This document shows, piece after piece, positions 1-64,000 of a stretch of DNA of 64,000 nt. Numbering within the stretch: position 1 is the stretch's first letter; the number at the start of each line of letters is the position of its first letter. The DNA is taken from positions 19,282,001 through 19,346,000 of the forward strand of contig NW_026889774.1 of NCBI RefSeq assembly GCF_033153115.1. The letters run 5' to 3'. The stretch is from Saccostrea echinata (Eukaryota). Under the pieces are notes generated by a model. It saw nothing but the letters and a program-made list of their open reading frames with translations, did not search any database and was not told the DNA's origin. The position numbers and the translations under genes are program-made.

Positions 1-12200: not shown

Positions 12201-15200
12201 AATAAGTTTGCTAATTCTTACGTAGTTTTTCCTGCAGTTCTAGAACAGCTACTTCTAGGTCATGTTCCCTTGTGACCAGTTTCTCCCTTTCTTCTGTTAA
12301 TGAGGTGATCTATTAAATGAAACAAACAATTACAGACTTAAAATATATACTTATAAATATATTTATCTAAGATTATGCCATAATTTATTTTCAAATATCA
12401 ATCACTAAAAAATCTTTTTTTCACTTGAGCATTTGCAAAAGCAATGTTCAATTTTCTAAAATTTTCAAAAAAAACAAAAAAAACAAAAAAAAAAAACATT
12501 AAACAACACTGGATAAAAAGAAAATAGTCAAAGCACAGGTGCTTGTGAACAGAACCATTTTTTTCCTATGATATGAATGATGAATAAGTGTAAAAAACAT
12601 AATTTATGAAAAAAAGTTGAACAACCCTCTGGTTGTATATTCACTATATTGGAGGTGGGTGTCCTTTCTACAAGTACCTGTGAGTCAAAGTTCATAAATC
12701 TTTCCATCTAAGAAAAATGCAATAATCTGACAAAAGAGCTGGGAGATATGGTGTTGTAACTGGTCTATAACTGACTGATAGAGAAGTGACATTACCTGAC
12801 TAGTGAGCTGGGAGTTATGATGTTGTAACTGGTCTATAACTGACTGATAGAGAAGTAATATTACCTGATTAGTGAGCTGGGAGTTATGATGTTGTAACTG
12901 GTCTATAACTGACTGATAGAGAAGTGACATCACCAGACTAGTGAGCTGGGAGTTATGGTGTTGTAACTGGTCTATAACTGACTGATAGAGAAGTGACATC
13001 ACCAGACTAGTGAGCTGGGAGTTATGGTGTTGTAACTGGTGTATAACTGACTGATAGAGAAGTGACATTACCTGACCAGTGAGCTGGGGGTTATGGTGTT
13101 GTAACTGGTCTATAACCAACTGAGAGAGAAGTGACATTACCTGACTAGTAAGCTGGGAGTTATGGTGTTGTAACTGGTGTATAACTGACTGATAAAGTGA
13201 CATTACCTGACTAGTGAGCTGAGAGTTATGGTGTTGTAACTGGTCTATAACTGACTGATAGAGAAGTGACATTACCTGACCAGTGAGCTGGGAGTTATGG
13301 TGTTGTAACTGGTCTATAACTGACTGAGAGAGAAGTGACATTACCTGACTAGTAAGCTGGGAGTTATGGTGTTGTAACTGGTGTATAACTGACTGATAGA
13401 GAAGTGACATCATCAGACTAGTGAGCTGGGAGTTATGGTGTTGTAACTGGTCAATAACTGACTGATAGAGAAGTGATATTACCTGACTAGTGAGCTGGGA
13501 GTTATGGTGTTGTAACTGGTCTATAACTGACTGATAGAGAAGTGATATTACCTGATTAGTGAGCTGAGAGTAACGGTGTTGTATCTGGTTTATAACTGAT
13601 AGATAGAGAAGTGACATTATCTGACTAGTGAGCTGAGAGTTATGGTGTTGTAACTGGTCTATAACTGACTGATAGAAAAGTGACATCACCAGACTAGTGA
13701 GCTGGGAGATATGGTGTTGTAACTGGTCTATAACTGACTGATAGAAAAGTGACATCACCAGACTAGTGAGCTGGGAGTTATGGTGTTGTAACTGGTCTAT
13801 AACTGACTGATAGAGAAGTGACATCACCAGACTAGTGAGCTGGGAGTTATGGTGTTGTAACTGGTCTATAACTGACTGATAGAGAAGTGACATCACCAGA
13901 CTAGTGAGCTGAGAGTTATGGTGTTGTCTGGTCTATATCTGACTGATAGAGAAGTGATGTTATGGTGTTGTAACTGGTCTATAACTGACTGATAGAGAAG
14001 TGACATTACCTGACTAGTGAGCTGAGAGTTATGGTGTTGTAACTGGTCTATAACTGACTGATAATGCCTCTTGCTCTCCTCCTTTTCTGACACTAATCTG
14101 TTGTAGGTCTCCTGAATCTACAACAACAAAATTAATATGTACAATATAATCAATTTCAATCTGTTAAAGGTCATTATTATTCTCTCAATCTACCCAAGAG
14201 TAACAGCAGAGAGTTAAATAATACTTGTTTTATTTCAAACTTATCAGTGACAAAATATGTAAGAAAATGTGCTTCTATTTCAACTTTAATAAACAAATCT
14301 TTGAATGCATGTAAACAAATCAAGATTTGTTTGTGAAACACTATAAGGCTTGTTCCATGTTGTGAAGTCTTGTAAATACTTTACCTTATACTGAAATGAA
14401 TGCACAAAAATTTACTTCATTAGCATACCCTATTTTGAATTCTTCATTTTTCATATTACATGTTAGGACCAGAGTAAAAATCCTTGTCAACTGGAAGAAT
14501 GACAAGTCTCCTGGACTTCAGTATCAAAAAAAGTTACAGAGCTTCTACATCTTTCAGTAGACAAAAACATTTATAAAACACACCTCGGAGAGTTCCGCCC
14601 TGAGAGCCTCTGTTTCACGTCGCTGCTTCTCCATTGCCTGTAATGTCTGCTCCTTGTTATCACCCTGACTGGACGACTGCTGGACATACAGTTCTGCCAT
14701 CTCCACCTTTGACCTTAGGTCTCTGACACTCTCCTCTAGCTGACTACACTCCAATTTCTGAAGTTAATTTTGAGATTTTATTTTAACTTTTTTTCAGAGA
14801 AAAAAAATATTCATGTATATATACATTCACAATGTCATATTGAATGTAAATTAAATCATTTTTTTTAATGTAGAATATTCTACTAGGTATAATACACAAT
14901 GACCATGGTAATACATGTACATGCAAGCCTACAATATTACCTTGCTCTGAAGTTCTCCTCCCAGCTCTTCTACCTGCTGATGTAAATCCTCCTGGGTTTT
15001 ACTACAAAACACAAAAAATAAATTACAAGCAACCCAATAAATTCACATTTCATGTTCTCTTTTTTTATTCATTTTTGGGTTTTGGCAAAAAGTGTAAGTT
15101 TTAATTCTAACATGAACAGAAACTTCAAGTATGTGCACATCCCCCTTCAAGGAGCAAATGATCCTTGAAATCATCAGTGGCATAAATTGGACCTATCAAA

Positions 15201-18200
15201 ATTGTACATTATTCATGAAGAATGAGATTTTAGCAACTTTTTTTTAAATAAATATATTGTTCATGTCTGTGATATGATGTAATAGAATGTTTTTACAATT
15301 TCCCTGTATAATTACAAAGAAGTGGCATCAACAAAACAAAAGAAATTTTATAATACCTCTATTTACCTGTACAACTACTTGTAAACATAACTTTATGTAT
15401 TTTTAACTGTAAAATGCTATACCTTGATAGACGAAGATCCATCTTCAGTCTGTCAACTTCTCTTGCAAACTCTTTACTGCTCTACAACAAAATTACAACA
15501 AACTTACATGTAGATGATAAAATGCTATTTGAATAAACTTGATATGTTTTCAATGGAAACAAGTACAAAACTTGTATTAAACTACACAGAACTTGTTTTA
15601 TGCATTCAGTCCTAGTTCTTTGATTAAGATTCTGCTTTTTCCATCAATGCTGAAAAATGTTATGCTGACATACATGTACCTTCACTTTAAAGATTAAAAA
15701 AAGCTCACTTTTTCAAACTGCTGAGCAGAGTTGTTGGTTGTGGCAAGACTTCTTTCTAGGTCACCAACTCTCTGTCTGGATGTTTTCAACCGAGAACTGA
15801 TGTCCTCAATTTCAGCTAGAAGTAAATCATAATCCATAATACTTCATTACATACATTGTAACATGGCAATCACAAATCTTTTAAAAAATCATACCACGTA
15901 TTCACTTTCTTAATCATATTTTTGAATTGCCAACACAGATTTACGTACATACAGTATAAACTTGGAACTTTTTCCATTCAGACATTTTGCATGTTGACAG
16001 AAAAAGTTGGCACTAAATTTATCATTAAGAAGTGTGACTTACAAAGCCTCTGTGCTGCTATCTTTTGTGACTGGCTCAGCTGTGATTGCAGTTCCGTCTT
16101 CTCAGCCACTAAAATACCAATAGTTTGTATGTGTACCTGAAAAATAATCACCTGTATTATGTAAATGTACAATAATATATGATAAATGACGATGTAAGAA
16201 TTATCTTGCCAAATTCACCTTTAATCCGTCAAAGTCAGCTCTGCAAGAATACATTTTTGAGCGATATCTATATATGCTGTCTAAATGCCATAACAACTTT
16301 TTAAACATAATCTTAAGAACAGGATTTCAACAGCATCCATTTAAGTACAACTCCCTTGAAGCAACCACATGCATCAATCAGTGAACCACTGGCTTTTCAT
16401 GACAATGAACTATACCTAGTAAGCATCAATAATTGTTTTTAACTTTCCCGTTGTATCTAAAATCTCCTGAAATATCAGATATAAATCCAAAAGAATGTAA
16501 AAACCTGATTAAATATTCTTTGTGTAACCAAACAAAAAAAAACCTGAATCGTAAAATAAAATGTGCAGATGGGAAGTGAAGGACTGGTAGTAAATGATGG
16601 AGGATATACACTACCTGAACATCTGACTGAATTGCCTAAAAAAAGATAATTCATGCAGTAACACTTACAACAAAACATTTAAATATTCCTAAATTAGATC
16701 ATATTCTCCATAATCCAATCTAAATTCCCTACTCGTTGCAATCATGCCCTTATTTCTGATTTAGTGTAAGAATAAATAGTGCACCTTTAGACTTCCTTAT
16801 TGCTTTGCCCTGGGAGAAATTTGGACATACCTGTAGTTGTTCTCTAAGTGGCCCAATTTCTTTTTTCTGTTTTTCTGTGGAGCTCTCCATTTCTTGGTCC
16901 AGCTGAGATTGCAATGACTGTGCATGTTCTCTCTACAATAAAGCAGGATTCAATCATGCATTAAATATCAGCTACATTGTATACAGCAAAAAGCATTCAC
17001 AGATTTAAACTAGGCAACTTTCAGCCGACAAATTACACCCTCAATNNNNNNNNNNNNNNNNNNNNNNNNNNNNNNNNNNNNNNNNNNNNNNNNNNNNNNN
17101 NNNNNNNNNNNNNNNNNNNNNNNNNNNNNNNNNNNNNNNNNNNNNNNNNNNNNNNNNNNNNNNNNNNNNNNNNNNNNNNNNNNNNNNNNNNNNNTCAACA
17201 AAAAAAATTTCTTTTTAAGCCCCCGTTCACACATAGACGCCGCTTCTACTACGATCAAAGCGTGGCCGATCATGACAAATCGCAGGAGAAACGTAGCGCA
17301 GTATGATCGCGGTAGGGTCTTCATGATTGGAGAGCTCTACGGTCTCGCCACGCTTATTTTGAACATGCTCAAAACAAGTCTAGCGGGATCGTGGCCAACA
17401 AGAATTGGGGTAAAGTTGTAAAAAGAGCGTAGTAGAAGCGCCGTAATCGTACAAGCAGCGCGGAAGCATCGTGGAGAGATCTCTGTGATCTTTGTGATCG
17501 TAGTAAAAGCGCAGTACAGTCGGGAACTTATCAAGTACCCTCCTACAACGCTCCCACTATGTTCTTACTACATTCCCACCATCAAGTAAATCATACTAGA
17601 AGCGTAACACAATCGTCATATGATCGGCACCACCGTAGCGATATCGTTGTACAGTCATCTAGGTCTGAATGTCGTAGTGGCAACGTAGCGTAAACGCAGT
17701 AAACGCGGCCGCTGGTCGGCAACGGTCTGCGTAACAGCGTAGCAGAAGCGTGTTAGCAATGCGGTTGACGAAGGGGCCTTGTAGTACGGTCGTAATGAAG
17801 ACCATAATTTGCCAAATCGCTCGATTTAGATGCCGATCGGCTCCGATCCGCCCCGATCCAAAACTTTTTCAGATCCTGGCTTGATCGGGATGATCGTTGT
17901 AAAGTCGCAGCTCTGTGTGAACGGGGGATTAATATTGATTTTTTCACACAGTTGAAACTTTTAAGTTAGCTCTTGTATTTCTATGACAAATAAAATGCAA
18001 GTTCATTGATAAAGGTTTCTGAGGTATACAAATATTAAATCGTACAAACTAAATAGAACAGTTTAATTAGATACTGACTGCCTGATGGACCTGTTTTTGT
18101 AGCTTATGGTTTTCTTCTATTTGTTTCTGCAGTTGACTTGCCAATTCTTTGTTCCTTGTCTGAAAGAAGAGAATCCTTTTTTAAACATATAGTAAATATA

Positions 18201-21200
18201 TATCTTTTTCTTTTTGAGGAATTAATTATTGTATAACTACATTTATTCTTTGAGAAACTAATTTTGCAACTACCTCCATATAACTTGCATCAGAATTTTC
18301 TTCCTCTTCCACAGCTTGTGGCTAAAATATGAATAAAATATCATAAAATATGTTGTTGTTCATGTTTCTTAGGGGCATCTTCATTAAGACATAACATGTA
18401 TTCATGAGTTAAAAAAAATTCCACTTTATGATACATTTTTTTTTCAATTTCAACATTTACATTTGTTGGAAATCCATAGTTAGGAATGCTGATGAACATT
18501 TTACTTCCAATTGTGTGTATGAATATGATTTCATTCTATTCTAAAATAAATACTAGTATATTGACAAATTATTTGTTCAAATAAAAGTCTTTCTGAACTT
18601 CAAAACTTTGCAATTCAAGACGTGACTTACCTCTGATATGAGGCCATTTAATTGTCTGGATAGCTGATGAAGACTCTCTGTAGATCCTGTTGTTCTGTAA
18701 GAATATCCAGATTCAGAGCTAAATGAATGATAATACTAGATTCCATCAACATAATTCAAGTATGATAAAGTCTTATTGGTAAATAATGATATGACTACGC
18801 AGACATTAATTTACCTCAAATCTGCATCAAGTTCTGTGGGAGATGAATGGCTGTTTTGGTCTTTCACCTACAATAAAAACATATATGTTTTTATGTCAAA
18901 TACTTGAATACATGCATACATACTGTTTTTTTTTAAATGATATCCAAATGTGAATTTCTACAGGAAATATACTGAAACTTCTGAAAAAACAATACTCTTT
19001 TTTCCAGATTGTATATATATTTTTTTTCACACTGAACAGAAGAAACCATGACTAAAACTAGTCCTGGGGACTATATAATTTGTTTTATACGTATAAAGAA
19101 ATGTTAAAGTATATATAGCCAATTTGCAATATATATTTTACTTTCTTATGACTTCTACGTTAATAAAAAATATGTTAAAGGAAGTATCAAATACAATTCA
19201 TTATATCAGAGTCTGAACACTATAGCCTTAAAATTTTACAAGGAATTGCTTAGGATTTACTGGGGACTCCAGAAAAATTTGCTATATTCGTAAATTTGCT
19301 ACGGTTAGGGGATAAGAGACAACTTGAGAAAACACCATTGGATTGCATGGGCTATGCAAGAATTAGCCCAATGTCAAAGACAGATTAATTTGTAAATTAT
19401 TTAATAATTTAAATCAGGATTGTTTTTTTAATCTGAAAGTAGAAAAAAAAAAAACATAGCTGACGAAGAAAGCCAAAAAAAAAAAACAAAAAAAAAACAA
19501 GACTGCTGATTTTATCAGAATAAATTCAACTTACTTTGTACCAAAACCTGAAATGTTATATGAGAAATGGGCTTGGAAACAACAAAGTATGGAGATAGTT
19601 TCTTTGAATAATTTTGTGTTCTAACTTTAGCAGTTGACACCCTGAGGGTCAATGTTTCTAAGCCAGATAATAGTTTTAAACGATTTATATATGACACTTA
19701 AGTTTAATTTTAGGTATAATCAGTTTTCACTTGATCATGTTGATAGATTATTTTCCAAATAAAGAAAATGCCCTCTACATTTATCCCCCATCCCCACCCC
19801 CATCCCCATCCTCCTCTTGAAGAAATATTTTTATACACAAATAACAATCCAGGCTGGAAAAAAATCAATACCTCCAAATTATACTAATTCTTGGGCATGT
19901 GACAGCTAGATTCACACCTATTACTTCTTTTGATTTAGCTTAAACTATCTAAATTCTTGATTAAAAAATCTGAATGTAAATACATATTTTTATTTTTTTT
20001 CAATGTCTGTCCTTTCAGTGTGTTAATTGTGTTTTTATTCTTTTAAAAAATGAATTGAACACATTTATGAATTTATCTTTTAATTACTTGTATAAATAAA
20101 GATTTCAGTATTTAATGATAATTACAGTACATAAAGTAAATGTTTATAATTTCAAAGAGGTTAAAAAGTGCCCTTTTGAAAACTTGTCACAGCATAAAGT
20201 GCCCTTTCAATTCTTTGATTACCATGCCCGTTTTAGGGTCTAGATTTAACACTAACCTCACTGGGCTGTTCTTGCATCTCATGAGTGTCATTTCCTGCAC
20301 TTTCTGAGGCTTCTGGTATTTTTTGTTTCTTGACATCTTTATTTTGGACTGTTGATGACTTTGCTGAATTGTTGTTGGAAGACTGCTTGAATTTCTTGAG
20401 CTGTAAAATTAATCAATCTTATCTTATATACCTGGTAAAATTCTGCATGAATAAAATTCTACATTTTCAGGTCGGGCACAATCTCTTGATTTAGCTATAT
20501 AGCTTGATTTAGCTATATAGCTTTATTAAGCTATTCAGAATAGCTTGATTTAGCTATTTTATCACACTTTTTTCTTAAATGTGTTATTTTCTCAGCATGC
20601 ACAAAAAGTCGCACCTTGGTGCAGTGATAATATTCAACCTTGAACTCTTCTGAAAATAATGCACATAAAAATCACTCATCAAATTGCGTCTCCTTAAGAG
20701 ACTTTGTACTCAAAGTTCTAAAAGTTTTGGGGCTATATAAAGCAATTGATACAGTTACTTCTGCAATGAAATTATAAAGGAGGCCAATTATGGTCAACAA
20801 GATAATTGATTGGTAATAATTCAGTACAATGAGAAGCAATCATACTTATCCACGCCTCAACGCACACAAGGTAGTGTACAGTTACTCAAACAATGGAAAT
20901 ACATCTTTTACTTAAAAGTATTCAAATGCTGCAATGTTAAAACTTTCTTTGATGTTGGTTGTTGTTTTGATAGTCCATAGTACATATATGAAAAGCCAAA
21001 TACTTGCGACTTTTTGTCTTTTTCTGGCAAAAAACATTTTTCTGAAAAACTGCACATAAATAGCTTTATCAAGCTATTTTGAATAGCTTAATAAAGCTAT
21101 ATAGCTATCTCAGGCTATATAGCTAAATCAAGAGATTGTGCTGGACCTGATTTTGACAGTGTTTTCGGGATATGTGTGAAAAATACACCAGATGATGGTA

Positions 21201-21523
21201 TATTCTTTTCAAGATATAATCCAAGAAAAAAAAAAAGAAAAATTGTTTGCCAGTGGTTTAAATAATCATAGAGTTATAACAGGGACAATTTCATATTTGC
21301 ATAATATAGTATCAAGATATATGATCCCTGTGGTATGTATTATTATCAACAATAAGATTTAGTAATGATAACCTAATTCTTTACTGTTAGCCATGATGCA
21401 CAGTTTACTTGAAACATTGATAATTCAAACATTAGTTTTTATTTTTAACATAAAAGACCCTAACAGTCGCAGTACCTTTTTTCTGGCGGCAGCTATCTTC
21501 TCTTTCTTCGAGTTCCCATCCAT
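6212..21523 (-). CDS. GOLGA2: Golgin subfamily A member 2 (GM130), about 25 coding exons from 21523-21476 to 6513-6212
   Basis: N-terminus MDGNSKKEKIAAARKKLKKF; motifs [86 protein letters not shown]; C-terminus PCKYCKGQVYVV*. GT-AG junctions are phase-consistent; the exon 6 donor is ambiguous (18079-18091). Confidence 0.9.
7424..7493 (-). repeat. In-frame 33-bp tandem duplication in a GOLGA2 exon (NHYHEQSLTGG/NHYHEPSLTGS)
   Basis: Two adjacent 33-nt units at 7424-7456 and 7457-7489. Confidence 0.8.
12727..14063 (-). repeat. 69-bp tandem array (about 19 units) made from the last 54 nt of a GOLGA2 exon plus the first 15 nt of its intron
   Basis: Unit TATCAGTCAGTTATAGACCAGTTACAACACCATAACTCCCAGCTCACTAGTCAG|GTAATGTCACTTCTC. 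The first copy is the real exon end (14117-14010). Confidence 0.95.
16219..16635 (-). other. Three candidate alternative micro-exons in a GOLGA2 intron: 16635-16615 (21 nt), 16466-16416 (51 nt), 16240-16219 (22 nt)
   Basis: Each has a pyrimidine-rich acceptor (ttttttag, atttcag, ttcttgcag) and an AG|GT donor. A TGCATG lies at 16657-16652, just upstream of the first. Confidence 0.55.
17046..17194. other. Assembly gap (149 N)
   Basis: Run of N. Confidence 1.
17219..17928. mobile_element. Non-autonomous DNA transposon/MITE (Harbinger-like or TTAA-specific) in a GOLGA2 intron
   Basis: Terminal inverted repeats CCCCCGTTCACACA / TGTGTGAACGGGGG, TTAA on both sides, GC/CpG-rich interior, no transposase ORF. 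Confidence 0.8.
20468..21149. mobile_element. MITE with about 90-bp terminal inverted repeats and 5-bp TSD ATTTT
   Basis: CAGGTCGGGCACAATCTCTTGATTTAGCTATATAGC versus GCTATATAGCTAAATCAAGAGATTGTGCTGGACCTG; ATTTT at 20463-20467 and 21150-21154. Confidence 0.85.
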
Positions 21524-24500
21524 GTTGACGTCAAAAATGTCAGATGTAAGATAATTTGTGCAAAAAATGTTTCGTAATCTAGAAAGTTAATGATAAGCTC
21601 AGAATTTTTGTTGTAAATTATCTAACTTAGTATCTTAAAAGTACTGCTAATGTCTTAAATTAATTCATTGATAAAATTGATGCCTAAGGGAAAATATAAG
21701 ACGAATAATTCTTCAAACTGCGGTATAATCATGATCGACTTAATGACACGTATTACGAAACTGGTACTCAGATTTGAAAACCAGTTTCAAAATCTACGAA
21801 GGAACGAGGGGGAAATAAACTTGTAACGCATATGAGTTCATTTCAAAGGCTTATATGAGTACGTTTAGAGATATCATATGGAAACAAAAGCGCTACAGAG
21901 AGACAGAATGACAGACAGATCCAACTGTTAATACCCCCGTTTTCACAAAAGCAAGGAAAGGGGGGGGGGTGCGATTAAAAAAAGGTAAAACAAGGCCATC
22001 ATTAAAAATATCTTTGTTTCCCCTAACCCGACCCTAAAATGTCAAGTTGAGTAGGTAGGTAGGTAAATTATTTTTTTTTTATGACAGCAGTTTTGAAAAT
22101 ACATTCTGAAAATTGAATAATTTATCTATAAATAAGAAAGAACAAAAGAAACCTATTTTAAACCTAATATCATACAAATGAAATTTAAAAGCAACATGTA
22201 TGGTAAATTAATTCACAAATATTATTCATTTGAACTTGTGAAATATCTCAGGCCAGCGTAAATTTATTGAAATTGAATTTTTACAAAAACAAAAACAAAA
22301 AACAAAAAAAAAAACAAAAAAAAAAAAACAAAAAAAAAAAAAACAAAAACGTAGGCCCATGCAGTGTCACAGTATACATGTAGATGTTGGCACGATAAAG
22401 ATCCCTTACTGATGCTTTATGATCAATGGCCATACGTGCCGAGAAAAAGTCTAAATTAGGAGCCCTCCACCAGGCAGGTGTTCAAATGTTGTCGACCCAG
22501 CAATTTTTAAAGGTATTTTAAAGCAAAGAACCTATTTAAACAAAAGAAAAATACACTGGACGTCTCAGGAAGCCGTACCATAAGCCAACTTTAAAGATTT
22601 TAACACTATTTGAAAAGAGAGTACCTGTATAGACAATATTTAATTCAACCAACCATATCTAAAATGATTAAAGTTATATCTAATGTTATAGTTACGAGGT
22701 TTACCCCATAAATAAAAGGAATGAAGAAACGACATCCGAATTATATTTATCAAGATGAAATAATTATACAAAGATATATTTACAAATCCTATGGTCTTAT
22801 ATAGTAAAAGTAGAATCATACATGAAGTGGTTTTTTAGATCGAAACGAATGAAATGCAGTGAAATTTATTGATATGCATACACAAAGTGGGCCCTCATCT
22901 GCTCATGAGGCAGGCTTTGTCATGCTTACTACGTACGTTAATTTTAGAAGACACATTTGTAAATGCCATGTTAACACTCCTTAGTCATGGTATATTTAAT
23001 TTACGAAATGTTTCAAGAGTTTAGGATTCTAATAAGTTAAAGATGTATATCAAGATTGATACATCGCCGTTGTTTTATAACACTAAATAACCCTCTGTGG
23101 CAACATGTTGTGGGCGCCAAATGAGAGTAAAACAAAAGCCGCCATTCTGATAAAAAACGAATTTTGATGAAATTGTATTGGTTTGAAATGGAACATTTTA
23201 CTTTGTGGTTGATATCTCTGGAAGTACGTACTTGTACTTACTTTTACAAAATACCCTATGAATTAAAAAAAGACCCCTATCAATTTTGAGGTCAAAAGGT
23301 CAAAGATCAAAGTAACAAATGAGAACTGACAACTCATTCTTTCTTAAAAAGACTCTTATTGATTAAAAGTCAACGCTGAAAGGTTAAGGTCACAATTCAT
23401 TTATGGTACAAAAATCTTCGATGAAAAAAGAAACAAATTGAAAACTTCCCAGTAAGAATGCAAAAATTTAAAATTAAAGTGTGTCGAATCATTTTAATTC
23501 TACTGAGATTTTTTTTTTTTAGTTTTCTTGATTAAAGTACTTGGAAATAAAGAATGATAACTTATAACAACTTTCTTTCTCACTGATTAGTCAATACTTT
23601 GCTAATTTAACTTTTTTATGATTTTTTTTTCCGAACCGGAGGATACCTTTTTCAAAGAATCAAGGGACGAAAAACAAAGATATAATTTGCCACGGCCTGA
23701 GTATATTGACCAGATGAATGTTTTATTGATAGATTCCAGGCTTCCCTTCTCTCTCTCTACCAGTCTGACTCTTTGTATAGGATTTTATTTCTTTAATCAT
23801 TTTAATTTTTTTAACTATTAAGCTTCGCTTGTCACAATATATCAAAATGGGCTACAGACTTTTTGAGCATGACCCTTGAAACACTTTTCTCTATTGATTA
23901 TCTCTTGTCTTGAATCGAAAAAGACATGGCCTTGACATTTAGCATGTGCAGGCCTTTATCATTATTTGTTGAAGTTTATGAATAAAATACAAGGATTTCC
24001 ACTCAAAACCTTGATCTTTTTTTTAACTTAATATTCACATCGATTGTTCTCAATATACTCTTAATCGATTGAACACCGAGAATAGCGAGAGACAGAACTT
24101 TGCTATTTAACTTTGTTTCCGGGAAACTCTTGAATTTTAGTGATTTTAAAAGTATAATTAAATCTTATAATTAGCATTCATAGACCCTGTGTAGTTACAC
24201 CCCTTTCTTCTAGTCAAACTTGTTTCCTCGTCATTGAGCTGTGATTTGAGCCAATCCACTTATATTTCTTGTATATTTAAGGCCCCCTTTTTTTCTTTCA
24301 TCAGATCACACACATCCTCTTTCATCACCCCCCCCCCTTTTCATCGTGCGTCATGACTGATCTTGACACAATGCATGTCTTCTCATTTTTGTAGTAATTA
24401 ATTGATTTTCAAATAATTTTAAGGAATATTAGCCCCCCCCCCCCCCAATGCACAATTTTTGAGTCAGAATGACTTTCCTGTGCAAATGAAGAAGACAAGG

Positions 24501-25964
24501 AAAATAATACAGTCACATAAATTATTCAGTATCTTTATATTTCAGAAATAAAATTGTGAAACTTTCGGATAAAAAAAGGTAAAATTGTAATGAGTATCAT
24601 TTTAGTCACACATAATCATATTTTTAATACTTACTTTCATCTTAATTATGATATCTTATAAATGTATAACATTCAAACTAAGCTGCTTTCTGATATACAT
24701 TTTTACAATTAGCTGCACAACTCAAGAGAGAGAGAAAATTGGACGACAGATCATAGAGCTACACATGCAATTTATGCGCCACTTTTGGACTTGTATTCCT
24801 GAAGCGGCTTATCTCAAGTATTTTATGCCAAAAATTCTTAAAACATTTCACTGCTAATGTTTCAACTTTATATATATTCCCCCAAAATTCTTCAAATCAG
24901 CAACGGAAGAGAAAGTGCATTTAATTCTTGTCGATCCACGATCGCCATTTTCCCATGTAAACAAAATCATTCTTCTTCATGCACTTTCCGAGTTCAAAGA
25001 ATTTCTGATACAACTAAATCGACATCTTTAGAAGGTTATTGTCAAGAATTTTTTGGTATCAAAACTGATGGCAGATCTATGTTAGGAAAATAGATGATTA
25101 AGGAAATCATTTCTCCAATGAAATTGATTGCTTGAAAAGTAAAATCCATGTAATGCTGCTTTTGCAAGAGTGCCAAATGTTGTACATGTATTTTATCCAT
25201 TTACCAATTCAATTTTCAAGGTATTGTAATAGGCTCATTTTTTATCATGGCAGTTTTTCCTTTATATGTATACATATGTAACCCAATATTTGGAAATTTT
25301 AGGGGGGGGGGGGCACCCTCCGGATCCACGCCCCCTCTAAATCCGCCAGTGAATGCCACCGACTTCACAAGATTCATCGATAATTCAAGAGAAACCGAGA
25401 CGGCAAAATTTTAAAACACGAGTGCAAATCCCTAAGACCAAGCAACCTTTACACATACAATAACATGTAGTGAACTAGTGTATGCTTGTGATCAGAGCCT
25501 CTCCCTTTTTAAGTATAGCTTTCAATGGACTGAATGGAGACATGATAATAGCGCAAAATTCCCACAACTTTAAATTTTATCAAAAAGTATCTTGCGATTC
25601 CCAGCACAACTATGCCATCAATTTGATTTCTAGAGAATAAGTTGCACAGTTACCAATAATCATCAGTGGTCAATTAAATTAGTTGTTTAAAGGTAAGAAT
25701 AACGGTGGTGAAGAGAAATAAATGTGAATGTCGGTGAAAATTTGGTTCGACTCTGTTTACAATTATATATTGCGAACACTCAAAAAAGTATGCTGGATAT
25801 TAAAAACCTTCGTATGATTCTTATTCCCCTTTATTCAGATAGGATCTCTCGAATATACCTCGATATAATTTCGCTTGAGAAATTTCTTTGATGAACTCTT
25901 TTTTACAATGTATTTTTTATGAAAACAAACAAAAACGACTTTTTTTGCAGATACATAACAATAA

Positions 25965-37813: not shown

Positions 37814-38767
37814 GTTTGCTTATTCGGTGGACAAGCTCCGCTTGTATATAGATACCAAGTTTAGCCGAAATCTGGCGAAAAGATGGAGTCTGTCTGGTTA
37901 ACCGGACGCCTCAAGAACAAGCCCGAATTGTTACAGAACAGCCTAAAAAAGCGGAACCAAGAATTTGAATACTAGCATTGAATAGAATTATGATTGAATT
38001 TCTTTCAGTTTTTTAATTTTTTTTTCTTCTTAATTTTGCTTGAAAAACTTGCCCTGGTATCAACAACGTAATCATATTTTTTTGTAATTTGTAGAAGAAT
38101 GGAGATTATAGTTTTTAAAGTAAGAAAAATGTTTAAAAAATGTATGTTAAAAAAGAAAAGAAAATGCATGCATTAGGGTGTTTGGAAAATGTAAATATAT
38201 AAGAAGCCACACAAGAAGTAAAATTTCTTTTTCCCGGTCCAAGAAACCTCTGCCAAAGATTTTTTTATCGACACTAAGTAGGTTCATTCTCAAATCTCAA
38301 AAACATATAAATTATAACATGGGTAAAATTGGAAGTTGTTCACGGGTTTTATTCTGATGATTATGTATCATATTTGAAAGAATAGGAACATAACGTGTTG
38401 AGATTTGGACAACTTAACACCATATTTAAAAGATATTTTTTAAAGACATCATTATTTATTTTCTTATTATTTAATTTTCACCTGTTTTTACTTTACATTT
38501 TTCAGAGTTACTCCTCTTGCACCGATACTGATTTGGTCTGGGAGCTATCAAGCATATGGTATGCTTAGAAAACATCCAAGTTTCCATTAGTTCAAGCCTA
38601 AAGGTTATCTATTACACCATCCCATTGAGTCCGAATCTATTTGCAATACAAGCATATCTAAAATTCTTTTCAAAAATATTTTATCAAAATCAGTACGAAA
38701 TATTATTAGAACTTTTTAGCTAAGCGGCAAGTTTGAATCCATAACATATTAACTAAGTTCTGAAAGT

Positions 38768-38982
38768 ATATCCAAATATGGCACAGGAATGCGCGCATCT
38801 GCTTGCACTTGCATGCATCCTTTCGCTATCATTCCTGTCAAAAATATTCTTGTTCATTTTTCTATGCCAAATATTAGAGCTAGGCATAATTTCACGACCT
38901 TTTAGTTAGACTAGTATGAATCCATCACTGATAAGTTATGCATTAAGAGCATATCCAAATATGGAACAGGTATGCGCTCATC
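38768..38982. promoter_or_regulatory. Duplicated CArG + MCAT module (candidate muscle enhancer) in a myosin 5' UTR intron
   Basis: CCAAATATGG at 38772-38781 and 38955-38964, followed by AGGAATG and AGGTATG respectively; additional CATTCCT at 38830-38836. Confidence 0.7.
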
Positions 38983-38997
38983 AGAATTCAACCTTAC

Positions 38998-39460
38998 CTT
39001 GGATATATTCCGGAGAGAGATGTTTCAAAATACTAAAAATTCACAGAATTATGTAATCCGAAATCAGAAAGATAATCTTTAGCGAAAGTGTAAAACTAAG
39101 GAGGGGTTTAGAAGGAGTAAAGGTGGAAAGTGAAATGCTTAAAACTGGGAAAGTGCATTAAAATCTAGTGAAGGATAAAATGATTTCGGAGATTTGGGTG
39201 GTTTGAATGTAAGGATAGGAAGGGTAGTGGTTAATGTATAAAAGTCAAGAGATATTAGGTTAGGATTTATTTACCACGGAATGAGTAAAGGCACACAAGA
39301 GAGAAAAAAATCCAACATCCGATTTACTTACGATCTGAAGCTGCTCTAACTGCTTCGGTTACACCCTTCAGTTTATATATCCTCAAAAATTTCCGAACAG
39401 AAATAAACAACGACTTGTTTGATTGGAGGGTAGTTGTTACAGCATCAGTCGAGGTCCAAT
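38998..39460 (-). promoter_or_regulatory. Myosin core promoter and two short non-coding exons (about 39351-39332 and 39032-38998)
   Basis: TATATAAA at 39379-39372, Inr-like GCAGTT about 28 nt downstream, CCAAT boxes at about 39422 and 39456, donors GTAAGT and GTAAGG, acceptor ttttag. Confidence 0.65.
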
Positions 39461-40243
39461 CGGAAGACGAGAAAGATTCATATACGAGAAAGATGAGGAT
39501 ACTACAAAAGGAATACGATTGCTCAGCTGTTCTGTGCCAAGAGTCGAATAACGGTATGGAACCATGAATCTATTAATAACTTTGCATAATAAGCGCACTG
39601 CGTGGGGGATGTATGGGGGACGTGTTTGCTTATCTGTCTGGATATCGTCTGCTTACATAATTATTGTTAATTATAAACTCAATGGGATTACTTTTCCTTG
39701 TCGTCGTGTTTGTGTCTTATTAGTAAATAGACAGGACAATACAATTTGAAATGTAACGGAATATTTTATTATGCATATATATGAAAATTCCATGTTTTCA
39801 ATCTGTTATACTGTTGTCTATTTAAAAAAAATGATTTTGCACATTTTAAAAAAGATTTTGATTTCTTCGTACTTGTATTTCGATAAAAGATTTCAACGAG
39901 GTAAAGAAATTGTTAACTCCTCGTTTCTGGCTTTAGTCATTCGAAAAAAAAAATATTGAAATTACATGTATTTTGAAATTTATGATAAATTAAACCTGTA
40001 ATACGCGAATATGCAGCTAATTGCAGGCATGGACATACGTGAATTTTTAAACTCGTATACACTCAAATTTCTATATACAATGTACCTGTATTTCAAAGCT
40101 GGAGGAGGGGGCTTTCATTATTTGGAATTGACAAGCATATAAGGGACTCACGGAAATTTAATCAAATGAAAAATGTTTTATTTCTGAAAAAAAAACCCGC
40201 AGAATTCCACGTTTAATTAATATCACGGAAATTATCCAAGAGC

Positions 40244-40354
40244 ATATTGTCTTTCACTAATTAACAATTTTCAATTGCCATTGAGTACATGACTAATTAA
40301 ATTAGTCATGTACTTATTGGCAATTGAAAATTGTTAATTAGTGAAAGACAATAT
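40244..40354. repeat. 111-bp near-perfect palindrome
   Basis: Arms of about 55 bp with 2 mismatches and essentially no spacer. Confidence 0.9.
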
Positions 40355-43300
40355 CATAAAAACAAATAAAGTCTTGTCATTTTTTATATATTTTTAAATC
40401 TTTTAAAAGTTAAATATTAAAGCTTTTAAAATAAGTTGAAATTCTGAGAAATAAAACCAACGACTTTTATTGCAGTAAATAATATCTTTTGATAATTGAT
40501 ATCATCTTGCGATTCAGAGAAAGTTGCATATCTGAATTATGTATGCAAATGTTGGTTATGGAACACACTCTTCGTGTATCAGCAGTTTTTCTGCAAATCG
40601 TCTGTAATTAATTTGCGTTCACTTGATGAAAGGTCATATTGGCGCGTGCAGGCATTACGCGCGTGGTCTGTATCGTATAGACGAAATCAGAACCAGCAGG
40701 GAGGGATTTGTGGACGAGGTTCATATTGCACAGAAGTGTATGTGCTGGAATCTTCATCACCAGTTTAAATGTTTGTTTTATTGTTTCAAGTAAAACGAAT
40801 GCTTCTTAATGCCAAGTTTTATATAGTCTGTTTATTGGAAAGGAAAATGATCCAACCATTTAAGGACCATCTATACACTAATGAAAAAAATAATTTGCGG
40901 AAAATATGTCGTGCAAATGATATAAATATTGAGTATATCTACTTCATATTTAATATAATACACTGATAATTTTCTGGTATCCACATGAACATGTCCAAAG
41001 ACAACAAAGTATTTGTAAACAGAAATCAATGTTCCTTACTTACATGCATATAAATTGCAATAAAAAATCATAATGCAACTTCGTCAAATAAAATGTTAGG
41101 AATACTTGAATCGATTACAAATTCAGAAGAACACTCTAGATTTAATTTATTTTTATTTCAAATATAAGGGCAGTAATACCATGTAATTAGAACCGTCAGG
41201 AAAAGAAAGACGTTACGAAAAAAAACGAAAAGACGTTCAAACACTACAATATGTATGTTGAATACTTGATAATTGCAATTCAGTTCGTCTCATGCATGTT
41301 AAATGCCGTCCGTTTTTTAGAGAAATGATTATCCCCACCTCAAATCAACGCTAAAACTATAACTGTTCTGAAATTATGATTCTCGAAATACACTGCACAA
41401 ATATTTCTTATTCTTGCATTGATGGACCTTCAAGTACATGAATAATTTTGCGAAAATACGTGTATTTACCCATTGCAGTAAATTATTTCGAATAAAATTA
41501 ATTTTAAAAATTGCATACAATTTATATTTTTAGAACTAATTCCTGACCTTGAAAGAAAATATTTACATGTTGTTCATGTATAAGGGCGCAGGCAATTCAT
41601 TCATACTCAACATATTACTCGTGTATATTTGGCGGAATGTGAAAATAAGCTCCTAAGCGCCATCGTTGTTGTATTTGCTTAGAGTTTTGATTAATAGTAT
41701 ATATCTAAAACAGATGGCATGCTTCTAAGAATCGCGCACACTTGTTTTCAGTCAGAACAAGACATCGGCTGCATGCCTGGTTTGTTAATTACCGCACTCT
41801 TGTACTCCCACGACAAAACTGACATGCAAGGGCATTCCATGGAACATCCAATGGAAATATGTTAACAATATGTTCGTTAATTTTCTTTAGATGTTGCGAT
41901 TGTCTTTTCTGATTGTCTTTTTTTTTTTTGGCTACATCTTTCAACTTCATGGATAAATTTCAAGATTTAATTCATGAAAAACAGATCTCGAAAATGATTC
42001 AATGTTATTCAATATATTTTTTTAATTTCTTTTCTTTTTTTCCTTTTTAATTTTTCTTGGTGCGTGATTATCAACAGCACAAACTGACAGTGTTTATTGT
42101 GTTAATATCAATTTACGTAGGAAAAACGTCAAAGGAACAATTAAAGGAGAACGCATGGAATCGCAGGATCTTTGTAAAACACATTTTATCTAAACTAGAA
42201 ACGTCTGAAAGGTTAAGAACGATCAGTGGTAGAGTCTGTAGAGGTGCATTGACTCTTAGCCAACAATTTTCTTCAATAACTGCATTAACATAAAAAAGAC
42301 GAGTGATAATTCCCGATTCTGTTATTTTTCTCCGAAGTTTGAAATGAGCTTAGAAATAGTCTTATTCTCAAGTTAAATGGATATGAAGTAAAACGTTTCA
42401 TTTTATGAAATAATATAAAATAACACATATTAATTTTCTTAAAGAAAGAACCTGTGGGAATTTGACCAAAGGACTCTTGAATGACCACAGCGGGGGGTGC
42501 CCATTTATCGCTACCACCAAGAGCTATGTAAATAGCAACGTGTTATTATCATGTCTGAGCTTAACCCCCTCCCTTTCCCCACAGTCTGAAAAGTCATCGA
42601 ATTTCAAACCACCTCTTCATGAAGACTTGATTTGTCGCATATGTTTATTAATCTAACTTGTATTAATATAAGAACAAGTTATCTTGATCAATGAAAATTG
42701 ATTAAAATCAATGAAAAATAGTGTGTAAATGATTATTGAATTAAAAAAAAATCACCTTTTCTTTTCTGAACATTTAATGAACAAATAATTATTTACATTA
42801 AATGAATAACTAGAAAAAAATCTTTTTAAAAATCAAGGTAATCTAGAGTAATCAGAGGTAATCATGATTACATGTAAGAAAAAGTAATCTTATGTAATCG
42901 ATTAGTTTAAAAATATGAATGTACTAAGCTTACTATTGATTACTTTGAAAATCCAAAGTAACTATAATTTAATAGATTACTTTTGAAAGTAATTGACCCC
43001 AACCCCGACCTTTAAAAAAAAATAAAAATTGATTTTACCAGCTTTTACTAAAGCTATAAAGTGATTAGAAATGCTTGATAGATATTTACAAAATACTAAA
43101 TAAAATAACCAACATTTTTACTACAAAAATTAAACACATAAATTTTAAGTTAATATTTTGACATTCGACGTTTCGTTAATCGTTTTTGGATCATAGATTA
43201 AGAAGTGTTTATAATTGATATATTTCATGAATAAGTTACAGGATTAGATAATTTTGTTCTCAATTTTCGTGAATCAATTTAGATTCCTTATTTATTACAA

Positions 43301-43453
43301 GAGACGTTTTATCAATGTAACTACTAGTATTTTAAAGCTTTAAAACATTACAATGTACAACAACACTATGTATGGACATTTCATACGTTCTACTGCTCAT
43401 GGAAAAAATTATCTTTATTGCATTTTTTTAAAAATTTAAATTCGATACATATG

Positions 43454-43800
43454 GAGACAACGAACAGTAATCTAGCTCAAAAGCCCATTTAAACAAAACA
43501 GGGAGCAGGGCAAACACGGACCTCTAAAAGCATCAGAGGTGGGATCAGGTGCCATGGAGGAGTAAGCATACCTTGTTGACCAGTCACACCCGCCGTGTGC
43601 GCCTTGTCATGATCGGGCAAACGGAAAAATCCGTAGACAATTCAGAGTGTAAATAATGACCTAACAATTACATGTAGTATGAAAAACATCAGTCAGCATT
43701 CGACTTAATGATAGATTGTATTTGCTGACAAGGTCAATGTATCGACCATAGAACTTGCGAAACGTTGACTTCAAACGAGACTGTTGATATCCTTGTTTCA
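43454..43800 (+). repeat. Interspersed repeat; a second partial copy lies at about 62445-62572
   Basis: Both sites share ACGAACAGTAATC.AGCTCAAAA..GGACCTCT..GATCAGGTGCCATG.AGGAGTAAGCAT. Confidence 0.65.
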
Positions 43801-46039
43801 TGCATTTGTTTGTCAATAGCTTGCCCCGTTTTAGAATTTGTTCGTACGTAGTATCGAATCAAGTCGAGTTGAAGGCCACAGCAAGTGTCTTCTTTTTCTA
43901 TAAGTTTCTGAAAAAAATCTGCTTCAAATGAATATCAAAATTAATTCAAGTTTATATTAATTCTATTATATGAACATTTCAGTGATTTATTCACAGAGAA
44001 GCTCAGGTAGATAATTAAACACCTTTTTTGCATGTCTAATTATGTATGTCTCTGATGTGTATGGTTCCGCCCAAAGGAGAGATTTCGGAGTACTCAAGCT
44101 TTCCTGTACCTGCTCCGAGAAAGAAGGAGTTTTAATTTTTTTTAAAGAGTAACCACGATGAATGATGATTTAACATGATATTAACTAACTGCTGGGTTTT
44201 CATGCGGTGATTTCGACGTTATATAAAGCTCATCTGATAATCCTCTATTTGTTTCATCAATGTTTATGTTTGTTTAGCAGATGATCGACAAAGACTGTAA
44301 ATATCACTGGTCTTAAGATCGCCTTAACACTACTTCATACTGGGAGTGCCGGGTAAAAGCGATCTGAAGGCCTGTGGTATAATCTTTGACCAAATGACCC
44401 AGAATACTGTGGAGGTCTCCCTCTACACCCCTCCCCCCCCCCTTCCGTAGTAAATATGAAGTATGATTTCTCAAGTTATACTTCGTGCTACAAGTTTGAA
44501 GTTTTGAACTTACGAGTAATGAATGGTAGACCACAACATTTCCCTGAAAAAAAAAAAAAACGCTTTCTAGTTACATGTCTGTAAAAATGTACTCTGTAAA
44601 AAGGTAAAAATAATATATCAAATATATCAGGATATCAAATAAATTGGATGAAAACATACAGAGAATAAATCAGAAATATATTTCTTCATTATATTATATG
44701 TTACCTGGATCTTTCTCTATAATTTGGATAATTTTTTCCGAATTATTTTATTTATTTTAATGTATTTGGGATCAAAACGAATGACTAAAATTATTGCTTT
44801 TCATATTTTGTTTAATGGTAACAGATGTATAGTTGTTTTCCCAAATATGTTTATCATTCCAATTTTGCATGCAAGCTATTTAATCCATATTTGAATTTTG
44901 GAAGTATGACCAGAAAAAAGATAAATGCTGGGTGAACGAATTTCGATCTTCATATAAATTACTAGTATATGTTACGCATTTTTATAATCCATAAGCGTTG
45001 GAAGCAAAACAGAGGGGAGGGCTTACTTCAATGAACAAAGAATCACGCACGCTAACTCTCAATTCCCGCCTACGTTTTAAGCCCATTTAATTCAAAATAA
45101 ATGGCAGTTTGGTCATTAAAACTTGATTTAATGCAAAGAAAAGTTCATTATTAATTGATTAATAATTTTAAAACCAGTGTCAAACACTTGATTGCTCTTA
45201 TTTATGACTCTTTTCAAAAGGGAAGTTGAAAATTTTATCCATTCAAATCAGGCTTTAAAAATCGCTAGATTTTCAAAAACGCATGGAATGGATAAATGAC
45301 TCTTAAACTTTCCGTATGTTTAAATTTTGTAAAATTCAACATAATAGATTGATAAAAGACCTTATTTTATTTGTAATCTCATTTGAAAGCGGTTATAAAA
45401 TGATCCCCCCCCCCCATGAAACAACAAAAGCTTTGGTATGAATTTGTGAAATAACAATTCACAAAACCCATAAAACGGAACTTTTGTTTCACGGGGGGGG
45501 GGGGGGATCCAAATAAGTTATGTTCTATGAAAATTCACATAAATATCTATATAAATATTTAAAATCATTCAATTATGTTAACTTTTGAATTGACTTGGAG
45601 GTAGGCGGCAGAAAAATACTATCGTTCGCAGTTCTTTCTTTACTTACAAAACAACATTAATGTTGTATCAGTAAAATCTCTGGACAAATCGCAACAATCT
45701 CACAAATATTGAAATTATTTGTCTATGAACTAGCATACATACACCAAAGAGGGCAAAAATGATCAATTCTTCATACTTAAATACAATATTTCAATATGAG
45801 TGGGTCTTCGCTCCATTTTTTTTTTTTTGAAAAATTTTATTCAAAATATGCGTTAAAATATCCATTCCTTTGCTAATAAAAACATGGAATTAAAGAAGCA
45901 TTCACTATGTTCGTTTCTGGTCCAGAGATTCTGGAGATTTTTTTTTAAATGATACACTTAATTTTCACCAGTTCCTTTATTTCCATTGAAAGGAGATGTG
46001 GTCAATCATATCAACAAATGTGAATACCCTTTACCAAGT

Positions 46040-46790
46040 GGTGTTATTGAATAACAGTTACCAAAGGGTGCTATGTAGTCCGTTTAGTTAAAATTAGCTC
46101 AGTGGTTCTGGAGAAAAAGTTGAAAATCTGAAAAGATTACAGACAACACATGATAGACATATATACAGACTGACGCCGGACACCCTTAGATCAGAAAAGT
46201 TCACTTGAGCCTTTGGTACAGGTGAGTTAAAAAGGAAAAATGAAAATCTTTCAAAATGCTTCTCAAAACTTGGTGCAACTTTAATTAGCATCGGTACAAT
46301 TAACTATAAAAATGAAAAACTGTCAAAAGTGTTTCAAATTCAGATTATATATGCTTTTGTTTTAAAAACCAGTAGTGCTACAGTCTCATTAGAAGTGACT
46401 GATTTTGTTTGTTTGTCGTTAGCTCAACAATGGTTTGTCAAATATCTTTTTAGCGTCAGGTCATTTTTCACATTTTCAACTTCTCAAGAACTCCCTGACC
46501 ATTTTCAACCAAACTTGGCATAAAACAAGCTTCTGTAAATGGGATTCAAGTTTTTTCAACGGAAAGTCACATCCCTGTCAAGGAGATATAATTAAGAAAT
46601 AATGAAAATAGGGTGGGGTCATTAACTCTTTTTCCCGAGAACAGTTAAGCCAGAAAAGATAAAAAATTTTCCTATTTCATGAAGATACAAAGTGATTCAA
46701 ATTATTGCATCTGAGATAATAGTATCGGGGCCAAAATATTACACAGAAAACAAGAAACCTTTCGGCCACAATGCTCGCCTTAGCCACAAT
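46040..46790. mobile_element. Degraded HINE remnants in opposite orientations
   Basis: Reverse-complement HINE 5' end (TCACTTGAGC..CAGGTGAGTTAAAAA, 46201-46233) and forward TTTCAACCAAACTTGGCA-type body sequence resembling 3411-4392. Confidence 0.5.
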
Positions 46791-49021
46791 CCTCGTTTTG
46801 AAAAAAAAAAGAAAGATTTGTTTAAGTAGATAAATGAAATCCCTTATTGGGGTCACCAAAAAAGTCTATGATATCAATAATCTGCACGTTCACTACAGTA
46901 CATATTCAAAATTGCAGTCATGGTGTTATTGTGAATGTCAATATACAAGGTATTTCTGCAGAAGAATCTCTTCCCAAGTCGTGGACCATTCCTTGCTCTG
47001 TTGGACGTAATAAGTTATTTTTATAAAAAAAAAACCCTGACCTTATTTTGCAGTCCCAACCAGGCTATTTGGTCTCAATCAATTTTTTAAATCTATACTT
47101 CAGAAAATCTTCATATAGTCAAACTAACTAACTGAAGACTTGCTGGGGTTTTTTTTTCTTGGGAACTTTTCTAGTACCCCTGTCCTCATAAATAGATACC
47201 GCCGAATGCTTTTCACTGTATGAGATCGCATGAGCGCCATTTAAACTAATATCTGTCGTTTATAATTCGATGTAAGCAGAGCTGGAGATGCATGTAAATA
47301 GGTTACAAACAATGCAGAGAAAAACAACTCAGCATGCTAAATATATACATGTCGTATTGTTTACATGTTGTCTGCTGCAGCTGTAAATACCTCATATTGA
47401 GACGGTACTGTTTGTAAATGGGCTATTATAAATTCATATTTTTACATCTGAATTTTATAACTTTTCTCACCATTAATTTTTCTTAACCTTTTACCTTTCA
47501 GTTATCAAAAAGTTTAAAAATTAGCATTGCAATGTAATCTGTAGCAATTAATTCTCAAAAGTTCCCTAGAATGACTGAACTAAGTACTACAACTTGTAGA
47601 GTGCTTACTATCTCTGTCTGCATTGCTAGATCACTGTAAATTTTTTTTCATATATACAGTGTGCCAATTCTTTATCACGGAAACTCAAAGTTGCAAGGGT
47701 AATATGAGGCCATTAAAATATATATATATTGTAGTTGCCAGATAGCATACTGATTTTGTACCTGGCAATCTTGCAATTTCCGTGAATGTCTACGTGGAAT
47801 ATTGGGATGAAGACAGGCTTAAAATTTGTGCAAGCAGAAAGAAAGTGGAAGACATTTAATCGTTGTTGTTTTTTCTTTCTGCGAGCAGTCCTGTTTCAAT
47901 CACGGCTGAAGTCAGGCGAAGGTTTCCCTTGGATAATAATTAATGGATGAAACAAAACAATCTCATTTTTAAAATAATATTTTATTTCAACAATAAAAAG
48001 CAAGTACTATATACAAACATACTAAGTTAAGGAGTGACCCAGCATTTCCTTGTCAATGATTCTGATGATGATGTTTTGTAGATTGTGAATGAGTTAAAAG
48101 AAGAAAAGAAATAACGCGTTTTCAATTTAGAATAAAAATCTTTTTCAAACAATCTTTAAAAACAGAGAAAGTTTCTGAAAAAAAGAGAAAGTATGATATT
48201 CAAAGGTCCTTGGTTTTATTAAAAATTATAATTCAAACTTTGGATCTCAAAAAGCTTCAAATATAAAATGTATAAAAAGAATAAACATGTTTGTAGAGAA
48301 AATTGTAAATCTGTGAATTTCAAACTCATTAAAATTAAACTATATTTTTATTTATGAAACCAAACTAACTTAAGGAAGGAATTTTGAGGATAGGATTTAA
48401 TTGGTAAACAAATCAAAATAATATGCAAATGCATTGTCAAACTTCATATTCTTCAACATCATGACTGTTTTAGCCATTTAAACTAAACTGGCGGATCACC
48501 CAAAGGCATGCTCTTCAAAGCATCAACCAATGTGTTCTATATAAAATATTGTCTATGTACATTCATACTAAATGCCCCACAACAATGCGATGTAGAAAGG
48601 AGGAGGAGTGAACACAAAATTTGAGCACAGTAGAACCGGATCCATTGTTACTTTGGCATATAGATACACATGCAAGAAATGCAGCAAAATGTGCTGTACA
48701 TGTAACACAGTTTTCATACAGTCAAACACGACCCCATAAAAAAGTGTATAGCACACAATTCAAGTACTGTACAGTGGTAATCTGATGGTGGCATTTGTCG
48801 ATCATTTGCGCCCATGCAGACATATCCTGCAAAAAAGGATATATATATAATGTTAAAACAAAAGTATTATACAGTATATTTATCAAGCTGTACAACATTG
48901 AATAATTAATATTTTTATTATACAAATTTAAATTTTTCTAGAAAATTTGATTTCAGTTATTATTGACTTTGACTGTTTATTTCTTTGTAAAATAGTATCT
49001 CATTTTGAAAGAATATCGGTG

Positions 49022-49270
49022 CAGGTGCGGATCCAGGAATTTTTTCCGGGTGGGGGGGGGGGGGGTTCCACACCATTCAGAGAATTTCCAACCCAGGAAT
49101 TTCTTGATAAAAACCCCCCACCTAAATTCCAAAATTTAGGGGAGGGGGCAAAGTAGTTTTTTTTATTTGCTTCAGTATATACTTTTAATAACTCTGCAAA
49201 TTCCAGGGGGGGGGGGGGGTCCGCACCTCCCCCCCCCCACCTCGACCCCCCACCTCTAGATCCGCGCATG
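49022..49270. mobile_element. G/C-tract MITE with 5-bp TSD CGGTG
   Basis: Ends CAGGTGCGGATCCAG / CTAGATCCGCGCATG; CGGTG at 49017-49021 and 49271-49275. Confidence 0.8.
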
Positions 49271-49303
49271 CGGTGGTTTCACTCACAAATATCAGTCTCC
49301 TCC

Positions 49304-49905
49304 TTAGTAGATGTAAAACGAGGAGTTCAAGTCCTGTTTCCTGGAGACTTTGTGACGTCTCTGTTCTGGTATGTTACGGCGCATGGGTCTGTGCTCGTAA
49401 TTGACTCTAGCCAACCATTCCATCTGTGAGAAATATTTCAGTTTAATGTGACTCACAACCGACCAGAAAACAACGATATATAATACTTGATTAAAAAAAA
49501 CGCAGAAACTTATGTACATCTTACACAAGTGCAAAAGAAAAAGTGTTTATTAATGTGTGTTGTTCAGACACTGAGAATGCGTCCAACACTAACCTGGTGC
49601 GTAGGTTGTGGTATGGTGGGAAGCTCCCTACGCTCCTCAGACTTGTTGATGGCATGGGTCAACTCATACTGATATAAAAAACATTCTTATGAAATACAGA
49701 ATCAGTCATATAACCATCCAAAAATAAGACTTTTTGGACATTAATATAAACAGAAATATATCTTGATGTTTTACATATGTATATACATGTAAAATGCTCT
49801 CACTCTTGACTCTTACCCAGTCTTTAATGTGCTCTCTCCATGCGTGAGCAGCAGAAGTAAAGACTTGTTTACACTGGGAAGAAAGTATAGAAACTATAAA
49901 AGCTA

Positions 49906-49947
<42 letters not shown>

Positions 49948-51535
49948 AAGAGAGAGAAACTTACAGCTGATTTGGCCGCCAAGGCAAGCATCACCTCGTA
50001 CCACTGACGACTGTCATCTGAAGAGATGTCTATGCGGCGCTAGAATTAAAAGAAAGGGTCATTGAATGTTCTGAGGGATGCAAATTGTGCATTTTTTACC
50101 CGTCCCATCTGCAACACCAAATACAAATAGAATAGAGGGCCCCTTCACCTTTTCATAAATAACTATATAAATATTTGATTTGTATACCATATGAATCTTA
50201 CAATTGCTACATTGCATATTCATGAACATGAATATTTGCATATACATGTACATGAATATAAAAGTCAAAACTTGGAAAAATTAAAGTAATATTGCACATG
50301 AAGTGGGAGCAAGTGCTAATATTAGGGAACTGCAAGGGCGGATCCAACAGGGAGGAGGGTTAGACCCTCAATTCTCCAGAATGTTCAGTTTTAGTAGATT
50401 TAAAAGTAGATGAAAATGGCTTTGACACCCGTGCTTAAGAAATGTGGACCGTTCCTAGGATCTTAATAAAATGTACATTCACATGAAGTAAAGACGTTTT
50501 GTCTCTGTGATAGCTACCCCATCCTACCCACCCCACCCCTTCCCCACAAAAATATATTTTCGTGTTTGGCGATTTTTTTTAATCTTTGCTAGACAGAAAA
50601 AGAAACCGGGTGATACTTCTTCCTTTTTCGACTGGAACTGAATCCCCAAAACAAAAATTCTGAATCCACCCTTGAATCTTCTCAAGGGGGAAACTCGAAC
50701 AACAGTTGTTGCTCAATACGCTCCCCTTCGTTTATAAACATAATAATGACAGGATATAATTGATAAGTTTCTAAGAATGACAACAATCTCCCAATCAATA
50801 TCATGCATAAAAAAGTAAGTTTATAAATGGGTGAGACCTAAAGTTATTACAGCTGAAATAACAACGATATTTTGGAGTAAACCAGTTATTGCTAGTTTTT
50901 TTCCTCCTGTTGTAATCCAGTCTGATTAAAATCAAATCTTCACTAGCTCCTTTTTATTTTGATTGTCGCGTGACAATCAAAATAGATAGGACCAAGTGAA
51001 GGTTTGATTTTAATCAGACTAATTGTAATCATGTTTTGTTCTTTTTATCTTAAAAATAAAAATAATCCCAAGCGTTACATATGTTATTTTGAGAAAGAGG
51101 TGAAAAAATTATTTTATTTTTTTCTTGTTTTTGTGTGTATGTGATTTTCATGTAACAGAGTTTTCACATAGATTATCTTTACTATATATATCTACCATAC
51201 CCTTACTTGACCCCCCCCCCCCCCCTTTTATGCTTGAAGATTTGCCTCTATTTATTAATTTTCTTAACGTTTGAGAATGGTTGCATGCTTTCAAAATTTT
51301 TACTCGAATGAAGTCAAGAAATAGTTTGCGCATTAAACATGCTGAGAGATTAAGAATTACATGATGTTTTATCAGGCATTCCTATTTGGACATGTCTATG
51401 TAAACGGTAAATGGACGAAATGGCACGGTATCTCAGAAAGACAAGCATTTAAGACCACTGAAATTTTATTTCCTGAAGAATTACCCTCTTAGATACACTG
51501 TTGCTCTTTCTCTCGGAAGATCTTTCTCTTTTCAT
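49304..51535 (-). CDS. Unrecognised 125-aa basic protein; exons 51535-51485, 50039-49965, 49873-49817, 49668-49594, 49423-49304
   Basis: Five exons with consensus splice sites, all phase 0, join into one open frame: MKRERSSERKSNSVSKRRRIDISSDDSRQWYEVMLALAAKSACKQVFTSAAHAWREHIKDWYELTHAINKSEERRELPTIPQPTHQMEWLARVNYEHRPMRRNIPEQRRHKVSRKQDLNSSFYIY*. Confidence 0.72.
49911..49957. repeat. (AG)n microsatellite
   Basis: Directly visible; fills half of a 91-nt intron. Confidence 0.95.
50333..50674. mobile_element. Degenerate MITE
   Basis: Ends CAAGGGCGGATCCA / GAATCCACCCTTG; no clean TSD. Confidence 0.55.
50918..51021. mobile_element. 104-bp foldback element with an 8-9-bp flanking direct repeat
   Basis: AGTCTGATTAAAATCAAA..TTTGATTTTAATCAGACT arms; TTGTAATC at 50910-50917 and 51023-51030. 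Confidence 0.75.
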
Positions 51536-51639
51536 AGTGATATTTGAGATTTTTGTCGCTCTTTGAAAAGCTCGTCTACTCGCCACTGATTGAAATGAGT
51601 AACTAACAACAGTAACCAAAACGCAACGCTACCTAGCAG

Positions 51640-51835
51640 TTACCAAGGATGACGTCATAACCAATGACAACGCGCAAATCTATTTATAGATGTGATCATG
51701 CGAAATAGGTTAAAAAATAACTATACTTACCTCTGAGGTTTCCTTCCATCTATAACAAAATTATCCGTTATCAATCATGTCAATTTGCTTATTTTTAAAA
51801 ACGTCAAAGGTCTTGTGATGTCATAGGGCGGGAAA
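51640..51835 (-). promoter_or_regulatory. Probable promoter/5' region of the orphan gene
   Basis: CRE TGACGTCA (51650-51657), CCAAT, CTATTTATAG (MEF2/TATA-like), GC box GGGCGG (about 51826), and a GAG|GTAAGT donor at 51730 suggesting a non-coding first exon. Confidence 0.45.
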
Positions 51836-52749
51836 GTGGCTGAAACGCCGTGCTGAAAGTCTTCATTTTCACTGATCACTCACACTATGCAATTTATCCG
51901 TGTTACTGCCCAAGAATTGAAAGCCAGAGTTGTCCATTTGACCATCTAAATTTTATTGATATCTGTTACAAGTGTAGATTATACATAAGATCAACGTCAA
52001 TAAATGAATCCAATCAAAAAATTTCCAGAAAACATTAAGTACTAATGTTTATCATACAAATATAAGCCATAATTTCCAAGCTCGGGGAATGAAGAAAATA
52101 TGGTACGTGTATTTTATCATTTATTTACAATTTTTCTGAGGCCAAATTTTAGCCAGAACTACAGTAGATGTGATAGAATGAAATTGATACGATTACCTGT
52201 AAAATCAAGTGATTTTTTAACAGTATTACAGTGGTCAAATCGGTTAAATGAAATTATAACAAACCTGGTATTTAATTAAATAGAATATATAAACCAATAT
52301 CAGTTATACATATTATACAGAGGTTAATCTTTTTCTTTAATTTTAAAATTAAGGGAGGAGGTGTCTAAATATTGGAGTTGCAGGTTTAGATTCCTCCGTA
52401 AGCAGATTAATTTAAACACTGTATATTTAACCAGATTTACGTGTTAAGATTAAAAAAAATTGCAAGCGCAAATTTATATTCTTTTTTTACTTTTTTATTT
52501 TTTACTTTTATTTACTTTTATATTTTTTGTTCAAGATTTAGTTGATCACATAAAATAAGAGAGGACGAATTATTCTGGCAATTTTACAATACAAACATCT
52601 GAGAGAATATACGGCTTAGGGAACTCAAAACTTTGATTTCCAAATAAGTCACCCAAACTTCTGTAATGCTCACCCCAAAAAATGGACTGTGAAAAGGACC
52701 AAAATCTAAAGTTCAAATTTAAATTTTACATTCTGCTTCTATCTTCGTC

Positions 52750-53127
52750 CATAGGCGTTGGAACCGGGGGGGGGGGGCTAGGGGGGCTTAGCCCCCCCCC
52801 CGTTTTTGCAAAGATAGACATAATATAGGCATTGAACATTGGGGCGTAGGTTTAGCCCCCTCCCCACTTTCAAGAGGCACAGATTGCAGTGTAGTCAAAG
52901 AAGGGTAGGTGTTAGGGTTTGGAAAAAAAATTGGTACTGAAAGAAGCTTTACACCCCACCCCCCCCACCCCCCCACCCCCCAACGAAATAGGATTTTCGC
53001 ATCTAGACAATTACTATTTTTCCTTTTTTTTTGGTTTGTCAAGTTTTTTTCAGGTTCGATTTTTTTTCTCTTTCAATTAGAACCCCCCCCCCCCCCACAA
53101 CTTTCAAATTTGCTTCCGAAGCCAATG
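52750..53127. mobile_element. G/C-tract MITE with 5-bp TSD TCGTC
   Basis: Ends CATAGGCGTTGGAA / TTCCGAAGCCAATG; TCGTC at 52745-52749 and 53128-53132. Confidence 0.75.
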
Positions 53128-54540
53128 TCGTCTCCCAGCTATGAAGATGAACCTCAAGGCCTGCATGGTAGATTGACTTGACTTATGGGGTAAAATGACT
53201 TAAATCAACTGTATAAATCATCTCATTTTTCTTTCAACTTATAAAGTTTTAAAATGTTTAAAAAAGCCATGTACTTCATGTACTAACCTTTAATTCTTGA
53301 ACATCTTTGTCCTTACTATTTAAAGCAATCAGAAAAATGTGATTTGAGTTGCTTTTTATTAAGTTTTTTTCTTTATTAGCAAGCTCCAAGTCAACTGTAG
53401 TTGTTTCAAAAGTAAGAAGTTTATGAATACTAGAAATGCTAATTTGAACACCCAACAATAGTCATTTAAGGAATGAGTTTAATTTTTCTGAATGTAAACT
53501 GGTTGGTGCGATGTTGTAGCATAGTTTTCTCTCCGGAAAAGCGGGTCCAGGTTAGTTTTTCCCCCACGGGAGATATTATTTCCTCCAATCAGAATGCACA
53601 AAGTCAGTAGAGAGTTTACCCCTGTTTCCGGATTACATCAACCGAAATCTTCGATCAAGCCTTATCCTGGGATTTGAGGGGTTGACCAAAACCATCGAAG
53701 TACATGTATATGCAGTCTTACACAACATTTCCTTATCACTCTCGGATATCAAGTAGCAAAATTTTATTGCGCGATCATATACAATGAAAAAATAGCCGTC
53801 CACTAAACTAAAAAGTGAGTCCCCTGGATCCAGGCATACGGGTACAATAATAAAAACTCATTATATCTGAGAAAATAACGCTCATCGAGCAGAAAAAAAC
53901 TGTCTGTGTGATTATAATGAGACCTTAATTGTGAAAACCAGCTTCCCCGGGTCCAGGACCCAGTAATAGACTAAGTTGATCATATGTTGAAAAATTTATT
54001 TAACATCTTATATATCCCTATATCTAAATGGCAAAGTGGCTGCATGCTTATAATTGCAATTATATCCCTTTATCTAAATTGTTTAATTCATTAACTACGG
54101 ACCCCGGGGTGGGACTAAATTGTTAAAAATATTAAAGATACATTTAACTTTTGAAAACTCTCAATTTATTCCAAAAACGCATCATTGCAGCAGCAGCGTA
54201 TTTTATGAAAACCTCGATACTAGAAATAATCTTGGTAATTCATGATATCGTTATTGCAAATGCAAATCTAATTTAACCCTATAAACTTCATATCACATCA
54301 ATAGTGTTAGTGCTCATATGAGACAGTCTCTTCGTCCCTCCCCTCTCTTCTTTCTTTGTTGGGAGAGGGTTACACCGGTTACAAAACGCTCTTTAAAGGG
54401 TTTAAGGCTTTAATGTTCTTTGTACATGACCTTAAATTTTAAGTCAAAAAGTGAAAAATAATGGGAATATTAAAAAAAAAATGTATGTACAAGTAGGACA
54501 ATTTGTTTAGGATAATTCTTTTATTAAATGTATTTATTTC

Positions 54541-56295
54541 TCAGCCAATCAGCCCCTGGCCTGGATTACTGGGGGGTAATGGCGTCGGTGACACCATAAA
54601 TCCAGAAAATGTGGAATATACTTCATTTTTGGCTCCATACAATGCATTTGTTCCTCGAGCTTGAACAAACACCTGGTCCTCTGGAAATAAGAGAAGATAT
54701 AATCACAAGTTTGGAAATGAAAGTGTAACTCACAAAACCATAGCCTGGTTTTCTGACGACACTAGTACCTGACCCAGATTGATTAAAACGGAAGTCCATT
54801 TAGTTCCTGTTGCCTCATTTTGTAGTGGTTCTGAAAGGGACAACCATAAACAACCAGTACACCCACCAAAGATTTATAATCTGTTTAATAATATGTAACA
54901 CACAAAGTATATGACATCATCCGATGATGTTTCCCGAGACCGGCGGAAGTGTGACCACACCCGTGCGACCAATACCGGGAACTATCATGAAACCAGAAAA
55001 TGTGCTATAAACTTCGTTATGCTGTCCGAACATGGAATTGACACCCCTGGCTTGGACAAAAACCGTGTCCTCTGAAAAGCATAATTCGTTCGACAACTCA
55101 GTGATCGTTCAATGAAGGAAAGGAATCATTTTTTGATGTATAAATCGGCATTTATTTAGCGAAATGCTTAAAGCTAGGGAGAGAGGGGCTAAGCATTGGC
55201 AATTATTGAATCAGTTTCACTTAAAAGAAAAGCTAATAGCAGCATCAGCATTACATATTCAGCATTGTTAGCATTTATAAAAAGCTAGTTACATAATCTC
55301 TGTAAAACAAATGTATGTAATAAAGAAGAAACAAAACACAAACAAGCAGATCAAAAAACAAAACAAAAAAAACAAACAAACAAACAAACAAACAAACAAA
55401 ACCACTTAATTAAAATACCAATATGTACAAAACAAAAGTATAGCTGCATGAAAGTAACAATGAAAAATAATCACTATAGAGCCCTTCTGGTACTTCAAAA
55501 TTTAAATTCCCGAATAGCAGTTATTAACTTGGAATAGGGTCAGGATATTTACATTTAGCTAAGCATTGCTACCATTCAATGTAGTTAGTTTATAGTACAT
55601 CCAGCATCTAAAATCGTAAGCAGCATATCACAGAGAGCAGCAGTAGTAATGTGCAACAGACTGGTCTTAATCTTGGATCTCTTAAAATTTCATTTTTAAT
55701 TGTAGGAAGGAGTGACTTCAAAACTTTGAAAATATTTTTAACTTACGTTGATCCAACTGCAGTACTATAGTCTGGTGTCCAGAAGCATACCCATTTCGTA
55801 CGTGGGCAAAAACACTGACAGTGTAATTGTTGTTTTGGTAAATATCTAAGTTAAGCTGGCTGGTGGCGGTAGAAACTCCATAGACCAGGAATGTATATGT
55901 ACCCGCGTTTGGACAGGTAAACACTCCGGTACTGGAATCATACCCATTACCGATATTCAAAAATACACGGTCATATGGAATAAGGTCTGTGTCATTGGTA
56001 GTAAGCATGTGAGTAAGACCAGCAGAGAAACCCACAAACTTATCCGTGGGGGTCACGTGAGTATGACCATGATTCCCTGCGGCTCGTACGAAGGATGTAG
56101 GAAAGTAATTGTCGATTCCTGAATAGAAGATTTTTGGTAATAAGCATACTTTAACATGACTTGAAAACTCGCTTCATATATACGTAGATTGCAAAAATAA
56201 AAAGATCATATATTAGTTACAAGGTTACCTTTAACTTGTTCAATTGGTGTAGAGGCAACGAGGGAAACTAAACAGAGACAAACCAAAAACATCAT
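54541..56295 (-). CDS. Secreted globular C1q-domain protein A; exons 56295-56229, 56118-55747, then alternative last exon 55071-54917 (197 aa) or 54680-54541 (192 aa)
   Basis: Signal peptide MMFLVCLCLVSLVAS; gC1q motifs VGFSAGL, YDRVFLNIGNGYDSSTGVFTCPNAGTYTF, D.VFV and STFSGF. Confidence 0.9.
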
Positions 56296-56963
56296 CTAAA
56301 AGAGAAGACCAAACTTTACTTAATTTTACCAAACATAACATAGAGAATGTACGTAGATTTCACAAACTTACCTTAGAATCTAAAAGTCAGACAAGAAATT
56401 AGTGTGGGAACTAACAGGTTGCTGAATGTCAAAGACTTAACAGGTCAAATTCTGCTAGTTCCGTTCAATAGGTTGGAGAAGAATTTAAAAGACTAGAACA
56501 GAACACGGGTATGTACTTGTACAAAACTAGTCTCCTTACCAGGAAGGTTACTGCAGATGGTCCAAATTACATTAATTATATTTTCAATTTTGTTAAAACT
56601 TTGGAACTATATCGCAGTTTTTTCTTGGTGTAGGTTGGCACTTAGACAAAGTGTCTCTTGCGCTGATAAGGACATCTGGGAATTAACCAAAAGACGGTAA
56701 GTCGACCGATGAATGAAAATATTAGATAGTTATTTCAAGTTATAATTTGGATGAAAAATTAAATTGAGAAATAATTATGGATTGTTTATTTGAACAAAAA
56801 ATCCATCAAAATTCTTTAAGTTTGGAAGGAAACGGTTAACCTACAAATTTGATTTACGATCTTGACCTCATTTTTTTCCTTCAAATCTTAAATACGATAT
56901 ATATCTCTGGCATTATCATAAATAATAGAATCTAACAACAGACTTTCTCTTTAATTACAGACA

Positions 56964-57917
56964 ATGAATTCTTTGATATTTACACTTGTGATTGCAGTAG
57001 CTCTTTGTAAGTAACTAAAACATTTCTGATTCCATTTTCATTGAATGTGTATGTTTCCCGTAATACATGTATCCCCTAACCAAAAATAAAATGATTAATG
57101 AATCTTTCAGTTGAAGTAAAGGCAGAAACAAACGCTGTAGCCTTTTCCGCTGGTCTCTCTAAAAACCTACAGCTAGCGCACACCGAGATCGTAGTCTACG
57201 ATAGAATCTTTACCAACGTTGGATCGGGCTACGACTCCAACACAGGGAAATTCCGCTGTCCCACCAGCGGGGTCTATGTTTTCCAATTCCATTCCGTTGC
57301 TAACCAAGTAAGCCAAATTAGTTTCCAGTTCAAATTCGATTTCAACTTATATGGCTCTTACAATGTCTGTGAATATGAATTTATACACAGCCGTTGGTAC
57401 ATGTATGGGATAACAGTAAAAGGTGTTTTTAACTATTGTTATTATCGGTTTTTATTTTTTTTTTACATACTCTAACATGTTCCTGTATATTGGATCCTTC
57501 CAGGATAAAACCATTTGGACGGAACTTTGGCACAATGGGTACTATATTTGCTCGATGTATGGACACACGTCTGGTGATTACGCTTCTGGAGGAAATTCGG
57601 CCGTCCTCCGTTTAACAAAGGGTACGCAAAGTGAACATATGTTCAAAGCATCATCCCAATGTTGTATATCTATATTACCAACCCCTTTTCTTGTAAATAT
57701 TGTAAAAAAAAAAAGTTTGCTTTCATGAGAAGGATTCTTAGAAGTTTTATGTTTTATGCGGATTTTCTTTGAAGGTGATGAGGTTTACGTCAAGGCTGTA
57801 GATGCCGTAAATGGGGCCGCAACCAACATGTATGGCGCCAGTGACGAGGTCTATTCAACATTCTCCGGCTATATGGTGGCTCCAGTCTACGAGGAATTTC
57901 CATCCGTTGTTGGATAG
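56964..57917 (+). CDS. Secreted globular C1q-domain protein B (166 aa); exons 56964-57006, 57111-57307, 57504-57621, 57775-57917
   Basis: Signal peptide MNSLIFTLVIAVALF; motifs VAFSAGL, YDRIFTNVGSGYDSNTGKFRCPTSGVYVF, GDEVYV and STFSGY; AATAAA downstream. Confidence 0.93.
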
Positions 57918-60079
57918 AAATGACTATTAAAACTTCTGTGCAATTTTTATATGTAAATAAAGATATACAGAAATAAATATGTTTATTAACGTCCAATCAA
58001 TTCTGGGATAATGTATTGTCCTCCTGTCTCCCAAGACTATCCTTGCAGGATTGGTTTTGTTCTGTCATTTTTGTCCCACCGTCTGTCACAAACGTATTGA
58101 AATCAAAACTCTATATTGGAGTCGATCTTCATTAAGGTACTACCAATCACTTAGCGCATTCGTTTATGATCCAGAATCACGTGGCAATGTCATGGAATAC
58201 AGTATTTTACAATCTTTTACACAAATTGTATTGCAACATAAAAAAAAATATAATTTCAACTACCAACCCGAAGGAAATAATCATGGATTCTCGCTATTTA
58301 TATAAAGTGCTGGATATTGAGACATTTTTCTTTTCATGGTGCTGTACAAAATTGTGCATTTGTTAAGCAGTTAAAACAAACCGAGCAGTGTATAATGTCT
58401 GGAATGCGTCAGTTACCCCTTCGATGGTGACTGCTCGGGAAATAAGACATTTCTAGATACATGTACTTGAACATTGTGTGGGTGCTCTAGAAGACACATC
58501 CAGACACCAGAACGATGCAACAGTTAAATAAATGAATGCCAATCTGCTTTTTCCCAAATCTTCTCTTAAACGACTTGTATTTATGTCTACGAAATACAAA
58601 CCTAACAACACAATTATGAATAAATCAAAATTAAATTACAAAGAAAACATTTCCAGTCATAAAGCAGTAATTAATGTGATATAGGTATGAAATGATCATT
58701 TCTATACTTACATGTTATGTGATACAAATAGACTACATTAATATGTATGGTATATGAAATTTTTATGAAATGTCATTTTTCGGAATAACTCGTATTCACA
58801 AGTGGAAAGACCGATGTCTTACAGTCCTTATATTTTTTTCGCATCTTCCCAATGTCAGGACCGTTGAGTCCACTTTTGACCGTGGGACTCAGAACCCGTA
58901 ATATTGTGAATGAGAATGATTTTCCCGATCTTGTGAAAAGTAAATCTAAAGAGTAGAAGAACGATAACTCTTACAATAACGATACTCCTTTATTGTTATA
59001 TTGTATTATATATATGTAATCTATAAAACCGCCATACAATGCCATTATGTAATATTTTGTATTATATATTATTGTTGAAATGCAATAAGATGTACGTCTT
59101 AAGCAATAATAATAAATAATAATAATAATAGATTGTTAACAGACAATTTTTATTGTAATGTGTCATGGTTACCATGGCAACATTCCTTATAATTTGAAAA
59201 AAATAGGATTTTGAACAATCAACTTATTCAGCAGTGTTGAAAAGTGACAATGACTGTGTCGAAAGTCAAGTAAATTATATTTGGGAAAACAACTATTACA
59301 AATGTTACCATTAAACAAAGTATAAAATGCAATAATTTTATCTATTTTGATCATATATACATTGAATAATAAGAGCAATCCCCAACAAATAAATTCTATA
59401 TTTAACTATAGTTTGCTATAGTTAACTATAGTTTCAAAGTATTACTATAGTAAATCAAAGTTTTTACTATAGTAAATCGAAGTGTTTTATTATGGATTTC
59501 AAATTGTTATATTTTATATTCTCCAGTTCATAAATGCACATTTTTTATATTAACTGGAACTATTTCTTGTATATTCAAATATTATTTCCACATTTTACAT
59601 CACTGTTATCGAATTTAAGAGATTTTAAGCTTTGAAAGCTCAGACAAAGTTCTAGAGTAAAGTTTTACAATAAACCAAAATATTTAATATTAACGAGGTC
59701 CGTTCCTGAGCTTTTGAGAAGATTTTTGTGTAAACCTCTATCTAAAAAATTCTGCATAATGTTTTATTTATTACAATAAATTTGGATTGTGCAATGCTCA
59801 TTTAACTATATTCAATTAAAACCTCATGATTAAATTCCGTACTGAAAGCATTAAGTTAGAAACTATATTTTGTGGCGGAAGGTTTTATAGAAGAAAATTA
59901 TCTATTTTTCTCATTCGAAATATTTACAGTATTGTTAAGTTTGGAGTCCTATTTTTACATGCAGCCTGCACACAAAGTTATTTTGAGCAGTGAAATGTTT
60001 TATGCTGGTCCTAAATAATATATTAAATTAACCGTCATGAATTCTGTCATCATATTGGACAAATATAACAAATATATTG

Positions 60080-60954
60080 AAAAAGTACAATTAACCGCCG
60101 CTAGAATTGTAACAGGACTTCCGATTTTTGTGTCTAGAGAAGCACTATATTCTGAAACTGGTTGGGAAACTTTAAAAAGCAGGCGATATATTGCAAAAAT
60201 GACAACTATGTTCAAAATTCACACGGGAAGAGTACCTGAGTATTTGCATGATATTGTCCCCAATAAGCGTGAGCATGTATCTCTATACAATACCCGTAAT
60301 AAACAAGATTATATTGTTCCAAGGTGTAGATTAGAATTATTTAGAAACTCTTTCGTACCTGATGCTGCAAAACAATGGAATTTACTAAAAACAGAGGTTA
60401 GAGAAGCCATCTCAATCAAAACATTCCGAAAAAACTTGATAACAAAAATTAAAAATCCACCATCATACTTCTCTTTTGGTAAGCGATACACCAATATCAT
60501 TCATACTAAGCTAAGACATTCCTGTATTCTAAATTATGATCTTTATAAACGAAACATTATAAATAGTCCCTTATGTTTATGTGGAAAAAACGAAGATGTG
60601 TACCATTTCTTTTTTGCATGCAAAAATTATTCTAATGCAAGAAGTACTCTTTTTAATCGCTTGTTCACTCTTGAACTGGTTACTATTGATATAAATCTAT
60701 TATTATGTGGTGATGTTAATTTGCCTTTACAGATAAATAACAGTATTTTTGCTGCTGTTCATAAATTTATTGACGAAACATGTAGATTTTCTAGTTGATA
60801 TGCTATTTAATTGCTTTTTCACTTGTATTAATTGTATTATTTTCTTCTGTTTTGCATGACAAATTGTTATATATAAGGAGAGGAACTTTGTAAGTTGTAA
60901 AGAACTTGTTTCCAATCCTTTTGATGTACTCAATAAAATATGTTCAAAACAAAC
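60080..60954 (+). mobile_element. 5'-truncated non-LTR retrotransposon (CR1/L2-like ORF2 C-terminus plus 3' UTR) with 13-bp TSD
   Basis: EKVQLTAARIVTG..LY.ETGWETL..RR, SFVP...WN.L and CxCG..E...HFFF.C are typical of the post-RT region. Tail AATAAAATATGTTCAAAACAAAC; AACAAATATATTG at 60067-60079 and 60955-60967. Confidence 0.9.
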
Positions 60955-63314
60955 AACAAATATATTGTGAAAGTCTTGGGGAAAAATAGCCCATTTTAGG
61001 CTGAAAATTAGCACTATTTTAGTTATATCTAAAAATTAACATCACATACCCCCACTTTTAATTTTATTTTCTGAATAAACAAGATAATTTTAACCATTCT
61101 GCTTAATCTCAGAAAAATGTCATTACTTTCAAAAGATTTTATTGCTTGTTAAATTTTTAATGCCAGAAAAATGACATTTTTTGAGAGCAAAAAGGTCAAA
61201 TAATTGACTATGCGAAGTAATATGAAACACTTTTTTTGTTGTCACAAATTTTAAAGAGACTATTCAAGACGAAAAAAGACTGTATTTGTTCCCATTATTT
61301 GGATAAAATTTATGAGGAAAAACTTTGAAAAATTGATTTATGTGTAAGACGTAATTAAAGTGCAAAAAGGTCATATTAAATGCTCCGTAGCTCCGAAAGA
61401 AGTGCATTGACCCCCATTTTTGGTTTTGATTTTTAATTAAGCTATGTGTCTAGATTCCCAAAATATACTTGATAAAAAATTCTCAATACTTTTGATAACA
61501 GGATCCAACCTCCTTAAAGAGATATATCAATTTACGCACAAGAAACTGTAAGAAAAGCAGTTGTTTTTCGTGGACTTAATAATCATTATTTTGTTTTCAA
61601 TAACATATTCATAATCAAAACTGGAATGCCTGACACATAAACTCTGAACCATGATACATCTTTGGATATACACTGTATATTCTCAAAATATTCAACATGT
61701 TTGTACACAAACATCGACACTATTTTGCTTAAAAGGTTCAGAATACAAATACAAAAATAATTTGTCATTGTAGTTTAGGTATTAAATATATTTTACGCAA
61801 CCAATCTTCACAAAGTGAGTTTTCTTTAGGAGAATTTTACTGTCAAAAACAAAAGTAGCATTCTTGTAACTTGTACATTGTACTACGTAAATGTTAAATC
61901 ACACATGAAGACAGCAATTTTCTCAAAGTTGTCGATCATATGCATATTTGCAAGTTTTCTTCGGTTGTTTGTATACAGCTGACATGAATGTCACTGTTTT
62001 TTTTTTATTTATTAATTATTATTAATTAATTACATGTAATTATTGTCAACTGCTGACTCCAGTGTATTAATTACATTGTGAAATTACATATATAAAGTAT
62101 ATGTACTGGTCTGTGCTCCATAATTATTTCTGTTTATCTAACTTGTATGTATTCCAGCTATTTCACGTGTATCTTTTATATTGTCTTTGTATATATTGTA
62201 TATAGAACCTCGTGTACCACTAAGTGGTTTGGGTGAATAAATTGAATTGAATTGAATGCTGAAAAGTATCATTAATTTACTTTAAGATATAATACAAAAC
62301 ACTAATTTATGGTACCACACGTGTTATAAGAATTTTTATTTTTATAGAAGCAGTGCTAATGAAAGTATGGAAAAATCTGCAAAAATTGTATTTTTTTTTC
62401 TTCCGATCCATCTGCAGCTAAATTTTTTTTCCATGAAATGTAAAGATAACGAACAGTAATCAAGCTCAAAAATCCAATAAAACAAATTGCGAGTAGAACA
62501 TACATGGACCTCTGAAAACATCTGAGGTGCGATCAGGTGCCATGAAGGAGTAAGCATCCCCTGTCGACCGGCTACATGATCAGAAGTGTGAGACTCCGGA
62601 GTCTTTTATTTCTAGTTCAATGGGATATATCAAATCACCAAATTAATGAATAAATAGTTAATTCATAAAACGTTATTGATATATTTGAATGTCGAATCGA
62701 AGGCCACTTCTTTTCATGTAGTAGGTTTTGAATAAATTTTTGCTACAGAAGTCTGCTAATAATGGAACACAATTAAAACCCAGATTGTTGGAAAACCTGG
62801 TATCCATTGCAATGCATTATATAGATATTGACAATGAGACTCTTAAGCATCCTTTTAATATGAATTTCAGAGTACTTGTGAGTGGAATCAGAATGGTTTT
62901 TAACAAACTAAGGTTGTAGATGACCAATGACAAGATAGGAAAATTTGCGAGTTCCATTGTTATTAAAGAAGCAGTTGTCTATGATGTCAAAAAAAAAGTC
63001 TTTAATTTATAACTCATGAGAAGGACATCTGGGAATTAACCAAAAGACGGTAAGTCGACCGATGAATGAAAATATTAGATAGTTATTTCGAGTTATAATT
63101 TGAATGAAAAGTTAAATTTAGAAATAACTATGGATTGTTTATTTGAAAAAAAAATCCATCAAAATTTTTTAAGTTTGGAAGGAAACGGTTAACCTACAAA
63201 TTTGATTTACGGTCTTGACCTCATTTTTTTTTCAAATCTTAAATACGATATATATCTCTGGCATTATCATAAACAATAGAATCTAACAACAGAATTTCTC
63301 TTTAATTACAGACA

Positions 63315-64000
63315 ATGAATTCTTTGATATTTACACTTGTGATTGCAGTAGCTCTTTGTAAGTAACTAAAACATCTCTGATTTCATTTTCATTGAACGTG
63401 TATGTTTCCCGTAATACATGTATCCCCTAAGCAAAAATAAAATGATTAATGAATCTTTCAGTTGAAGTAAAGGCAGAAACAAACGCTGTAGCCTTTTCCG
63501 CTGGTCTCTCTAAAAACCTGCAGCTAGCGCACACCGAGATCGTAGTCTACGATAGAATCTTTACCAACGTTGGATCGGGCTACGACTCCAACACAGGGAA
63601 ATTCCGCTGTCCCACCAGCGGGGTCTATGTTTTCCAATTCCATTCCGTTGCTAACCAAGTAAGCCAAATTAGTTTCCAGTTAAAATTCGATTTCAACTTA
63701 TATGGCTCTTGCAATGTCTGTGAATATGAATTTATACGCAGCCGTTGGTACATGTATGAACAATAAATAGTGTTTTTAATTATTGTTATTATTATTTTTA
63801 ATTATTTTTAAAATTATTATTTTTATTTTTTTTTTTTACATACATGTACTCTAACATGTTCCTGTATATTGGATCCTTCCAGGATAAAACCATTTGGACG
63901 GAACTTTGGCACAATGGGTACTATATTTGCTCGATGTATGGACACACGTCTGGTGATTACGCTTCTGGAGGAAATTCGGCCGTCCTCCGTTTAACAAAGG
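63315..64000 (+). CDS. Near-identical second copy of C1q-domain gene B, running off the window; exons 63315-63357, 63462-63658, 63883-64000
   Basis: Collinear with 56668 onward starting at 63021. The visible coding sequence differs only by a synonymous CTA/CTG. Confidence 0.88.

What the first reader, a model, noticed from the sequence alone, without database searches (positions are those of the whole stretch)
12727..14063. Exon/intron-junction minisatellite that builds an array of potential in-frame cassette exons in GM130
Seen: the 69-bp unit parses as a 48-nt phase-0 exon (SVIDQLQHHNSQLTSQ) plus a 21-nt spacer GTAATGTCACTTCTCTATCAG. The spacer starts with the true donor and ends in a pyrimidine-CAG acceptor, with a CTCAC branch-like motif about 30 nt upstream. 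Adjacent 21-nt spacers are too short to splice, but joining non-adjacent units gives introns of 90, 159 nt and so on. Donor strength varies by unit (CAG|GTAATG, CTG|GTGATG, dead CAG|ATAATG). Inference: a possible combinatorial system for changing golgin coiled-coil length, and a snapshot of intron/exon birth by tandem duplication.
Basis: partly seen in the sequence, partly recalled or inferred. Interest (0 to 1): 0.78.

Follow-up and report, generated by a model that had tools for sequence, protein, structure and literature searches.

The report
Splice-junction minisatellite in oyster GM130 intron
An intron of an oyster's GM130 (golgin) gene begins with about twenty tandem copies of the preceding exon's end plus its splice signal; this kind of repeat is already described, and the transcripts seen cut the whole array out as ordinary intron.

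Summary
The array is real. It has 20 units of 69 bp on the minus strand, 14063 to about 12706. Unit 1 is the last 48 nt of a transcribed GM130 exon plus the first 21 nt of its intron. It occurs nowhere else in this 923-Mb genome. The 16-residue peptide is single-copy in all 5 Ostrea edulis GM130 isoforms, so the exon came first and the array was copied from it.

Sixteen of 20 units keep a GT donor. Thirteen are complete in-frame 48-nt pseudo-exons. Assembled RNA contigs from 4 runs (3 studies) show only the 14010|12309 junction and no coverage inside the array. The units show no coding or splice-site constraint. A 16-residue insert would also shift the coiled-coil heptad register by 2.

This is a "mirage"-type exon-junction minisatellite, known from amphioxus and from human F7, IFI6, CBS, LMNB2 and PDGF (PMC3087553, PMC1557585). 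There too, the most upstream donor is used. The scan has already noted the same kind of array at several other loci of this genome.

Rare cassette use cannot be excluded from contigs. The array's existence as DNA, and its copy number, rest on the assembly alone.

The parts
14010..14117 (-). GM130 exon (108 nt, 36 aa, phase 0-0). Its last 48 nt are the exon part of repeat unit 1.
   Evidence: RNA contig pieces and joints 14117|14584 and 12309|14010. It aligns to O. edulis golgin A2-like residues 346-381.
14004..14012 (-). Authentic 5' splice site CAG|GTAATG. It is the most upstream of 16 GT donors and the only one seen in use.
   Evidence: Joint 12309|14010 with GT..AG ends on the minus strand in 4 of 4 runs. 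Donor table.
12310..14009 (-). The whole 1700-nt intron, about 80% of it filled by the array.
   Evidence: 'skips 1700' joint; depth is zero in all 14 bins from 12353 to 13990 in 4 of 4 runs.
12706..14063 (-). The minisatellite: 20 units of 69 bp (48 nt of exon end plus a 21-nt spacer). It is led by a 6-nt TATCAG that matches the end of every spacer and it ends in a decayed unit.
   Evidence: TRF, unit table, identity matrix, sequence.
13943..13988 (-). Unit 2, truncated to 46 nt. A 23-nt deletion removed its donor.
13876..13942 (-). Unit 3, 67 nt (2-nt deletion). Its exon part has stops in the unit frame. Together with unit 2 it puts the rest of the array out of frame with the exon.
12685..13896 (-). 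403-codon open frame across units 4-20 in the unit's own frame. It is a by-product of near-identical stop-free units, not evidence of coding.
   Evidence: ORF list. Only 13 of 207 possible single substitutions make a stop, so 24 variant types leave about 0.21 probability of no stop (one search counts, my arithmetic). No homologue at E <= 0.01.
12222..12309 (-). Next GM130 exon (88 nt), with the acceptor that is actually used.
   Evidence: Joints 12309|14010 and 11493|12222. Aligns to O. edulis residues 382-411.
14584..14757 (-). Upstream GM130 exon (174 nt).
   Evidence: Joint 14117|14584, sequence, tblastn.
11352..11493 (-). Downstream GM130 exon (142 nt).
   Evidence: Joint 11493|12222 in 3 of 4 runs, tblastn.

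Best explanation
This is a locus-specific intronic minisatellite of the exon-junction ('mirage') kind. A 69-bp segment made of the last 48 nt of a conserved GM130 coiled-coil exon plus the first 21 nt of the following intron was duplicated in tandem. The first duplication probably happened by slippage or unequal exchange between two TATCAG hexamers, one in the exon and one at intron positions +16 to +21. The array then grew to 20 units by further unequal exchange and gene conversion. The spliceosome uses the most upstream donor and the distant acceptor at 12309, so the whole array leaves with the 1700-nt intron. The 15 downstream GT pseudo-donors and 18 pseudo-acceptors stay silent at the level that assembled transcripts can show. 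The array has no shown function and drifts without coding constraint. Shown here: the anatomy, the uniqueness in the genome, the ancestry of the exon peptide, the junction used, and the lack of constraint. Inferred: the microhomology origin, the growth mechanism, and neutrality.
For: Array and unit structure. All 8 matches to a 3-unit probe in the 923-Mb genome lie inside this array. The gene is GM130: exon 10740-10931 hits PF15070 at E 7.9e-19, 68.3 bits against a cutoff of 29.2, and 273 proteins match at E <= 0.001. The best full-length relative is O. edulis golgin A2-like. The peptide occurs once in 5 of 5 O. edulis isoforms and is followed directly by the next exon's residues; homologous single stretches are present in three more distant full-length relatives. 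Only the 14010|12309 joint appears in 4 of 4 runs; it is bridged by at least 31 letters on both sides in 2 of them (X5 88, X6 79) and by 21 and 29 letters in X1 and X3. Depth is zero over the array. Six downstream units carry the identical donor 9-mer, so position rather than strength marks the donor used. This is the behaviour shown experimentally for human F7 (PMC1557585, abstract, introduction and discussion read). There is no constraint: 24 variant types, 5 synonymous to 11 non-synonymous, 0.33 types per site in the exon part against 0.38 in the spacer, and 3 types on the 4 splice dinucleotide sites. Signs of concerted evolution: units 1=13, 11=14 and 4=17 are identical, while the edge unit is only 71-81% like the others. 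The same pattern is described for mirages (PMC3087553, passages).
Against: All the RNA evidence comes from assembled contigs at word depth of about 10-30. Contigs drop rare variants, so minor cassette isoforms cannot be excluded. Alternative-donor products would carry premature stops, so if they are degraded they would be under-represented. No DNA reads were laid: X6, labelled 'DNA?', shows spliced joints and so behaves as RNA. The array's existence and copy number therefore rest on the assembly alone. By crude counts the pseudo-acceptors are as pyrimidine-rich as the real acceptors of this gene (13 of 18 against 9-13 of 18 at the four real acceptors scored), so why they stay silent is not explained. 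Neutrality is inferred from 24 variant types, which is a small sample.
Confidence: 0.8

Rival explanations
1. One reading: the array is a working set of optional 48-nt cassette exons. Splicing between non-adjacent units would add 16-residue modules to the GM130 coiled coil in variable number.
For: Thirteen of the 19 downstream units have an AG acceptor, an open 48-nt body and a GT donor. Six share the true donor's 9-mer, and a CTCAC lies about 30 nt before each acceptor. Stochastic variable-copy splicing of tandem units does exist in human UBC (PMC10809524, abstract and section 7 read).
Against: No joint into or out of the array, and zero depth across it, in 4 of 4 runs. No coding or splice-site constraint. 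The first candidate after the true donor, unit 3, is 46 nt with stops. Sixteen residues is 2 modulo 7, so each insert breaks the heptad phase, which otherwise runs unbroken across the real junction (read from the sequence; inference). All 5 O. edulis isoforms have one copy.
Confidence: 0.06
2. The array is silent in the mature mRNA but acts on the pre-mRNA. Its reiterated donor sequences might bind U1 snRNP and help define the upstream exon or suppress premature cleavage. Alternatively, each CAG|GTAATG might act as a dual-specific or recursive site, so that the intron is removed stepwise and the same 5' splice site is regenerated each time.
For: Sixteen GT donors within 1.3 kb, ten of them as complementary to U1 as the true site (7 of 9 consensus matches). 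Every unit carries an AG|GT junction, and splicing to it would recreate exactly the canonical exon end, which would be invisible in mRNA (sequence). AGGT dual-specific sites are reported to be enriched in tandem-repeat genes (PMC10809524, abstract).
Against: There is no positive evidence. Four donors have decayed, and the GT and AG sites are not spared from variation. The intron is only 1.7 kb, so stepwise removal is not needed. There is no notable RNA structure (z -0.62) and no Rfam family. O. edulis makes the same junction, but whether it has an array is unknown.
Confidence: 0.1
3. The array, or its copy number, is an assembly artefact.
For: No independent DNA reads were examined. Published mirage loci have been mis-assembled in genome drafts (PMC3087553, supplementary-file legend seen).
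Against: The units are not identical copies: there are 24 variant types in a patchy pattern, two deletion-bearing units and a decayed edge unit. An assembler does not invent that pattern. The RNA joint skips exactly 1700 nt between GT and AG, but this does not measure intron length. The assembly is contiguous, with 425 contigs for 923 Mb.
Confidence: 0.04

Closest known systems
'Mirage' minisatellites of amphioxus (Adh3 and the globin genes BflGb6 and BflGb9)
   Same: Both are tandem repeats whose units span an exon-intron boundary and many of whose units keep AG/GT signals. In both, regular splicing is undisturbed. Both show concerted evolution inside the cluster with the boundary unit left out. 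The model that an exonic repeat part may later become a real exon is already proposed there (PMC3087553, passages read; the original Adh3 paper is known to me only through that citation).
   Different: The host is a bivalve, not a cephalochordate. The unit here is mostly exon (48 of 69 nt), in phase 0 and a multiple of 3. Length polymorphism and somatic instability, shown for amphioxus, were not testable here.
Human exon-junction VNTRs: F7 intron 7 (37 bp), IFI6 (6-16) intron 2, CBS intron 13, LMNB2, PDGF intron 4
   Same: In all, the first monomer spans the exon-intron boundary, so the donor is reiterated in the intron. [quoted passage not shown] In F7 the choice goes by upstream position, not by strength (PMC1557585, abstract, introduction and discussion read).
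   Different: The F7 unit holds only 4 nt of exon. Here it holds 48 nt of exon plus a spacer ending in a usable-looking acceptor, so whole pseudo-exons are reiterated, not only pseudo-donors. No mutational test has been done here.
Human UBC polyubiquitin with dual-specific AGGT splice sites
   Same: A tandem array of in-frame units bounded by AG|GT, where splicing between units could change copy number without changing frame (PMC10809524, abstract and section 7).
   Different: In UBC the units are exonic, strongly conserved as protein, and a ladder of isoforms is seen by RT-PCR. Here the units are intronic and unconstrained, and no ladder is seen in contigs.
Intron gain by tandem duplication of an AGGT-containing segment
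   Same: A tandem duplication multiplies splice signals and can create new exon-intron structure.
   Different: In that model a new intron is actually spliced between the duplicated sites. Here a pre-existing intron has simply been lengthened. I know PMC3265369 and PMC4974935 only from the search listing and abstract starts.

Membership tests
Exon-junction ('mirage') minisatellite | Tandem array of minisatellite-sized units | tested here: met
   Period 69, 17.8 copies, 92% matches, score 2045. Twenty units parsed.
Exon-junction ('mirage') minisatellite | The first monomer spans a functional exon-intron boundary | tested here: met
   Unit 1 is 14057-13989. The exon end at 14010 is the donor used in RNA contigs of 4 of 4 runs.
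Exon-junction ('mirage') minisatellite | The splice-site sequence is reiterated in the intron | tested here: met
   Fifteen of 19 downstream units keep a GT donor, and 6 have the identical 9-mer.
Exon-junction ('mirage') minisatellite | Regular splicing is not disturbed; the authentic (most upstream) site is used | tested here: met
   Only the 12309|14010 joint is seen, with zero depth in the array. These are contigs at depth about 10-30, so rare forms are not excluded.
Exon-junction ('mirage') minisatellite | Concerted evolution within the array, with the edge unit left out | tested here: met
   Identical pairs 1=13, 11=14 and 4=17. Unit 20 is 71-81% like the others; its last 30 nt are 57% like unit 19.
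Exon-junction ('mirage') minisatellite | Copy-number polymorphism between alleles or individuals | not testable with these tools
Array of alternative cassette exons (UBC-like variable-copy splicing) | Transcripts that join non-adjacent units or include internal units | tested here: not met
   No such joint in 4 of 4 runs. The limit is that contigs drop rare variants.
Array of alternative cassette exons (UBC-like variable-copy splicing) | Units in frame and bounded by usable splice signals | tested here: met
   Thirteen of 19 downstream units. Units 2, 3, 7, 8, 10 and 20 are defective.
Array of alternative cassette exons (UBC-like variable-copy splicing) | Purifying selection on the encoded module and on its splice sites | tested here: not met
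   5 synonymous to 11 non-synonymous types (28 to 108 possible). Exon part 0.33 and spacer 0.38 types per site. Three types on the 4 splice dinucleotide sites.
GM130 / GOLGA2 (the host gene) | Match to the golgin A2 family profile and co-linear orthology with an annotated GM130 | tested here: met
   PF15070 at E 7.9e-19 on one exon. tblastn of O. edulis isoform X1 maps co-linear exons from 20403 to 6215 at 64-97% identity.

The most novel reading that the evidence does not exclude
The array may not be fully silent. At a low, stochastic level, or in particular tissues or under stress, internal units might be spliced in as 16-residue cassettes. Alternatively, the AG|GT in each unit might serve as a dual-specific or recursive site. 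Because unit 13 is identical to the expressed unit 1, the array may also exchange sequence with the coding exon by gene conversion, acting as a reservoir that feeds variants into a conserved golgin exon. Together with the many other donor-anchored arrays that earlier notes of this scan report in this genome, this would point to an oyster-specific process that amplifies exon ends and supplies raw material for new exons.
Probability: 0.1. Interest if true: 0.55.

Novelty: new member of a known kind. Interest (0 to 1): 0.25.

Why it matters
Taken alone, this locus is an ordinary example of a described curiosity. It is a natural experiment of the F7 type in a mollusc: 16 donors, six of the downstream ones identical to the true site, and only the first is used in the transcripts seen. 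Here whole pseudo-exons are reiterated, not only donors. That makes it a good minigene substrate for asking why strong-looking internal exons are ignored, and whether the rule that the upstream site wins holds outside mammals. Its wider value depends on the claim, made in earlier notes of this scan and not tested here, that such arrays are unusually common at donors in this oyster genome. If that holds, this locus adds a clean case with a visible 6-nt microhomology at the array's start.

Tried and rejected
Dispersed repeat or transposon origin: rejected. A 207-nt probe of three units matched only inside this array in the whole genome, 8 of 8 matches. That DNA search skips very common words, so this is a lower bound.

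The open 403-codon frame as evidence of coding: rejected. The unit has few stop-prone sites (13 of 207 possible substitutions). With 24 variant types, the probability of no stop is about 0.21 (one search counts, my arithmetic).

Pfam hits of that ORF (OrfB_IS605, HALZ, DUF2187 and others): rejected. They are repeat-summing artefacts; most list 0 stretches that pass on their own.

A regular three-unit higher-order repeat, suggested: rejected. Mean identity is flat at 0.92-0.93 for lags 1-7, and only scattered identical pairs exist.

RNA structure masking the pseudo-sites: none found (three units, z -0.62). Rfam: 0 matches at gathering score in 11000-15500.

Relatives' ORF calls covering the exon plus intron start: the search for homologous proteins with the 74-residue read-through found 2 candidates and none at E <= 0.01. 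With the 403-residue ORF, 8000 candidates were scored and none passed. Both searches see only proteins of 0.55-1.75 times the query length, so they say nothing about longer proteins.

Whether relatives carry the array is therefore unknown.

Literature: one search for minisatellite + exon-intron boundary + oyster gave 1 paper, which was irrelevant. From that single search of the held library I found no report of such arrays in oysters. The original amphioxus Adh3 'mirage' paper is not in the searchable library and is cited only through PMC3087553. Supplementary files were not opened.

No formal test was run on the synonymous to non-synonymous ratio.

Full report
WHAT IS THERE

Read on the minus strand, the window holds a 108-nt exon (14117-14010) that ends in CAG|GTAATG. 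From 14063 downward a 69-bp unit repeats head to tail. Tandem Repeats Finder reports period 69, 17.8 copies, 92% matches and score 2045 at 12736-13957, plus a 46-nt variant at 13915-14003.

I parsed 20 units, starting at 14057, 13988, 13942, 13875 and so on to 12774. A full unit is 48 nt in the exon's frame (SVIDQLQHHNSQLTSQ) followed by a 21-nt spacer that begins with the donor and ends in TATCAG. Unit 1 is the real exon end plus the real intron start. The six bases before unit 1 (TATCAG, 14063-14058) are the same as the last six of every spacer. So the repeat really starts there, and two TATCAG hexamers 69 nt apart are a plausible seed for the first duplication. That origin is an inference.

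- Unit 2 is cut to 46 nt and has lost its donor.
- Unit 3 is 67 nt and has stops in the unit frame.
- Unit 13 is 66 nt.
- Unit 20 keeps its first 39 nt (95% like unit 19), but its last 30 nt are only 57% alike.
- Reading straight on from the exon meets a stop at 13895. Use of any later donor with the intervening units retained would therefore give a premature stop.

Of the 20 units, 16 keep a GT donor. Six downstream units (11-15 and 19) have the same 9-mer as the true site. Units 2, 7, 10 and 20 have none. Eighteen of 19 spacers end in AG. Thirteen downstream units (4-6, 9, 11-19) are complete pseudo-exons, with an AG acceptor, an open 48-nt body and a GT donor.

THE GENE AND WHICH CAME FIRST

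The exon at 10740-10931 matches Pfam PF15070 (GOLGA2L5) at E 7.9e-19, 68.3 bits against a cutoff of 29.2. A scan of 1.84 billion representative proteins with that exon gave 273 hits at E <= 0.001. The best full-length hit, P0004, is named by its sources golgin subfamily A member 2-like isoform X2 of Ostrea edulis.

tblastn of isoform X1 against the window lays co-linear exons from 20403 down to 6215 on the minus strand at 64-97% identity. The window therefore comes from an oyster close to O. edulis but not identical to it. This is an inference; earlier scan notes also call the genome an oyster.

All 5 of 5 O. edulis isoforms contain the peptide once, with 15 of 16 residues identical, followed directly by the residues of the next exon. 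Three more distant full-length relatives have one homologous stretch each. The exon end is therefore ancestral and the array is copied from it.

A three-unit probe matched nothing else in the 923-Mb assembly; all 8 matches lie inside the array. It is not a dispersed element.

WHAT THE TRANSCRIPTS SHOW

The one run search gave no run on record as RNA, but several small-share holders. I laid four on 11300-14800: X1 and X5 (one sample, organism A), X3 (organism B, another study) and X6 (organism A, a third study, labelled 'DNA?'). All four are assembled contigs, and all four behave as RNA because they carry spliced joints.

Three joints were reported:
- 11493|12222, in 3 of 4 runs.
- 12309|14010, in 4 of 4 runs.
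- 14117|14584, in 4 of 4 runs.
All have GT..AG ends on the minus strand.

The 12309|14010 joint is bridged by 88 and 79 letters on the shorter side in X5 and X6. In X1 and X3 it is bridged by only 21 and 29 letters, below the tool's 31-letter rule. Every depth bin from 12353 to 13990 is zero in all four runs.

So the array is removed whole with a 1700-nt intron. Two caveats apply. Depth is only about 10-30, and contigs drop rare variants. Minor isoforms, and products carrying premature stops if these are degraded, would be missed.

IS THE ARRAY UNDER SELECTION?

Among units 1 and 4-19 there are 24 variant types.
- In the exon part, 5 are synonymous and 11 non-synonymous, out of 28 and 108 possible.
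- Types per site are 0.33 in the exon part and 0.38 in the spacer.
- The four splice dinucleotide positions carry 3 types, no fewer than elsewhere.
- The 403-codon open frame (12685-13896) is not evidence of coding. Only 13 of 207 possible substitutions create a stop, so about one neutral array in five would stay open (my arithmetic).

Searches with that ORF and with the exon read-through found no relative (both are limited by protein length). Its Pfam hits are repeat artefacts.

Units 1=13, 11=14 and 4=17 are identical, and mean identity is flat with distance. This is the patchy homogenisation expected from unequal exchange and conversion, with the edge unit left behind.

There is no notable RNA structure (z -0.62) and no Rfam family.

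WOULD THE CASSETTES MAKE SENSE IN THE PROTEIN?

In the real protein the hydrophobic a/d positions (I3, L6, N10, L13 of the peptide, then I and L at positions 1 and 4 of the next exon) continue in one heptad phase across the junction. Sixteen residues is 2 modulo 7, so each inserted unit would shift the phase by two. This is arithmetic on the sequence and an inference. It argues against a designed length-changing device, although golgins do tolerate breaks in the coiled coil.

WHAT IS KNOWN

Minisatellites whose first monomer spans an exon-intron boundary are described in human F7, IFI6, CBS, LMNB2 and PDGF. Usually only the authentic donor is used; in IFI6 and CBS the two nearest pseudo-sites are used too. 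For F7, 50 constructs showed that the pseudo-sites are functional but lose to the most upstream site whatever their strength (PMC1557585; abstract, introduction and discussion read).

In amphioxus such repeats are called 'mirages'. They do not disturb splicing, they show concerted evolution with excluded edge units, and a model in which an exonic repeat part becomes a new exon is already drawn (PMC3087553; passages read).

Variable-copy splicing of tandem in-frame units is real in human UBC (PMC10809524; abstract and section 7). There, however, the units are exonic and conserved, and a ladder is seen.

The term 'mirage' reached me through earlier notes of this scan. Those notes report the same kind of array at several other loci of this genome and claim an excess at donors. 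I checked the literature part of that claim but not the genome-wide part.

VERDICT

The locus is a new member of a known kind: a mirage-type exon-junction minisatellite in the GM130 gene of an oyster, spliced out whole. The combinatorial-cassette reading is possible in sequence terms, but nothing I could test supports it.

Three things remain open:
- Rare isoforms.
- Copy-number variation, and presence of the array in relatives.
- Why pseudo-acceptors that look as good as the real ones by a crude pyrimidine count are ignored.

Noticed in passing
window 7424-7493 (minus strand, inside exon about 7347-7553): A 33-bp unit repeated 2.1 times lies inside a coding exon of the same GM130 gene. Relative to O. 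edulis the window has 11 extra in-frame residues there, a tandem duplication of an HYHE.SLTG motif. So the same gene also carries a tandem duplication that is expressed as protein.
   Followed up: partly
window 14312-14344: Very short contigs (31-33 nt) with high word depth (32-155) in X1 and X5, each with 3 mismatches, lie in the intron upstream of the exon. The spot contains a small inverted repeat. Probably a k-mer shared with a repeated element expressed elsewhere.
   Followed up: no
window 14058: An RNA-contig variant C>T on the plus strand sits exactly at the base before unit 1 of the array. It appears in 3 of 4 runs, alongside the reference base in X1 and X6 and as the only base in X3. 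It is synonymous in the exon frame (CAG to CAA). Probably an allele or strain difference.
   Followed up: no
window 11571-11808: One low-depth contig (2.3) on the plus strand with 8 differences lies inside the intron between exons 11493 and 12222, in X1 only. It could be unspliced RNA, a repeat or an antisense transcript.
   Followed up: no
window 16140-16830: O. edulis isoform X1 has 7 residues between the exons that map to 16932-16831 and 16139-16044; these residues are missing from isoform X2 (944 against 937 aa). A small alternative exon may lie in this interval, which overlaps another first-stage note (s1-803380).
   Followed up: no
window 26800-29600 (minus strand): Long coiled-coil ORFs typical of a muscle myosin heavy-chain tail, in a stretch of higher G+C (0.39-0.42 against about 0.33 elsewhere). 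The gene name is my reading of the translations, not a search result.
   Followed up: no
window 8074-8254: A 93-bp unit repeated twice lies in the intron about 50 nt after the GM130 exon that ends near 8300. It does not include the donor, so it is not of the junction-spanning kind.
   Followed up: no

What the first reader, a model, noticed from the sequence alone, without database searches (positions are those of the whole stretch)
54541..55071. C1q-domain gene with two intact duplicated last exons
Seen: both exons start in phase 1 and encode the final gC1q strands (DTVFVQARGVNSMFGQHNEVYSTFSGFM vs DQVFVQARGTNALYGAKNEVYSTFSGFM) with different Pro-rich tails. Each has its own poly(A) signal (ATTAAA about 54889, AATAAA about 54538). 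Known: bivalve C1qDC diversity is usually attributed to gene duplication. Inference: here splicing/polyadenylation swaps part of the domain, including a surface loop, giving two variants from one gene.
Basis: partly seen in the sequence, partly recalled or inferred. Interest (0 to 1): 0.7.

Follow-up and report, generated by a model that had tools for sequence, protein, structure and literature searches.

The report
Oyster C1q gene swaps last exons
An oyster gene for a C1q-type protein, predicted to be secreted, carries two copies of its last exon and splices in one or the other, giving two proteins with different ends that three oyster genera keep; the choice is likely set by the splicing factor Muscleblind, and this kind of switch is already known from another oyster gene.

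Summary
Confirmed. One minus-strand C1qDC gene joins exon 2 (donor 55747) to either of two duplicated phase-1 last exons (55071, 54680), each with its own stop and poly(A) signal. Both junctions occur in spliced contigs, both in one run. The products equal RefSeq isoforms X1/X2, also annotated in Magallana and Ostrea, so the collapsed-gene rival fails. Corrections: this is a conserved molluscan orthologue, not a fast-expanding paralogue; the layout occurred in 1 of 49 C1q-bearing stretches; across genera the stable A/B difference is the C-terminal tail (1 of 29 domain positions diagnostic). Additions: intron 2 holds 15 UGCU motifs (control maximum 8 in 1,438 windows), pointing to Muscleblind repression of exon A (inferred); the gene overlaps head-to-head with a second conserved C1qDC gene, a neighbour also in Dreissena. 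Precedent: oyster AOX with duplicated terminal exons (PMC5589949). New member of a known kind.

The parts
56540..56695 (-). Non-coding first exon of the finding gene; outer end not known; the same DNA serves as first exon of the opposite-strand partner
   Evidence: Run X1 contig covers 56543-56695 and joins to 56296; donor GTAAGG at 56539
56229..56295 (-). Coding exon 1: start codon and hydrophobic leader (signal peptide inferred)
   Evidence: joint 56117-56228; identical to RefSeq XP_061184657/659
55747..56118 (-). Exon 2: His-rich linker and most of the C1q domain; ends in phase 1; shared by both isoforms
   Evidence: PF00386 at residues 53-176
55072..55746 (-). Intron 2, single-copy, with 15 UGCU motifs (7 at 55642-55519, 1 at 55348, 6 at 55273-55195, 1 at 55081 beside the A acceptor) around a (TTTG)n tract; predicted Muscleblind control region
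54874..55071 (-). Proximal last exon A: last two strands, 21-aa tail VPGIGRTGVVTLPPVSGNIIG, stop ends 54917, short 3' UTR
   Evidence: Joint in X3 (contig ends 54874), branch in X1; RefSeq isoform X1
54884..54889 (-). Poly(A) signal ATTAAA of exon A, followed by a GU-rich stretch
54511..54680 (-). Distal last exon B: last two strands, 16-aa tail SPTPLPPSNPGQGLIG, stop ends 54541
   Evidence: Joint in X5 and X6 (X6 contig ends 54511), branch in X1; RefSeq isoform X2
54520..54538 (-). Two AATAAA poly(A) signals of exon B (starting 54538 and 54525)
56543..57977 (+). Head-to-head partner C1qDC gene (first exon to 56696; coding exons 56961-57006, 57111-57307, 57504-57621, 57775-57918; 166 aa); one last exon, at the same intron position
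   Evidence: translation equals P0061; close to Mytilus MgC1q41
63017..64000 (+). Start of a second copy of the partner gene; a ~6.4-kb unit occurs three times at ~99% identity; the copies hold only the last ~33 nt of the shared first exon

Best explanation
A single oyster C1q-domain gene splices exon 2 to one of two tandem-duplicated last exons, each with its own stop and poly(A) signal, so it makes two proteins that differ in the last two strands and the C-terminal tail; the choice is likely switched by Muscleblind binding the UGCU-rich intron, and the conserved purpose is likely the different tail rather than new binding loops. Shown: both junctions, both proteins, and their retention in Saccostrea, Magallana/Crassostrea and Ostrea. 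Inferred: exon A has the weaker acceptor (14 of 25 pyrimidines against 19) and the weaker signal (ATTAAA against two AATAAA); without Muscleblind the proximal exon would be defined and cleaved; with it bound upstream of A, exon A would be passed over and B used, giving a tissue- or state-dependent switch. Inferred: A keeps the ancestral tail start (ark-clam orthologue ends IPDVGRTT...GVIG), B is the shortened copy; both end hydrophobic-hydrophobic-Gly. The protein would trimerise like other C1q heads, alone or with the head-to-head partner (untested).
For: Sequence and translations. Junction contigs from two studies. Isoform pairs X1/X2 named in RefSeq for S. echinata, S. cucullata, M. gigas, M. 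angulata, O. edulis; for C. virginica B in RefSeq and A in an unnamed contig of the same cluster. Whole last exons split into an A and a B group, support 96/95. Tail scores within A 53-113, within B 46-84 (identical pair 83), between A and B 8-24; ark-clam tail scores 36-43 to A and 12-22 to B. TGCT 15 in 675 nt: 0 of 1,438 control windows reach it (maximum 8, mean 2.2); p=0.006 against 2,000 dinucleotide shuffles, ATGCT 0 of 2,000; the six other introns of the two genes hold 0-1 each. A Muscleblind gene is in the genome. UGCU/YGCY binding and repression from upstream sites, conserved in distant animals: PMC5041496 (abstract and passages). Same architecture shown in oyster AOX: PMC5589949 (abstract and Discussion).
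Against: No tissue-, stress- or knockdown-resolved data; only contigs were available, which cannot give levels. The UGCU cluster was spotted by eye before it was tested, the wider YGCY count is less extreme (1 of 1,438 windows reaches 18; p=0.02 in shuffles), and conservation of the cluster in other oysters could not be checked (no relatives' DNA). Half the motifs lie nearer the exon 2 donor than the A acceptor, where their effect is not predictable. The tails are low-confidence in the model (pLDDT 65 and 54 in the last two blocks), so no tail function is shown. Gerdol et al. (PMC6835236, Discussion) place positively selected sites more often in the C-terminal part of the domain, which favours a binding role for the swapped loop. 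Confidence given is for the whole statement; the splicing layout alone is about 0.97.
Confidence: 0.55

Rival explanations
1. Ligand-specificity switch: the two exons are kept because the loop between the last two strands changes what the C1q head binds, and tails are incidental.
For: 6 of 7 differences in the first 28 aa fall in residues 157-164. Within each of six species A and B differ at 7-11 of 29 domain positions while shared exon 2 is 89% identical between species. C-terminal part of bivalve C1q domains is hypervariable (PMC6835236 Discussion).
Against: Only 1 of 29 positions separates all A from all B. The motifs NS(M/L)(Y/F)G and ALYG trade places between genera. Saccostrea B is closer to Magallana A (24 of 29) than to Magallana B (20 of 29), and carries A-type residues at 149, 154, 165, 175.
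Confidence: 0.25
2. Redundant twins: the two last exons are near-equivalent and used at a fixed ratio set by signal strength; neither loop nor tail matters much and the UGCU cluster is incidental.
For: Both junctions occur in one run (X1); both 3' UTRs are only about 30-45 nt; loop residues are interchangeable between genera.
Against: Both frames and two distinct tails are kept in six species of three lineages; the UGCU density is an outlier.
Confidence: 0.15
3. Choice by competing RNA base-pairing (docking site and selector) that loops out exon A.
For: Known for tandem exons in arthropods (recalled, no call). Some long-range helices appear in the fold of the region.
Against: Best duplex between intron 2 and the stretch before B is -19.2 kcal/mol against -19.5 +/- 2.4 for 20 shuffles; no long perfect inverted repeat.
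Confidence: 0.04
4. Exon B is the remnant of a separate collapsed gene, or an assembly artefact.
For: The neighbouring partner gene is triplicated, so the region does duplicate.
Against: Exon 2 is spliced to B in X1, X5, X6; B isoforms are annotated in five more species; 10 silent codon differences between A and B.
Confidence: 0.01

Closest known systems
RefSeq 'complement C1q-like protein 4' isoforms X1/X2 (XP_061184657.1, XP_061184659.1, Saccostrea echinata) and orthologues in S. cucullata, M. gigas, M. angulata, O. edulis
   Same: Identical 197-aa and 192-aa proteins; automatic annotation already holds both isoforms.
   Different: No paper found that mentions these records or describes the exon duplication, the UGCU intron or the overlap with the partner.
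CvAOX of Crassostrea virginica (PMC5589949; abstract and Discussion read)
   Same: Tandem duplication of the terminal exon, either copy spliced, shared by oyster species and reported absent from other bivalves and gastropods.
   Different: Mitochondrial enzyme; a stress-dependent switch was measured there, none here; no regulator named in what I read.
Secreted globular-head C1qDC (sghC1q) proteins of bivalves (PMC10672478 passages; PMC6835236 passages and Discussion)
   Same: Leader plus one C1q domain, no collagen or coiled coil; jelly-roll fold.
   Different: Family growth is by whole-gene tandem duplication; the 150 best-scoring C1q matches of 695 candidates in this genome are unbroken domains (biased towards unbroken ones). 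This gene is a conserved orthologue with an intron inside the domain.
Muscleblind/MBNL-regulated exons (PMC5041496; abstract and passages)
   Same: UGCU/YGCY clusters upstream of an alternative exon; family also controls alternative polyadenylation.
   Different: Not shown in a mollusc in the papers listed; binding here is only predicted.
Three-domain C1qDC proteins and clustered molluscan C1q genes (Haliotis sialic-acid-binding lectin; HcC1qDC6, search listing only)
   Same: Nearest non-orthologous relatives are three-domain proteins; linked single-domain genes occur in Dreissena and Haliotis.
   Different: Neither this gene nor its partner groups with one particular domain of the three-domain proteins, so no subunit mapping follows.

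Membership tests
C1q-domain-containing protein (Pfam PF00386) | C1q domain above the curated cut-off | tested here: met
   90.2 and 93.4 bits against 23.7, residues 53-176, both isoforms
C1q-domain-containing protein (Pfam PF00386) | Jelly-roll gC1q fold | tested here: met
   Isoform A model, domain pLDDT 94-98; Foldseek to Caprin-2 and C1QL1/3, rmsd 1.3-1.7 A. Isoform B not modelled.
sghC1q class | Signal peptide, single domain, no collagen or coiled-coil stalk | tested here: inconclusive
   Single domain and no stalk seen; hydrophobic leader seen by eye, no signal-peptide predictor run
sghC1q class | Trimer formation and lectin-like binding | not tested
Alternative last exons from tandem exon duplication | Homologous exons in tandem, same phase, own acceptor, stop and poly(A) signal | tested here: met
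Alternative last exons from tandem exon duplication | Both junctions from one upstream donor in transcripts | tested here: met
Alternative last exons from tandem exon duplication | Regulated (tissue or stress dependent) use | not testable with these tools
   Only contigs of unlabelled runs were served
Muscleblind target | UGCU/YGCY cluster next to the regulated exon | tested here: met
Muscleblind target | Motif conservation, binding, response to knockdown | not testable with these tools
   No DNA of related oysters and no knockdown data available
Lineage-expanded, fast-evolving bivalve C1qDC paralogues | Many close paralogues, poor orthology between species | tested here: not met
   Next best genome match to exon 2 is 43% identical or less among the top rows; exon 2 is 89% identical across oyster genera; orthologue clade spans bivalves and snails
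Docking-site/selector mutually exclusive splicing | Complementary intron elements stronger than chance | tested here: not met
   single species only, no covariation test

The most novel reading that the evidence does not exclude
One two-way locus encodes all chains of a mixed C1q trimer: the head-to-head partner plus isoform A or B, co-expressed from overlapping first exons, with Muscleblind exchanging one subunit's last strands and tail by tissue. This would be a conserved molluscan counterpart of the three-chain vertebrate C1q head, tuned by splicing. Grounds: overlap of first exons, consecutive accessions on the same contigs in Magallana, the two orthologues adjacent in Dreissena, three-domain relatives. 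No binding evidence.
Probability: 0.2. Interest if true: 0.7.

Novelty: new member of a known kind. Interest (0 to 1): 0.42.

Why it matters
It is a clean natural experiment on a C1q head: two chains identical for 147 residues that differ only in the last strands, one loop and a tail, kept across oyster genera. Gerdol et al. state that ligand-binding sites of bivalve C1qDC proteins are virtually unknown (PMC6835236), so the pair is a ready test. It also offers a candidate Muscleblind target in a mollusc, and warns that gene-level counts hide this switch. It does not change how C1qDC diversity arises in general: the layout was not found at other scanned loci.

Tried and rejected
Separate collapsed gene or assembly artefact: rejected. 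General layout of C1qDC loci: 53 genome stretches scanned with a local profile, 49 held C1q pieces, 1 (this gene) had a repeated terminal piece; 40 of these were picked from the 150 hits for partial matches, most proved unbroken, and the genome has about 695 candidates, so this is a sample. Search with exon A as query gave 10 candidates, no other twin. RNA docking/selector pairing: not above shuffles. Intron 2 as a mobile repeat: single match in the genome. Subunit mapping to domains of three-domain proteins: unresolved. Gene conversion of Saccostrea exon B by A: suggested by residue pattern, but B as one group is not rejected (p-AU 0.43); the tree with outgroups was unresolved. First fold with 13 close sequences failed (pLDDT 31.6). 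No listed run is on record as RNA; contig depths (X1: A 63.7, B 143.3) and missing cover in X2, X4, X6 are not used as evidence. Single isoforms listed for ark clam, scallops, Mya, Mercenaria, Dreissena and snails hint that the duplication is oyster-specific, but absence in those clusters is weak. No Mytilus orthologue of the finding gene was identified. Literature: eight searches found no account of this locus; 'splic' has no alternative-splicing mention for C1qDC in PMC6835236, PMC10672478 or PMC4346834; the supplement of PMC6835236 had none of four ids searched, two of them guessed. Subscription papers, such as the C. gigas C1q survey of Gerdol et al. 2015 (recalled), were not searchable and may bear on novelty.

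Full report
Observation. The finding lies at the 3' end of a minus-strand gene. Poly(A) signals are ATTAAA at 54889 and AATAAA at 54538 and 54525. The exons share 59 of 87 nt and 21 of 28 aa, with 10 silent codon differences. Only 236 nt separate A's stop from B's acceptor.

Both exons are used. Six public runs were laid, all contigs, guessed to be RNA. X3 joins 55747 to 55071 and ends at 54874, just past ATTAAA. X5 and X6 join 55747 to 54680; X6 ends at 54511. X1 holds both exons, each with a 15-nt overhang equal to the end of exon 2. X2 and X4 show neither. Introns are uncovered. Independently, the translations are identical to RefSeq S. echinata isoforms X1 and X2, and X1/X2 pairs are listed for S. 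cucullata, M. gigas, M. angulata and O. edulis; C. virginica has B in RefSeq and A in an unnamed contig of the same cluster. The collapsed-gene alternative is refuted.

What is swapped. Both isoforms pass PF00386. A model of A from 81 sequences has a confident domain (pLDDT 94-98), with strands at 149-154 and 170-178 coming from the last exon, and a low-confidence tail; it matches Caprin-2 and C1QL heads at 1.3-1.7 A. Six of seven differences in the first 28 aa lie at 157-164, between those strands. That this loop lies at the free end of a C1q trimer is recalled, not computed. Across 6 A and 7 B sequences only position 164 of 29 is diagnostic; mean identity is 81% within A, 79% within B, 70% between. 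Saccostrea B resembles A of other genera (24 of 29 to Magallana A, 20 to Magallana B) and has A-type residues at four sites where the other B exons differ from all A; a tree of the 29 residues puts it among A, but B as one group is not rejected (p-AU 0.43), so partial conversion is only suggested. Whole exons split A from B at 96/95, and the tails carry that split. The ark-clam orthologue's tail is closer to A. So the stable product of the duplication is two tails; the loop differs in every species but not in a fixed way. Against my reading: loop differences persist in all six species, and Gerdol et al. find selected sites enriched in the C-terminal part of bivalve C1q domains (PMC6835236, Discussion read).

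Not a general diversity route. The gene's nearest genome matches are about 40% identical. It falls in a clade (SH-aLRT 99) with single proteins of ark clam, scallops, Mya, Dreissena, Mercenaria, a unionid and snails. The 150 best of 695 C1q candidates are unbroken domains (the ranking favours these). Of 53 stretches scanned, 49 held C1q pieces and only this gene repeated a terminal piece.

How the choice is likely made. Intron 2 is single-copy and holds 15 TGCT in 675 nt; none of 1,438 control windows from 498 kb exceeds 8; shuffles give p=0.006, and 0 of 2,000 for ATGCT; the six other introns of the two genes hold 0-1. The motif was noticed before testing, and the wider YGCY count is matched by 1 of 1,438 windows. 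Six copies lie 124-202 nt upstream of the A acceptor and one inside its pyrimidine tract; seven lie nearer the exon 2 donor. UGCU/YGCY is the Muscleblind motif, upstream sites repress, and this rule holds in distant animals (PMC5041496, abstract and passages). The genome has a Muscleblind gene. A has the weaker acceptor and signal. I infer: default or low Muscleblind gives A; high Muscleblind skips A and its poly(A) site and gives B. RNA pairing as selector was not above chance. None of this regulation is shown.

Surroundings. A second C1qDC gene runs the other way from the same first-exon DNA: one X1 contig carries splice joints of both orientations around 56543-56695, which I read as two overlapping transcripts merged, not one RNA. 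Its 166-aa product is P0061, close to Mytilus MgC1q41. In M. gigas the accessions run XP_011442507-510 for the finding gene and 511-513 for the partner, on the same contig, and likewise in M. angulata. In Dreissena one RefSeq model fuses a partner-like protein with the orthologue of the finding gene, so they are neighbours there, in tandem (partner grouping is weak, support 84). The closest other relatives are three-domain proteins, without a clear domain-to-gene mapping. The partner is triplicated in ~6.4-kb units that lack most of the shared first exon.

Comparison and novelty. [quoted passage not shown] Automatic annotation already lists both isoforms. Eight library searches found no description of this locus or of splicing-based variation in bivalve C1qDC; PMC10672478, PMC4346834 and PMC6368272 were seen as passages only; subscription papers were out of reach. 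The scan's earlier notes hold nothing on this place or sequence and one unchecked note on twin last exons in mollusc Piezo.

Verdict. Real and conserved; first reading partly right; new member of a known kind; interest 0.42. Layout 0.97; Muscleblind switch with tail as the conserved difference 0.55; mixed-trimer locus 0.2.

Noticed in passing
window 56540-56697: First non-coding exons of two opposite-strand C1qDC genes occupy the same DNA (donors at 56539 on minus, 56697 on plus); none of seven core-promoter words tested was found there except one TATATA at 56898. Proteins of both genes come from unnamed contigs of equal length in other oysters (1,332 and 1,372 nt), as merged transcripts would give.
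   Followed up: partly
window 56664-64000 and G000:C25:19345001-19357800: A ~6.4-kb unit holding the partner gene occurs three times at ~99% identity; recent tandem duplication or assembly redundancy.
   Followed up: partly
window 60019-60795 (+): 259-codon open stretch inside the repeated unit, no Pfam match; reads like a retroelement remnant (recalled likeness).
   Followed up: no
window ~26400-37820 (-): Muscle-type myosin heavy chain gene about 16 kb downstream on the same strand.
   Followed up: no
window ~6200-16200 (-): Golgin A2-like gene, with a 415-codon repeat-rich open frame at 12685-13932.
   Followed up: no
window ~17275-17950 (-): The only control window with 18 YGCY motifs, beside the N stretch.
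   Followed up: no
P0035 (UniRef A0A8W8KS86, M. gigas): A gene model joins part of exon A to exon B, giving both copies in one chain; no such joint in the 6 runs laid here.
   Followed up: partly
G000:C15:3.18-3.23 Mb, C14:16.84 Mb, C19:0.98 Mb, C23:12.76 Mb: Genes with three or more C1q domains in a row; those on C15 are the closest paralogues.
   Followed up: partly
C-termini of A, B, partner and relatives: All three end hydrophobic-hydrophobic-Gly (IIG, LIG, VVG); 23 of 139 relatives end likewise. Could be an amidation or packing signal (speculation).
   Followed up: no
P0245 (Haliotis cracherodii model): One model fuses three C1q genes, each with its own leader, the last being the sialic-acid-binding lectin: a three-gene cluster related to the partner.
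   Followed up: no
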